Shown here: positions 1-64,000 of the stretch, piece after piece
Layout of the letters: each line of letters begins with the position of its first letter
Numbering within the stretch: the stretch's first letter is position 1
NCBI GenBank assembly: GCA_963796475.1
Contig: CAWCLY010000003.1
Coordinates: 80,922 to 144,921 of the forward strand
DNA from: an uncultured delta proteobacterium
GTDB taxonomy: Bacteria > Myxococcota > Myxococcia > Myxococcales > Myxococcaceae
DNA length: 64,000 nt
Direction of reading: 5' to 3'
Made by a program: the position numbers and the translations under genes
Notes under the pieces: model-generated
The model's database searches: none
Told to the model about the DNA's origin: nothing
What the model saw: only the letters and a program-made list of their open reading frames with translations

Positions 1-1947
1 AAGCAGATCAAGGCCGGAGACCTGGAGGACCGCATCCTCACCACCGGGCCTTCCTGGTGGCCGTTCACTGCCACGCCGTACTTCGATCCCATCGCCTGGC
101 AGGCGGACATGCGGCGCATCGAGCGGTACTACCAGTCGCAGGGCTACTACCAGGCCGAGGTGGTGAACGAGGAGGTGCGCCCCGACGACGACGGGGTGGC
201 CCTCACCGTCCAGGTCAGCGAGGGGAAGCCCACCATCATCCGCAACATCGAGGTCGAGGGGCTCGATTCGCTTCCGCTGGACTTCCAGCAGAAGGTTCGC
301 CGCAGCATCTCAATCAAGGTCGGTCAGATCCTCACCGAGGATGGCTGGAGGAGCGTGAAGCGCGAGGTGACCAGCGCCTTGCGCGGGCTCGGCTACGCCG
401 AGGCCGAGGTCCAGGGCGAGGTCTTCGTCGAGACCACCGACCAGACGGCCCGCATCCGGCTGGTGTGCGTCCCCGGGGAGCGGTACCGCTTCGGAAACAT
501 CTTCGTCGCCACCGGGCCCCGGCCATCGGTCCCGGTGCGCTACATCATCGACCAGGCCCAGGGGTCGATCCGCAAGGGCGACTGGTTCAGCGACAGCGCC
601 CTCGAACGGGCCCAGCGCCGCGTCTTCCGGATGGGCGTGTTCGGCGCGGTGAAGGTGACCACCGGCACGCCCGACAAGGCCAACGCGACCATTCCGGTGG
701 TGGTGGACGTCCGGGAATCCCCCTTTCACAGCATTCGCTACGGCGGCGGGATCGGCATCGATCCGGTGCGCCAGGAGTACCGGCTCACCGCCGAGTACGT
801 GGACCGGAACTTCCTCGGCGACCTCCGCCGGCTCACGCTGCGGGGGAAGGTGGGCTGGGCGTTCCTCCCGGCCATCTGGAACATCCAGCAGAACGGCTCG
901 CTGTTCGACCTCTACACCGAGTTCGAGCAGCCCCGCTTCCCCGGCCGCGATTTCAAGTGGGTGAGCTCGGTCGATGTCTACAAGAACCTCGAGCAGGCCT
1001 ACGGCTACCTGGGGACCCGGGGGCGGACGGGCATCATCTGGCAGCCGGTCAGCAACTTCCGGATCTACCCCTCGTACAACCTCGAGCTCGACCGCATCAC
1101 CGGCGTCACCAACGGGCTCACCGGCACGGCCCCGCAGCTGGCATACGGCTGCAACCTGACTCCCACCGACCCGGTCTGCTACGTCTTCCTCTCCTACCTC
1201 GAGATCTCCTTCGAATGGGACAACCGGGACGACAAGCTCGAGCCGCGGAACGGCTGGCTGGCGGCGCTCGGCATCCAGCAGGGCGGCGGCTGGCTCGGCG
1301 GCGACTACACCTATGTCCGCATCTTCCCCGACCTCCGCGCATACAAGTCCTGGGGCCCGTTCACCCTCGCCGGCAAGCTCCGCATCGGGACGCTGCTCTC
1401 GAAGGACGTCAGTCCCATCACCGCGCGCTTCTTCTCCGGCGGAGGCACCTTCGACCGGGGGTTCGGGAGCCAGCGCCTCTCGCCGATGCTCGCGGTGCCC
1501 AACAACAACGCGCTGCCTACCAATCCGCTGGTCGGGCGGGTGGGAACGCCGCAGCTGCAGGGCACCTACGTCCCGGTGGGCGGCAACGGGCTCTGGGACA
1601 GCTCGATCGAGGTCCGCTACAACGTCTGGGGCAACCTCACCCTCGTCCTCTTCCTGGACATGGGGTTCGTGAGCATCGGGTCGTTCAACTGGAACGACGT
1701 CGGCCCGATGATGACGTACTCGGTGGGGATCGGCCTCCGCTACAAGACGTTCATCGGGCCAATCCGGGTGGATTTCGCCTACCGGTTGAACCACGGCGGT
1801 CCGCTGCCCATCATCCCGGATCCAACCAACCCGATCGCAGCAACAGGGAACACGTCGTGCTTCGGTCTCGGGAACGCAAGCCCCAGCTACGCGGGTTATC
1901 CGGAGGGACGCTGTGCCCTGACCATCTCCATCGGCGAGGCGTACTGA
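1..1947 (+). CDS. tamA: BamA/TamA-family (Omp85/D15) outer-membrane protein, 5'-truncated by the window edge
   Basis: Frame 1 is open from nt 1 (KQIKAGDLEDRIL...), so the gene starts upstream; the track ORF 109..1947 is its in-window part. POTRA-like N-part (GKPTIIRNIEVEGL) and a beta-barrel C-part ending ...ALTISIGEAY. Followed 1 nt later by tamB. Confidence 0.85.
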   Translation, partial: KQIKAGDLEDRILTTGPSWWPFTATPYFDPIAWQADMRRIERYYQSQGYYQAEVVNEEVRPDDDGVALTVQVSEGKPTIIRNIEVEGLDSLPLDFQQKVRRSISIKVGQILTEDGWRSVKREVTSALRGLGYAEAEVQGEVFVETTDQTARIRLVCVPGERYRFGNIFVATGPRPSVPVRYIIDQAQGSIRKGDWFSDSALERAQRRVFRMGVFGAVKVTTGTPDKANATIPVVVDVRESPFHSIRYGGGIGIDPVRQEYRLTAEYVDRNFLGDLRRLTLRGKVGWAFLPAIWNIQQNGSLFDLYTEFEQPRFPGRDFKWVSSVDVYKNLEQAYGYLGTRGRTGIIWQPVSNFRIYPSYNLELDRITGVTNGLTGTAPQLAYGCNLTPTDPVCYVFLSYLEISFEWDNRDDKLEPRNGWLAALGIQQGGGWLGGDYTYVRIFPDLRAYKSWGPFTLAGKLRIGTLLSKDVSPITARFFSGGGTFDRGFGSQRLSPMLAVPNNNALPTNPLVGRVGTPQLQGTYVPVGGNGLWDSSIEVRYNVWGNLTLVLFLDMGFVSIGSFNWNDVGPMMTYSVGIGLRYKTFIGPIRVDFAYRLNHGGPLPIIPDPTNPIAATGNTSCFGLGNASPSYAGYPEGRCALTISIGEAY

Positions 1948-1948
1948 C

Positions 1949-4900
1949 GTGAGAGAGCAGTCGACCACCCCCGAGCAGCCCACCGGCACGCCCCTGGGGG
2001 CCGGTGGTGGGCGTGCCCCGACGCCCCGCCGGCGCCGGTGGCTGCGCCGGCTGCTCTGGGGCGTCCTCGGGCTGCTCCTGTTCGTCCTTCTCCTCGTCGG
2101 CGGCGGGCTGATCTACGTGCAGACCGGGGCCGGCGCGGCCCGCGTGCTCGCCCTCGGGTTGCAGGCTGCCAACGAGGCCATCGCCGGCAAGCTCGCCGCC
2201 GGCTCGCTGCAGATCCGGGGCGGCCACATCGTGCTGCGGGACGTCACCCTCGAGACACCGGAGGGAGAGCGGGTGGCCCACGTGGACCTGCTCGAGGTCC
2301 GGGTCGGGCTCTTCGCACTGGTCGGCAAGAGGGTGCACCTCCAGCTCGTCCGCATCGACCACCCGGAGGTCTGGCTCGTCCTCGACGACGAGGGGATGAA
2401 CCTCAGCCGGGCCATCGCCCCGAAGCACCCCAGCCCACCGGAGCCCTCCTCGGGTCCCCTCCCCTTCACCTTCGTCGTGGACGGCGTCACGCTCGATCGC
2501 GGCGCGGTGCGCGTGGTGCAGGGCAAGGGCGAGGAAACCCGGCGGGTGGCGCTCACCGGCCTGATGCTCCGGGGCGCTGGCCGCTACGCCGGGCCGAGCG
2601 GAGCGTTCGACGGCCACCTCGAGGGGCGCAGCGCCGTCTCGGGCCTCCTGGACGGTCCGCTGCAGCTCACCGTGCGGGGAAAGAGCGACGGCAAGGGGCT
2701 CGATGCGGCGGTGGACCTCGGGCTCGCGGGCCTCGTCCTGCAGGGCTCGGCCACGCAGCAGGGAAAGGTGCAGCAGGCCCGGATCGAGCGTCTGCTCGTG
2801 CCGCCCACGGTTGGCCGCGCGCTCACGCCGGCGTGGACACTCTCGGTGCCGCTGGAGCTGTCGGGCGAGGGCGGCCTGGAGGGCGACCTGGCCCGGGCCG
2901 ACCTCCGCGGTCGCGCCGGGACGGCCCAGCTCGCGCTGCAGGCCCGCGGGGAGGTGCGCGCGGCCAGGGTGGAGAAGGCCCACCTCGAGCTGCGCCACGT
3001 GAACCTGGCCCAGCTGCTGACCGACGGTCCGGCGAGCGACGTCGCGCTCACCGCCGACCTGCGCGGGGGCGGAAAGACCCTCGAGACCCTCACCGGGTCG
3101 GGTAAATCTCCTGGTCCCGGCGAGCGTGGTCCGCAAGACCAGCGTCGGACCCATCGCGCTGCACGCCTCCGCCGACCGGGGCACGTTCGACATCCGTGAG
3201 CTACAGGCCGTGCTGCCCGGCCTCCGCGTGACGGGCGGCGGCCGTGGCACCACCCGCTCCATCCGCGCGTCGCTCGACGCCGAGGCGACGGACCTCGCGC
3301 TGCTGGGGAGGACGTTCGGTAGCCTCTCGGCCTCGCGCTTCCCGCCGATCGCCGGCTCGGGGAAGCTCCACATCGAGACCACCGGCCCGCTGCGGCACCC
3401 CGGCCTGAGCGCCCAGGGGAAGTTCGAATCGCTCCGGGTGAACGACTTCCGCGTCCGCGCGCTCGAGCTCTCGGCGAACGTTCCCGACGTGGATCGTCCG
3501 CTCGATGCGAACGCCCGGGTCGCCGCGCAGGAGCTCCGGATGGGTGGCCGGGTGCTGAAGCCCGTGTCACTCGCGCTGCTCACGCGGGGTCGGGCGCTGG
3601 ACCTCCACGCCAGCACCGGCGGGTCGGTCCCCCTCGAGCTGCACCTCGGCGGGACGGTGGACGAGGACCGGCGGGGAATCGAGATGGAGACCGTCACCCT
3701 CCGCTACCCCGAGGCGAACTGGAACATGGAGGAGCCGGCGCACCTGCGCTTCCCGGCCAACGAGCTCCTGCTCGAGCCGGTCCGGCTCGTCGCGCCGGGG
3801 GAGGCCGTCCGGCTCGCCGGCTCCAAGCGCGGTGACAAGGTGGACGCGACGCTGGCGCTGGAGACGCTGGACCTGGCGACGCTCCCCCGTGCCCTGCTGC
3901 CTCCGTCCATGGCGCTCGCCGGGCGCGTGACGCTCGACGCCCGGGCCAGGGGAACCCTCCAGGATCAGCGGTCGCGGCGACGGTGGACGTGGTGGACGTC
4001 ACCATCGGGAAGGTGCAGCACCTCTTCGTCAAGGGAAACGCGGAGTGGGCCGCCCGGAGGGCCCGGGCGAAGCTCGACGCGCGCGGGCTCGGGACCGAGC
4101 TCACCGCGGATGTGGACCTGCCGGTGGATGCCCTGCGCCGTCGCAAGCACGACCCGGTTCGGGCGCGGATTCGATGCCGACCTTCGATGTGGCGCAGGTG
4201 GTGTGCGCGGCGGTACGGACGAAGCTCCTCTCGCGGGGATGCGACGACGACCGCTCCGAGGTGACCGGGACGGCCGAGCTGGAGCTGGACCTCACGGGCC
4301 ACGCCGACGCGCCGGTGCTCCAGGCCACCGCCCGTACCCACGGGCTCCGCTACCGGAAGCTGCCCCCCACGGACCTCACCCTGGCGGTGAGCGGGCCGGA
4401 GCGGGAAACCTCTCGGCCTCGGCGAAGGGGACGGCGCTCCTCGGCTCCATCGACGTGGAGGGCTCGGTGGGGCGCTCGCTGGCGCAGCTGGTGTCGGACG
4501 CGCACCCGGCGCGAGCGCTGGAGTCCGCCGAGCTGCGCGCCCGCGCCCGCATCGAGGGCGTCCAGCTCAAGCCGCTGCACGATGCGGAGCTCGTCCAGGA
4601 CGCGCTCGAAGGAGCGGTCGGGCTCGACGCCGACCTGGCCGGCACTGTCGACGCGCCCACGGGCGAGCTCACGCTCAGGGTGCAGAAGTTCCGGATACAG
4701 CCGATGGACCCCACCGAGGTCACGGTGGCGGTGAAGGCCCATCAGACCATCGTCGCGTCGCTCGAGGCGCACGACGACCGCGGGGTGCTGGCCAACGTCA
4801 CGGTGGACGTGGGCGCCTCGCCGACCAACCTCCAGACGCGCAAGACGCTTCGACGACGTCCCCTTCCGGCTGGACGGCAAGTTCGGGCCAGTGGAGCTCG

Positions 4901-6592
4901 CGCGGCTGCCGGTGGTGGTGGGCGAGGGCCGGCAGGCCCGACGCCTCCGTGGGACGGTCGACGCCAGCGTCGAGGGACGGGGCACGTTGCAGGCGCCCGT
5001 GCTCACGGCCGCAGGCGCGGTCGGCCAATCTCGCGGCCGGCGAGACCCCGCTCGGGAAAGCCGAGCTCACCGTGGACTACCGGGAGGCTCACACCCGGCT
5101 CCGGAGCGCGCTCGCCACCAGTCAACGGAGGCACGCTCGAGCTCGAGGGCTCGACGGATCTGGACCTCTCCTATCCGGCGTTCCGGCGAGGGCTCAAGGC
5201 GTCGGCGGCGCCCTTCCAGGCACAGGCCGTGGCGCGGAAGTTCGACCTCGCGTTCTCTGACCGGGTTCACCACCGCGGTGCACAGGGTGGGCGGGACGCT
5301 GGAGATGGACGCCCGCGCGAGCGGGACGCTGGGGCAGCCGCAGGGGCAGGGCAAGCTCGAGTGGAAGGACGGGGTCATCGGGCTCGCGGGATACGGCCAG
5401 TACAAGGAGGTGCACCTGCTCGCCAGCGCGACCAACGACCGGATCTCGGTCGACGATCTCCGAGGCACACACCGACTCCGGCTCGCTGAAGCTGAACGCG
5501 CTCGGTACGCGGGGGGGGACCTATGGACGCTCAAGGCGAGCGCGGAGGCGAACGCCTTCCCCGTCTTCACCGACGACCAGCTGGTGGCGACGGTGACCCT
5601 CCGGACCCAGGCCGTTGGCACTGCCCGGGCGGGGAGCGTGGAGCTGAACAAGGTGCAGATCCCCGAGGCGCACGTGGATCTGCCGACGCAGACGCGGCGT
5701 GACCTGCAGAACCTCCGCCGGCCGGACGACATCGTCCTGCTCAAGAACGGCAAGCCGCTGGACCCGAAGAAGGCGAAGGCGCTCCTGCTGAAGGACCGTG
5801 GTGCCGAGGCGGCGCTGGGGGGAGCGGGCCACCCGAGGAGCAGAAGAAGCCAATGCAGATCGTGGCGGTGCTCGATGCCCCGAGGAACCTCTGGGTGAAG
5901 GGTCAGGACCTCAACGTCGAGCTCGGGCTGAGCCAGGACTTCCGGATCGAGATGGGCGAGGAGACCCAGCTCTTCGGAGAGGTTCGCATCATCCGCGGCC
6001 GCCTGGACGTGCTGGGCCGCCGGTTCGACTTCCAGCGGAACAGCCTGGTGCGCTTCGCCGGTAACCCGACCGAGCCGGCGCTGAACGTGACCGCCCTCTA
6101 CAACAACGTGAAGGCGGGGGTGAAGGTGTCGATGCAGGTACAGGGGGAGGCGGGGAGCATCACCCTCGTTCCGTCCAGCGAGCCGCCGCTCACCGAGTCC
6201 GAGATCTACACCTTGCTCGCCACCGGCCGGACGACCCTGAAGCGCGGGAGCGGCGGCTCCGAGATTGGCTCGGCGCAGGCGGTATCGGTGCTCGGCTCGC
6301 TCGCGGCCGCGCAGCTAAAGGGCGCGGTGAACGACAAGGTCGGCCTCGACGTGCTGTCGATCGAGGCTGGAGAAGCGGGACGCTGCAGGGCGCCACGCTC
6401 GAGGCCGGCAAGTACGTGACCGACGACGTCTATCTCGGCTACGTCGGAAAGGTGGGGGCGGATCCCACGAGGTACGAGAACGCCAACGCGTTCCGGCTCG
6501 AGTATCAGTTCCTTCCGCGGTGGAGCTTCGAGGCGGTGTACGGCGACGCGAAGTCAGGGTCGGCAGACATCGTCTGGAGCAGGGATTATTGA
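1949..6592 (+). pseudogene. tamB: TamB translocation-and-assembly-module protein (DUF490), reading frame broken about a dozen times
   Basis: GTG at 1949. N-terminal anchor LLWGVLGLLLFVLLLVGGGLIY. C-terminal DUF490-like end GKYVTDDVYLGYV...FRLEYQFLPRWSFEAVYGD, with TGA at 6590-6592. Protein-like sequence hops between all three + frames (ORFs 1949-3199, 3126-, 3983-, 4045-, 4891-, 4949-, 5853-6419). One frame return coincides with a G8 run at 5511-5518. Confidence 0.85.
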
Positions 6593-6602
6593 GTCTTCCG
6601 AC

Positions 6603-7307
6603 ATGACCCTGACCGTCCTCGCGCTGGCCGACATCGGCTGGCTCACCAGCAAGCTGCTCCGGGTGACCCTGTCCTCTGCCGAGTGGGTGCTCTGGCTGCT
6701 GGTGGCCCTCTCGGTGGCCTCCTGTCGCGGTGATGCTGGAGCGGGCGCTGTTCTTCCGGGCCCGGCGGCTGCGCAGACGGCGACGAGCTGCCGCCCGGCT
6801 CGGCGAGCGGTGAGCGCGGGCCCGGCCGCTGGCTCGAGGGCAGGACGCGCTGGAGGCCCGGGTGCTCCGCGCGGGGCTCAGGCGCTGCCCCAGGGCCCGG
6901 CGGCGGTGGAGGAGGTGCTGGCCGGGGCGATGGCCGCCGAGCGCCCGCGTACGAGCGGTTCCTCTCCTTCCTCGGCACGCTGGGGAGCAACGCCCCGTTC
7001 GTCGGCCTCTTCGGCACGGTGCTCGGCATCATCAAGGCGTTCAACGACCTCGGCGGCCGGTGGCGATCAGGGCGCGGCGATCCAGCAGACGGTGATGGCC
7101 GGCATCTCCGAGGCGCTGGTGGCCACCGCGGTCGGGCCTGGCGGTCGCGATCCCCGCGGTGGTGGCCTACAACGTCTTCACCCGCGGGCTGAAGAACCGG
7201 CTGAACCGCGCCCAGGCGCTCGGCCACGCGCTGGTCGCCGCGGCGCAGACCCCCGGACCGAGGCGAGCGCGGCGACCCGTCCGGTCCGCGGCGTGGTGGA
7301 AGGCTGA
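6603..7307 (+). pseudogene. exbB: MotA/TolQ/ExbB-family proton channel, frameshifted
   Basis: ATG at 6603 with TM start (LSSAEWVLWLLVALSVAS). Signature [28 protein letters not shown] read directly from nt ~6959-7042 in another frame. ...[11 protein letters not shown]... and [15 protein letters not shown] lie in further frames. Confidence 0.8.
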
Positions 7308-7740
7308 GTGGCGGCGCGCATCGGGCAGACGACGACGAGGAGATCACCGGCATCAACGTCACCCCGCTGGTCGACATCGTGCTGGTGCTGCTGATCATCT
7401 TCATGGTGACCGCGAACTTCATCGTCCGCGAGACGATGGAGGTGGACCTTCCCCGGGCCGCCAACGCCGGGACGACGGTGCAGGGCCTGATCAACGTGGT
7501 GATGGACCGGAACGGCACGCTGTACCTCGACGGCGCGGAGATCGACGAGGCCGGCATGCGGGCGAAGGTGGCCGAGGGCGTGAAGCAGGACCCCGAGACC
7601 CGGGCGATCATCAGCGCCGACCAGTCGCTTCCGCTACGGGCGGGTGATGCACCTCATCGACGTGGTGAAGGGCGACGGGCATCGCCCGGTTCGCCCTGAA
7701 CATCGAGAAGGACGCACAGGCGGCGTCGCCGCGGCCGTGA
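7308..7740 (+). pseudogene. exbD: ExbD/TolR-family biopolymer transport protein, frameshifted
   Basis: GTG at 7308 directly after the exbB stop. DDDEEITGINVTPLVDIVLVLLIIFMVTANF...ETRAIISADQS, then VMHLIDVVKGDG and IARFALNIEKD in other frames. TGA at 7738-7740. Confidence 0.8.
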
Positions 7741-8488
7741 ACGCGGGCGTTCTCCCCGCGCCCGGGCAGCTCCCGGAGCGGTCGCCAGGTCGTGCTCTTT
7801 CTCGGGATTCGCTCGCGGTGCACGCCGCGGTGCTGCTCTGGCTGTCCGCGATGCCTGCGCCTGTGCCGCCGCAGCGGCGGGTGACCGAGCTGGTCGTGGT
7901 GGAGGTCGACCGGCCAGCGCCGCCGCCCCAGCCACAGGCGAAGCCCGAGCCGAAGCCGCCGGAGCCTCGGCTGGTGCGAAGGCTCTTCGAGCCGCAAGCT
8001 CGATCCGCGAAAGCTCTTCCGGCCGCTGCCCAACGAAACGCCGCCGCCGGAGACCAAGCCGACCGACCCACCGCCGGTGGTCGTGGGGCTGACGATGCGC
8101 TCGACGACGACGGCGGGCAGCTTCGATGCGCCGGTGGGCAACACCCTGGCCGGAAAGACGCCGGACAAGGCGGCGGATTCCGGCGAACGTCCGGCCCTCG
8201 CCGGTGCCGCTCTACGAGCTGGACAGCCAGCCGACGGTCATCGGCGAGGTGCGCATCCCCTACCCCGAGGACGCGCGGAGCAGCGGCATCGAAGGCACGG
8301 TGGTCCTGTCGGTGCTGGTGGACGAGACGGGGCACGTCCGGCTGGTGAAGATCATCTCCGGGCCCGGTGGAAGCCTGGACCAGGCGGCGGCGAAGGCGGT
8401 GGAGCGCGTCCGGTTCCGGCCGGCGCTCCGCAAGGGCCAGCCGGTCGCGGCGCAGATCACCTACCGCTACACCTTCCTCCTGGACTGA
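7737..8488 (+). pseudogene. tonB: TonB-family energy transducer, frameshifted
   Basis: GTGA overlap with the exbD stop. TM segment (AVHAAVLLWLSAM) and a Pro-rich spacer (PAPPPQPQAKPEPKPPEP). Intact TonB C-terminal domain in ORF 8126..8488 (YPEDARSSGIEGTVVLSVLVDETGHV...AAQITYRYTFLLD). At least 3 frame changes. Confidence 0.8.
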
Positions 8489-8913
8489 CGGGCCTTCCGG
8501 GCCGGGGCACGGGGCGGGGGCTTCTTTCGCTGCGTTCGCCGGACGGCGGTGGGACGTGACTTCCCCTTCGAAGAGCCGGGGCCGGCGCCGCGCTCGAGGG
8601 CCGCGGCGTGGGCCTTCCGTAGCCAGGGCGCGAGACGTTCCGGGGCATCATGGAAGGACTCGGGGACGAGCACCCACTGCCGGACGACCATGTCGCGGTG
8701 GCGCCAGGGGGCGGCACCAGGGAGGCCCCGCAGCTCGGGGAGCAGCGCGTCTGGGAGGCGGAGGCCGATCCGCCCCTCGCGCCAGACCATCGCGAAGATG
8801 GCGCCGCTGGCGAGAAAGGCGTCGCAGCCGAACATGCGGCGAGAGGTGACGCGCGGGAGATCGACGGTGAGGCTCTCCAGCCGGGACCGGAGCTCGAGGA
8901 GCAGCGTGCGCAT
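8467..8913 (-). CDS. TfoX/Sxy N-terminal-domain protein
   Basis: ATG at 8913 inside track ORF 8467..9255. MRTLLLELRSRL...RRMFGCDAFLASGAIFAMVWREGRIGLRL with a basic tail. The upstream part of the track ORF is R/P-rich noise. Confidence 0.65.
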   Translation of the reverse strand: MRTLLLELRSRLESLTVDLPRVTSRRMFGCDAFLASGAIFAMVWREGRIGLRLPDALLPELRGLPGAAPWRHRDMVVRQWVLVPESFHDAPERLAPWLRKAHAAALERGAGPGSSKGKSRPTAVRRTQRKKPPPRAPARKARQSRRKV

Positions 8914-9349
8914 GCGGCGGGGGAGTGTACTCGGTGAGCCTTCGATGGAGCGCGGGGCGGAGGTTCGCGCGTTCGCGCCTGGTCGGAGTCCTGCAGCGAT
9001 GCGGTGAGGCCCGCGGCGCAGCGCGGGGATACCGGGGTCGATGCGGCCTCGGCAGGACGCGGAACGGGCGGATCCCGAGCTCCGCGCCACGAAGCAGCTC
9101 GCCGCGATTGCCGGCGCTCTGGGTTGTCGCAGCGGCGACGCGCGGTGGTTCCGGTTCGACGGTCCACGCCATGCCGGGGAGCTGGCCGTCCGGTTTTGTG
9201 CGTGGTGCGGGCTACCAGGCACAAAAGCGGACACCCAGGTCGGGGGGACCGGCAAGGCACCACAATCCGAGCCCGGTTTCCTTCATTGCAGCCCCGGCAG
9301 TGACTCCCGCGATGAGCGCCGGAGTCCGCGTGACGAGACACTCACGGCC

Positions 9350-10387
9350 ATGCGGCGAGAAGGCCCCTCGCTCCCTGCCGTGTCTGCTTCTTGCAGCCGT
9401 CCGTGGATCCAGAACCCTGCCGTGGACCTGCTGAGCACCATCGTCGCCGAGCTCGGGCTTCGGCTTCGCGAACCGCGAATCCACATTCTGGAAGGCAGCT
9501 GGTCAGTTTCGCTCGAAGCGGGCGCCGCCTCTGTCCACCTGGTGCGCCACGGCCGGTGCAGCGCATGGGCCGCGACCGCGCGACACTCTCTCCCGATCGA
9601 CAAGGGGTGCGCCCTCCTGCTCTCGTGGGAGGTCGTCTGCGCCCTCCAGGCCGTCGGGCCGAGGCGTGCTCCCCGGGAGGCGTTCGACTGGACTTCAGGC
9701 AAGTCCCTCGAGCTCCCCTCGTTTCCACCGGAGGGTGATGGCGTCCAGCTCGTCTCCGCACAGCTCGGTCTCGGCGCTCGGCCCGGCCGCCTCGCCCACC
9801 GGCTTCCCCCGGTCGTGGTGATCCGGCCTCACCTGCTCCGCGGGGCCGTCGTGGAGACCCTCATCGCAGAGACTTCGCACCCACGTCAGGGAGCCACGGC
9901 GATCGTCCAGCGCTTGCTGGAGGTGCTCATCATCCAGGGGCTCAGAGCGGAGCTCACGGATGCCTTCTGGAGCGCGCCTGGCCAGCTTGGCGTCCTGAGC
10001 GACCCGGTCCTGCGCACGGGACTCAACGAGGCGGAGGCTGCGTCGCTGCCGCTCTCAATCGAGACGCTCGCCACGCAGGTTCATCGCTCTGCCCGGCGCG
10101 TTCGCTCGCGGGTGAAGGCAATCTCCGGGGATTCCCCCGGGCGACTGCTCCGGCAGAGTCGGATGCAACGTGCCATCCGACGGCTGGAGCGCGAGGTCCC
10201 GAACCTCACCGACATCGCGCGGGAGCTCGGGTACGCCAGCGTGTCCTCCTTCTGTCGTGCCTTCCAGCGAGAGGTGGGTTTCACTCCCGCCGAGTACTGG
10301 CGCAGTGTCACCGGTCGCCCTTTCCCTCGTCCGGGGCGGGCCGGGCGGCCCGGGCGCGCGACGGGGCCGCGGCCAGATGGCAGCTGA
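9350..10387 (+). CDS. AraC-family transcriptional regulator (cupin-type sensor domain + HTH)
   Basis: C-terminal AraC HTH: LTDIARELGYASVSSFCRAFQREVGFTPAEYW. The start is taken at ATG 9350; the track ORF begins at 9041, but that extension looks non-coding. Confidence 0.8.
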   Translation: MRREGPSLPAVSASCSRPWIQNPAVDLLSTIVAELGLRLREPRIHILEGSWSVSLEAGAASVHLVRHGRCSAWAATARHSLPIDKGCALLLSWEVVCALQAVGPRRAPREAFDWTSGKSLELPSFPPEGDGVQLVSAQLGLGARPGRLAHRLPPVVVIRPHLLRGAVVETLIAETSHPRQGATAIVQRLLEVLIIQGLRAELTDAFWSAPGQLGVLSDPVLRTGLNEAEAASLPLSIETLATQVHRSARRVRSRVKAISGDSPGRLLRQSRMQRAIRRLEREVPNLTDIARELGYASVSSFCRAFQREVGFTPAEYWRSVTGRPFPRPGRAGRPGRATGPRPDGS

Positions 10388-10465
10388 GCTTCGTCCGCGG
10401 CAGGGCAGCTTGCACAGGGCGTCACTCGACGGACCGGGCGGCGGTGCGTAGAGCAGGAGCCGAGC

Positions 10466-10729
10466 ATGCCCGGACGACCCCGAGACCCGGCCGCCGAGAC
10501 TGCGCGGACCGCCGCACGGCAGGTGCTCGGCGACTACCGCGACGGCCTCGTCTCCCTCGAGTCGCTCATCGCCTGGGCGGAGCAGCTCGAGGCCTCCTCT
10601 CCTGCCGACCCGTGGCTCCGACGGACCGCGCAGAGTCTCGCCGATCCGCTGCTCTGCCACGAACGGGCCATGGCCTTCGTCCGGGACCTGCTCGAGGCTT
10701 CCCCGGGCGCTCGCCGGCCTTCTGCGTGA
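10466..10729 (+). CDS. hypothetical protein (87 aa)
   Basis: ATG start and third-position GC bias like neighbouring genes. No recognisable family. Convergent with purK. Confidence 0.4.
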   Translation: MPGRPRDPAAETARTAARQVLGDYRDGLVSLESLIAWAEQLEASSPADPWLRRTAQSLADPLLCHERAMAFVRDLLEASPGARRPSA

Positions 10730-10798
10730 CCGGGACGCGGGCGGTGAGCTGCACGTCGCCAGCAGATGCGCACGGGAGGAGGACCCATCGACTCCCGG

Positions 10799-11944
10799 TC
10801 AGCCAGGCTGCCTGGTCAGCCGGGCTCGCGCCTCCTGGACCTTCTGCAGCGCCTCATCGGGGGTGGCGCCGATGGCCGAGAGGTGCCCCATCTTCCGACC
10901 CGGCCGGGCCTGCCGCTTGCCGTAGAGGTGAACGCGCACCCCGGGAAGCTCGAGCGCCCGGTCGAAGGGAGGCGGAGCATCCCCGATCCAGAGGTCTCCG
11001 AGCAGGTTCACGATCGCCGCCGGCCGCAGCAGCTCCGTCGACCCGAGCGGCAAATCGCAGACCGAGCGCGTGTGCTGCTCGAACTGGCTCGTCGCGCAGG
11101 CGACCTCGGTGGTGTGGAAGGTGTTGTGCGGCCTGGGCGCGAGCTCGTTCACCAGCAGCTCCCCGGCCCGGGTGAGGAAGAACTCCGCGGTCAGGAGCCC
11201 CTCCACGCCGAGCGCGGCGGCGATGTCGCGGGCGATCGACTCGGCCTGGTTCGCCACCGCGTGCGGCAGCGGCCCGGGGAGCACGCTCCACTCGAGGATG
11301 CCCTTGATGTGGTGATTCAGCGCCGGCGCATAGGTGCGCGCCTCGCCCGAGGGGCGGCGGGCCACCAGCACGCTGAGCTCGGAGTCCAGCTCGAGCCCCT
11401 TCTCCACCACCACCGGCACCCCTCCGAGCAGCTCCCAGACGCGCGCGGTGTCATCCGGTCCGGTGAGGATGTCTTGCCCCCGTCCGTCGTAGCCGCCACG
11501 CGTCACCTTCACGTAGCAGCGGCCGCCGAGCGCCTGCGCCGCCTCGCGCAGCTCGGCCTCGGTCTCCGCCTTCCGGTACGGGCCCACCGGGAAGCCCCGC
11601 TCGGCGAGCCAGTCCTTCTGCCGCGCCCGGTCCTGCACCACGTGGAGCACGCCGGGGCCGGGGCGCATGGGGATGATCTCCTGCACCGCGGTCATCACCT
11701 CGATGGAGATCTTCTCGATCTCCACCGTCGCCACGTTGCACCGCTGGGCGAGCTCGCGCGCCGCCTGCACGTCGTCGAACCCCGCGGTCACGCAGGTCTC
11801 GACCAGGAAGCGCGCGGCGCACGAGGGGTCCGGGTCGAGCGCCGCCAGGTGGTAGCCGAGCGTGCGCGCGGCCATGGCCGTCATCCGACCGAGCTGCCCG
11901 CCGCCCAGGATTCCGATGGTCGCCCCGGGGAGGATGATGCTCAC
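10799..11944 (-). CDS. purK: N5-carboxyaminoimidazole ribonucleotide synthase
   Basis: [21 protein letters not shown]...ATP-grasp body...[12 protein letters not shown] at 11944 overlaps the purE stop (GTGA). The track ORF 10799..12940 wrongly runs on upstream. Confidence 0.9.
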
Positions 11945-12435
11945 GGGACGGTGCTCTCCAGCGCCTCGCGGGTGCGCGCCGCCCGCCAGGCACGGAGCCG
12001 CTCGCGAACCTCGGGCTTCTCCAGGCCCACAATCTCCGCCGCCAGCAGGGCCGCGTTCGCCGCCCCGGGCTTGCCGATGGCCAGCGTGCCTACCGGGACT
12101 CCCTTCGGCATCTGCACGATGGAGAGCAGCGCGTCCACGCCCTGGAGCACCGTGGCCGGCACCGGCACGCCGAGCACCGGGACCAGCGTCTTGGCCGCCA
12201 CCATCCCCGGAAGGTGGGCTGCACCGCCCGCGCCGGCAATGATCGCCCGCAGTCCCCGGGACTCGGCGGTGGACGCGTACTCGAACATCCAGTCGGGCGT
12301 CCGGTGCGCGCTCACCACCCGGGCCTCGAAGGGGATGCCCAGCTCGGCCAGCACCTCCGCCGCAGGGGCGAGGGTGGACCAGTCCGACGAGCTCCCCATG
12401 ATGATGCCCACCAGGGCTGCCGGGGCGTCTGCCAT
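11941..12435 (-). CDS. purE: N5-carboxyaminoimidazole ribonucleotide mutase
   Basis: 164-aa ORF with IIMGSSSDW...[13 protein letters not shown]... Confidence 0.95.
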
Positions 12436-12449
12436 CCGGCGAGTCTAGT

Positions 12450-13856
12450 TCAGGCCCCGACCTCGCGCTGCACCTGACGCACCGTGTTCTCGATGAGCGA
12501 CTGGATCTCCTGGAGCCGCGCCTCGGTCTTGGCCTCGAAGCGCAGCACGAGGATGGGCTGGGTGTTGCGACGCGCGGATGAGGCCCCAGCCGTCGGGGAA
12601 GATCACCCGCACCCCGTCGACGTCGACGATCGAGTAGCCCGCGCTTGCGCGCAGCACCTCGGTCGCGCGGCTGCACCATGGCGAACTTCTTCTCCTCCGG
12701 CACGTCGAAGCGGATCTCGGGGCTGGCGAAGGTCTTGCGGCACGTCGGCGAGCAGCGGCCGAGAGTCGGCTGCTGCGTCGTGGGTGAGGATCTCCAGCAA
12801 GCGCGCGCCGAGCGTACACGCGCGTCGTCGAAGCCGAAGTAGCGGTGCTTGAAGAAGATGTGGCCGCTCATCTCGCCGGCGAGCTGGGCGCCGGTCTCCT
12901 TCATCTTGGCCTTGATGAGCGAGTGGCCCGCCTTCCACATGATCGGCTTGCCGCCGCGCTCCGCGATGTCGTCGTAGAGCGTGCATCGAGCACTTCACCT
13001 CGCCCACGATGGCCGCGCCCGGCGCTCGCTTCAGCACCTCGCGGGAGAAGAGGATCATCAGCTGGTCGCCCCAGAGGATGTTGCCCTGGTCGTCGACGAC
13101 GCCCATGCGGTCGGCGTCGCCGTCGTAGGCGATGCCCACCTCGGCCTTCTCCTCCTTCACCGCGCGCGATGAGGTCCTGCAGGTTCTCCACGCACCGTCG
13201 GGTCCGGGTGGTGGTTCGGGAAGCCGGGCGTCCATCTCGCAGAACAGGGCGACCACGTCGAAGCCCATGGCTCCGGAACAGCGGGACGGCGACCGCGCCG
13301 CCCACGCCGTTGCCCGGCGTCGATGACGATCTCGCATCCCGGGCGGCCCACGCGGATGGTCTGCGCGGACGAAGTGGCGGTACGGGGTGACGATGTCGAA
13401 CGGGCGTCGACACGAGCCCGGTCGGCCCACCTCGAAGTCGCCTGCCTCGATGAGCTGCCGCAGCGCCTGGATCTCGTGGCCGTGGAGCGTGGTCTTGCCC
13501 GTGGCCGATCTTGAAGCCGTTGTACTCGGGCGGGTTGTGGCTGCCGGTGATCATCGCCAGCCCGTCGCACCGGGCAGGGTGTTCGCGGCGAAGTAGGTCA
13601 GCGGCGTCGGCACGACGCCCACGTCGAGCACGTCGAGCCCGGTGGAGGTGATGCCCGCGCACCAGCCGATCGCGGAAGCGGGTAGCTGGACTCGCGGCAG
13701 TCGCGGCCCACCACGATGCTCGTCCCGCCCTTCCGGCGGACCACCGTCCCCAGGCCCTTGCCCAGCAGCTCCACGACCTCCTCGGTCAGGTCCTTGATCG
13801 ACCAGACCGCGGATGTCGTACTCGCGGAAGATGTGCGCGTTCATCCTCGCCCTCAC
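12450..13856 (-). pseudogene. phosphomannomutase/phosphoglucomutase (alpha-D-phosphohexomutase), frameshifted several times
   Basis: Fragments in three minus frames: MNAHIFREYDIRG (13844), ...GIAYDGDADRMGVVDDQGNILWGDQL..., ...GEMSGHIFFKHRYFGFDDA..., ...GVRVIFPDGWGLIRAS.... TGA at 12450-12452. GTG 13856 overlaps the upstream stop. Confidence 0.85.
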
Positions 13857-14926
13857 TCGAACTTGGCCAGCCCTCGGCTGCGCTTCAGTGCCTGCACCAC
13901 CGCCCGGACGTCCTGGCTCCGGTCACGGGGCACGACCAGCAGCGCGTCCCCCGAGTCCACCACCACCATGTCCTTGAGGCCCACCAGCCCCAGCGGCCGG
14001 CCCGACCCCACCACCACGCACCCCGCCGAGTCCACCAGGACCGCGCCCTCCCCCACCACCACGTTCCCGTCGCGGTCGGCGGGCCGGACCTCCGGCAGGG
14101 CCGCGAAGCTCCCCACGTCGGACCAGCCGAAGTCGCCGGGGACGACCGCGATGTCCCGCGCCTTCTCCATCACCCCGTAGTCGATCGAGACCGAGGGCGC
14201 GGTGGGGAAGTGCTTCTTCACGGCGCGCGGCGTACCGGGCGGTGCCCACCGTGCGGGGCGATCCGGTCGAGCACCACGGCGAGCTCGGGCATGTGCCGCT
14301 CGATGGCATCGCGCATCGCGCCGGCGCGGTGAAGACGAAGATGCCCCCGTTCCACAGGTACTCGCCCGAGGCCAGGTACGCCGGCCGCGGTGCGGCGCGT
14401 CGGGCTTCTCCACGAACGCCCGCACCCGCGCCGCCCGCCATCGATGGGCTCGCCCGGTCCGGATGTAGCCGTACCCCGTCTCGGCTCGGGTCGGCCGGAT
14501 GCCGATGGTGACCAGCGCGCCGGACCGGGCGACCTCGGCCGCATGGCGGAGCACCGCCTGGAATCCCGGCACGTCGGCGACGTGGTGGTCCGAGGGGAGC
14601 ACCGCGAGCACGCCGTCCGGGTCGCGCGCCTGCACGTGGAGCGTGGCCAGGCCGATGGCCGGGGCGGTGTTCCGGGCGATGGGCTCGACCAGCACGTTCG
14701 CTGCCGGCAGCCGCGGGAGGAGCCGCCGGACCGTCCGGGCGTGCACCGGCCCGCACACGACGTAGGTCCGTCCGGGGGTGACCAGCCCCTTCAGGCGGTT
14801 CACCGTCTCGACGATGAGCGGGCGATCGGTCGCCAGGGCGAGGAACTGCTTGGGCCGCGCCTTCCGCGAGAGCGGCCAGAAGCGCGTTCCCGAACCGCCG
14901 GCCATCACCACCGGATAGAGCGTCAC
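13853..14926 (-). pseudogene. mannose-1-phosphate guanylyltransferase-like nucleotidyltransferase, frameshifted
   Basis: VTLYPVVMAGGSGTRFWPLSRKARPKQFL...GYGYIRTG..., then an out-of-frame stretch, then ...SIDYGVMEKARDIAVVPGDFGWSDVGS.... GTG 14926 overlaps the NUDIX stop. Confidence 0.8.
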
Positions 14927-15522
14927 GCAGGCCTCGTCGCGTTCCAGGCCGGGAGCCCGGTGATCACCGACAGCAGATTGGAGAGGATGCGCGCGGTGGC
15001 GCCCCAGATGGTGTGACGGCCAGCGTCGTAGAAGTACACGTCGTGCTCGGCTCCCCGGAAGAACCGCTTCTCGGTCCGCCGGAGCCCGGGCACTAGCAGA
15101 TCCACAACCGGAACCTCGAGCAGCTCTGCGATTTCCCCGGCGTCGGGGCGCAGCTCGACGGAGGGGTCCAGGAGACCCACGTACGGAACGACCCGGAACT
15201 CCGACGTGGTGGGGATCTCGTCCAGCATGCCCAGCACGTGGACGGCCTGCGGAGGGACGCCCAGCTCCTCCTCCAGCTCGCGGAGCGCGGTGTGCAGCGT
15301 GGTCGGATCCTCGGGGTCGCGCACCCCACCGGGGAACGAGACCTGCCCGGCGTGCCTCCGGAAGTGCGCGGGACGGAGGGTGAAGAGAAGCCGCGGGTCG
15401 TCTCCCCGGAGCACGAACGGCGCGAGCACGGCCGAGTCGCGCAGCTCGAGCCCCGGCAGGTGCAGGTGCCGACCCGGGTGCTGCTGGAGCGCCTGCGACA
15501 GCTGGACGAACCGCGGATCCAT
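14923..15522 (-). CDS. NUDIX hydrolase (CoA pyrophosphatase-like)
   Basis: MDPRFVQL... with Nudix box PGGVRDPEDPTTLHTALRELEEELG. The start overlaps the uppP stop. Confidence 0.85.
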   Translation of the reverse strand: MDPRFVQLSQALQQHPGRHLHLPGLELRDSAVLAPFVLRGDDPRLLFTLRPAHFRRHAGQVSFPGGVRDPEDPTTLHTALRELEEELGVPPQAVHVLGMLDEIPTTSEFRVVPYVGLLDPSVELRPDAGEIAELLEVPVVDLLVPGLRRTEKRFFRGAEHDVYFYDAGRHTIWGATARILSNLLSVITGLPAWNATRPA

Positions 15523-16418
15523 CAACGAGGCACCGGCTCCCCGCCGGCCGCCTCGGCCGGGATGCTCGTCGGGGCAGCGCCCTGCTCGAGCCCGGCGTCC
15601 GGACGCAGCCGGCCGGTGTGGAGGAGCGAGAGGAGCAGCGCCCCGAGCAGGAGCCGGTAGACGACGAACACCATCGTGGTGCGGGTGCGCAGGTACCGGA
15701 GCAGTCCTCCGATGGCCAGCATCCCCGAGAGGAAGGCCACCACCGCGGCGACTGCCAGCTCGGTCCCGGTGAACGGAGTCGAGGCGTGCCGGAGGTGACG
15801 GAGCTCGAAGAGGCCCGCGGCCGTGGTGGCGGGGATGGAGAGCAGGAAGGAGTAGCGGGCCGCATCCTCGCGCCGGAGCCCGCGCCACAGCCCGCCGGTC
15901 AGGGTGGTCCCCGAGCGGCTGGAGCCAGGGACCAGGGCCAGCGCCTGCCAGAGGCCGATGATCCAGCCGTCCTTCAGGGTCATGTCGTCGAGTCGGCGCG
16001 CATGGCGCGCGGTCCGCTCGGCCGCGGCGAGCACCAGGGCCAGCACGATCATCGAGCCGGCGACGACGTAGAGGGACCGGAGGCTGGTCTCGATGGCGTG
16101 CTTGAACAGGAACCCGAGCACCACCACCGGGAGCGTGCCCACCAGGACGAACCAGGCCAGTCGCGACTCGGTGGTACCGAACAGGTCCCGCCGCTGGAGC
16201 CCGTCCACCCAGGCGCGCAGGAGCTGCACGATGTCCCTCCGGAAGTAGACCAGCACCGCGGCCACGGTCCCGAGCTGGATGATGGCGTCGAACGCTGCGC
16301 CGGGGTCCTGCCAGCCGAACAGCTCCGGTGTGATGCGCAGGTGCGCCGTCGAGCTGATGGGCAGGAACTCCGTGATTCCCTGGACCAGGCCGAGGACGAC
16401 CGCGCGCAGAAGACCCAT
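15522..16418 (-). CDS. uppP: undecaprenyl-diphosphate phosphatase
   Basis: 298-aa polytopic ORF with GITEFLPISSTAH and PGSSRSGTT motifs. Confidence 0.95.
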   Translation of the reverse strand: MGLLRAVVLGLVQGITEFLPISSTAHLRITPELFGWQDPGAAFDAIIQLGTVAAVLVYFRRDIVQLLRAWVDGLQRRDLFGTTESRLAWFVLVGTLPVVVLGFLFKHAIETSLRSLYVVAGSMIVLALVLAAAERTARHARRLDDMTLKDGWIIGLWQALALVPGSSRSGTTLTGGLWRGLRREDAARYSFLLSIPATTAAGLFELRHLRHASTPFTGTELAVAAVVAFLSGMLAIGGLLRYLRTRTTMVFVVYRLLLGALLLSLLHTGRLRPDAGLEQGAAPTSIPAEAAGGEPVPR

Positions 16419-16623
16419 GGGGGACGGCCCTCATGCCAGGCTTTCCCGGGCCCCGGCAAGCACCCCTGTCCAGCGGGAATGAATGCCGCGGACGGATGAG
16501 CCGTCGAAGGATCGGAAGGTCTGGCGTACGCCATCGGACCCATGGCCCGCCGGTGGACTCTGCCGTTGCAAGTGTGCAGATCTGGGGCTGTTGAACGACG
16601 GGGGAGCGAGGGAGGACGGAGTC

Positions 16624-17249
16624 ATGAGGCACGCGGCACTGGCCGCAGCGATGGGGCTGCTGGCGGCCTGCTACCCGGGCGGAGCGGAGACCCTGTCGGA
16701 TCTCGACACCGTCACCACCCAGCACGATCCCAAGGCGAACTACGCGAGCATCCGGACCTACGCGTTGCCGAGCACCATCCAGGTGACGCCGTCGCCGTAC
16801 GGTGACCCGCTGACGATCGACCACAGCAACGACGCGGCCATCCTCGCAACGGTTGCCTCGAACCTGGACAATCTCGGCTGGCACCAGGTGGACCCGGCGA
16901 CGGTCACGCCGGACGTCAACGTGATGGTCGCGGTCACCGCGACCCGCTACCGCGAGTACGTCTCCTATCCGTTCTACACCTGGTACCCGGGGTGGGCCGG
17001 CTTCACCGGCTACGATGACGACCTGGGGGGTGTATTACCCGCTACGGCGGGGGATACCCGACGGTGATCGATGCGGGCTCGCTTCGCATCGACATGCTGG
17101 ACACCCGCGCCCCGAACACGACGACGAAGCAGCTGACCGCGATCTGGACCGCCTCGCTGAACGGAGTGATCGGCGGAAGCACCCAGTCGATGCTCGATCG
17201 CATCAACGCCGGCATCGACCAGGCGTTCGCCCAGTCCCCGTACCTGTGA
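16624..17249 (+). pseudogene. DUF4136-like lipoprotein, one frameshift (~17030)
   Basis: MRHAALAAAMGLLAACYPG lipobox. The body continues in ORF 17064..17249 (IDAGSLRIDMLD...). Confidence 0.5.
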
Positions 17250-17257
17250 GCCAAGCC

Positions 17258-17865
17258 ATGCGCTCCATGCGATTCCTCCTTGCGGTCTCTCTCCTCCTCT
17301 CCTCGGTTGCCCTCGCCCAGAGCCACGTCCGCATCTCGTACGAGATGGCGCGAGCCCGAGGGAAACACCGCGCGGTACATCGACCGGTTCAGCAGCCGCG
17401 GCGCGCACCTCGATGTCTCGCTCGAGCTGACCTACGCCTTCCACTTCGAGCTCTCGGCCGGCCTGAACAGCTTCAACGCCGCGAAGTACGGGGTGCTGAC
17501 CACCACCACCGGGCAGGACGTCTCCGGCAAGCAGTTCCGCTACCTGAACGCCATCCCGCTGATGGCGGGGTTCGCCTTCCACATCCCGCTCGGCAACGGG
17601 AGCCGCTTCTGGGCCGGGTGCAACGCCGGCACCGGCTACTTCGACCGGGTCATCGACCTCGGGATGTACTCGTACTCCGGCCTCGAGCTGGCAGTACGGC
17701 ATCCAGCCGCACGTGGGCATCGCCATCGGGCTGGGCGACCACTCGGGGACCGCGCTCTTCTTCGACGGGCGGTACAACTACTTCTGGGCCCGGCAGGGCT
17801 TTCCGGTCCAGCAGTACTGGTCTTTCGGCGTCGGCCTGCTCTTCGGCGGCTCCGGTAAGAAGTGA
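17258..17865 (+). pseudogene. small outer-membrane beta-barrel protein, two frameshifts
   Basis: Signal peptide MRSMRFLLAVSLLLSSVALAQ. Alternating-hydrophobic strands (LDVSLELTYAFHFELSAG, FWAGCNAGTGYF, YWSFGVGLLFG). Frame changes at ~17345 and ~17690. Confidence 0.55.
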
Positions 17866-17963
17866 CCCAGCGCGCCCGGCGGCGATGACGCTCTCCGCCA
17901 TCGGCCGCACCAGGCGGGTTCTCGTGGTCAGCGCCAGCGGCGGCGGCTAGCGTCCCCGGCCGC

Positions 17964-20003
17964 ATGGGTCGGGTTCGACGGACCGCAGCGCTGCTCTCCG
18001 CCGTGCTCCTCCCGCTCCCTGCGGCTGCGGCGGGCTCCGATCTCGCGGAGATCCGCGCCCGGGGCAGTCCTCCGCGTCCTGGTCGTCGGCGACGAGGACG
18101 ACCCGCCCATCTCCCGCGACGGCTCGCCCGGCGCCATCGACCGGAGCCTCGCCGAGGACTTCGCCCGTCGGCAGGGGCTGACCCTGGAGACGGTCTGGAT
18201 CGAGCGGCGACACGACATCCTGGAGGAGCTCCTGGCCGGCCGCGGGGACGTGGCCGCCACCGGGCTGGCCATCACCCCCGATCGCGCCGCGCGGGTGGCG
18301 TTCACCGACCCCGTGGCCGTCGTCGACGAGCTACTCATCGGGCGGAAGGGAATGCGCCAGCCCCCGCGCGCTCCCGCCGACCTCGCCAGGCGCACGGTCA
18401 CCATCCCCAGCGGCACGGCATTCGAGGCCAGCCTGGCGAAGCTCGTGGTCCCGGGGCTCCGGGTGGAGCAGGTGCTCGGCCCCGTCCAGCAGGCCGATCT
18501 GATCGCCCAGGTGAGCCGCGGCGAGCGCGAGCTGGCGGTGGTGGACAGCAACGTCTGGGAGGCGGAGCGGGAGTGGGCCAAGGACGCGGTGGTGCTCTTC
18601 CCGATCGCCCGGAAGCAGCCCATCGGCTGGGCCGTGCACCCCGATTCGAAGCAGCTCAAGGCCGCGCTGGACCTGTTCATCCAGGAGCGGGCACTGGTCG
18701 CGCACGCCGACCGGACGTGGACCGGGGACCTGGCCGGGGTGAAGAAGCACCGCGTCCTCCGGGTGCTGACCCGCAACAACGCCGTCAGCTACTTCCTCCT
18801 CCGGGGGGAGGCGGTGGGCTTCGACCACGATCTCATGAAGCGCTTTGCCGACGGCCTCGAGGTACGGCTGCAGATCATCGTCCCGCCGTCGCACGCCGAC
18901 CTCGTCCCCTGGCTGCTCGAGGGCAAGGGCGACGTCATCGCCGCCTCGTACACCGCGACGCCGGAGCGAGGGAGGCAGGTGGCGTTCAGCGCGCCCTACC
19001 TCGAGGTCCAGGAGCTGCTCGTGCAGCGCGCCTCGGAGCCAATCTTGAAGAGCGTGGCCGAGCTGCGCGGGCGGCGCATCCGGGTGCGCCCCGGCTCGAG
19101 CTACCAGGGGACGCTGGAGCGGCTCCGGGCGAAGGGCGCGGGCTTCACGCTCGAGCTCGCCCGTGCCGACGAGGAGACCGAGCAGCTCATCGCCGGCGTG
19201 GCCGCGGGCGAGGTGGACCTCACCGTGTCCGACTCTCACATCTTCCAGGCGGAGCGGGTGTGGCGGTCGGACGTGGTGGCGGCCTTCGCGCTCGACGACG
19301 GGGCGAAGAAGCAGATCGCCGTCGCGGTGCGTCCAGGCGATCAACATCTGAAGGCGGCGCTCGACCGGTTCGTGAAGCAAGACCTACAAGGGGCTCGAGT
19401 ACAACATGTCGTGGCGGCGCTACTTCGAGGACTCGAGGGTCGCCACCGAGTCGCGGGCCCAGGATGCGGGCACGCTCCAGGGCCTCTCGGCATGGGACGG
19501 CGTCTTCCGGAAGTACGCGCAGCTCTACAACTTCGACTGGCGGCTTGCTCGCGGCCCAGGCGTACCAGGAGAGCCGCTTCGACCCCCAGGCGCGGAGCCT
19601 GGCGGGCGCGGTGGGCCTCCTGCAGGTCTTGCCACGCACCGCGCGCGAGCTGGGCTTCAGCCGACCGGAGGAGCCGGAGCAGGGAGCACACGCCGGCATC
19701 AAGTTCCTCTCGGTCCTGAACGATCGCCTCGAGGCGACGCTGCCGGTGCAGCAGCGGATGCGCTTCGCCCTGGCGGCGTACAACTGCGGCTGGGGCCATC
19801 TCGCCGACGCGCGGCAGCTGGCCCGCTCCCAGCGGCTCGACCCCGACAAGTGGTTCAAGAACGTGGAGCAGGCCATGCTCCTGCTCCAGAAGCCGGCGTA
19901 CTACGCGCATGCCCGGCACGGGTACGTGCGGGGGACGGAGCCGGTCCGGTACGTCTCGGAGATCCAGACCCGCTACGAGAACTACCTCAAGCTCGTGCCC
20001 TGA
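17964..20003 (+). pseudogene. mltF: membrane-bound lytic murein transglycosylase F-like (two SBP_bac_3 domains + SLT domain), frameshifted
   Basis: Signal peptide, two solute-binding-like repeats (ORF 18250..19719) and an SLT catalytic region ...AAQAYQESRFDPQARS..GLLQVLP...AAYNCGWGHL. At least 3 frame changes. Confidence 0.8.
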
Positions 20004-20025
20004 GCCCGGCGAGGGAGCCCGGTTC

Positions 20026-20499
20026 TCATCCCGGGATGACGTTGGGCGCGCCGGACTTCGTCCCCAGCCATCGAACGGAGTACGCGCAGGCGACCGGGCT
20101 CGTCTGCTCGACCGTGGCCATGGCCTCGAGGCCGGTGATGCTGAACTGACCGGCGAGGGTGATGCGGAAGGTCGCGGGGCCCACCGCCACGGTGCGGGCG
20201 GTGGTCTGGAAGCGCGCCGACGCATCGACCGTCCCCGAATGGCTCACCCCGGCGTGGGTGAGCCGCAGCGAGCTCGCCCCCGGGGCGTGGTCGACGCTGG
20301 TCACGGCGTCCTCCACCGTCACGCCCGAGCACGTCCCGCCGGGGAGCAGGGTCACCCGGGTGTCGTAGCTGCCGCCCACCGAGAGCTGGCTCGCTCCACC
20401 GCCTGCATCGGGCTGCGGCGCGGAATTCCCTGCCGGGCCGCCACAACCGGTGCCGAGCCGGACGAGAAACAACACCAGACCCCACCGGAGCGCTCTCAT
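20026..20499 (-). CDS. hypothetical lipoprotein (157 aa)
   Basis: MRALRWGLVLFLVRLGTGCGG lipobox. ATG at 20499, 3 nt after the stop of the upstream lipoprotein gene. Confidence 0.55.
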   Translation of the reverse strand: MRALRWGLVLFLVRLGTGCGGPAGNSAPQPDAGGGASQLSVGGSYDTRVTLLPGGTCSGVTVEDAVTSVDHAPGASSLRLTHAGVSHSGTVDASARFQTTARTVAVGPATFRITLAGQFSITGLEAMATVEQTSPVACAYSVRWLGTKSGAPNVIPG

Positions 20500-20501
20500 C
20501 G

Positions 20502-21389
20502 CTATGGCCTCCGCGCGTAGCTCGAGTCGAAGCTGACGCGCCAGGTCGCACCGTTGTCGGTCGAGGTCTCCTCCCAGTAGCGAACGACCGAGGCGCTGGT
20601 CGCCTCCCACAGGAAGCGATCGCCCGGGGACTGGTAGAGCACCATCCGGGTCCCGTCGAAGGTGCCCACCAGCACCAGCCGTCCCCCCAGCGAATCGACG
20701 TACGTCTGGTGCCACTGACCGTCCCGGCGGCTGAAGAGGCTGGTGCTGCGTCCCCGGACTCCGGCCGTGTCCTGGAAGTGCTCCTCGAGCAGGCACCCAC
20801 GACCCTCGGCGGTGATGGTGTTCGTGCCCGAGAAGACGCCGGGAGCCGAGAAGTCCCAGAGGCCGAGCCAGAAGTCGAACTGGCGGTCCGTCGGATTGGC
20901 GCAGTCGGACTGCGGGCCGATCCAGACCACGCCGTACGTGCCCCCGGAACGAACCGGGGCCGACACCGCGTGCCTGACGGGATTGATGCTGGCCTGGGCA
21001 ACCTGCTCCCAGACGCCCCCGTCGACCGCATGCAACCGCCACTCGCCCTCGTCCGTTCCGGATGGACCCAGCGCCGGGTCGTACTGGAGGGTCAGGGTGG
21101 CCGGAGCGGTGAAGCTGGCGTCCCGAGGGTCCAGCGCGTAGCCGCTGCGAGAGGTGGCGTGCGGATCCAGCGGCACGGCGCCTGCCGGTCGCAGGCTCAG
21201 CGGAAGAGGCGACGCCAGCGCACCGGCCGGGACCACCAGGGTCGCCCTCCCGTCGGCGCTGGTGACGGTCCCCCCGGATGGGCCCACCACGGGAGCACCG
21301 GCATCGGGGAGCGCATTCGGCGGCGGCGGGCTGCCTCCACAGCCGGCGAGCAGAGAGAGGACCAGCAGGGCGGCGGGCGAAGGTTTCAC
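20502..21389 (-). CDS. hypothetical lipoprotein
   Basis: VKPSPAALLVLSLLAGCGG lipobox from GTG 21389 (an alternative ATG is at 21461). The C-terminal part (FDFWLGLWDF...WHQTYVDSLGGRLVLVGTFDG) vaguely resembles DUF1579-type domains. Confidence 0.55.
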   Translation of the reverse strand: MKPSPAALLVLSLLAGCGGSPPPPNALPDAGAPVVGPSGGTVTSADGRATLVVPAGALASPLPLSLRPAGAVPLDPHATSRSGYALDPRDASFTAPATLTLQYDPALGPSGTDEGEWRLHAVDGGVWEQVAQASINPVRHAVSAPVRSGGTYGVVWIGPQSDCANPTDRQFDFWLGLWDFSAPGVFSGTNTITAEGRGCLLEEHFQDTAGVRGRSTSLFSRRDGQWHQTYVDSLGGRLVLVGTFDGTRMVLYQSPGDRFLWEATSASVVRYWEETSTDNGATWRVSFDSSYARRP

Positions 21390-21590
21390 GGGTGGGACCT
21401 CGGAGCTCGGGTTCGCCCCACCGATGCGCTCAGGGACTGCCGCGCGCCATGACCGCGCCATGGAATCGAGGTTGAACGGAGATGGAGGCGAAACCCTCGT
21501 CCCTGTCGAGGCTTCCGCCCGCGGATGCACCGACGAATCTCCTTCCCGCGGCCTCGGACACCGGCGCGCGCGGCGCTAGATTGGACCCGG

Positions 21591-23651
21591 ATGCGTGTCA
21601 GCGACGAGATCCCCGTGGAGGGCGGGGCCCGGCCAGGGGGCCGTGTTCGCTTCGGCCGCTTCGAGTTCGACCCGAAGAGCCTTGAGCTCAAGGAGAGCGG
21701 CTCGCTGGTCCGCCTGCGGCAACAACCGGCGAAGGTCCTCAGCGTCCTGCTCGCCAATCCGGGAGGGATCGTCACCCGGGAGGAGCTTCGCGCCCAGGTG
21801 TGGGGCAGCGACACGCTGGTCGACTTCGATCAGGGCCTGAACTACTGCGTGAAGGAGATCCGGGCCGCGCTCGGAGACAACGCCGACGCCCCGTTCTACG
21901 TCGAGACACTGCCCCGTCGGGGGTATCGCTGGATCGGCCAGGTGGAGCCGCTTCCCGAGCCAGGTTCGCTCCCGGTCCCCTCCTCCACCCCGCGGCGCTC
22001 CCGCGCTCGGCTCCTGGCGATCCTGGGAGCGCTGCTCGCGTTCGCGCTCGGAGCTGCAGCGGGGGTGACGCTCACCCGGCAACGCGTCGCGGAGCCGCGT
22101 TGGCAGCGCCTCACCTTCCGCCGCGGGTCGATCACCTCCGCCCGGTTCGCCCCCGGCGGCGAGGTCGCCTACACCGCCGCATGGGACGGTGAACCGTCGA
22201 GGCTCCATGCGGGCCACCTGGGGGCCGCGGAGGCGCGGGTGGTTACCGGCGATGCGACGGCTCTGGCCGCGGTCACCTCACGCGGCGAGGCGCTCTACAT
22301 CCGCGGCGGGGGCTCGAACGTCCTGGCGCGGTCGCCGCTCGCCGGGGGAACCGAGAAGGCGCTGCTCGCCGGGGTGCTCTCCGCCGACGCGACGCCCGAT
22401 GGAAGCCGCATCGCCGCGGTGCACGCGCCGGGGGATGGCACCGGGCTCCGGGTGGAGTATCCGCTGGGAACGGTGATCGGCCGGGTGAACCAGCCTGGCG
22501 CGCTCCGGATCTCACCGAGTGGGCGAGAGGTTGCGGTGATCGAGCATCCCCTCAACGGCGACGACGCCGGACTCGTGCAGCTCTTTGGCACGGGCGGCGA
22601 GCACCGGGTGCTGGGCGAGCTCTGGGGCAGCCTGGAGGGCCTGGCGTGGTCGGCCACCGGAAGCGACGTCCTGGTGACTGCCGCCCGCGAGGGAGCAGAG
22701 ACCTCGCTGTACGCGATCTCCCGGGAGACCGGGAAGGCACGCCTCCTCCTCTCGACCGGTGGACGACTGGTGATCCGCGACGTCGCCGGGGATGGGCGGA
22801 TGCTTCTCGAGCGTGCCACCGTGCGTCCGCAGGTCTTCTTCGGCGCCGAGGGCAAGCCGGAGTGCGAGCTGACCTGGCTCGACGGAACCTCGCCGCACGA
22901 CCTCTCCACCGATGGCAGATGGGTCCTGCTCGCCGAGAGCGGGGAAGGCGGTGGCAAGGGCTACTCCGTCTACCTCCGTCGAACCGATTGCTCGCCACCG
23001 ATGCGACTCGGCACCGGACGGGCATTGACCCTCCTCCCGGACGGTACGGGAGCCCTGGCGGCCCCACTGGTCGGGGACGACCACGTCGACCTGCTCCCGA
23101 TCGGCGCCGGTGAGGTCAGGAGCCTCCGCGTGCCGGGGATCGTCAGCTTTCTCTGGGCCAAGCTTCGGCCCGATGGGCGGCTGCTCTTCTCCGGCCACGT
23201 GAAGGGCCGCAGCAGGCGGGTGTGGATCGCCGCTCCCGGCGGCGACCCGGAACCGATCACGCCCGAGCAGCTCCCGGGGATGCGGGACCTGCTCTCGCCC
23301 GATGGGCGGACATTCGTCGGACTCTGTCCACCGCGCGGCTTCTGTCTGTACCCGGTGGGAGCCCCGGGGGAACCGGTTCCGGTGGCGGCGCTCGGGCAGG
23401 CGACGCCGTTGACCTGGGACACCACCGGTTCGAGCCTGGTGATCGCCGAGCCGGCGGCGAGCGGAGTGGACCTCCTCTCGCTCGATCCGCGGACCGGGCA
23501 TCGCGTCCGGCTCCGCCACCTCGCGCCGGCGGACCCTGTCGGCGCGGGGGGCGTCGGACGGATCGTCGTCACGCCCGACGCTCGGGCCTGGGCCTACACC
23601 GTGGTCCGCCGCATGTCCGAGCTCTACGTGGTGGAGGGGCTGCGCCCGTGA
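21591..23651 (+). CDS. CadC/ToxR-like transmembrane transcriptional regulator: OmpR/PhoB-type winged helix + TM + TolB-like beta-propeller
   Basis: N-terminus RFGRFEFDPKSLELKESGSLVRLRQQPAKVLSVLLANPGGIVTREELRAQVWG...VETLPRRGYRW. TM segment LLAILGALLAFALGAAAGV. About 480-aa periplasmic part with repeated SPDG/TPDG/RPDG propeller motifs. Uninterrupted. Confidence 0.8.
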   Translation: MRVSDEIPVEGGARPGGRVRFGRFEFDPKSLELKESGSLVRLRQQPAKVLSVLLANPGGIVTREELRAQVWGSDTLVDFDQGLNYCVKEIRAALGDNADAPFYVETLPRRGYRWIGQVEPLPEPGSLPVPSSTPRRSRARLLAILGALLAFALGAAAGVTLTRQRVAEPRWQRLTFRRGSITSARFAPGGEVAYTAAWDGEPSRLHAGHLGAAEARVVTGDATALAAVTSRGEALYIRGGGSNVLARSPLAGGTEKALLAGVLSADATPDGSRIAAVHAPGDGTGLRVEYPLGTVIGRVNQPGALRISPSGREVAVIEHPLNGDDAGLVQLFGTGGEHRVLGELWGSLEGLAWSATGSDVLVTAAREGAETSLYAISRETGKARLLLSTGGRLVIRDVAGDGRMLLERATVRPQVFFGAEGKPECELTWLDGTSPHDLSTDGRWVLLAESGEGGGKGYSVYLRRTDCSPPMRLGTGRALTLLPDGTGALAAPLVGDDHVDLLPIGAGEVRSLRVPGIVSFLWAKLRPDGRLLFSGHVKGRSRRVWIAAPGGDPEPITPEQLPGMRDLLSPDGRTFVGLCPPRGFCLYPVGAPGEPVPVAALGQATPLTWDTTGSSLVIAEPAASGVDLLSLDPRTGHRVRLRHLAPADPVGAGGVGRIVVTPDARAWAYTVVRRMSELYVVEGLRP

Positions 23652-23691
23652 CGCACTACCGGCCGGGGGCGGTCCCAGGCAGCCCGCGGTG

Positions 23692-24216
23692 ATGGGAGCA
23701 CCCGGCGTGCTCCCCTGGCTGGTGCTCGGCTGCCTCGCGGTCGGGATCGGCGCGCTGTGGTGGCGTCGACGGCGTGAGGACGCCCGGCGCGCCGTGGCCT
23801 GGGACGCGCTGGCCCGCGGGTTCATGCTCGGGTTCGACGAGGGGAGCCGGAGCATCCGCGGGAAGTATCGGCTGCTCCGGCTGGAGATCACGGCGTCCCG
23901 GGCGCTGTTCGGACTCGGAGGCTGGGTCACCCGCATCTCGGCGCGGTACGAGGGAGTGGTGCCCGAGGGCCTCACCCTCGCGCTCGAGGGCGGCCGCGGC
24001 GGGCTCCGGGCCTCGGCACGGACGCCCGAGACGCTCGGGCGATGGCTCGACGCCCACCGCCGCCGGGAGCTGCTGCCCGCGCTCCTCCTGGGCGGAGTGC
24101 ACGTCTCTGGACACACCGCGACGCTGGACACGCCCGGACTGCTGACGGACCCGGAGGCGCTGCGCACCTTGCTCGGGCAGCTGGCGGAGCTGGCCAAGCT
24201 CCTGTCCCTGCGCTGA
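23692..24216 (+). CDS. hypothetical membrane-anchored protein
   Basis: N-terminal TM segment (VLPWLVLGCLAVGIGALWW) and good GC3 bias. No recognisable family. Confidence 0.45.
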   Translation: MGAPGVLPWLVLGCLAVGIGALWWRRRREDARRAVAWDALARGFMLGFDEGSRSIRGKYRLLRLEITASRALFGLGGWVTRISARYEGVVPEGLTLALEGGRGGLRASARTPETLGRWLDAHRRRELLPALLLGGVHVSGHTATLDTPGLLTDPEALRTLLGQLAELAKLLSLR

Positions 24217-24281
24217 TCACCGACGATGCGCACCCGCGCCGTGCCCGCACTCCTCCTGGACGTTGAGGCCGAGCCGCGGGC

Positions 24282-25718
<1,437 letters not shown>

Positions 25719-26363
25719 CTACTCGGCGGTGGTGCGCCGTCCTGCACGGACCCGCGCGTAGTGCCTCCGGGCCTTGTACTTGTTGCCGCAGGTCGCCATC
25801 TCGCACCAGCGGCGAGTTCCGTTCTTGCTGGTGTCCAGGAACAGCCAGCCGCAGCCGTCCATGGCCGTGGCCTCGCAGATCCGGACGCGGGCGCGCTCCG
25901 GTCCGGTGAGGATCTCGGAGGCCGCCAGCGCGAGCCCCGGGATGAATGCATCGAGCCGGGCGGATCCGGGTGACACCCACCGGTACTCGCGGTCCGGCGT
26001 GCGCACCAGTCGACGCTCGGACCAGGCCCGGCGCGCCTCCCGCTCGAACGCCTCGAGCGGCTCAGGAGCGGGCAGCGCGTCCTCCGAAACGGCGAGGAAC
26101 ACACGGAAAAGAGCCTCGCGAAACGCGCGCACCCTGGCCAGGGCCGCGCGGGCCTCGGCGGGGCGCAGCTGGATCTCCACCAGCATCGGGTGAGCACGCT
26201 CCTGGTCCAGCCAGCCGGACTGCAGGCCCCACGAGACCAGGTCCTCGGGCGTCTCGATGTCGTCGCGCGGGGCGGTCAGCCGGTGCCCTCCCACCGTGTT
26301 CAGGAAGTCGAGCACCGGATGGCCGCCTGCCAGCTTGAAGCGGTGTGTCCCCGGAAGGAGCAT
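25719..26363 (-). CDS. CGNR zinc-finger domain protein (ABATE family)
   Basis: C-terminus ...RWCEMATCGNKYKARRHYAR. Confidence 0.8.
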   Translation of the reverse strand: MLLPGTHRFKLAGGHPVLDFLNTVGGHRLTAPRDDIETPEDLVSWGLQSGWLDQERAHPMLVEIQLRPAEARAALARVRAFREALFRVFLAVSEDALPAPEPLEAFEREARRAWSERRLVRTPDREYRWVSPGSARLDAFIPGLALAASEILTGPERARVRICEATAMDGCGWLFLDTSKNGTRRWCEMATCGNKYKARRHYARVRAGRRTTAE

Positions 26364-26463
26364 GCCGGCATTCTAACCGTTCTCTTGCCCTTGACAGGTG
26401 AGAATCGATGGATCCATGTTGAAACCACTGAACCATATTTAGCTGGTTACAGGAGGACGTCCG

Positions 26464-27069
26464 ATGAAGCTGTTCTGGCGGCCACAGACACGGGCCTCGC
26501 GGGTGGAGTGGGTGCTGGCCGAGCTGGGCGAGCCGTACGAGCGGATCCTCGCACCCGAGAGCGGCACGCCGGCACGCCTCCAGCTACATCCGCTGGGGCG
26601 GGTGCCGGTGCTCGAGGATGATGCGGGCGTGCTGCGGTTCGAGTCGATCGCGCTCTGCACCTGGCTCGCGGACCGGCGCCCCGAGCGCGGGCTCATCCCG
26701 CGAGCCGGGACACCCGAACGGGGGACGCACGACCAGTGGCTGATGCTCGCGGTGACCGAGGTGGAACCGCTCCTCGACCTGATCTGCCTGCACTCCGAGG
26801 ACCTGCCCCCCGACCAGCGCCTCCCGGCGGTCATCCCCTGGGCCAGCGAGCGTCTGCGTCCACCGCTGGCGCTCCTCGAGCGGACGCTCGCCAGCCGCGA
26901 CACGCTCCTCGCCGAGGCGACGGTGTTCGATCTGGTCCTGGCCGCGATGCTCGCCTGGGCAGGCCGTCAGGGCCATCTCGCCCGCTTCCCCGAGCTCGCT
27001 GCCTATCGGGACCGACTCCTCCAGCGCCCCATGGCCCGTCGACTCTTTGCCGAGGCCCCGCCGTGCTGA
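26464..27069 (+). CDS. glutathione S-transferase family protein
   Basis: Thioredoxin-like N-domain (...LHPLGRVPVLEDDAGVLRFESIAL...) plus a helical C-domain. Confidence 0.8.
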   Translation: MKLFWRPQTRASRVEWVLAELGEPYERILAPESGTPARLQLHPLGRVPVLEDDAGVLRFESIALCTWLADRRPERGLIPRAGTPERGTHDQWLMLAVTEVEPLLDLICLHSEDLPPDQRLPAVIPWASERLRPPLALLERTLASRDTLLAEATVFDLVLAAMLAWAGRQGHLARFPELAAYRDRLLQRPMARRLFAEAPPC

Positions 27070-27965
27070 CCGCGGTTGCGAGAGGCGAGTGGCCGAGGCC
27101 CCGCACCGTCCTCGACGCCCCCTCGAATCTCGGGCTCGCCCCGCCCGCGCCAGGTCGTGAGCCCGGGACTCGTCGGATGCCCGAGGTGCTGCGCTGGAAC
27201 GGGCTCCGCACCAGGCTGGGCGCGCGCGACGCCGGCCGTGTCGAGGCGCCGCCCTACGGCACCGGGATTCACCCTTCCGGGATCCGGAACGCCGAGGCAA
27301 TCGCCCGCCACGCGCGGACGCTCGCCGACACCGTGGAGAGCATCGTGCTGCGCGAGGAGCTGGCGGTGGTGCTCGGCGGCGATTGCAGCATCCTCCTCGG
27401 AAATCTGCTCGGGGCCCGCCGCCACGTGGAGCGGCTGGGGCTGGTCTTCCTCGACGGGCACTCGGACTTCGCCACCCCCGAGCGCTCGGGGACATCCGGC
27501 GCCGCCGGGATGGATCTCGCGCTGGCGGTGGGCGTCGGTCCCGGTCTGCTCTCCGGGCTCGCTCCCGACGGGCCGCTGGTCGCGCGGGACTCGGTCGTCC
27601 ACCTCGGGCTCCGGGAGGACGACCCCGTGCTTCGGTCCTCCGGCATCCCGGTTTTCGACCTGGCGGAGATCGAGCGGGCCGGGCCGACGGCGATCGCCGC
27701 CCGGGTGCTCGAGCGTCTGGACCATCTCCCCGGGTTCTGGATCCACGTGGACGCCGACGTGCTCGCCGACGACATCATGCCCGCGGTGGACTCGCGCGTA
27801 CCCGGTGGACTGTCGTACGAGGCGCTGGTGGGGCTGATCCGTCCACTCCTCGCCTCCCCCCGCGCGCTCGGGGTGGAGCTCACCATCTACGACCCGGACC
27901 GCGATCCCGAAGGGAGCGTGGGCCGGGCATTCACCGCCGCGCTGGTGGAGGCACTCCGACCGTGA
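27063..27965 (+). CDS. arginase/agmatinase/formimidoylglutamase-family (ureohydrolase) protein
   Basis: GTG 27063 overlaps the GST stop. Metal-site motifs VLGGDCS, FLDGHSDF and HVDADVLADDIMPAVD. Confidence 0.75.
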   Translation: MLTAVARGEWPRPRTVLDAPSNLGLAPPAPGREPGTRRMPEVLRWNGLRTRLGARDAGRVEAPPYGTGIHPSGIRNAEAIARHARTLADTVESIVLREELAVVLGGDCSILLGNLLGARRHVERLGLVFLDGHSDFATPERSGTSGAAGMDLALAVGVGPGLLSGLAPDGPLVARDSVVHLGLREDDPVLRSSGIPVFDLAEIERAGPTAIAARVLERLDHLPGFWIHVDADVLADDIMPAVDSRVPGGLSYEALVGLIRPLLASPRALGVELTIYDPDRDPEGSVGRAFTAALVEALRP

Positions 27966-29326
27966 ACCACGACGCACGCGCCTGGGCCGAGGGGCACCGT
28001 TCCTTCTTCGAGGACCGCCTGCGCACGCTGGTCGAGCTGCCCACCATCAGCATGGACCCAGCCCGTGGACCGGAGACCGAGGCCTGCGCCGAGGCCGCGC
28101 TCGCCCTGGTCCGTCACTTCGGCGGCGAGGCGCGGCTGCTCCGCGTGAAGGGAAAGCCTTACGTGCACGGCCGCTTCGGCGACCCGCGCCGCCCCTCGGT
28201 GCTGGTCTACAACCATCTCGACGTCCAGCCGGCCGAGGAGCCCGAGTGGAAGGGCGAGCCGTTCCGGATGCGCATCGACGGCGAGCGCTACCTCGGACGC
28301 GGCACCACCGACGACAAGGGGCCCGCCCTGGCCTGTCTGCTCGCCATCGCCCATGCGGTCCGCCGCGATCCCTCGCTCGGCCTCCAGCTGCTCTGGGAGT
28401 TCGAGGAGGAGGTGGGGAGCCCGCACTTTCAGGACATGCTCCGGGAACACCGCTCCGCCATCGGCGACGTGCGCGCGGTGCTGGTCTCGGACACCCTGTG
28501 GGTCTCCGCCGAGCAACCGTCGATGGACGTGGGCCTGCGCGGGTTCCAGGCGCTGACCCTGAAGCTACGGACGGCGGACGTCGACGCGCACTCGGGGGTC
28601 GTGGGCGGCGGGGCGCCCAATCCCATCGCCGGGCTGGCGCGGGTGCTGGCGGCCTGCTTCGACGCGCGCACCGGACGCATCCTCGTCCCCGGCGTGCTGG
28701 ACGGCATGCTCCCGGTGAGCGACGCGGAGATGGACCTGTACGTGCGGAGCGGCTTCGACGTGGAGCGCTTCCGGAGCACGTACGGGTTCCGGCGCCTGAT
28801 GGCGAGCGATGCGCGCGCGCTGCTCCGGCGTCTCTGGACCGAGCCCACCTTCGAGGTGCACGGCATCTCCGGCGGCTACCAGGGTGCGGGCATCAAGAGC
28901 ATCGTGCCGGCCTGGGCCGAGGCGAAGGTCAGCCTGCGGCTCGTCCCCGGGCAGTCACCGGCGCGGGTGGTGGAAGCGATCCGGAGCTTCGTGGCCGAGC
29001 TCGACCCCCTGGTCGAGGTCGTCCCGCTCGGCTCCGCTCCGGCGTTCGTCACCTCGGTGGACGCGCCGGAGTGCAAGGCGATGGACCGCGCGGCCGAGCG
29101 TGTGCTCGGCAAGGGACTCGCCCTGACCCGCGGCGGCGGCTCGATCCCCGCGGTGGCCATCATGGCCGAGACCTTCCGGGCGCCGGTGCTCCTGACGGGA
29201 CTGAGCCTGCCGGAGCACGGCTACCACGCGCCGAACGAGTTCTTCGACTGGACGCAGGCGCGACGCGGCGTCGAGCTCTACTCGGCGTGGTTCGAGGAGC
29301 TGGAGCGGCTCCCGGAGCGGGCCTGA
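27962..29326 (+). CDS. M20-family metallopeptidase/dipeptidase
   Basis: GTGA overlap with the upstream stop. YNHLDVQP, GRGTTDDKGP, EFEEEVGSP and an HGYHAPNE tail. Confidence 0.85.
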   Translation: MNHDARAWAEGHRSFFEDRLRTLVELPTISMDPARGPETEACAEAALALVRHFGGEARLLRVKGKPYVHGRFGDPRRPSVLVYNHLDVQPAEEPEWKGEPFRMRIDGERYLGRGTTDDKGPALACLLAIAHAVRRDPSLGLQLLWEFEEEVGSPHFQDMLREHRSAIGDVRAVLVSDTLWVSAEQPSMDVGLRGFQALTLKLRTADVDAHSGVVGGGAPNPIAGLARVLAACFDARTGRILVPGVLDGMLPVSDAEMDLYVRSGFDVERFRSTYGFRRLMASDARALLRRLWTEPTFEVHGISGGYQGAGIKSIVPAWAEAKVSLRLVPGQSPARVVEAIRSFVAELDPLVEVVPLGSAPAFVTSVDAPECKAMDRAAERVLGKGLALTRGGGSIPAVAIMAETFRAPVLLTGLSLPEHGYHAPNEFFDWTQARRGVELYSAWFEELERLPERA

Positions 29327-29330
29327 GGCG

Positions 29331-31759
29331 TCACTCCGCACCGAGCGCGATGACCGGGTCCACCTGCGTCGCGCGCCGGACCGGGAGCACCGTCGCCAGC
29401 ACCGCCGCCATTGCGAGCATCGCCGCCGCCGCCACCAGTGCGAGCGGGTCCGCCGGGCCCACGCCGTAGAGGAACCCGGCGAGCACCCTGGCTGCGGCGA
29501 GCGCTGCGATCAGGCCCGCGGCCAGCCCGGCGCCGACCATCCTCGCGCTCTCGCCCGCCACGAGGCGGGCGATCCGCCCTGCGTCCGCGCCGATGGCCAT
29601 CCGGACTCCGATCTCCTTCGTGCGCTGGCGCACCGAGTAGGCCACCACCCCGTAGAGACCCACCGCCGCGAGAACCAGGGCGAGCACGGCGAAGGTTGCC
29701 ACCAGGACCAGCGAGAACCGCCGCGCGGCCACCGAGGCAGTGAGGAGCGACTCCAGCGGCCCGACACCATAGACCGGAATGCCCGGGTCGACCGCCTCGA
29801 GCGCGGCCTCCGTGGACCTGCGCAGCTGGGCGAACGGGGCGGCCGAGCGCACCACATAGCTCATGCCGTCGGTGGGCTGCTGCGCGTGGGGAAAGTACAT
29901 GATCGGCAGCACCGGCTCGTCGAGACCCAGCTCGCGCACGTCGCCGACCACGCCGACCACGGTGGCCCAGTCGGTCGCCGGCGAGCTGAGGCTGATCCGC
30001 TGACCGAGCGCATCTCCCCGGGGGAAGATCTTCCGTGCGAAGGACTGGTTCACCACCACCACCCGCGGCGCGTTCTCGCCGTCGGAGTCGTGGATCGTCC
30101 GTCCCTGGAGCAACGGGATCCGCAACGTCTCGAAGAAGCCCGGCGCCACTGCGCGATACTGCTCGTCGAGCAGCTCGTCCCCCGACTGCGGAGTCCGGCC
30201 CTCGACGGAGAAGAGGCGGTCCGAACGATTGGCGCTGAGCGGGAGCGCGCTGATTGCTCCGGCCGATTCGACGCCCGGAAGGGCAGCCAGCGCCTTCACC
30301 GCACCGTCGACGTAGCGACGGTACCGGGCCTCGGCCTGATCGTGTGGCGTGCCGGATGGTGTCGGGACCACCGCCTGGAGCGTCAGCACGCCATTCGCCC
30401 GGAAGCCGGGGTCGACCCCGAGCGCCTCGACGAAGCTGCGCAGGAGCAACGCGGCCGCGCAGAGCAAAACCAGCGCCAGCCCCACGTCCACCGCGACCAG
30501 GACGCGGCGCAGCCGCCGCGCCCGGGGCCGCATCGACCCCGAGCCACGGAGAGTGCCTTCCAGATCGAGGTCCGAGGCAGAGAGCGCCGGCACCAGCCCG
30601 AACAGCACGCCGCTTCCGAGCGCGGTCAGGCCGGCGAAGCCCAGCACCACCCAGTCGAGGTGGACGGTCTGTGCACGCGGGATCGACCCGGGGGCAAGCG
30701 AGAGGAGCGCAGAGGTCGTCCCGAGGGCAAGCACGATGCCCAGCACGCCGGCGGCCAAGGAGAGCACGAGGCTCTCCACGAGGAGCTGGCGCACCAGCGC
30801 CGACCGGCCTGCGCCGAGCGCGGAATCGGATGGCGAGCTCCCGCTGTCGCGAGGTCGCGCGGGCGAGCATCAGGTTGCCCACGTTGAAGCAGGCAATGAG
30901 CAGGACCACCGAGACCGCGGCGAAGAGCAGCATCAGGCTCGGGCGAACCGCGCGGACGGTGTCCTCCTGGAACGGGATCGGGGTGAAGGCGAACCGGAAC
31001 GACTTGTAGGCCTCCGGGTGGTCCTCGATCGTCCGCCGGGAGATGTCCGCCAGCTCGCGCCGGGCGGACTCGAGCGTGCTCCCCGGAGCGAGCCGCGCCA
31101 CCGCCGAGAGGTAGTGCCAGTTGCGGGCCATGGGCTGGAGCTGCATGGGCTCGAAGGCCAGTGGAACCCACACGTCACAGAGCTCCGGGAGCTCGATGCC
31201 GGCGGGGAGGACGCCGACCACCACGTGGGGCTCCCCGTCCACCAGGAGCGTCCGGCCGAGGGCCGCCGGATCTCCCCCGAACCGCCGGAGCCACAAGGCG
31301 TGCGAGAGGACGATCCGGTGGTTCTGCCCCTGGACCTCCTCGTCGGGCGAGAACCAGCGGCCGAGCGCGGGCTGCAGTCCGAGCACGGGGAGCAGCGAGG
31401 CCGTCCCGACGCCGGCGCGGATGTGCTCCGCCGGACCATCACCGGCGAGAGACATCTCCTGGGCCACCCACAGGGCCTTCCCCTGCAGCGACGGCGTGGA
31501 GGCGAGATCCTCGGTGTAGTTCAGCGCGGAGAGCGGACCGCCACGGCCGGGATTCCCCGGCGTCGTCCGCCGAATGCCGGACCAGGCGATCCGGGTGCGC
31601 GTACGGCAGTGGACGGAGAAGAACGCCGCGGATCACGCTGAAGAGCGCGGTGTTCGCACCCAGCGCGAGCGCCATCGGCAGCACCACCGCCGCGACGAAG
31701 CCGGGTGAGCGGACGAACAGCCGTAACGCCTCTCGTAGCTCCCGGTTCAGCCCCGTCAT
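29331..31759 (-). pseudogene. ADOP-type duplicated ABC-transporter permease (MacB_PCD + FtsX x2), frameshifted repeatedly
   Basis: N-terminus MTGLNRELREALRLFVRSPGFVAAVVLPMALALGANTALFSVIRGVLLRPLPYAHPDRLV. Body spread over ORFs 29331..30794, 29278..31467 and 31439..31867. No ATPase gene adjacent. Confidence 0.8.
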
Positions 31760-31960
31760 GGGGTCGAAGACCAGAGCGAGAACCGTGCCATCGCGCTGCC
31801 CTCCAGGGGATGCCCCTGGGGAAGACCGCTCGTGGGATGGACCGTCCCACAAACGGGCGGCTGTCACCCGTCGAAGAACGTGGGGTCGGGCTCGGCGACC
31901 AGCCGCGCGCGTTCATCTTCCTGGGCACGAAGCCGCGCCAGCTCTCGCGACCGGGCCGCC

Positions 31961-33190
31961 TCAACCCCGCTCGACTCGCTCGGCGCCCGAGAGCCGCCGG
32001 TGCGCTTCCAGCGCTCGCTCGAGCGCGGCATCGAACGCAATCCGCTCGGTGCGGCGCATTCGGTGCTCGAGTCGAGGTGCAGGGATGCGGAGCACGCCCG
32101 CCTTCCGGTCGATGCGTGGCTCGATGCGGCCGACGAGCCGGTCGCCCCAGAGGAGGGGCAGCACGTAGTACCCGTGCTTGCGCGCCTTCGCCGGGACGTA
32201 AACCTCCCAGACGTAGTCGAAGTCGAACAGCTGCCGGAGCAGCTCGCGGTCCCAGACCAGCGGGTCCAGCGGCGCGAGGAGGGCCACCTCGTGCTTGCGA
32301 AGCGCGCCGCCGCGGAGGAAGCGTGCGTCGGAGGCGAGCATGAAGCGCTCGTCGCGGACGCCCTGGACTGCACCCGCCGGAGCGTTCCGTCGGCGACCAT
32401 CGTCTCGGTGAGGCCGATCCGCTCCCGGGCAGGCACGGTGCCGGACCAGAATCTCCGCCCCGGCGCGCAACCCCAGCAGCCCCACGCCGCGGAACCGGCT
32501 CAGGAGCTGGTGCCGCCGGACCTCCTCGTCGGGGAGGCGGCGCTCGAGCAGCGCCGGCGGGAAGAGGCGCTCCATCCGGTCGTAGACCCGCACGTTGCCG
32601 AGCCTCCGGGCGATGCCGATCTGCCCGGTCCGGAAGAGCGCGTAGAGCACCGCCCGGGGCAGCGTGAGGCTTCCCCAGCCCCAGAGGAGTCGCGGCCCGC
32701 TCCGCTCGACGAAGGCGTTGCCGGGAAGCGCGCCCTCCCGATCGAGCCGCCCGAGGATCGCAGCAGCGAGGTCGGCGTGCTTGTGGAGCAGCCGGTGATA
32801 CACCCCGTCGCGCCGGGCCCACTGCTCCCAGTCCACCCGGTGCACGGGGAGCTCCTCGACCGGGAGGATGTTGAGCGACTTGTTGTAGGCCTCGAAGAGC
32901 TTCCGCTCGGCCCCGTACAGCCAGCGCTCCATCCAGCCGCGGCGGTAGTTCCGGATGCGTGCGGCGAGGACCAGGTCGTCGTTCCGGGCGCCGGTGACCT
33001 CCAGGGGATCGAACTGCACCGAGCCCAGCTCGCGAACGACGCGCAGCACTGACTCTGCGCGTGCCGGCAGCGATCGCGGAGGGGCGAGGAAGTGCCGGCG
33101 GACGAGGAACCGGCGGGCCTGCTCGGCGGTGAGCTCGAGGGATTCGCGCAGATCACCGCCCTCGGCGAGACCGGCCGTCTCAGGCGCCAT
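31961..33190 (-). pseudogene. YcaQ/AlkZ-like winged-helix DNA glycosylase (DUF1006), two compensating frameshifts
   Basis: MAPETAGLAEGGDL...LELTAEQARRFLVRRHFL...VRELGSVQFDPL...HGYYVLPLLWGDRLVGRIEPRIDRKAGVL. The segment ~32375-32445 reads correctly only in the frame of ORF 31864..32436. Confidence 0.7.
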
Positions 33191-33781
33191 CCTGCTCCGC
33201 CAGCACCTGGGCGAGGGTCTTTCCGTACGGATGGAACCGGGCCTTCTCGCCCGCGGCCCAGGCCTGGCGCAGCGCGGGATCTGACAGGTCCCAGTCGGGC
33301 CGGCACCTCTGGAGGACCGCCCGGAGGTCTCGCCGCAGCTCCTCGACCGTGGGCCGGCCGAAGAACCAGTACCCGTTGTAGAGGCTGAAATCTTGAGGCC
33401 CGGCTCCAGCACCAGGGTGTGCGGGACCATCGGGTTGTGCGTCGGGTCGGTGTACTCGGCGATGTCGAGGTCCTTCTGCACCTTCCGCCCGGCGTCGGAG
33501 AGGAAGGTCCAGTGCGCCCCCACCCCGCTGCGGAACTCGTTCAGCTCCACGAGCGAGTCCGTCGAGATGGTCACCATCCGGCAGTACCCGACCTCCATCT
33601 CGCGGTGAATCTGGACCAGCCCCTCGTGCTGGCGCCGGTCCTTTGGGCAGAAGGCGCCACGACTCAGGACGAGCACCAGCGGGTCCGGGCCCTGCAGCAC
33701 GGAGAGCTTGCGACGCTTTCCGGTGTGGTCGGTCAGCTCGAAATCAGGGAACGACGCTCCGGGGACGATGTCGGCTCGCAC
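33180..33781 (-). pseudogene. peroxiredoxin-like (AhpC/TSA-redoxin) protein, one frameshift (~33390)
   Basis: MRADIVPGASFPDFELTDHTGKRRKLSVL...LSRGAFCPKD...WTFLSDAG. The tail ...YPFGRPTVEELRRDL...AEQDGA lies in another frame. The 3' end overlaps the ycaQ-like start by 11 nt. Confidence 0.65.
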
Positions 33782-33848
33782 GGCGTCGCACCTTGTCCCG
33801 GTCCCCGGCGCCGGCTCAAGCCGCCTCGCGCTGGAATGTCAGAGCGGC

Positions 33849-35029
33849 TCAGGCGCCGACCGCGCGCAGCGCCCGGGCGCCAACTGCTTCCCGGAGCGCG
33901 TCCTTCTTGTCGGTGCGCTCCCAGGTGAACTCCTTCTCCGAGCGGCCGAAGTGACCGTAGCCGCGGTCCTCTGGTAGATGGGCCGGAGCAGGTCGAGGTG
34001 GTCGATGATCTCCCGCGGCTTGAGGCCGAAGGTGCGGCGGATCGCCTCGGCGATCCGCTCCTCGCGGCACCTTCGCCGTGCCGAACGTCTCGACCATCAC
34101 CGAGACCGGATCCGCCACGCCGATCGCGTAGCTCACCTGGACCTCGCAGCGGTCGGCGAGCCCGGCCGCGACCACGTTCTTGGCGATGTAGCGGCCCATG
34201 TACGCGGCCGAGCGGTCCACCTTGCTCGGGTCCTTGCCGCTGAACGCGCCGCCGCCGTGACGGCCCATGCCGCCGTAGGTGTCGACGATGATCTTCCGGC
34301 CGGTCACGCCCGAGTCACCCATCGGGCCGCCGATGACGAAGCGGCCGGTGGGGTTGATGAAGAATCTGGGTCTTCCGGTCGAGCAGCTTCTTGGGCAGCG
34401 CCCTGCGCGATGACCTCCTCGCGCACCGCCTCGTGGATCTTCTTGTTCGAGACGTCGTCGGCGTGCTGGGTGGAGACCACCACCGTGTCGATGCGCACCG
34501 GCTTGCCGTCCTCGTACTGGACGGTGACCTGGCTCTTGCCGTCCGGGCGCAGCCAGTCGAGCGACTTGCGCCGCGACGTCCGCCAGCCGCCGGGTGAGCG
34601 CGTGGGCGTAGTGAGATGGGCGCCGGCATCAGCTCCGGCGTCTCGTTGCAGGCGTAGCCGAACATCATCCCCTGGTCGCCCGCGCCCTGCTCCTTGTCGT
34701 TGTCGACGCCGCGGGCGATGTCCTGGCTCTGGCCCTCGATGGCCACCATCACGCCGCAGGTGTGGCCGTCGTAGCCCATCTCGCTGGTCGGTGTAGCCGA
34801 TGCGGACGATGGTGCTCCGGACGATGCTCGGGATGTCGACGTAGGTGCTGGTCGTCACCTCGCCGGCGACGATCGCCAGGCCGGTCTTCACCAGCGTCTC
34901 CACCGCCACGCGGCCACGGGGGTCCCCGGCGATGATCGCGTCGAGGACGCCGTCGCTGATCTGATCGGCCACCTTGTCCGGGTGGCCCTCGGTGACCGAC
35001 TCGGAGGTGAAGAGAAAATCCTTGATCAT
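33849..35029 (-). pseudogene. metK: S-adenosylmethionine synthase, at least 4 frameshifts
   Basis: MIKDFLFTSESVTEGHPDKVADQISD... (ORF 34304..35029), [12 protein letters not shown] (ORF 34315..34779), [17 protein letters not shown]...[19 protein letters not shown] (ORF 33849..34322). Confidence 0.9.
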
Positions 35030-35089
35030 GGCGGTGTTTCCCGTGTGCTGCGAAGGGCGCGGGACACTAACGACGGGCTGCCGCCCACG

Positions 35090-36678
35090 TCAAACCGGAG
35101 GGCCCGGGACGAGCACCTCGAGGCTCATCGGCTCGAGCAGACCGCTCAGGTCGGCATGCCACCAGGCGTCCACCACCTCGCCGCACGGTGAGGCGTCCAC
35201 GCAGGCGCGGCCAGCGCGCGAGCGGGCGCAGCCGCGCTAGGACCGCGGGAGGGAGGAGCCCGCGCTCGTCCTGGGTGACGAGCAGGGCCTGCCCGGCCTC
35301 GAGCGCTCCGAGCACTCCGTCCGGCCCGGACGCCCTGTGCACCGGAGTTCCCACCAGGAACGAGTAGAGCCCCGGGTTCTGCGTGGCGGTGAACATCGGG
35401 CGGCCGCCGGCGCTCGTGGCCACCCAGGCCGGAATCTGCGGGGGCACCGCTCCGGGCAAGACGGTGGCGAAGAGGAGGACGGCTGCGCCGGCCAGCCCGG
35501 TCGCTCCGGCCCGCAGCGCCCCCCGGCCCACCGCCATCGCCGCCAGGGCGACCAGCAGCACCACACCCGCCAGCCCGAGCCGGACCGGCGCCTGCAGCGG
35601 GAACCGGAGCGCGAGCGCTCCGACCCCGGCGAGCCCGAGCAGCACCGCGGCGCTGGTCCACCGCCGTCCGTCCCCCGGCCGCGCAGCACGCCAGGAGGGC
35701 GAGCGGGGCGAGCGCGGGCACGACGTAGTGCGGGTGCTTCAACCCCGGCAGGCTGTACAGGAAGAGGAGGCCCAGCACCCACGGCCAGGCGAGCCCGGCG
35801 GCAGGGCCGCGCAGGCGGACGAGCGGCGTCCAGGGCAGGAGCAGCACCGGGAGCGCGACGAGAAGCTCCAGTTCGCCCTCCAGCGTCCAGGGGAAACGGA
35901 ACTTCCCCACGTTCTCGATCCCGAAGAAACGCCCGACGAACGCCGTGCCGTACCGCTGCGCCATCGCCACGTACCAGGGCGCGGCGAGCAGGAGCGCCAG
36001 CGCCACCGCGCCGAGCAGCCAGGGCAGCCGTGAGCGGAGCATCCGCCGGCGGCCGAGGTAGACCGCCGCCGGCGCCACCATGAGCAGCGGGCCGACCGGC
36101 CCCTTGAGCAGCGCCGCGGCGGCGGCGCCCACCCCTGCGATCAGCGCCAGCGCCGGGGGACCGCCCGAGGCCACGCGCCAGATCGCCCCCAGCCCGACGG
36201 CGATGGCCAGCGCCAGCGGCACGTCCATCAGGTCCACCCGCGCGTATCTCAGGAGCCCGAGGCAGGTGCCGAGCAGGAGGATGGCAACGGGCTCGGCTGC
36301 GGGCCCCACCTCGCGCCGGGCGAGCCGTCCGGTGACCCAGGCCAGGGCCAGCGCGGCCAGCGCGACGGGCAGCCTGGCCGCGAAGAGCGACGTCCCGAGG
36401 ACCGAGAAGCTGCCGCCCATCGCCCAGTAGAGCAGCGGCGGCTTGGTGAAGTCGGGCCGCCCGTCGACGGTGGGCGTGAGCCACTCACCTCGGGCGTGCA
36501 TCTCGCGCCCCGCCTCGAGGTACAGGCCCTCGTCCGGGTGGGTCCCGCCGGCGGTGCTCCCCAGTCCGGAGAGCAGCACCGCGGCCACGACGAGCAGCGC
36601 GGCGAGCGTCGCACCCTCGGGCAGCCGACCCAGGGTGGCCCGGTCGTCGACCGCCGGCGGAGGACGCAGCGTGTCCAT
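35090..36678 (-). pseudogene. GT39/ArnT-like (PMT_2) glycosyltransferase, polytopic, 1-2 frameshifts
   Basis: ...HPDEGLYLEAGREMHARGEWLTPTVDGRPDFTKPPLLYW.... About 11 TM segments spread over ORFs 35146..36681 and 35067..35645. The 3' end is uncertain (35067 or 35090). Confidence 0.7.
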
Positions 36679-36776
36679 CAAGATGACGTCTGCTCTAGCA
36701 GAACCCGACTGAAGAGCAGCCGTCCGCAGAACAACCCTTGTCGCGCGGTACGTGGCCGAAGTAACCCCGCGGCGCC

Positions 36777-38240
36777 ATGAAGAGACTCTGCTGGCTGTCC
36801 CTCGCGCTCGCTCTGGCCTGCGCGCACTCGCCGTCCCCGACCGAGCCGGCCCGCCCGCCGCCGACCGCCGCAGCCATGCCGGCGCAGACGCCCACCCCGA
36901 CGCCCCCGGGCGCGGACGCGAGCCGCTTCCTGCCGCCGGATGCGCGCCCCGCGTTCGAGATCCCGGTCGATGCGTACACGCTCACCAACGGGCTCAAGGT
37001 GGTGCTCTCGCGCGACACCACCGCGCCCATCGTCACGGTCGGCGTCTACTACCACATCGGTTTTCGCATCGAGCCACGCAACCGGACCGGGTTCGCCCAC
37101 CTGTTCGAGCACATGATGTTCCAGGGCAGCGAGAACCTCGGAAAGCTCGCCTTCATCCAGCTGGTGCAGCGCAACGGCGGCATCCTCAACGGCTCCACGC
37201 GCTTCGACTTCACCAACTACTACGAGGTCGTCCCCTCCAACGTGCTGGAGACCACGCTCTGGGCCGAGTCGGACCGGATGCGCGGCCTTAAGGTGACCCA
37301 GGACAACCTCACCAACCAGCAGGGCGTGGTGAAGAGCGAGGTCCGGGTGAACGTGCTCAACCGCCCCTACGGCGGCTGGCCCTGGCTCACCGTGCCGCAG
37401 CTGGCGAACGAGAACTGGTACAACGCCCACAACTTCTACGGCGACCTCGGTGACCTCGACGCCGCCACGCTCGAGGACGTCCGGCAGTTCTTCAAGACCT
37501 ACTACGCGCCGAACAACGCCGCGCTGGTGGTGAGCGGCAACTTCGATCCTGCGCAGGTGAAGGCCTGGATCGCGAAGTACTTCGAGTCCATCCCCCGCGC
37601 CGAGGTCCCGCCCATCCCGGATCTCACCGAGCCGCGGCAGACCGCGGAGCGCTGGAAGACCGTGGACGACAAGCTCGCCCAGCGACCTGCACTGGCCGTC
37701 GCCTACCACATGCCGCCGCGGGGCTCGCCCGAGTTCTGGGCGATGGCACTGCTCCAGCAGATCCTCCTCGAGGGGCCGGACAGCCGGCTGTACCAGGAGC
37801 TGGTGCAGAAGCGCGGACTCACCGGCGAGGTCGAGGGCGGCGTCAACCTGCTCGGCAACCAGTACAACTACCAGGGGCCGATGCTCTGGATGGCCGCGCT
37901 GTTCCACGACAGCCAGCACACGCCGAAGGAGATCGTCGAGGCGATCGACACCGCGATCGAGCCGCTGCGCAGCGCGCCGGTGGACGCCGCGACGCTCGAC
38001 CGCGCACGGGTGAAGGCCCGGAGCGCCTACTACGCGGATCTGGAGGCGCTCTTCGGCTTCGGCCGCGCAGATCTGCTCGCCGCGCACGCCCTCTTCGACG
38101 GGGACGCCGCGGCCGTGAACCTGATCGAGCCGAGCCTCCTCGCGGTCACGCCAGAGCTCATCCAGAAGACGGCGCAGGAGTGGCTCCGTCCCACCAACCG
38201 CACCGTGGTCGCCCTGCAGCCCGCCGGAGGCAAGCGATGA
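36777..38240 (+). CDS. M16 (pitrilysin/insulinase) family zinc peptidase, catalytic-type subunit
   Basis: Lipoprotein-like signal MKRLCWLSLALALAC. HxxEH motif in FAHLFEHMMFQGSENLG. Uninterrupted 487 aa. Confidence 0.9.
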   Translation: MKRLCWLSLALALACAHSPSPTEPARPPPTAAAMPAQTPTPTPPGADASRFLPPDARPAFEIPVDAYTLTNGLKVVLSRDTTAPIVTVGVYYHIGFRIEPRNRTGFAHLFEHMMFQGSENLGKLAFIQLVQRNGGILNGSTRFDFTNYYEVVPSNVLETTLWAESDRMRGLKVTQDNLTNQQGVVKSEVRVNVLNRPYGGWPWLTVPQLANENWYNAHNFYGDLGDLDAATLEDVRQFFKTYYAPNNAALVVSGNFDPAQVKAWIAKYFESIPRAEVPPIPDLTEPRQTAERWKTVDDKLAQRPALAVAYHMPPRGSPEFWAMALLQQILLEGPDSRLYQELVQKRGLTGEVEGGVNLLGNQYNYQGPMLWMAALFHDSQHTPKEIVEAIDTAIEPLRSAPVDAATLDRARVKARSAYYADLEALFGFGRADLLAAHALFDGDAAAVNLIEPSLLAVTPELIQKTAQEWLRPTNRTVVALQPAGGKR

Positions 38241-39622
38241 GCCGCCCCCTGTTCGCACTCACCCTGCTCGCCGGCGGCCTGGCCCTCGCCGCGCCGGAGA
38301 CGCCCCCCACGCCCGGTCCCACCCCACCGTTCGAGCTCCCGGCGACCACCGACTTCACGCTCCCGGACGGGCTGAAGGTCACGCTCGTGCCCTACGGCGC
38401 CGTTCCCAAGTCCAACGTCTCGCTCGCGGTCCGCGTGGGCAACGTGGACGAGAAGGCCGGTCAGACCGGCCTGGCGGATCTGATGGGCAAGCTCCTGCTC
38501 CAGGGCACCCAGACGAAGAGCGCGGTGCAGGTCGCCGAGGCGGCAGCGAAGCTCGGCGGCCCCCTGGCGGTGAACGTGCGCGAGGACGAGACCTCGCTCG
38601 ACATCGAGTGCCTGGGTGACTCGACGGCGGACGCGGTCCGGCTCATCGCCGAGGTCGCGCGCACCCCGGCGTTTCCCGCCTCCGAGCTGGCCCGGCTGAA
38701 GGGCGACCTCCAGCGCGACGTGGCCATCCAGCGCAGCCAGCCGCAGCCCTTGGCCGAGGAGTCCTACGCCCGGGCCATCTATGGCAACCATCCGTACGGC
38801 CGGGTGCTCCCGGTGAAGGCCCAGGTCGAGAAGTTCACCCTCGAGCAGGCCCGGCAGCTCTGGGCAGGGCACGCCGGCGCCGACCGGGCGCACGTCTACG
38901 TCGTCGGCCGCTTCGACGCCGCGGCGGTGCGTGCAGCCATCGAGCAGGCGTTCGGCGGCTGGAAGAAGGCGAAGGCCGCTCCGCGTCCGAAGCCCGCCCC
39001 GCGCGGCGGCAAGCGGGTGTTCCTGGTGGATCGCCCGGGCGCCATCCAGTCCACGGTGCGCATCGGCCTGCCGGTCGTCCCACCGACCTCGCCGGACTAC
39101 ATCCCGCTGGTGGTGACCAACGCGATGCTCGGCGGAAGCTTCGGCAGCCGCATCACGGCCAACATCCGCGAGAAGCACGGCTACACCTATTCACCGAACA
39201 GCGCGCTGGCCACGCACCCCGGAGCGGGGACCTGGACCCAGTCGGCCGACATCACGACCAAGGACACCGCGGCGGCGCTGCGCGAGGTGGTCAGCGAGGT
39301 GGAGCGGATGCGCACCGAGCCTCCCGGAGCGGCCGAGCTGACCGGCATCCAGAAGTACGTGGCGGGCACGTTCGTGCTCCGCAACAGCAGCCGTGCCGGC
39401 ATCGTCGCCCAGCTCCGCTTCGTGGACCTGTACGGCCTCCCCGCCGACTGGCTCCGGACCTACGTCCAGCGGGTGGAGGCGCTGACGCCCGCGGACATCA
39501 CCCGCACGGCGAAGAAGTACCTCGACCCGGCGAAGATGACGCTGGTGGTGGTGGGCGACCGGAAGGTGGTCGAGGAGTCGCTGAAGCAGTTCGGGCCGGT
39601 GAAGCTCGAGACGCCGCGGTAG
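38237..39622 (+). CDS. M16-family peptidase-like protein lacking the HxxEH motif (non-catalytic partner)
   Basis: ATGA overlap with the upstream M16 gene. Signal peptide MSRPLFALTLLAGGLALA. The position equivalent to HxxEH reads GLADLMGKLLLQGT. Confidence 0.85.
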   Translation: MSRPLFALTLLAGGLALAAPETPPTPGPTPPFELPATTDFTLPDGLKVTLVPYGAVPKSNVSLAVRVGNVDEKAGQTGLADLMGKLLLQGTQTKSAVQVAEAAAKLGGPLAVNVREDETSLDIECLGDSTADAVRLIAEVARTPAFPASELARLKGDLQRDVAIQRSQPQPLAEESYARAIYGNHPYGRVLPVKAQVEKFTLEQARQLWAGHAGADRAHVYVVGRFDAAAVRAAIEQAFGGWKKAKAAPRPKPAPRGGKRVFLVDRPGAIQSTVRIGLPVVPPTSPDYIPLVVTNAMLGGSFGSRITANIREKHGYTYSPNSALATHPGAGTWTQSADITTKDTAAALREVVSEVERMRTEPPGAAELTGIQKYVAGTFVLRNSSRAGIVAQLRFVDLYGLPADWLRTYVQRVEALTPADITRTAKKYLDPAKMTLVVVGDRKVVEESLKQFGPVKLETPR

Positions 39623-39629
39623 CGTCCGG

Positions 39630-40422
39630 TCAGCGGCGCCTCTCGAGTGCCGACGCCATCATGTCGGCGCAGATCCGGAGCACCTCCAGCCGGGCGTGGT
39701 GCTTGTCGTTGGCCGAGACGAGCACCCACGGCGCATCGGGGCGGTGGGTCCGATCGAGCATCTCGCCCACCGCCGACTGGTAGTCCTTCCACCGGCGGCG
39801 ATTGCGCCAGTCGTCCGGACCGATCTTGTAGCTCTTGAAGCGGTCGGTCTCGCGTTCCTTGAACCGCTCGAGCTGGGTCCTCCGGTCGATGTGCAGGAAG
39901 AACTTGGTCATCTGCACGCCATCCGAGGTGAGCATCCGCTCGAAGGCGTTGATCTCGTCGTAGGCGCGCTTCCACTCCGGCTTCGTTCGCGAAGCCCTCC
40001 ACCCGCTCCACCAGGACCCGCCCGTACCAGCTCCGGTCGAACACCGCGACCTCGCCGCGCCCGGGCAGACGGTTCCAGAAGCGCCACAGGTAATGGTGGC
40101 GGCGGCTCTCCTCGTCGGGCGGGCCGATGGGCCACACCTTGTAGCCGCGGGGATCGAGCTCGGCGGTGAGGCGCTTGATGACCCCGCCCTTGCCGGCGGC
40201 GTCCCAGCCCTCGAACACGAAGATCGCCCGGTACCCACCCTGGAACATCCGGACTTGAAGGCCGAACACCTCGCGCTGCCTTCGCTTCAGCTCCTCCTCG
40301 TACGCCTCGTCGCCCGGGACGCGGATCGAGAGGTCCACCTCGTCGAGGGAGAGGGTTCCCGGCGGGTAGACCTTGAACTCGTACGCCTCGTCGATCTTCG
40401 TCTTCCGGCGGCGCTTGGCCAT
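39630..40422 (-). pseudogene. polyphosphate kinase 2 family protein, one frameshift (~39990)
   Basis: MAKRRRKTKIDE...IFVFEGWDAAGKGG...HYLWRFWNRLPGRGEVAVFDRSWY, then EWKRAYDEINAFERML...KFFLHI in the frame of ORF 39630..40238. Confidence 0.85.
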
Positions 40423-40511
40423 GGACCCTCCGTCCGGCGGCAGCTTGCCACTTCTTCCCCGCTGCAATCCCGGTTGCGGCGTGAGGCCCGGCCCCGGAGA
40501 GTGCTCCCCGC

Positions 40512-41445
40512 ATGCTCCGACCGCTCCTCACCATCCTCGTCACACTCTCGCTCGGCTGCGCCGGGGCGGGCACGTCCACCCGTCCCTCCCCGCCCCCGAG
40601 GACCGCGGCATCGCGTGCGTACGATGAGAAGTTCCCCGACCCGGCGACCCCTCTGGACGTCAAGGTCCTCTCCACCTCGGACCGCTCCGGGGTGAGCCTC
40701 GTCGAGGTGACCTACGCCGGTGCACCGGGGACCGACCCGGTCCGGGCCACCCTGGTTCGCCCGCCCAGCAGCAGCAAGCGCGGCCCCGCGGTGCTCTGGG
40801 TGCACTGGCTCGGCGAGCCGGCCACGACCAACCGGACCGAGTTCCTCGACGAGGCGGTGGAGCTCGCGCAGCAGGGCGCGGTGTCGCTCCTGGTGGACGC
40901 GCTCTGGAGTCAACCGGGCTGGTACAAGCAGCGGACGATGGACGGCGACGCGGCGGCGTTCATCGCGCAGGTGGTGTCGCTGCGGCGCGGGCTGGACCTC
41001 CTCGCCCAGGAGCAAGCGGTGGACCCCTCGAAGCTCGCGCTCGTGGGGCACGACTTCGGAGGGATGACCGGGATGCTCGCCTCCGCCGCGGACGGACGAC
41101 CCCGGTCGCACGTGCTGCTCGCGCTCACCCCGCGCTTCGAGCAGTGGATGTTCTACGACTCGAAGAAGCGGCCCACCGACGAGCAGGCGTACCGCCAGCA
41201 GCTCGCCGCGATCGACCCCATCGACGCACTCCCGGCGCTCGAGGGGACGACCCTGATCCAGCTCGCGCAGGAGGACTTCTACGTCCCGCCCCAGCAGATC
41301 GAGGTCTGGCGGAAGGCCATCTCCGTGACGGGGCGAGCTCCGCACCTACCCCACCAGCCACGCGATGGAGGCGGCGCAGGTCCGGGCCGACCGTCAGGAA
41401 TGGCTGCACCGCACCCTGGGGATGGTTCCGGCGAAATCCGAGTAA
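40512..41445 (+). pseudogene. alpha/beta-hydrolase (dienelactone-hydrolase-like) lipoprotein, one frameshift (~41330)
   Basis: MLRPLLTILVTLSLGCAG lipobox. ...LALVGHDFGGM nucleophile-elbow-like motif. The tail ...ELRTYPTSHAMEAAQVRADRQEWLHRTLG lies in another frame, with TAA at 41443-41445. Confidence 0.6.
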
Positions 41446-41538
41446 CCCGGGCCCGGAGGCCGAGAGCAACGGTCGGAGTTGCACACGTCCGGAGCCAGCA
41501 CCATCCTCGGCACGGCAAACCGTGAACGGAGATCTGCG

Positions 41539-42228
41539 GTGTCGAGAGACGAGGATTGTCTCGGGAATCGGCCCGAGCTCGATGAGCTGACCCGGTCGTA
41601 TCTCGCCGCCCAGCTCGCGGGAGATCGCCGGGAGGCCATCCGTCTGCTCATGGAGGAGGGCATCGGCCGGGGCAACTCGGTGCTCGACCTCCACCTGCGC
41701 GTCATCCAGCAGGCGCAGCGGGAGATCGGGCGGCTCTGGGAGCAGAGCAGCATCAGCGTCGCCCAGGAGCACCAGGCGACGGCAGTGTCGCAGCTCGCGC
41801 TGGCCCACCTCTACCAGCAGTCTATCCGGAGGCCCTCGGTCGGAAGGAGTGTCCTCGTGGCGTGCGTGGAGGGGGAGATGCACGACGTGGGGGCGCGGAT
41901 CTGCGCCGACGTGCTGGACCTCCATGGCTTCGACGTGCGGTTCCTCGGGGCCGACGTGCCGACCGACTGCCTCATCAGCTTCGCCGAGCGGACCCATCCC
42001 TCCCTGGTCGCCCTCAGCGTGACCCTGCCCGAGCACCTCGGAACGACCCACCGCGCGGTCGAGGCACTGCGGGCGACGACGAAGATGCCCATCGCCGTCG
42101 GTGGCCGGGCGCTCGACCTCCCGGGCGCACGCGAGGGCTGGGAGGGCGTCACCATCTTTGGCGCCGACGCGATCGAGCTCCTGAACGCTGCCCGCAGCAG
42201 GCTGGGGGTCACCGCCGGGGGGGACTGA
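41539..42228 (+). CDS. stand-alone cobalamin (B12)-binding domain protein, CarH/AerR-like sensor module without a DNA-binding domain
   Basis: GTG 41539 with GGAG 7 nt upstream (the track ORF starts at TTG 41479). Wx9EH motif in GRLWEQSSISVAQEHQAT. B12 His-loop VEGEMHDVGARI, plus LSVTL and AVGGRA motifs. Confidence 0.75.
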   Translation: MSRDEDCLGNRPELDELTRSYLAAQLAGDRREAIRLLMEEGIGRGNSVLDLHLRVIQQAQREIGRLWEQSSISVAQEHQATAVSQLALAHLYQQSIRRPSVGRSVLVACVEGEMHDVGARICADVLDLHGFDVRFLGADVPTDCLISFAERTHPSLVALSVTLPEHLGTTHRAVEALRATTKMPIAVGGRALDLPGAREGWEGVTIFGADAIELLNAARSRLGVTAGGD

Positions 42229-42468
42229 GCCTGAGCTGCCCCGGGTGTCGGGGAGTTCTGCTCCGAAGGGGACGCGGAAGGGTCGGGAGGCGAGCGCCAG
42301 GCTGGGTACCACCCTGGCCTGAAGGACGGGCCGCGGCGGCTCGGGCACGGCCGAGACCCGGCCCGGCTCGGCTCGACCGGCCGGCGGATCTGGGGCACGG
42401 CTGAAACGGGGGCACCGGATCCCGGGCACGACCCGCGCATGTCGTCGCGGTTTACCCGGACGCAGCTC

Positions 42469-42578
42469 GCGAAACATTTTGGAACGGTCTCCCCCGGAGG
42501 GGGGTCGCGAGGTCCGCCGTTGGCGTTCCATCGGGCTTCGCGAAAACGGCGTAGGAAACAATTCCAGCGTGGTCAGCG
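42469..42578 (+). repeat. inverted-repeat arm A (core ~110 nt), partner at 44458..44566
   Basis: gcgaaacattttggaacggtctcccccggagg...ttccagcgtggtcagcg. Its reverse complement recurs at 44458-44566 with about 10 differences by eye. Weaker similarity extends outward to ~42255. Confidence 0.85.
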
Positions 42579-43399
42579 AGGACGGAAATGTCGGCGGTCG
42601 GGTCGGCCTGGCGGCTCCGCATCAGCGTACACCGGTGGCGGGGCCGGCAGCAGGCCCGTTAGCGGTGCGAGCGAGGAGATCGTCGCCAGGGGCGCGAGGC
42701 CGAGCTCGTCGCGCGGGATGCCCGTGCGGTTCACCCAGTAGGTCGGAAACCCGAACCAGGCAGCACCGGCCGCGTCCCAGCCGCCGTGGGCGACGAAGGC
42801 GATGCGCTCTCGGGGAAGCCTGAACGCCTCGACGGCCAGCTGGTACGCGCGGGGGTCCGGCTTGTAGCTCCGGATCGCATCGGTGCTCAGCGGTGGATCC
42901 ATCAGCCGGTCGAGACCCGTTCGCCGGCCGACCGAGGCAAGCATGGCGGGCGTGAAGTTGGAGAGGAAGGCGAGCTTCATCCCCGCGGCGCGGAGCTGGG
43001 TCAGCGTGGCAACGGCCTCGGGCCACGCGGGCAGCCCGACGATGGTGTCCAGGAATTCCCGACGGGCCTGGGGCGAGGGGGAGAGCTTCAGCAGCGCCGA
43101 GGCGAATCCGAACGCGTCCGCGCTGACCGCCTCGAAGTCCCGGTACTGACCGCCGACCACGCGCAGCCAGCTGTAGTCGAAGAGGCGGGTGCGCCAGACC
43201 TCCTCCAGGCGTGCTCCCTGGCCGGGGAAGAGCCGCTCCGCCGTCGCCGGGAGGGCACGGAAATCGAGCAGGGTGAAGGCGTCGAACGCCACGGCGCCGA
43301 TCGGCCCCGCACGGCTCTTCGTCGTCAGGCTGGTGACCCGAAACCACCCAGTGCCAATCCGCCCGCCGCCATCAGGAACTCCCGACGCTGCGTCGTCAT
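42573..43399 (-). pseudogene. type II L-2-haloacid dehalogenase-like HAD hydrolase with an N-terminal twin-arginine signal, one frameshift (~43335)
   Basis: MTTQRREFLMAAGGLALGG (ORF 43325..43519), then AFDAFTLLDF...WRTRLFDYSWLR...FLSNFTP...SYKPDPRAY...AHGGWDAAGAAWFGFPTYWVNRTG (ORF 42573..43292). This closely parallels the L-DEX-type dehalogenase motifs. Confidence 0.75.
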
Positions 43400-43508
43400 C
43401 GACGTCCTCCCGGGCGGGTCTGGACCTCGGGCCGCCCTGGCCAAAGGTGCCGGAGGAAGCGGGGGCGGCGGGACACTTCGTTTCCGTCTAGACTCCATGC
43501 GTTTCTGC

Positions 43509-44420
43509 ATGACGGCCATCGACTGGGACGACCTGCGGTACCTGCTCGCGCTCTCGCGTCACGGGACGCTCACCGCGGCTGCGGCCGTTCTCGGGGTGAG
43601 CCAGCCCACGGTGGGGAGGCGCCTGGCGGGGCTCGAGCGTCAGCTCCGCGCCAGGCTCTTCCGGAGCACGCCCCAGGGGGCCGAGCTCTCGGCGGTCGGC
43701 GAGGTCCTGGTGCGCCGGGCGCTGCGGATGGAATCGGAGGCGCTGGAGGCCACCCGCCTGGCGAGCGGCCGAGACGAGGGCGTCCAGGGGCGCCTCGGCA
43801 TCACGGCGTCGGAATGGCTCGTGGCGCGCGTGCTCGGCCCGGGCCTGGGTGGCCTTCTGCGCGCACATCCTGGCCTCCGTATCGACCTGCTTGCCAGCGC
43901 GAGGTGGGCCAACCTCGCGCGCGGAGAGGCGGACATCGCGATCCGCCCCGCTGCCTTCCAGCAGCAGGCCGTGTTCCAGCGCGAGCTGGCGCGCGTCGGC
44001 TACGGGCTCTACGCCTCGGGCGCGTACCTGGAGGAGCATGGACCGCCCGACTTCGGCCGCGGCTGCGCGGGACACGCTCTCCTCGCGATGGACGAGGACG
44101 TTCCGACCGCCGACGCACCCTGGCTGCGCGAGATCGCGGGCGAGGCGCATGTGGCGGCCCGCACGAACGGCCGTGAGGGACTCGCCGCCATGGCCGCCGC
44201 CGGGCTCGGCCTCGCCTGCCTCCCCCGCCTCATCGGAGACGCGACGCCCCGGCTCGAGCGTCTGGAGCCACCGGTCCCGCCTCCCGAGCGCCGCCTCTGG
44301 CTGGGGGTGCATCGGGACGTGCGTCATCTGGCGCGGGTTCGCGCTGCAACGACGCACCTCGCAGAGCTCTTCCGCACGCTCCAGCCCACGCTCGCCGGCG
44401 ACCCGGGGCGCCGCGCCTGA
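43509..44420 (+). CDS. LysR-family transcriptional regulator
   Basis: MTAIDWDDLRYLLALSRHGTLTAAAAVLGVSQPTVGRRLAGLE... followed by a LysR substrate domain. Divergent from the dehalogenase gene (110-nt spacer). Alternative ATG at 43497. Confidence 0.85.
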   Translation: MTAIDWDDLRYLLALSRHGTLTAAAAVLGVSQPTVGRRLAGLERQLRARLFRSTPQGAELSAVGEVLVRRALRMESEALEATRLASGRDEGVQGRLGITASEWLVARVLGPGLGGLLRAHPGLRIDLLASARWANLARGEADIAIRPAAFQQQAVFQRELARVGYGLYASGAYLEEHGPPDFGRGCAGHALLAMDEDVPTADAPWLREIAGEAHVAARTNGREGLAAMAAAGLGLACLPRLIGDATPRLERLEPPVPPPERRLWLGVHRDVRHLARVRAATTHLAELFRTLQPTLAGDPGRRA

Positions 44421-44457
44421 CCGCCCACGCCGGCCGGGGGCGCGGCGGTTCTGTCCA

Positions 44458-44566
44458 CGCTGAACACGCTGGAACTGTTTCCCCGCCCGTCTTCGCGAAG
44501 CCGGATGGAACGCCAACGGCGGACCTCGCGACCCGCTCCGGGGGAGACCGTTCCAAAATGTTTCGC
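44458..44566 (-). repeat. inverted-repeat arm B (core ~109 nt), partner at 42469..42578
   Basis: The reverse complement reads gcgaaacattttggaacggtctcccccggagcgggtcgcgaggtccgccgttggcgttccatccgg.... Degenerate extension outward to ~44700. Confidence 0.85.
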
Positions 44567-44745
44567 ACGACGTCTTCCGGAAGCATCGCCCTCGCTCCGG
44601 AGCGCCCGAAATCCGCGCAGGCCGGCCGGCACAGGCACCCGAAATCGGGCGCCGTGCCTGCCGCGTCCCCTCTGAGCAAAGGGAGCCGGGCCCCGCGCAC
44701 CGGGATCCCCGCCCAGCGGGCTGCCGGGGGCGGCCGCCTCCGGCC

Positions 44746-46510
44746 TCACCCCAGCTCGATGCCCAGCCGCGCCTCGGTGGCCCGGAGGTGCCGGTCGATC
44801 TCCTCGGCGGTGGTGAGCTTCATCGCCTCGTCCAGCGCCTGCACCGCGTCCGACCGCGAGCAGCGGCGGATCAGCTCCTTCACCCCGGGGATCTGCCCGG
44901 CAGGCATCGACAGCTCGTCGAGCCCCAGCGCGAGCAGCATCGAGGGTGAAGCGCGAATCCCCCGCGACCTCGCCGCACATGGACACGGGGATGCCGGCGG
45001 AACGTCCCGCCGTCGGCGATGGCCTTGAGCGACCGGAGCACCGCCAGGTGCAGCGGCTTGTAGAGGTAGGCCACGTCGCGGTTCTGCCGGTCGATGGCCA
45101 GCGTGTACTGGATGAGGTCGTTGGTCCCGATGCTGAAGAAGTCGGCCTCCTGCGCCAGCCGGTCCGCGATCCACGCGGCGCTGGGCGTCTCGACCATGAT
45201 GCCCACCGGGAAGCGGCCGCTCATCGGCACGCCCTCGCGCGACAGCTCCGCGCGGCAGTGCTCGAGCTCGGTCCGGGCCTCGCGCAGCTCGGAGACGCCG
45301 GAGATCAGGGGGAACATGATCCGGAGGTTCCCGTGGACGCTCGCCCGGAGCAGGGCGCGCAGCTGGGCCCGGAACATGTCTCGCTGCCGGAGCGAGTAGC
45401 GGATCGCGCGCAGCCCCATGGCCGGGTTCGGCTCGCGCTCGGACTTGCGGAACCCGGGCATCTTGTCCCCGCCCAGGTCGACGGTGCGGATGGTCACCGG
45501 CCGGCCGCCGAGCTTCTCCAGCACGCTGCGGTAGGCGAGGTAGTGCTCCTCCTCGGTGGGCGGCCTCGAGCCGGTCGAGGAAGAGGAACTCGGTGCGATA
45601 CAGGCCGATGCCCTCGGCGCCGCGCGGCGAGCAGCTCGGGGATCTCCTCGAGGAACTCCATGTTCCCCTGCATCCGCACCCGGAAGCCGTCGGTGGTGAC
45701 CGCCGGTAGCTGCGCGGCCTGGAGCGCCTCCCGGCCACGGGCGAGCAGCTTCTCCAGATCCGCCCGGATGTCGCTCAGGGTCCCGGCGGGCGGGTTGACC
45801 CAGAGGAGCCCCCGCGAGCCGTCGACGGCCACCACGTCGCCCGGGGAGATCTGCTCCGAGACGCGGCCGGCGCCGACCACCGCGGGCGTGCTCCGGGCCC
45901 GGGCCACGATGGCGGTGTGGCTGGTCGAGCCACCGACGTCGGTGACGAAGGCGGCCACCCGGCCGGTGCGGGCGAGCATCGCCGCGTCGGCCGGGGAGAG
46001 GTCGTGGGCGATGATCACCGCGCCCTCCGGCACCTCCTCCTCCACGTCGACCACCTGGCCGAGCAGGTTCCGGACGATCCGATCGGCGATGAAGTCCACG
46101 TCGGCCCGGCGCTCGCGGAAGTACTCGTCGGGGATCTCGTCGAAGAGGTGCTTGATCTTCCGGGTGACGCGGCGGACCGCCCACTCGGCGTTGATCTGGT
46201 CGGCGGCGATGAGCTTGTTGACCTCGTCGACCAGCATCGGGTCCCGCAGCATCAGGCGGTGGGCCTCGAGGATGAGCGCGTGGTCCTTGCCGTCGCTCTG
46301 CTCGAGCCGGTTCTTGAGCTCGAGCAGCTGGTGCTCGGAGAGATCGATGGCGGTCTTGAACCGCATCAGCTCCCGCTCCACCTCCTGCGGGCCGAGCTTC
46401 AGCTTCGGCGTGCGCACCCGGCGGCGGTCGAGCACGAAGGCGCGCCCCACGGCCATGCCCGGGCTGGCCCCGATGGCCTGGAGCTTCAGGCTGATCGCCT
46501 GCGTGCTCAC
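44746..46510 (-). pseudogene. ptsI: phosphoenolpyruvate-protein phosphotransferase (PTS enzyme I), at least 4 frameshifts
   Basis: [25 protein letters not shown]...[14 protein letters not shown] (ORF 45494..47203), ...[10 protein letters not shown]...[11 protein letters not shown] (ORF 44880..46184), ...[14 protein letters not shown] (ORF 44746..45738). Confidence 0.9.
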
Positions 46511-46520
46511 CGGGTCACCT

Positions 46521-46800
46521 TCACTGCGCCTCCCCGAAGCGGTTGGCGATGAGCTCGCCGATCTCGACGGACGCAGTCCGCGGCCCCCGGCCCCACGGCG
46601 GAGACGGTGAGCACCTGGCCCTGGGCGGCCGCCAGCATCAGAACGCCCATGATCGACTTTCCGTTCACCGAGTCCGAGTCGGTCCGGAGCGTGACCTCGC
46701 ACAGGCAGCGGTTCGCGAGCTGGACCAGCTGGGCTGCCGCCCGGGCATGGAGGCCCAGCTGGTTGATGATGGTGAACTCGCTCTCCGCGTTCTCCGACAT
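46521..46800 (-). pseudogene. ptsH: phosphocarrier protein HPr, one frameshift near the 3' end
   Basis: MSENAESEFTIINQLGLHARAAAQLV (His15 site)...VNGKSIMGVLML (Ser46 site). The tail EIGELIANRFGEAQ lies in another frame. Confidence 0.85.
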
Positions 46801-46817
46801 CACCTCTCCCCAGCATC

Positions 46818-47585
46818 CTACAGAAAGGCCCCGAGACAGCCCGCCAGCAATGCCGCCACCCCGGTGAGCACCACCGTGGGAACTTTCCTGGCGACCAGAA
46901 CGTAGCTGAGCGCCCCCAGTGCGAGACAACCACCGGCCAGGAGCCAGCCTCCCAGTCCTCCCTGTTGTGCCCCGAAGGCAAAGGCGAGGGACGCCGCTGC
47001 CGCACCGGCGCTGGCCGCGGCAACCGCCCGGAGGCGGGCCCCCCGCGTGGGCAGCCGCGCCTTTGCCACCGCCTCGACCAGCCGGTCCCCCAGCTGGAGG
47101 CCCTTGCGGAAGAGCCACGCCCGGAGCGTGAAGTGGACGACGTTGTAGAGGACGAGGAAGAGCACCGCGGCCCAGGCGCCAAGCCAGGGCACGAGCGCGG
47201 CACAGAACGCGCCGGCGGCCGGACGGAGCGAGAGCCAGAAGAAACCGTCGCCCAGCGCGGCCAGGGGGCCCATCAGGGCGCTCTTGAACTCCGTCACCCG
47301 CCGGGCGTCCTCCTCGCCGGCCGCGATCCGCTCCTCGTGGTAGAGCACGCCGCCCACGATGGCCGCGGCCACGTACGGGTGGGTGTTGAAGAAGGTCAGG
47401 TGGCGCTGCACCGCCTCGCGGCGCGCCAGCGGGTCCGGGTAGAGCCGCTGCAGCGCCGGGAAGAGGGCGTAGACCAGCCCGAGGTTCTGCATCCCCTTCG
47501 GATTCCAGCTGGCCTGGAGCAGGAGCGAGCGGAGGAAGACCCGGATCTTCACCGAGCGCGGCAGGTGGGTCCCCGGGCCGATCAT
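46818..47585 (-). CDS. PTS mannose/fructose/sorbose-family EIID component
   Basis: MIGPGTHLPRSVKIRVFLRSLLLQASWNPKGMQNLGLVYALFPAL...FNTHPY.... ATGA overlap with the EIIC stop. Confidence 0.85.
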   Translation of the reverse strand: MIGPGTHLPRSVKIRVFLRSLLLQASWNPKGMQNLGLVYALFPALQRLYPDPLARREAVQRHLTFFNTHPYVAAAIVGGVLYHEERIAAGEEDARRVTEFKSALMGPLAALGDGFFWLSLRPAAGAFCAALVPWLGAWAAVLFLVLYNVVHFTLRAWLFRKGLQLGDRLVEAVAKARLPTRGARLRAVAAASAGAAAASLAFAFGAQQGGLGGWLLAGGCLALGALSYVLVARKVPTVVLTGVAALLAGCLGAFL

Positions 47586-48296
47586 GCGTTCACCCAGGCG
47601 AGCACCAGGGTGAAGCCGGTCATCACCGCGCCCCCCACCAGGCCCCAGAGGGCGGCGTTCCGGGCGTGCGAGCCGCGCGCCGCGGTGGCCGCTGCCACCG
47701 AGGCCATCGCCGGGAAGGCCCAGGCGAGCCCACGGAGCACGACCAGCGGCACCTGCGACAGAAGCCGAGCCGATCCACATCCCCAGCGCCGCGCAGCCGG
47801 CGTTGAGGGCGAAGTAGACGAGCGCGTACGGCCAGATGCCGAACAGGTTCTGCCGCACGGCCCGCTCGAGCTCCCCGGCCTCGGCGAGCTCGAGGCCGTG
47901 GGCGCTGAGGCTCGCCGCGTGCACCTCGACCTTCCGGTCCACCAGGCGGCCGAGGAGCCCGAGGCCCGAGAAGAGGATGAGGGAGAGGCTCCAGATGGCG
48001 GGCGTGCCGCCGCCACCGGTCTGCGAGGCCATCATCACCGCCGCGGCAGTGGTCCCGCTCGCGGCGAGGGTGTCGTTCTCGGGGAGCGCCGCGCCGAGCG
48101 AGGCGGTGCCCAGGTAGAACAGCTCGAGGACCATGCCCAGATACAGGCCGGTCTGGGTCTGCCCGAGCATCAGGCCCATCCCCGTCGCGGCGACGAGGGG
48201 ACGGCTGAACATCGCCTGCAGGAACGCCCGCCGCTCGAGGCCGACCAGCGCGCCCCAGGCCCCCGCCATCGCGACGTGGAGCCAGCCGACGTGCAT
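47582..48296 (-). pseudogene. PTS mannose-family EIIC component, one frameshift (~47765)
   Basis: MHVGWLHVAMAGAWGALVGLERRAFLQ.... The C-terminal TM segments read in ORF 47582..48016 (LLSQVPLVVLRGLAWAFPAMA...). Confidence 0.8.
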
Positions 48297-48305
48297 GGGA
48301 GCGGT

Positions 48306-48788
48306 TTAGCCCTTCCCGAAGCGCTCGACCATCTCGGTGAAGTGGACCGCCCGCTCGGCGGGGACGCCGCGCGCCTCGATCTCCCAGCCCTCGCTGTCCA
48401 GCGCCTTCAGCTGCGCCAGCTCCTCGGCGTTGAGGAACACCGAGGTGGAGACCTGCCGGCGCATGGGGCCGTGGTGCACGTTCCCCAGGTTCACCCGGGT
48501 GCGCGGCAGCCCGGACGCCTTCGCCTGGATGAGCGCCGGGATGTCACGGAGCAGGAGCAGGGTGCGGATGGAGTCGGAGGCGATGGCCGGGAACGGCACC
48601 TCCCGGAGCGGACGGATGTCCACCTCGAGCTCGGGCGGCACAGCGAGGCCCATCGCCGTCTTCATCAGGGGGCTGTGGGCGGCCTCGTCGTCGGCGACGA
48701 CGACCCGGGCGACCTTGAGACCCGGTAGCCAGGCCTCGACCACCTGGCCGTGGATGAGTCGACCGTCGATGCGGAGGAAGTTGATCAC
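48306..48788 (-). CDS. PTS mannose-family EIIB component
   Basis: MINFLRIDGRLIHGQVVEAW (phospho-His region). 160 aa, intact. Confidence 0.85.
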   Translation of the reverse strand: MINFLRIDGRLIHGQVVEAWLPGLKVARVVVADDEAAHSPLMKTAMGLAVPPELEVDIRPLREVPFPAIASDSIRTLLLLRDIPALIQAKASGLPRTRVNLGNVHHGPMRRQVSTSVFLNAEELAQLKALDSEGWEIEARGVPAERAVHFTEMVERFGKG

Positions 48789-48844
48789 GTGCGTGCGTGC
48801 CTTGGGCGCGGGCCGGACCCTAGAGGCCGGCCCTGACGGACATC

Positions 48845-49273
48845 TCAGGAGGTGACGTGGCGCCCGGCGGCGGCGTCACGGACCAGCTCCGAGGCGAACC
48901 GGATGTTGCGCTGGGCGTAGGTGAGGAGAGCCTCGGCCAGGTCGTGCAGCGGCAGGTGCTCCTTCCGGAGCGAGGCGGCCTTCATCAGCATCGGGAGGTT
49001 CACGCCCGCAAGGACCTCGACGTGGGCCTTCTGACAGAGGAGCAGGGACTCCTTGCACGGGGTGCCGCCGAACAGGTCGGCCAGCACCAGCACGCCCTCG
49101 CCGTGCTCGAGCTCGCTCACCGCAGCGCGGAGCTGACTCCGGATCGTCTCCGCCGAGGTGCCCGGTTCGATGCTCACCGTGGCCACCTCGGCCAAAGGCC
49201 CCATGATCTGTTCGGCGGTCGCCACCAGCTCCTGCGCAAGACGACCATGGGCTGCAACCACGAGCCCGACCAT
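48845..49273 (-). CDS. PTS mannose-family EIIA component
   Basis: MVGLVVAAHGRLAQEL...VLVLADLFGGTP. ATG at 49273 inside track ORF 48845..49522. Confidence 0.85.
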   Translation of the reverse strand: MVGLVVAAHGRLAQELVATAEQIMGPLAEVATVSIEPGTSAETIRSQLRAAVSELEHGEGVLVLADLFGGTPCKESLLLCQKAHVEVLAGVNLPMLMKAASLRKEHLPLHDLAEALLTYAQRNIRFASELVRDAAAGRHVTS

Positions 49274-49518
49274 GTTCACACCTCTCTGCAGTCCGCCGCG
49301 GCTCCCTACTCCTTCGCTGCCGTGGGCTGCAACCTTTCGACTCGTCCAGCGCACCGGATCTTCACACCACCGAGAGGATAAGACGGAGATCGGGGGGGGG
49401 CCAGCCGGCGTCCGGAGGGACCCCTGGGTTGGAACGACCCTCGCCAAATCTTCTGAGGACCAGTAACAGGCCTGGAGCAGCCCTGCCGGAGCGACGGGCC
49501 GAGCCTGCCTGCTCGGTC

Positions 49519-50394
49519 TCACTCCTTCTCGATGTCGCGGTGCCGGAGCTGCACGCCGGCCCCTCCGGCGCCGAGGCGCTGGGCGAGGGCGGCGGCCACG
49601 GCGACGCTCCGGTGCTTCCCGCCGGTGCAGCCGAGGGCGACCGTCAGGTACGCCTTCCCCTCACGCTGGTAGCGGGGGAAGAGGAACTGCGCCAGGTCCA
49701 CGATGCGGTCGAGGAACTCCTGGGTCTCGGGCCGCTCGAGCACGTACCGGGCGACCTCCGGGTCCTCCCCGGTCAGGGGCTTCAGCTCGGGCACGAAGTA
49801 CGGGTTGGGGAGGAAGCGCAGGTCGAAGACGAGGTCCGCCTGCGGCGGGACGCCATACCGGTAGCCGAAGGAGATGACGGTGAGGCTCGGGACGGCCGCC
49901 CCCGACTCCCCGAACCGGGCCATCACCAGCCGCTTCAGGTCGTGGACGTTGAGCTGCGAGGTGTCGATGGTCTGGTCGGCGAGGTCCCGCAGGTCGGCGA
50001 GCAGCTCGCGCTCGCGGGCGATGCCGACGGGGACGCTGTCCTCGGGCGCGAGCGGATGCCGGCGCCGGGTCTCCGAGAAGCGGCGGACCAGGCTCTCGTC
50101 CGAGGCGTCGAGGAAGACGAGCTCGACGTGGTGCCCCTCGGCGCGCAGCCGGGCGAGGATGCCGGGCGCCTGGCGGAGCATCTCGCCCTCCCGCGCGTCG
50201 ACCACCAGCGCCAGGCGCGTGTCGGGCTGGGCCAGCTCGGCCAGCCCGGTGAGCTGGGGCAGGAGGACGACCGGGAGGTTGTCGATGCAGAAGTAGCCCG
50301 CGTCCTCGAGCGCCCGGACGGCGGTGGACTTTCCCGACCCGGAGATGCCGGTGAGGATGACGATGCGCCGGCGCTCGTTCGCCGGAGCGTCCAT
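49519..50394 (-). CDS. rapZ: RNase adapter protein RapZ (YhbJ-type P-loop NTPase)
   Basis: [31 protein letters not shown]...[10 protein letters not shown]. Intact. It forms the C-terminal part of the artefactual 1066-aa ORF 49519..52719. Confidence 0.9.
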
Positions 50395-51362
50395 CACTCC
50401 ACCTCCTCGCCCAGGGTCCTCCGCATCGCGCCCTCTGCGATGGCGCGGTTGAGCTGCTCGGCGAACTCCTTGGCGCTGTGGTGGCCCTGGAGCTTGAGAA
50501 GGTGGTTGCGGGCCGCCACCTCGACCAGCGTGGTGATGTTGCGGCCCGGGCGGACCGGGATGGTGGAGAGGGGCAGGTCCACGCCGACGACGTTGAAGAA
50601 GCGCTCCTCGACGCCCAGCCGGTCGTACTCGCGGTGGGGATCCCATTCCACGAGCTCGATGACCAGCTCGATCTTCTTCCGGTCGCGGACGGCGGCCACG
50701 CCGAACAGGTCCTTGATGTTGATGATGCCGAGGCCGCGGATCTCCATGTGGTGCTTGATGATGCGGATTGCCGGACCCGTAGACCGTGTCCTGCTTGCGG
50801 CGGGTCACCTCGACGATGTCGTCGGCGACCAGGCGGTGCCCGCGCATGACCAGGTCGAGCGCGATCTCGCTCTTGCCGATGCCCGACTTGCCGAGCAGGA
50901 GGATGCCCACGCCGAAGACGTCCATCAGCACGCCGTGCAGGCTGGCGGACTCGGTGAGCGCCTCCTCGAGGAAGGCGGTGACCTGCTGGATGAAGGTGGA
51001 GCTGAGCAGCGGGGTCTTCATCAGCGCGAGCTGGGACGCGCTGCAGGCGTCGACCAGCGAGCTGCGGAATGGGCGAGATCCTTGGTGACCACCACGCAGG
51101 CCAGGTTGGAGTCGCTCAGCTTCCGGAGCGCCTCCTGCTGGGTCGCCTCGTCCAGGGTGTTGAGGTAGGCGATCTCGGTGTTGCCGAAGACCTGGACCCG
51201 CTCGGGGTGGAGGTGCTCGGTGTACCCGGCCAGGGCGAGCCCGGGCTTCTGGATGCGCGAGCTGGTGATCGCCCGGCCGAGCCCCTCGGCGCCGGTCACC
51301 AGGGTCAGCTGGAGCCCGTAGTCCCGGTCCTCCAGCAGTCGCGCGATCTTGATCGAGCCCAT
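50394..51362 (-). pseudogene. hprK: HPr kinase/phosphorylase, at least 3 frameshifts
   Basis: [24 protein letters not shown]... (ORF 51021..51524), ...[31 protein letters not shown]... (frame of ORF 49519..52719), ...[16 protein letters not shown]... (ORF 50394..50747). Confidence 0.9.
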
Positions 51363-51399
51363 GAACGGATGACCTTGATGTATCACGGGGCTCCCCCAC

Positions 51400-52854
51400 G
51401 TGCCGCCGCCCGACGCCCCAGCTGACACCGCCGACGACACGCGGCGCGCGTGGTGGCTGCTGCTCGCGGCGCTGGCGGCCGGGGCGGCGCTGCGCGGCTG
51501 GCTGGCCATCACCGACCAGGGCATCGCCTGGCCGGACGAGATTTACCAGTCGCTCGAGCCGGCGCACTGGCTGGTGTGGGGGCGGGGCTGGGTTCCGCTC
51601 GAGTTCCGCGAGGGGCTCCGCAGCTGGGCGCTGCCGGGGCTCGTCGCCGGGCTCCTCGAGGTCTTCCGTGCGCTCGGGCTCTCGCGCCCGGCGCTCTACG
51701 TGCCGGCGGCCAAGCTGGTCTTCGCCGCCGTCGGGGTGGCGACGGCGTGGGCCACCGCGCGGCTCGCGCGGCGGATGGGGGCAGGCCCGCTCGAGTCCGC
51801 TGCTGCCGGAGCGCTCTGGGCGCTCGCCGCCCCGGCGATCTACTTCGCCCCGCGCGGGCTCTCCGAGCCGCTCTCCGCCTTCCCCGTCACGCTCGGCCTG
51901 GCCTGGGCGCTCCCGGCCGGTGCCACGCGGCGGGAACGGCTGCTCGGCGCCTCGCTGCTCGGCTTCGCGGTGCTGCTGCGGCTTCAAGATGGGCTCCTCT
52001 GCGTGGCGCTCGCCGGCACCTGGCTCGTGCGCCGGCGGTGGCGCGAGGCGGCCGAGGTGACGGCCGTGCTTCTCGTCTGGGCGCTCCTCTTCGGGATGCT
52101 GGACCGGCTGACCTGGGGGGGATGGTTCCACTCCGCCGAGGCGTACTGGCGCTACAACTGGGTGCAGGGGAAGGGGGCGCTCTTCGGCGCCTCGCCGCCG
52201 GACTACTACCTGCGGACCCTCTGGAGCTGCATGCCGGGGGTCGCCGCGGTCCTCCTGCTGGCCGGAGCGCTCGGCATCCGTCGCGCCCCCTCGCTCGCGG
52301 CCGCGGTGCTGCTCTTCCTCGCCGTGCACAGCGCCATCCCGCACAAGGAGCTCCGCTTCATCCTCCCGGTGTTGCCCGCGGCGATGGCGCTCGCCGGGGT
52401 GGGGCTGGCGGTCGCCGCGACCCGCATCGATCGCCGGATCCCCGTCGGGCTGGCGCTGGCCGCTGCCCTGGTGTCCGCCGCGCGCTTCCATACCCTGACC
52501 TTCGGCGAGCTCGGCGCGTACGACGGGCAGCGCAACGCAGTGAGCGCCTACGACGATTTCGCCCCGGTGAACCGGCTGCTGCTCGTGGCGAGCGAGCTCC
52601 CTGCGCTGTGCGGTCTCAAGATCGAGGCGACGCACATCGCCTGGTCCGGCGGCTACACGTACTTCCATCGGGACGCGCCGATGTACTCGCACCTCGGGCC
52701 GCCACGGGCGTCGCGGCACTACGACGTGGTGCTGACCGCTGCCTCCGCCGTGCCGCCCCAGGCGGTGATCGCCCGGGACGGCCCGGTGGTGCTGGCGAGG
52801 CTGTTCGACGGGCCTTGCGCACCGGACCCGTCGTACCGCGCCGACCTGCCCTGA
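51400..52854 (+). CDS. GT22-family (Alg9/PIG-B/PimE-like) membrane mannosyltransferase
   Basis: GTG at 51400. [18 protein letters not shown] motif and about 10 TM segments. Intact 484 aa. Start codon 37 nt from the divergent hprK start. Confidence 0.75.
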
Positions 52855-52867
52855 GCCCGCGCTGGAG

Positions 52868-54019
52868 CTAGGGGCAGGGCTGGAACGGCTGCGTCAGGTA
52901 CGTGGTGGCGGGGAAGTCGTACCAGCCGCCGAAGGCGCTCGAGGGGACCTCGCCGGTGAACCACTGCAAGAGAGCGATGTCCTGGAGGTGGTACGTCACC
53001 CCGCCCAGGGTGATGGGGACGGTCGGGAAATCGTCGAAGGTCGGACCGTTGCCCTCGGGATCGCCCACCTCGAGGAACGGGTTGTCGCCGCAGATCACGC
53101 GCGGATTCCCCGGCGGCGGGTAGAGCCACAGCGGGACGATGTTGTTGACGTAGGGATCGTTCAGCCACTCCGCCAGCTCGTGGTTGATGGTGCTGACGTC
53201 GGCGATGATCGAGTCGACGAGGTTCGGGTCGAGCCAGCTGGTGTAGATGTAAGTGTTCAGAACCTGGCTCCCGGTGAACTGGGTCGCGCTGTGGTAGCCG
53301 AGGGCCTCGGCGATCACGTCGTCCGTCACGAAGATCGGCAGCACGTCGGGGTCGATGCCCGCGGCCTGGATGTACGTGTTGAGGACCGCGTCCATGGCGT
53401 CGATCAGGACGTTTCCGAAGATCGCAGAGCCGAGCTGGAACAGTCCGCCGGTCTCGGGGGTGATGTAGAGGTCCAGCGTCTTGGCGATCTGGGGTCGGTT
53501 CATCTCCACGTGCCAGCTGTGGTGCTTGTCCATCATGTTCCAGAACGCCGCACGCTGGAGCTGGTCACCGAACTGGCCCACGCCGTTCGCGAACTGGGCG
53601 CGCTGGTAGAGCGGTGAGTTGAGGATGCTGGTCACCGCCGCATCCGGCTCGAAGACAATCTCGCTGCCGTCGTCGGTGAAGAAGACGAAGTGGACCCGGA
53701 TGGGGACGATGACCGACCGCACGCTCGTGTTCCGGCCGGTCGCGGGCGGGTAACCGACCATCGTGTACGGGTAGTTCACCCCGCCGTAGGTGAAGGACTG
53801 GGTGAAGTGCGGGAAGGAGCGGTTCTTGTCGTCGTCGTCCTTCCTCGTTTGCGACTTGTCGATCCCACCTCTGGCCTTGTAGCCGCCTGCGCGGAGCTTC
53901 TGCTGAAGCTCGTTGCGGTCCTTCAGCTGGACGATATGCCCGCGCTGCCGGGACTGCGGCGCGGCGCTCACCAGCGCTGGCAACGCCAGCGCGCAGACGA
54001 ACAGCGACTTCCATTTCAT
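52868..54019 (-). CDS. secreted protein of unknown function (383 aa)
   Basis: ATG 54019 preceded by GGAGGGTGGATCC. Signal peptide [19 protein letters not shown]. Intact. Ala/Arg-poor and Asn/Asp/Ile/Phe/Tyr/Thr-rich, unlike its neighbours. Contains [12 protein letters not shown]. Confidence 0.7.
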
Positions 54020-54303
54020 GGATCCACCCTCCGAGCGCCCCCTGCTCCGGGCTGCGGGCGGTGGTTTCAGCACGCTGTGGCGAGGACTTGGAACCACACT
54101 CGCTGCAAAGAGCGTCGCTCCCGCTTCAAATGGCGCGGTGCATGATGGTGACGCCACCGGGTGGTCCCGGATCCGGGACCGCGACCGGTCATCGGCGCGC
54201 TGCGGCAACGGCGAGCGCCAGCGCGGGGGACTGGCGTGAGGAGCACCACCCTGCGCAGCGCGCTCACTGGAATCCGGCGGTGAGCGCGGGCAAAGTCCGC
54301 GCC

Positions 54304-54648
54304 ATGTCCGATTGCGTGTTCTGCAAGATCCGGGACGGAGAGATTCCCGCCCGGCTCGTGATGCGTGACGACCGGTGCATCGCCTTCGACGACATCAACC
54401 CGCAGGCGCCGGTCCACGTGCTCTTCGTCCCGCTGCAGCACATCCCCGCCAACACCGCGCTCACCGCGGAGGACCGCGAGCTGATCGGCCACCTGGTCCT
54501 CGCGGCCGGCCGGGTGGCGATGGAGCGAAGGATCGCTGGCTCGGGCTACCGCCTGGTGATGAACAGCGGGCCTGACGCGTGCCAGCAGGTCTTCCATCTT
54601 CACCTGCACCTCCTGGGCGGCAAGCAGCTCCGCGGCCCGATGGGCTAG
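54304..54648 (+). CDS. HIT-family (histidine triad) nucleotide hydrolase
   Basis: MSDCVFCKIRDGEIPA...VFHLHLHLLGG. Confidence 0.9.
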   Translation: MSDCVFCKIRDGEIPARLVMRDDRCIAFDDINPQAPVHVLFVPLQHIPANTALTAEDRELIGHLVLAAGRVAMERRIAGSGYRLVMNSGPDACQQVFHLHLHLLGGKQLRGPMG

Positions 54649-54817
54649 TCCCCGGTGATGTCATTGCTTTGCATCAGGTGATGCCAGCCACTTGAATTTC
54701 CAGGGGCCCACTCATGCCAAGTGGCTGGAAATACACGGCTTCGGCTTGGCGACGTCCTTGCTTCGGGCAACAGGCCTGACTGCCCCGGCGCCGCCGGAGC
54801 CAGCAAAGGAAGAGACC

Positions 54818-55279
54818 ATGGCCCCCCCAGAAGCTGCGACGTCCTGGACCAACGGCAGCGCAGTCGCCCGTGGCACGGACGCGCGACGCTCCCTGCGCGA
54901 GGCCGGACTCCGGGTCACCGAGCAACGGCTCCGGGTCTTCGAGGCGCTCCAGAAGTCGGCCCGGCCCATGAGCCACCCCGAGATGGTGGCCCTGCTTCCA
55001 CAGGACGGGATGGACCGGACCACGGTCTACCGGATCCTCATGGACCTCACCGAGCGCGGGCTCGCGCACCGGCGCGACCTGGGTGACCACGTGTGGCGCT
55101 TCGACCTGCGCGGTCCCGATGCCCGCCGGCATGAGCAGAACCACCCCCACTTCAGCTGCACCGAGTGCGGAGCGCTGGAGTGTCTCCCGGTGGACGCGGT
55201 GACCCTATCGCCGGCGCTCGCCGCACGCTCGACCGCGGAGATCCACGTCCGCGGGCGCTGCGCGCGCTGCGCCAGCTAG
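54818..55279 (+). CDS. Fur-family metalloregulator (Zur/PerR/Fur-like)
   Basis: ATG 54818 after AAAGGAAGAG. LRVTEQRLRVFEAL...TVYRILMDLTERGL winged helix. CxxC pairs in FSCTECGALEC and RGRCARC. Confidence 0.85.
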   Translation: MAPPEAATSWTNGSAVARGTDARRSLREAGLRVTEQRLRVFEALQKSARPMSHPEMVALLPQDGMDRTTVYRILMDLTERGLAHRRDLGDHVWRFDLRGPDARRHEQNHPHFSCTECGALECLPVDAVTLSPALAARSTAEIHVRGRCARCAS

Positions 55280-55370
55280 GACCCCCTGGCGGAGCTCCCG
55301 ACCCCTGGCCAAGCGTCCCCGGACCGGCTAGGAGAGCCGACCGGAAACGCCTCGGGAGCCACTCCACAGG

Positions 55371-55859
55371 ATGGGAACGATGCACCGTTGGATCTGGGTG
55401 TGCGCCGCCGCCACCGTCGCGGCTTGTGACCAGTACAGCGACCCTCCCGCCACGCGGGACGTCGTGCCGCTGACGACCCGCTCCCAGGAGATGGCCTGGT
55501 CCGGCATCGACTACGGCGGCACTGGCCACGGACGTGACCAGCGCAACGGCACCGCTGGCGTCAACTCGGACATGAATGACACCCAGGACACGGATGTCGC
55601 GCGCGTTGCGGACCCGGGCGCTCCTGCCGGCACTGGTATCTTCGGCCCGGGCACGGGCATCACCGAGTCGGCGCCTGGACGGGGCTCGACGCAGCCGTCG
55701 GCCGACCTGGACGAGCCCGAGATGCGCAACGCCCAGCGGGGCGGCCGGGTGTACCGCCCGAGCGACCACTACTTCGTCAACGGCGTCGACATGGGGCCGA
55801 GCTGGGATGCAGCCCCCGGGACAGGCGGCCCGGAGAAGATGAAGACGAAGCAGCCGTAG
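55371..55859 (+). CDS. hypothetical lipoprotein, low-complexity Gly/Asp/Thr-rich
   Basis: MGTMHRWIWVCAAATVAAC lipobox. No recognisable family. Confidence 0.45.
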   Translation: MGTMHRWIWVCAAATVAACDQYSDPPATRDVVPLTTRSQEMAWSGIDYGGTGHGRDQRNGTAGVNSDMNDTQDTDVARVADPGAPAGTGIFGPGTGITESAPGRGSTQPSADLDEPEMRNAQRGGRVYRPSDHYFVNGVDMGPSWDAAPGTGGPEKMKTKQP

Positions 55860-55877
55860 CCAACGCCCCCGGGCTGC

Positions 55878-56673
55878 TCATCCGCGGATGGGGAAGCGGA
55901 CCTCCACGGTGTAGCAGCCCGGCGCTGGCGGCAGCGGCAGGGCGCCCGGGACGACGCAGTCCCTGGCCGCGCGGTCGAGCTGGTCCGAGCCGGTGGTCCC
56001 GAGCAGACCCACCCCGCTCGGCATCCCGGACGCATCCAGGCAGAAGTGGAGCGGCACCCCGGGCACCCCATGCCGGGCGAGCCGCACGGCGGCGGCCGGA
56101 GCGCAGCGCGCCGCCGACCACGCCAGACGCCGCTGCAGCGTCTCGAGGAGCGATGCCGCGCCGGAGGCCCCTGCCCCGCTGGAGCCGCCCACGCCGCTGC
56201 CGTTGGCGTCGCTCGGCGCCCCCGTCCCTCCAGCGCTGCCGGGAGCGCTGGCCGCCGTGCCGCTGCCCGAGGCGTGCGGTCCGGACGGGCGCTGGAGCCC
56301 CGAGCACCCACAGGTCGTCCTGCACCGCCGCCAGGCCGGCCAGCACGGGCGGCGACTGTCCGGGTCGCTCGCCAGCGGGTGGCGCCTCGTCGTGAGCGGT
56401 GCCGCGACGGGACGCGCGCGCCGGCGGCTGGGCCGGCGACGGATGCGTCGGCGCCACTCGGTCGACAGCTCCGGTCCCCCCGGCGCCCGGTTCGCCGTCG
56501 ATCGCCTGAGCCGTCGGCCCCGGACCGGCGGCGGTGCCCGGAACGAGCGACACGCGCAGGGGCGGCGGCGGGGGGGCAGCGGGCGCATGGGCCAGGGTGA
56601 GCACCGTCGCCAGCCCCAGGAGATGGACCCCGGCCGAGGCGCCCAGCGCGCGGGAGAGGCGCGGCGCGCTCAC
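55878..56673 (-). pseudogene. TonB-family energy-transducer-like protein (last gene of the B12 uptake operon), at least 1 frameshift (~56280)
   Basis: GTG 56673 overlaps the ATPase stop (GTGA). Anchor GVHLLGLATVLTLA and a Pro-rich linker. C-terminal domain in ORF 55878..56588 (...GVPGVPLHFCLDASGMPSGVGLL..SDQLDRAARDCV...YTVEVRFPI). Confidence 0.55.
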
Positions 56674-57461
56674 GGCCGTCCTCGCGGGGCGAAGAGGCGG
56701 TGCCCGGCCTCGGTGCGCGCCTCGGCGAGCCCGAGTCCGTAGAGCCGTCCGAGCCGATCGGCATCGAGCAGCTCGGAGGCCGACCCCTGGCCGAGCACCC
56801 GCCCGTCCCGGAGCAGGAGCACCGCGTCGGCGAAGGCGGCGGCGAGGTTCGGGTCGTGGAGCACGGCGACGGCCGCGAGCCCACCCCGGACCCGCGCGCG
56901 CACGCGCTCGAGCACCTGGGCCTGGTGCTGCAGGTCGAGGAACGCGGTGGGCTCGTCGAGCAGGAGCAGGTCGGGCTCCTGGGCGAGCGCGCGCGCGACC
57001 AGCAGGAGCCGCCGCTCGCCGCCGGACAGGCGCGAGACGACGCGGCCCGCGAGGTGGGAGATGCCCAGCTCGGCCAGCACCGCCCGCGCCACGGCGAGGT
57101 CTCTCTGACCGGGGAGACCCCAGCCGCCCTGGTGAGGCGACCGCCCCATCAGCGCCAGCTCCAGCCCGGTGAAGCCCGACTCCCCGTCGAACGTCTGCGG
57201 CACCCAGGCCACCTTGCGGGCGAGCCCGCGACGCTCCCAGCGCTCGAGCGGTGTGCCGAAGAGGGACGCAGCGACCCGGCGAGCGGCGGCACGAGCCCGA
57301 GCACCGTGCGCAGCAGGGTGCTCTTTCCCGCGCCGTTCGGGCCGAGCACCGCCCAGAGCGTCCCCGGCGCGACGTCGAGCGACAGCTCGGAGACGACCGC
57401 GACAGCGGCCGTAGCCCACCGACAGCGCGGAGGTCTCGAGCGCCGCGGGCCGGGTGCTCAC
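56670..57461 (-). pseudogene. btuD: ABC transporter ATP-binding protein, BtuD/FepC-type, frameshifted
   Basis: [18 protein letters not shown].... Walker [13 protein letters not shown] appears only in ORF 57149..57349. LSGGERRLLLVARAL and LLLLDEPTAFLD read in the frame of ORF 56670..58493. Confidence 0.8.
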
Positions 57462-58493
57462 GTCGGCGTGCTCCCGCCGCGAGAGCAGCCAGACGAAGAG
57501 CGGTCCACCGAGCACCGCGGTCACCACGCCCACCGGGGGCTCGGCGTGGAACACCCCGAAGAGCATCCGCGTCCGCGCGTCGGCCAGCACCAGGAACGCG
57601 GCGCCGCCGAGCGCGCTCGCCGGGACGAGCAGCCGCTGGTCCGGACCGAGCCAGAGCCGCAGGAGCGTGGGGGACGATGAGTCCCACGAAGCCCACCAGC
57701 CCCGCGAGCGCCACCGCCGCGGCGACGCTGAGCGAGGTGGCGAGCGAGGACGATGGCGCGGGTGCGGCGGACCGGCACACCGAGCGAGGCGGCCTCGTCG
57801 TCCCCGAGCGAGAGGAGGTTGAGCCGCGCCGACTCGGCCCACAGCACGCCGAGCGCGAGCAGCTGGAGCGCGCCGCCGATGAGCAGCGTCCTGGGCCGCT
57901 CGTACCCGAGGTTCCCGGCCAGCCAGTACAGCACCTCGCCCAGCCGGTCCGGGCGTGAGCAGCGTCTTGATGCAGGTGATGACCGCGGCGGCGAAGGCGT
58001 TGAACACCACGCCGGTGAGGAGCGCGGCGTAGGGAGAGCTGCGGGCCCGACCCGCCGCCAGCACCAGCGTCATCGCCGCCACCGCGCCCACGAAGGCGAA
58101 GAGCGACGGACCGGCCAGCGCCTGCAGCCCGAGCGCCAGGGCCAGCGTCGCTCCGAGCGCGGCGCCGCCCGAGACGCCGAGCACGAAGGGATCGGCCAGG
58201 GGGTTCTGCAGCAGGGACTGGAGCGCGCTGCCGCTCGCCGCGAGCGAGGCGCCTACCATCGCCCCGAGGAGCGCCCGGGGGATGCGCAGGCCGAAGAGCA
58301 CCCGGGCGTCCGCGGAGCCTGGCTCGGTGAGCGCGCGCCCGAGGTCCACCGGGTACTCGCCCAGGAGCACCGAGCCAGCCAGGGCGGCCACGGCGAGGAG
58401 GAGCAGCCCGCCGAGCACGAGCGCCGCCCGAGCCGGCGTGAACCGCACCGACACGAGCCCGCCGGCCGCGTCCTGGAGCGCCACCGTCGTCAC
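57458..58493 (-). pseudogene. btuC: FecCD/BtuC-type ABC permease, at least 4 frameshifts
   Basis: GTG 58493 overlaps the btuF stop. ...LRIPRALLGAMVGASLAASGSALQSLLQNPLADPFVLGVSGGA.... The middle of the protein is spread over ORFs 57521..57934 and 55777..57780. The 3' end is not resolvable because no in-frame stop precedes the ATPase start. Confidence 0.75.
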
Positions 58494-59323
58494 GGGGTGG
58501 CCTCCGGGTGGACGAGACGGAACAGCTCCTCGAGCCCGCGGCCGAGCGCCGGTCCCGGGTGGAGGAGCGACTGGTCAGACAGCAACGCCCAGCGCGCCTC
58601 GCGCAGCCCGGGCAGCTCCCGGAGCCGGTCCTTGCCCGCCATTCGAGCAGCGGCGTCGAGGATGAGCTCCGGCCGGCGCTTCAGGGCGTGCTCCAGCGAG
58701 TACACCGGGTAGGGGCTGGCCGCGTCGGAGGCCACGTTCACTGCGCCCGCGTCGGCCAGCAGCTCGTCGGCAAAGCCTCCCGGCCCGGCGACGACCAGGG
58801 GATCGAAGCCGTAGACCAGCAGCACGCGGACCGGGCGCTCCGTCCGGGCTCGCTCCCGGATGCGCGCGCGGGTCGACTCGAGCGCCCGCGCCAGCGCCTC
58901 GCCCTGCGCGGTCCGCCCCAGCGCCCTTCCCACCGCGCGCTCGGCGGCGAGGACGTCCGCCACGGTCCCGAGCGGGAGGAGGAGCACCGGCGCGCCGAGC
59001 CCGGCCATCGCCTCGACCGCGCGGCGATTCCCCGGCCCGGGCTGGGCGAGCACGAGGTCCGGGTGGAGCGCCATCACCGCCTCCACGCTCGGGTCGACGA
59101 AGCCCCCAACCCGATGGAGCCGCGCCACCTCCGGCCGCTCGTCGAAACGGGAGACGCCCACCAGCCGCTCTCCGGCGCCGAGGGCGAGGACCACGTCGGT
59201 CAGCGACGGCGCGAGCGTCACCACCCGGCGCACCTCCCCTGCTGGCGCAGGCCCGAGCAGCCGGATGGGACCCGGGTCCGCTCCGGCGCCGAGCACCGCG
59301 GCGCAGAGGAGGGCGGAGATCAC
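58490..59323 (-). CDS. btuF: periplasmic cobalamin/siderophore-type binding protein (Peripla_BP_2), BtuF-like
   Basis: ...RRVVTLAPSLTDVVLALGAGERLVGVSRFDERPEVARLHRVGGFVDPSVEAVMALHPDLVLA... Intact 277 aa. GTGA overlaps at both ends. Confidence 0.8.
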   Translation of the reverse strand: MISALLCAAVLGAGADPGPIRLLGPAPAGEVRRVVTLAPSLTDVVLALGAGERLVGVSRFDERPEVARLHRVGGFVDPSVEAVMALHPDLVLAQPGPGNRRAVEAMAGLGAPVLLLPLGTVADVLAAERAVGRALGRTAQGEALARALESTRARIRERARTERPVRVLLVYGFDPLVVAGPGGFADELLADAGAVNVASDAASPYPVYSLEHALKRRPELILDAAARMAGKDRLRELPGLREARWALLSDQSLLHPGPALGRGLEELFRLVHPEATP

Positions 59324-60879
59324 GGCGCGGGTACCACCGTGAGGTCACTGATGTAGGAGGGGCAGATGGTCGGCGGGGTGAGGCCGTTCACGTAGCCAAC
59401 CCGTTCCACGAACCCGTTGGTCGTGTAGTCCACCACGTACAGCCGGGCGGCGGTCTCGTCGGCGACGTAGACGCTGGTGTTCTGCGGCACTGCGCGGCCC
59501 ACGCTGGGGGGCTGCGCAGCGGGAAGAGAGCTCGGGGTCCAGAGGCCGATGGGCTTGTCCTTCGCATCGAGGAGCAGCAGCGCGGTGTTGGCCACCGAGG
59601 TGACCTGGTACGTGCTGTCGTAGCTGCGCGCGCCGGCGCAGCTCACGAGCATCGGCGTGGTTCCGGCTCCGAGGGGCATGGAGGCGAGCCACTCGACGTT
59701 CTGGCAGCCGATGCCTGCGTCGGCGAGCCCGGCAACCGCCGTGACCGCTGCCTGGCCCGACGCGCTCGGGTCGATCTTCACCACCAGCGGCGGCCCGTAG
59801 TCGGCCCCGGGTCGGTCGCCGTAGTAGCGGAGCACGTTGGCCGCCACGTAGACGTACCCGTTCCGGGCGATGGCCTGGGTGGGCGAGGCGATGAACGGGC
59901 CGCCGTCGGGCGCCACGCCTCCACCCGGGAGCGCGGCCACCAGGGGCGCCAGCTCGTAGGTGGCCAGGAACTGCGCGCTCGCTGGGTTGCTCACGTTCAC
60001 CCGGATCACCTGTCCGGTGCCGTTGAGCGGAACGAAGAGGTCATTGCCGATCGCCGCAAAGGGCTCGGGGAAGCTTCCGGCGTCGAACCCCACACCGCCG
60101 GCGGTCACCAGACCGAGCGACCCGGCGCCGGTCGGCCCGAGCAGCGTTCCGGCGTCCAGCGCGGGTGGACCGTTGAAGATGCGGATCGCATTGACGAAGG
60201 AATTCGTGGCGTAGAGCAGCGTCCCTCCCGCGACGGGAGCGATGTACAGCTGGCTGGTGCCGGCATTGCTGCCGCCCGACGTGCCCACGAGCGGAGGACG
60301 GGTGGCGCTGGCGCTGCCCAGGCTGCCGACCGGGATCTCGAACAGGCTCGCGCTGTCGTCGTCGGCGTACAGCAGGACCGAGCCCAGGACGCCGAGCGCG
60401 TCGGGGAACGAGGCCCCCGGCGGATTCGCCGCCGCGTCCAAGAGCAGCCCCCCCGGCACGTCGTGGATCTTCTGCAGGTAGCCGCCCGGGGCGGCGATGC
60501 AGCCGGCCACGAGCGCCGTCCGGCAGCCTCCGGACCCGCAGTCCTCGCACACACCCTGGTTGCAGGCCTGGCCGCTGCCACAGGTGTAGCCGCAGGAACC
60601 GCAGTTCCTCGGGTCGGTCGCCATGGCGGTGCAGATGCCGTTGCAGACCTGCTGTCCCACCGGACAGACACAGCCGCCGGCGACACAGACGTTTCCGCCG
60701 TTGCAGGCCGAGCCGCACGAGCCACAGTTGTTGTTGTCGGTCTGGGTCGCGACGCAGGTGTCGGCGCACTTCTCGAGACCGGCGATGCACTGGAGCTCGC
60801 TGGAGGTCAGGCAGCCTGGGAGCACGGCAGCGGCGGCGAGGAGGAGGGCGGCCAGGGCCGCGCGGGGAGACGACGTCAT
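59320..60879 (-). CDS. uncharacterised lipoprotein: two Cys-rich NCGSCGxxC modules + ~400-aa beta-propeller-like domain
   Basis: ATGA overlap with the receptor stop. MTSSPRAALAALLLAAAAVLPGC lipobox. DNNNCGSCGSACNGGNVCVAGGCVC and DPRNCGSCGYTCGSGQACNQGVCEDC modules. Later repeats LLYATNSFVNAIRIF, LFVPLNGTGQVIRVN and VYVADETAARLYVVDY. Intact 519 aa. Confidence 0.8.
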   Translation of the reverse strand: MTSSPRAALAALLLAAAAVLPGCLTSSELQCIAGLEKCADTCVATQTDNNNCGSCGSACNGGNVCVAGGCVCPVGQQVCNGICTAMATDPRNCGSCGYTCGSGQACNQGVCEDCGSGGCRTALVAGCIAAPGGYLQKIHDVPGGLLLDAAANPPGASFPDALGVLGSVLLYADDDSASLFEIPVGSLGSASATRPPLVGTSGGSNAGTSQLYIAPVAGGTLLYATNSFVNAIRIFNGPPALDAGTLLGPTGAGSLGLVTAGGVGFDAGSFPEPFAAIGNDLFVPLNGTGQVIRVNVSNPASAQFLATYELAPLVAALPGGGVAPDGGPFIASPTQAIARNGYVYVAANVLRYYGDRPGADYGPPLVVKIDPSASGQAAVTAVAGLADAGIGCQNVEWLASMPLGAGTTPMLVSCAGARSYDSTYQVTSVANTALLLLDAKDKPIGLWTPSSLPAAQPPSVGRAVPQNTSVYVADETAARLYVVDYTTNGFVERVGYVNGLTPPTICPSYISDLTVVPAP

Positions 60880-62825
60880 GGAGAGACCTCGGGTGTGGAG
60901 GGCTGAGCGCTCGACCGGGGGTGCGGCAGGTCGAGGCGGAACGTGAGGGTGGCGAAGAAGGCCCGGCCGGGCAGTGGGTAGGCGTCGAAGTCCCGCGTCT
61001 GGACGTCGCCGATGTTGGTTGCGGTGAACGAGGCGACGAGCTCGGGTCGCCGGAGGACGAGCACGTCCACCCCGGCGTCGAACAGCGCCCGGCCCTGGAT
61101 GGCGAGAAACTCGGTGTTCAATCGATTCACGTACATCAGCGACTGGGCGCGCATCGTCGCCCGGAGCCGGACCCGCTCCGGACCGGCGAGGATCCGCAGG
61201 AATCCCCGCTGGCGCGGCCGGAAGGGCACTTCCTTGCCGTAGTACGGCTGGATGTCGCGGATGTTCTGGGTGAAGAGCAGCGTGTAGCTCCCGCTCAGCT
61301 CCACCCAGGGCGCCGGAGAGAGCCGACCCTCGAGCTCCATCCCTGCCGCCCGCACCGCCCCGGTGTTGCGTGGCCTGGCGGGGAGCGGCGGCTGGTACTC
61401 GTAGATGATGAGGTTCTCGTACTGCGCGGCGAAGCCCGCCACCCGGAGCAGTCCGAGCGAACCCGAGAGACCCGCCCCCGCGTCGACGAAGACGCCTCGC
61501 TCCGGCTGGAGGTCCGGATTGGCGAGCGTGTTCCCGCTCGGGATGTACAGCTCCACGAACGAGGGCACCCGGAACGACTGACCGGCGTTGGCCTGCAGCA
61601 CCACGCCCGGGGGCAGCGACCAGGAGACGCCGAGCTTCGGCGACAGCCCGACGAAGGGGCCCGCCTGGTCGAGCCGGAGGGAAGGGACGATGGAGACGCG
61701 GTCCTGGGCGAGCCTCCAGTCGTCCTGGATGGACACGGAGGTGACGACCCATCTGGGCGCGTTCGTCCCCGCGTCGGCGAAGGACAGCCCCACCGAGGCG
61801 GAGGCCGACAGCCAGTGGTGGCCGAGCGGAAGCGTTCCGTCCCAGGAGAGCGCGGCCTGCCACCACCGGGTGTCCTCGGAGAAGAAGCCTCCCCGGAAGG
61901 TGTTGGTCTCGCGCCGGGTGTCGAGCCGGAGCGAGGTCTCCGCCCCCGAGCCGAAGGCGCGCGACATCCGCAGATCGGCCTGGAGCGCGAGGAAGTCCTG
62001 GTGGGCGTCCGCAGAGGGCGCATCCACCGTGCCCGCCAGGCCCCGGGAGACCGAGTTGACCAGGACCAGGCCGTCGATGCGCCACGCGCCGACGAAGCCG
62101 CCGGCCTTGGCCAGCCCCCCCACCCAGGTGGACTGGTTGTTCTGGCGAACGACGGTCTGCGGGCTGCTGGCCGGAGTGCCGGCGAGCGGGTCGTAGGTGT
62201 AGGTGAAGTCGCCGTTGGTGTGGCCGGCACTCGCCGAGAGCAGGCCCGTTCCGCCGAGCGCCGGGCCGGACACGCTGGCGCTGCCCTGGAGGGTGCCGAA
62301 GCTGCCGTAGGTCAGGTCGCCGGCGAGGGCGGGCTCGGCACCGTTCGGGGTGGCGAGGTTCACCACTCCTCCGAGCGCGCCGGCGCCATAGCGGGCGCTC
62401 GCCCCGCCGCGAAGGATCTCGGCGCGCTGCACGACCGGGAGCGGGACGAGGCTCAGGTCGGCGATGCCACCGAGGCCGTTGAGCGGCACGCCGTCCAGCA
62501 GGACCAGGACGCCGGTGCTCGAGGCGCCCCGGAGGGTGAGCTGCTCGCTCTGGCCGAGGCCGCCGCTCTGCTGCAGCTGGACGCCCGGAGCCTCGCTGAC
62601 CAGCGTCCCCAGCGTGGAGACGTCGGTCCGGCGCGAGGAGACGTCCACCACGGTGGTCAGGGCCGTCGGGTCACGGACCAGGGGCGACTCGGGCGGAGGG
62701 GGGGCCGCCGGCACCGGCACGTCGACCGGGGGCAGCTCGACCGCGGCCGGGGACTGCCCCCAGGCGATCGACGCCACGCTCAGTGCCGGACCGAGACAGG
62801 CCCGGGCGAAACGCCATCCGCCCAT
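60876..62825 (-). CDS. btuB: TonB-dependent outer-membrane receptor, BtuB-like (cobalamin-riboswitch controlled)
   Basis: Signal peptide. Plug domain (...LRGASSTGVLVLLDGVPLNG...RAEILRGGASARYGAGALGGVVN). 22-strand-type barrel ending ...RAFFATLTFRL plus a short tail. Intact 649 aa. Confidence 0.85.
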   Translation of the reverse strand: MGGWRFARACLGPALSVASIAWGQSPAAVELPPVDVPVPAAPPPPESPLVRDPTALTTVVDVSSRRTDVSTLGTLVSEAPGVQLQQSGGLGQSEQLTLRGASSTGVLVLLDGVPLNGLGGIADLSLVPLPVVQRAEILRGGASARYGAGALGGVVNLATPNGAEPALAGDLTYGSFGTLQGSASVSGPALGGTGLLSASAGHTNGDFTYTYDPLAGTPASSPQTVVRQNNQSTWVGGLAKAGGFVGAWRIDGLVLVNSVSRGLAGTVDAPSADAHQDFLALQADLRMSRAFGSGAETSLRLDTRRETNTFRGGFFSEDTRWWQAALSWDGTLPLGHHWLSASASVGLSFADAGTNAPRWVVTSVSIQDDWRLAQDRVSIVPSLRLDQAGPFVGLSPKLGVSWSLPPGVVLQANAGQSFRVPSFVELYIPSGNTLANPDLQPERGVFVDAGAGLSGSLGLLRVAGFAAQYENLIIYEYQPPLPARPRNTGAVRAAGMELEGRLSPAPWVELSGSYTLLFTQNIRDIQPYYGKEVPFRPRQRGFLRILAGPERVRLRATMRAQSLMYVNRLNTEFLAIQGRALFDAGVDVLVLRRPELVASFTATNIGDVQTRDFDAYPLPGRAFFATLTFRLDLPHPRSSAQPSTPEVSP

Positions 62826-62890
62826 CGTCCGCCTTCCGCTCTCTTCTCCGAAGAGAGAAAGGCCAGCTGCGGCGACGGGGGCTCCGGCGC

Positions 62891-63125
62891 CGCACCCTCG
62901 GGCAGGTCTCCTGGCTCACGGATCAGCGACGCAGGCGGCGCCCCGATGGCGCCTTCTCGTCCGGGTTCGTCCTCCCACCTTCCCACGGACCGACCGTCCG
63001 CAGTGGCGACCGATGGAGGATGTCGAACCGGCCCGGTTCCTCGGGCCGCTCCGTTCACAGTGGCGGGACCGCGCCGGACTCTCACCGGCTTCCCTGTTGG
63101 GCCCGACATGGGCACCCGGGGGCAA
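62891..63125 (-). promoter_or_regulatory. cobalamin (AdoCbl) riboswitch in the 5' leader of the btuB-like operon
   Basis: The minus strand reads ...ggtgcccatgtcgggcccAACAGGGAAGCCGGTGAGAGTCCGGCGCGGTCCCGCCACTGTgaacgg...GCCACTGcggacggtcggtccgtGGGAAGGtggg...gtgAGCCAGGAGACCTGCCcgag. This gives the conserved core, the GCCACUG/GGGAAG pair and the B12 box. A downstream hairpin ctctcttcggagaagagag (62839-62857) abuts the RBS GGAAGG. Confidence 0.9.
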
Positions 63126-63205
63126 ACCGCTGTGTGGCACAGCGGCCGCCCGCCGCGCAAGCGGCAGGCAGGGGGTCCGCGGACCCGGCGGCTCGACCCT
63201 CCGCC

Positions 63206-64000
63206 TCACCAGACCTTGCACACCTTCTCGGCTGGCTTGGTCATGGGCTGCCCCGGCTTGCAGGAGAAGGCCGCGCCGAACTCGGGCATGTTCACCACCA
63301 GGCCGTTCACCCGGTAGCGCGGAGGCGAGTGGGGGTCGGTGCGCGCGAGGAGCCGCTCCGTCTCCGGCCGCATGTTGGTGCAGGCCCACTGCGCGTTCCC
63401 CACGAAGAAGCGCTGCTCGGGGGTGAGCCCGTCGATGGGCGCGAGCCGCTCCGCGGCGGTGGCCGCCTTCCACGCCCGGTAGGCGAGGATGAGCCCGCCG
63501 AGGTCCGCCACGTCCTCTCCGATGGTGAGCTTGCCGTTCACGTGGACGTCGTCCACGGCGATGTAGCTCGAGAACTGCTCGGAGATGCAGGCGGTTCGCC
63601 TGCTGAACTCCGCCGCGTCCTCCTGGGTCCACCAGTCCTTGAGGTTCCCCTTGGCGTCGTACTGGCGGCCCTCGTCGTCGAAGCCGTGGGTGAGCTCGTG
63701 TCCGATGGTTCCCCCGGTGTTCCCGTAGCCTGGCGCCGCGTCAATCTTCGGGTCGAACAGCGGCGGCTGGAGGATGCCGGCCGGGAAGTTCATGCCGTTC
63801 ATCGAGGGGTTGTAGTAGGCGTTGACCGACTGCGGTGTCATCTCCCACTCGCCGCGGTCCGCCGGCTTGCCAATCCGCCCGAGCTGCCGGGCGGTCTCGA
63901 AGCGCATCGATCGGGCGACGTTCCCCCGGAAGTCGTCGGCGGCGAGCTCGATCGCGCCGTAGTCCCGCCACTTGTCGGGGTAGCCGATGTTGTTGGCCAT
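63206..64000 (-). CDS. M13-family (neprilysin/PepO-like) zinc metallopeptidase, C-terminal part; the 5' end lies beyond the window
   Basis: ...GGTIGHELTHGFDDEGRQYD (HExxH)...GEDVADLGG...NMPEFGAAFSC...KVW. The frame is open to nt 64000. Confidence 0.9.
   Translation of the reverse strand: MANNIGYPDKWRDYGAIELAADDFRGNVARSMRFETARQLGRIGKPADRGEWEMTPQSVNAYYNPSMNGMNFPAGILQPPLFDPKIDAAPGYGNTGGTIGHELTHGFDDEGRQYDAKGNLKDWWTQEDAAEFSRRTACISEQFSSYIAVDDVHVNGKLTIGEDVADLGGLILAYRAWKAATAAERLAPIDGLTPEQRFFVGNAQWACTNMRPETERLLARTDPHSPPRYRVNGLVVNMPEFGAAFSCKPGQPMTKPAEKVCKVW

Follow-up and report, generated by a model that had tools for sequence, protein, structure and literature searches.

What does a cysteine-rich, propeller-like lipoprotein do in the middle of a cobalamin-controlled uptake operon? 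Most microbes need vitamin B12 but few make it, and the way in which cells capture it shapes microbial communities. To our knowledge, no outer-membrane capture partner of the receptor BtuB has been described apart from BtuG of Bacteroidota. Why only the Bacteroidetes added a component of this type is a question that has been posed before (PMC6143338). Here, we analysed a 519-aa protein, referred to as X, which is encoded at 59320-60879 on the minus strand of a myxobacterial window (the whole 64,000-nucleotide stretch of DNA that was studied), next to the gene of a BtuB-like receptor.

The cobalamin-controlled operon around X

The locus comprises the following features, given in the direction of transcription.

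62884..63134 (-), cobalamin riboswitch aptamer in the operon leader (RF00174 over its full model, 1-189; 56.4 bits where the gathering score is 31.5; E 2.5e-11)
60876..62825 (-), BtuB-like TonB-dependent outer-membrane receptor, 649 aa (Plug and TonB_dep_Rec_b-barrel domains)
59320-60879 (-), X, 519 aa plus stop, uninterrupted in translation
60811..60879 (-), predicted signal peptide and lipobox of X, aa 1-23, ending ...AAVLPG before the C (read from the sequence; lipobox conserved in relatives)
60526..60810 (-), Cys-rich Stig1-like stalk of X, aa 24-118, with 17 Cys (Stig1, PF04885)
59323..60525 (-), predicted seven-bladed beta-propeller of X, aa 119-519, acidic, the proposed corrinoid-binding module (AlphaFold2 model, Foldseek)
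58490..59323 (-), BtuF-like periplasmic binding protein, 277 aa (Peripla_BP_2)
56670..58493 (-), btuC-like permease and btuD-like ATPase, read as a single 607-aa ORF (partial FecCD and ABC_tran matches only)
55878..56588 (-), last operon gene, possibly for a TonB-family protein, listed as a 236-aa ORF (weak tonB_Cterm match, E 0.0037)

Each coding sequence from the receptor to btuC overlaps the next. The ATG of X (60879-60877) shares an ATGA (60876-60879) with the TGA of the receptor gene, a GAGG lies about 10 nt 5' of this ATG, and the TGA of X (59322-59320) shares a GTGA (59320-59323) with the GTG of the BtuF-like gene. The initial annotation had described X as an uninterrupted 519-aa ORF that overlaps the receptor stop and the BtuF-like start inside a riboswitch-led operon; the translation agrees, both overlaps are present, and the order btuB-X-btuF-btuC-btuD with RF00174 in front bears out the placement. 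X aligned collinearly with 66 close relatives, and its dN/dS of 0.13 against the nearest orthologue indicates purifying selection. The possibility that X is a chance ORF of GC-rich DNA was ruled out by the homologues, the dN/dS and the confident fold.

Cobalamin riboswitches allow operon expression when cellular B12 is low. The aptamer in the window lies 58 nt upstream of the receptor start and is 99% identical to that of the nearest relative (locus L008). X falls within its regulon: the aptamer, which scores above the RF00174 gathering score, precedes X on one strand and is not separated from it by a strong terminator. A consensus scan of 55500-63500 returned no promoter-like sites and a single terminator-like match, at 61888-61900 inside the receptor gene, which is at chance level as compared to shuffled sequences.

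The neighbouring proteins resemble known B12 transport components. The top NCBIfam match of the receptor is TIGR01779 (TonB-B12), at a score under the cutoff, and its top sequence relative in the PDB is E. coli BtuB (E 2e-23), with the next receptor seven orders of magnitude weaker. YncD is also found among the PDB relatives of this receptor. The binding protein has NF002894 (BtuF) as its top NCBIfam match, again under the cutoff, and the BtuC-like protein likewise scores under the equivalog cutoff for its Btu family. PDB relatives of the binding protein include both haem binders and B12 binders (E 1e-23 to 1e-19), the best of them being a haem-binding protein. This kinship with BtuF and haem binders, all of them tetrapyrrole carriers, was counted toward a corrinoid as the probable cargo. 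As compared to the intact genes of locus L008, btuC and btuD in the window carry frame-disrupting insertions and are split across frames (the region concerned is 57264-57950); should these frameshifts be genuine, B12 import by this copy may be lost altogether. At loci L001, L003, and L006, a 264-275-aa gene without a Pfam match overlaps the ATPase gene by 4 nt.

Lipoprotein signal, cysteine-rich stalk and predicted propeller

X begins with MTSSPRAALAALLLAAAAVLPG, followed by the lipobox Cys, and the layout MTSSPR-AALAALLLAAAAV-LPG-C corresponds to a positive n-region, a hydrophobic h-region, and the lipobox. A lipobox-like motif, mostly L[PTA]GC, was found with a loose pattern in 161 of the 169 full-length relatives, among which LPGC is the commonest box (40), followed by LTGC (28) and LAGC (19). 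The Pro at position -2 of the X lipobox is unusual in general. Relatives of X never have Lys at position +2 and rarely have Ala at +7. By the M. xanthus sorting rules for lipoproteins that concern these residues (PMC3222651), X would undergo neither inner-membrane retention nor export to the matrix.

Stig1 (PF04885) matched two stretches of X (E 1.8e-9; 38.4 bits, above the cutoff of 24.1) and was detected in 51 of the 52 family members scanned with Pfam, while the number of repeats in relatives ranges from none detectable to several. The same module characterises the MXAN_6577-like cysteine-rich proteins (NF041328); X scored 72.5 bits with this model, under its cutoff of 100, and the Corallococcus coralloides orthologue clears it at 164.5 bits. 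Unlike X, many Myxococcota proteins consist of such repeats alone, with no detectable propeller, as was seen in 10 other Myxococcota proteins that carry the Stig1 module.

AlphaFold2 modelled full-length X with a pLDDT of 86 and a pTM of 0.83, and the propeller alone with 87 and 0.90, respectively; the C-terminal ~400 aa are confidently predicted to form a seven-bladed, all-beta propeller. Searches by sequence with Pfam, NCBIfam, and phmmer plus a profile against PDB sequences assigned the propeller to no family and found only Stig1 and NF041328. In the Pfam scans (X at E <= 0.1; 52 family members at E <= 1), Stig1 was accompanied only by a few chance repeat matches, and the BtuG family, PF16819 (DUF5074), gave zero matches to X or to the 52 members. 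The YVTN repeat model TIGR02276 reached 13.6 bits (E 0.048) against a cutoff of 27.85 and covered one 25-residue stretch. Distant sequence neighbours of X lean weakly toward SGL, NHL, and Vgb-lyase propellers.

Foldseek aligned X with BtuG1/2/3 at E ~4e-8 to 1e-6, with TM scores of 0.48-0.56 by query and 0.56-0.64 by target and an identity of 11-13% in the structural alignments. When the domain alone was searched, BtuG1/2/3 occupied ranks 2, 4, 5, 7, 8, and 9, six of the top nine places, and the highest query TM score (0.56) belonged to a BtuG structure. Rank 1 was taken by a 3-carboxy-cis,cis-muconate lactonising enzyme, and putative 6-phosphogluconolactonases also ranked high. The modelled likeness to BtuG is compatible with a BtuG-like role but not diagnostic of it, being equalled by the lactonising enzyme, lactonase-like proteins, and the zinc chaperone AztD.

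These results bear on most of what had been read from the sequence at first, namely a lipoprotein signal, two Stig1-like Cys-rich modules, and strand motifs like those of YVTN-type propellers, in what might be a corrinoid-capture or corrinoid-handling lipoprotein analogous to BtuG but unrelated to it in sequence. The lipobox and its Cys are conserved in the relatives, and the PF04885 match is significant. A propeller fold was modelled, but membership of the YVTN family was not recovered by sequence. The presumed lack of sequence kinship with BtuG agrees with the negative hmmscan for PF16819, and the fold comparison placed BtuG among the best matches, no better than other seven-bladed propellers.

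The propeller of X has a pI of 4.36, and an acidic pI (4.1-5.4) was obtained for every X-family propeller examined. Each contains 0-3 His, none of which falls in the invariant or near-invariant columns of an alignment of both subfamilies. Residues that are invariant across the two subfamilies are mostly Cys, Gly, Pro, and hydrophobics; the few polar ones, D474, R479, and E492, lie within strand motifs which, as we read them, look typical of propeller blades.

Conservation of the receptor-X pair

Relatives of X, with identities from 94% down to ~26%, occur in uncultured Myxococcaceae, Corallococcus, Myxococcus, Pyxidicoccus, Cystobacter, and Archangium. The initial annotation had proposed that homologues be checked for co-occurrence with btuB and cobalamin riboswitches, and such a linkage is indeed found. 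X directly follows a same-strand BtuB-like receptor in all 25 loci checked by tblastn or gene calls. An RF00174 riboswitch lies immediately upstream of the receptor in 24 of 25 loci, window included, a count that does not represent 24 independent events, as all loci belong to one order-level lineage and many share flanking synteny. Two further contigs with X begin inside or just before it and are not among the 25 loci checked for adjacency, and gene calls revealed one more receptor-X adjacency (the P0116 locus). At the one locus that lacks the riboswitch, L009, the last 96 nt of the leader are kept and unrelated DNA stands in place of the aptamer.

The order of receptor and X is kept amid other flanking genes. 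For example, thiC lies upstream and TonB_C downstream at locus L091, and an amidase upstream and a histidine kinase downstream at locus L092. In Corallococcus and M. stipitatus, the downstream BtuF and FecCD genes have been lost or replaced and the receptor and X retained. Because the pair persists where BtuF and FecCD do not, we take the conserved unit to be the receptor plus X. X is also the fastest-evolving member of the operon, with 61-67% identity against 74-90% for the others, and such fast change under purifying selection fits an exposed binding protein. Literature searches on BtuG outside Bacteroidota, on MXAN_6577, and on Stig1 in myxobacteria returned nothing about X.

Candidate roles of X beside the receptor

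X was compared with BtuG of Bacteroidota (PF16819 / DUF5074; B. thetaiotaomicron BtuG1/2/3; PDB 3DSM, 8BMX, 8BAI, 8OKV). Both are lipoproteins with an acidic seven-bladed propeller (predicted for X; PMC6143338, PMC10404256), and both genes directly follow btuB in a locus under a cobalamin riboswitch. PF16819 is a propeller family of B12 loci (PMC13398666), and B12 sits in the central cavity of BtuG, on a negatively charged face (PMC10404256). However, the two share no detectable sequence kinship (no PF16819 match at E <= 1), and X has a disulfide-rich, Stig1-like stalk of ~95 aa between lipid anchor and propeller, whereas BtuG has a short linker. The mature N-terminus of X, CLTSSELQC, is unlike the export signal of BtuG, MKWD after the Cys, which is specific to Bacteroidetes, and X belongs to Myxococcota, whereas BtuG has been reported as exclusive to Bacteroidetes (PMC6143338).

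Taken together, it is on balance probable that X binds corrinoids at the outer membrane as a partner of the BtuB-like receptor and works like BtuG from outside the BtuG family. At low B12, the riboswitch would permit expression of the operon, and synthesis of X would be coupled to that of the receptor by the ATGA overlap; the overlap itself is observed, and the coupling is presumed from it. X would then be exported, lipidated at Cys23, and delivered to the outer membrane, as its lipobox and the lack of a Myxococcus inner-membrane signal suggest. A disulfide-knotted, Stig1-like stalk would carry the acidic propeller, whose seven-bladed fold is predicted; the propeller would bind corrinoids and feed the receptor, with import onward presumably through BtuF and BtuCD. 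The narrower claim of a surface-exposed X that sits on the receptor like a lid is tentative. Surface exposure is a conjecture, since we know of no equivalent in Myxococcota of the Bacteroidota surface-export signal. The fullest version is rather doubtful: a surface B12-capture lid for BtuB that is Myxococcota's own, of independent origin or derived from a propeller whose ancestry can no longer be recognised, lipid-anchored, disulfide-stalked, and of very high affinity.

The X gene lies exactly between the receptor and BtuF genes and overlaps both, which would also suit a periplasmic relay that receives corrinoid from the receptor and passes it to BtuF, in the way that AztD serves AztC. AztD, the zinc chaperone of AztABC (PDB 6N01, 6CMK, 6CK1), shares its locus with an ABC importer, whose binding protein it serves. 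This periplasmic propeller is among the best folds for X, at rank 3 in one Foldseek search and at ranks 15-47 with the domain alone, and the want of a known surface-export signal in Myxococcota points the same way. We nevertheless regard a relay as unlikely, as X is kept with the receptor where the locus has no BtuF (Corallococcus, M. stipitatus) and E. coli-type systems do without one. X also outpaces all other operon members in change, as would be expected of an exposed protein rather than of an intermediary in the periplasm with two conserved partners to fit, and one relative of the X propeller type is a T9SS-secreted extracellular protein. Unlike X, AztD is soluble rather than a lipoprotein, has no link to a TonB-dependent receptor, and gives no sequence match. 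It carries a metal, zinc being bound via His, whereas the propeller of X lacks both conserved His residues and a conserved metal site.

Strict adjacency and rapid evolution might be expected as well of a receptor partner that binds no ligand and acts in folding, stability, or gating, or shields the receptor from attack by, for example, BtuB-dependent phages or bacteriocins. One of the fold matches, at rank 19 (domain only), is BamB, a propeller lipoprotein with a part in barrel assembly. Such a role seems improbable to us: the conserved acidity of the propeller suits a cationic corrinoid, B12-responsive control would be needless for a pure assembly factor, and the accessory lipoproteins BtuG, BtuH, and BtuJ of Bacteroides B12 loci bind B12 (PMC6143338, PMC8941943, PMC13398666). 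Metallochaperone and enzyme readings of X are both unlikely because it has no conserved His and no obvious metal-binding or catalytic set among its conserved residues. An enzyme of lactonase, lyase, or cycloisomerase type, acting before uptake either to alter the corrinoid itself or to release B12 from carriers or prey proteins, could explain why a muconate lactonising enzyme tops the Foldseek matches and putative lactonases rank high, and distant Stig1-propeller relatives weakly match SGL and Vgb_lyase. With zero enzyme-family matches to X at E <= 1 and only 10-13% identity in the structural matches, we give this reading little credence. Finally, the system might import a non-corrinoid under B12 control, such as a cobalt chelate or another tetrapyrrole, with X as a metallochaperone or cargo binder. 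The receptor, BtuF, and BtuC scores under the equivalog cutoffs, the haem-binding best relative of the binding protein, and the AztD-like fold of X would allow this. It is very improbable, as E. coli BtuB is by far the closest solved relative of the receptor, BtuF is the best NCBIfam match of the binding protein, neither a His nor a Cys-His metal site is conserved in the propeller, and the riboswitch is kept in 24 of 25 loci.

If X is a BtuG-like partner of the receptor, a propeller lipoprotein of unrelated sequence is tied to riboswitch-controlled btuB in Myxococcaceae and related groups, and the same design would have arisen in soil predators. If X is, beyond that, a surface lid as in the fullest version, the BtuB-BtuG principle would represent convergence in a second phylum, B12-dependent soil predators could take B12 from prey and competitors, and a route that exposes lipoproteins on the myxobacterial surface would be implied. 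If X is exposed at the surface, it would also offer a handle on the route of lipoprotein surface export in Myxococcota. X is a testable protein in the cultured Corallococcus coralloides and Myxococcus stipitatus.

A propeller gene beside a TonB-dependent receptor gene is also found in E. coli, where the seven-bladed YncE is encoded next to yncD. YncE is soluble, periplasmic, iron-regulated, and located outside B12 loci, and no YncE structure was among the top 50 fold matches of X. RefSeq names the Corallococcus and Myxococcus orthologues of X after the MXAN_6577-like module, a label that covers only the first ~145 aa and is silent on the propeller and the B12 context. A functional name would supersede the uninformative "MXAN_6577-like cysteine-rich protein". 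One source labels a relative of X as "beta-propeller fold protein YncE".

Operon layout and gene neighbourhood

The lipoprotein is encoded by a 519-codon ORF without interruption (59320-60879, minus strand). Its start codon (ATG) shares bases with the stop codon (TGA) of the 649-aa gene upstream (ccATGAcg, 60876-60879), with GAGG about 10 nt upstream of the start; at the other end its TGA likewise runs into the GTG start of the 277-aa gene downstream (cGTGAtc, 59320-59323). In Pfam, the upstream product has Plug and TonB-dependent barrel domains and the downstream product belongs to the Peripla_BP_2 binding proteins; after it come sequences of a FecCD-type permease and an ABC ATPase, and then a weak TonB-C-terminal match. 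The single Rfam match in the whole window is a complete cobalamin riboswitch (62884-63134, minus strand, 56.4 bits), which lies 58 nt ahead of the receptor's start codon. The operon runs from the riboswitch through BtuB-like receptor, lipoprotein, BtuF-like protein and BtuC/D-like genes to a possible TonB, with 4-nt overlaps between coding sequences from the receptor through btuC. Translation, Rfam and Pfam thus bear out the initial annotation, which had read the ORF, the ATGA and GTGA overlaps and a riboswitch-led operon from the sequence. A consensus scan of the operon found no promoter-like sites and only one terminator-like site, inside the receptor gene (61888-61900), no more than in shuffled controls.

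Compared with L008, a metagenome-assembled Myxococcaceae genome (isolate Chersky_276) whose locus is 93% identical in DNA and has these genes intact, part of the transporter genes appears frameshifted:

57264-57950, minus strand: frameshifted stretch inside the btuC/btuD region (56670-58493)

Single-base insertions in btuC (57950, 57744, 57665) spread its coding information over three frames, and those in btuD (57464, 57452, 57400, with 2 further nt at 57264) throw its Walker A motif (about 57343) into a wrong frame; a single 607-aa ORF spans the region only because GC-rich wrong frames stay open. The same comparison revealed no such indels in the receptor, lipoprotein or btuF genes. In the window, btuC and btuD are probably either pseudogenes or assembly errors, which leaves the lipoprotein itself unaffected.

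Gene neighbourhood is the strongest evidence in this analysis. By gene calls and tblastn, wherever a locus has upstream DNA the gene just before the lipoprotein, in the same orientation, encodes a BtuB-like receptor, the only gaps being two contigs that start inside or just before the lipoprotein gene. The co-occurrence with btuB and cobalamin riboswitches raised in the initial annotation therefore holds across loci: by Rfam, the receptor gene is immediately preceded by a cobalamin riboswitch in 24 of 25 loci, window included. Many loci also have their wider surroundings in common (DUF4175 and HHH_3 upstream, Fur and HIT downstream), so the count owes much to vertical inheritance of a single old locus rather than to independent events. 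Two distant relatives, P0204 and P0212 (profile E about 1e-38 and 1e-32), lie in operons of this type whose flanking genes are quite different. At the exception, L009 (7650-8057), the last 96 nt of the leader remain and the aptamer is replaced by unrelated DNA within an opposite-strand ORF, which could be rearrangement or misassembly in that MAG. BtuF directly follows the lipoprotein in most loci. The Corallococcus and M. stipitatus loci are without BtuF and FecCD, and a second riboswitch and unrelated genes come after the lipoprotein; since receptor and lipoprotein are retained there, these two form the conserved unit.

As read from translations only, the operon is flanked by a HIT-family ORF and a Fur-like regulator ORF (54061-55279, plus strand) and by an M13-type peptidase ORF with a HELTH motif, which runs off the window end (63206-64000, minus strand). 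PF01230 HIT, PF01475 FUR and Peptidase_M13 genes lie on the same sides in related loci, so the whole neighbourhood is conserved.

Lipobox, stalk and predicted propeller

With the C-terminal 401 aa as query, we found 66 proteins, nearly all of 515-530 aa, at 47-94% identity and full coverage. The consensus N-terminus (MTxSxRAAL...LLPGC) agrees with the ATG at 60879, and dN/dS is 0.13 against the nearest orthologue, in L008. Judged from these sequences, the gene is genuine and its start codon correct.

Residues 1-23 form the lipoprotein signal (AAVLPG|C) already annotated, and a loosely defined lipobox-like motif, mostly LPGC, LTGC or LAGC, is common to 161 of 169 full-length relatives. None of these sequences has Lys at position +2 after the lipobox Cys, and only 4 have Ala at +7. 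Since +2 Lys is the mark of inner-membrane lipoproteins in M. xanthus, and +7 Ala that of matrix lipoproteins (PMC3222651), an outer-membrane lipoprotein would be the default reading. Residues 24-118 contain 17 Cys and match Stig1 (PF04885) above threshold, as expected from the Stig1-like modules noted initially; against NCBIfam NF041328 (MXAN_6577-like cysteine-rich protein) they score 72.5, below the cutoff of 100. Relatives carry from no detectable Stig1-like repeats to several; by sequence, the family varies in the stalk and keeps lipobox and propeller.

Many other Myxococcota/Polyangiales proteins (L024-L087) of 700-1300 aa have up to about 12 Stig1-like Cys-rich repeats and no other recognisable domain (e.g., L041 10001-13123; L048 10001-12760), a large, apparently undescribed class of disulfide-rich repeat proteins.

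Residues 119-519 have no Pfam or NCBIfam match and no PDB sequence match, profile search included. A YVTN-type propeller, as suggested initially, was not borne out by sequence, the NCBIfam YVTN repeat model reaching only E 0.048, while the propeller-like architecture of the C-terminal ~400 aa was recovered by structure prediction. AlphaFold2, run with the family alignment, gave an all-beta model for the whole protein (pLDDT 86, pTM 0.83) and for the domain alone (pLDDT 87, pTM 0.90), and the PDB entries that Foldseek matched to the models were seven-bladed propellers sharing 10-13% identity. All members examined have an acidic domain (pI 4.1-5.4, 0-3 His), and five of its Cys are invariant in the alignment of both subfamilies. 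We predict an acidic seven-bladed propeller.

Top matches of the whole model were a lactonase-like protein (3scy), AztD, a muconate-lactonising enzyme (1jof) and NirF, with about 10 BtuG entries among the best 50. For the propeller-only model, 1jof ranked first and BtuG entries (3dsm, 8okv, 8bmx_D, 8ptf) took ranks 2, 4, 5, 7, 8 and 9; the highest query-normalised TM-score, 0.56, was to a BtuG2-B12 complex, and scores of 0.5-0.56 indicate the same general fold, nothing more specific. On these models, BtuG is among the nearest solved structures, and enzymes and chaperones of the same fold are equally near.

Distribution of the family

A scan of one genome per GTDB species found a 94% relative and several 63-68% relatives, in uncultured Myxococcaceae-type MAGs. 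Full-length proteins with 27-30% identity came from four species of Corallococcus, from an Archangium MAG and from other Myxococcaceae. A second protein search with the Corallococcus propeller added Pyxidicoccus, Myxococcus (stipitatus, faecalis and others) and Cystobacter; databases name these proteins "MXAN_6577-like cysteine-rich protein" or "lipoprotein". Exhaustive search of 1.84 billion representatives with the two-subfamily propeller profile returned 101 proteins at E <= 1e-30 and 280 at E <= 1e-10. Ten more distant listed matches were scanned, and most were again Stig1-plus-propeller; the weaker matches are giant repeat proteins and further Stig1-propeller proteins that faintly resemble SGL, NHL or Vgb-lyase.

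One protein of the same propeller type, P0218 (L093 8001-10004; 667 aa, profile E 6.5e-28), also carries Listeria-Bacteroides repeat, Big_2 and T9SS sorting domains, is T9SS-secreted, and is encoded beside a giant MBG_2/YDG adhesin-like protein, away from any btu genes. The propeller type itself is therefore not bound to B12; from these sequences, the B12 tie belongs to the lipoprotein family.

Two contigs of one MAG (MFD05942.bin.1.218; L010 and L015) each hold a receptor-lipoprotein-BtuF locus about 67% identical to the window lipoprotein, one near a contig start and the other at a contig end; a genuine duplication, strain variants and a split assembly could each explain this.

Proposed role and comparison with BtuG

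Among PDB sequences, E. coli BtuB comes closest to the receptor (E 2e-23; next receptor 3e-16), and a haem-binding protein and BtuF come closest to the BtuF-like protein; the window's own receptor, BtuF-like protein and BtuC-like permease all score below NCBIfam equivalog cutoffs. Receptor relatives, binding-protein relatives and riboswitch together make a corrinoid the most likely cargo, and a different one highly improbable.

Our model joins observed parts (operon position, riboswitch, overlapping codons, lipobox, Stig1 repeats) to proposed ones: the lipoprotein would be anchored in the outer membrane and partner the receptor physically, and its propeller would bind corrinoid and then hand it to the receptor. 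We lean towards such a corrinoid-binding partner because receptor and lipoprotein stay strictly paired even between deeply diverged relatives, a B12-responsive element controls the operon, and the Bacteroides accessory lipoproteins BtuG, BtuH and BtuJ bind B12 (PMC6143338, PMC10404256, PMC8941943, PMC13398666). A softer argument is that the lipoprotein is the fastest-evolving operon member (61-67% identity, against 74-78% for receptor, 80-85% for BtuF and 86-90% for BtuC), which fits an exposed protein. That it forms a surface lid on the receptor is possible, with lower probability. A periplasmic relay to BtuF, like AztD, seems unlikely; in its favour, AztD is among the fold matches and BtuF is usually the next gene, and against it, the conserved unit is receptor plus lipoprotein. 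A receptor partner without ligand binding would share the strict pairing and is rather improbable beside the B12-binding Bacteroides lipoproteins; an enzyme, with lactonase-like folds equally near, is more improbable still.

BtuG is a seven-bladed propeller that holds B12 in its central cavity, on a negative face, and caps BtuB (PMC6143338, PMC10404256, PMC8941943, PMC13398666). The myxobacterial lipoprotein resembles it in every checkable respect and would likewise bind corrinoid, but PF16819, named as the BtuG-type propeller family in PMC13398666, is absent from all Pfam scans of it and its family members, and it is without the Bacteroidota export signal; it is therefore not to be classed in the BtuG family. 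Of the initial proposal of a sequence-unrelated BtuG analogue, the lack of sequence relationship stands, whereas the structural analogy stands only in part, the fold match being no closer than to enzymes and chaperones. Wexler et al. did not find BtuG homologues outside Bacteroidetes and raised the question why other Gram-negative phyla are without such a component (PMC6143338). Our literature search, of incomplete coverage, found no published work on the myxobacterial protein. M. xanthus requires external B12, a need that, if true, would render a capture device plausible.

The Corallococcus and M. stipitatus loci have two or three cobalamin riboswitches in a row (Rfam):

L019 11573-11796: extra riboswitch
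L019 14607-14766: extra riboswitch
L088 9831-10045: extra riboswitch
L017, L020 and L023: extra riboswitches also present

They control genes of unknown function, for a 497-559-aa protein without family match, for a lipoprotein with weak similarity to the LIC_13355 family and, in M. stipitatus, for a small Rieske protein; these genes may encode further uncharacterised B12-related proteins.
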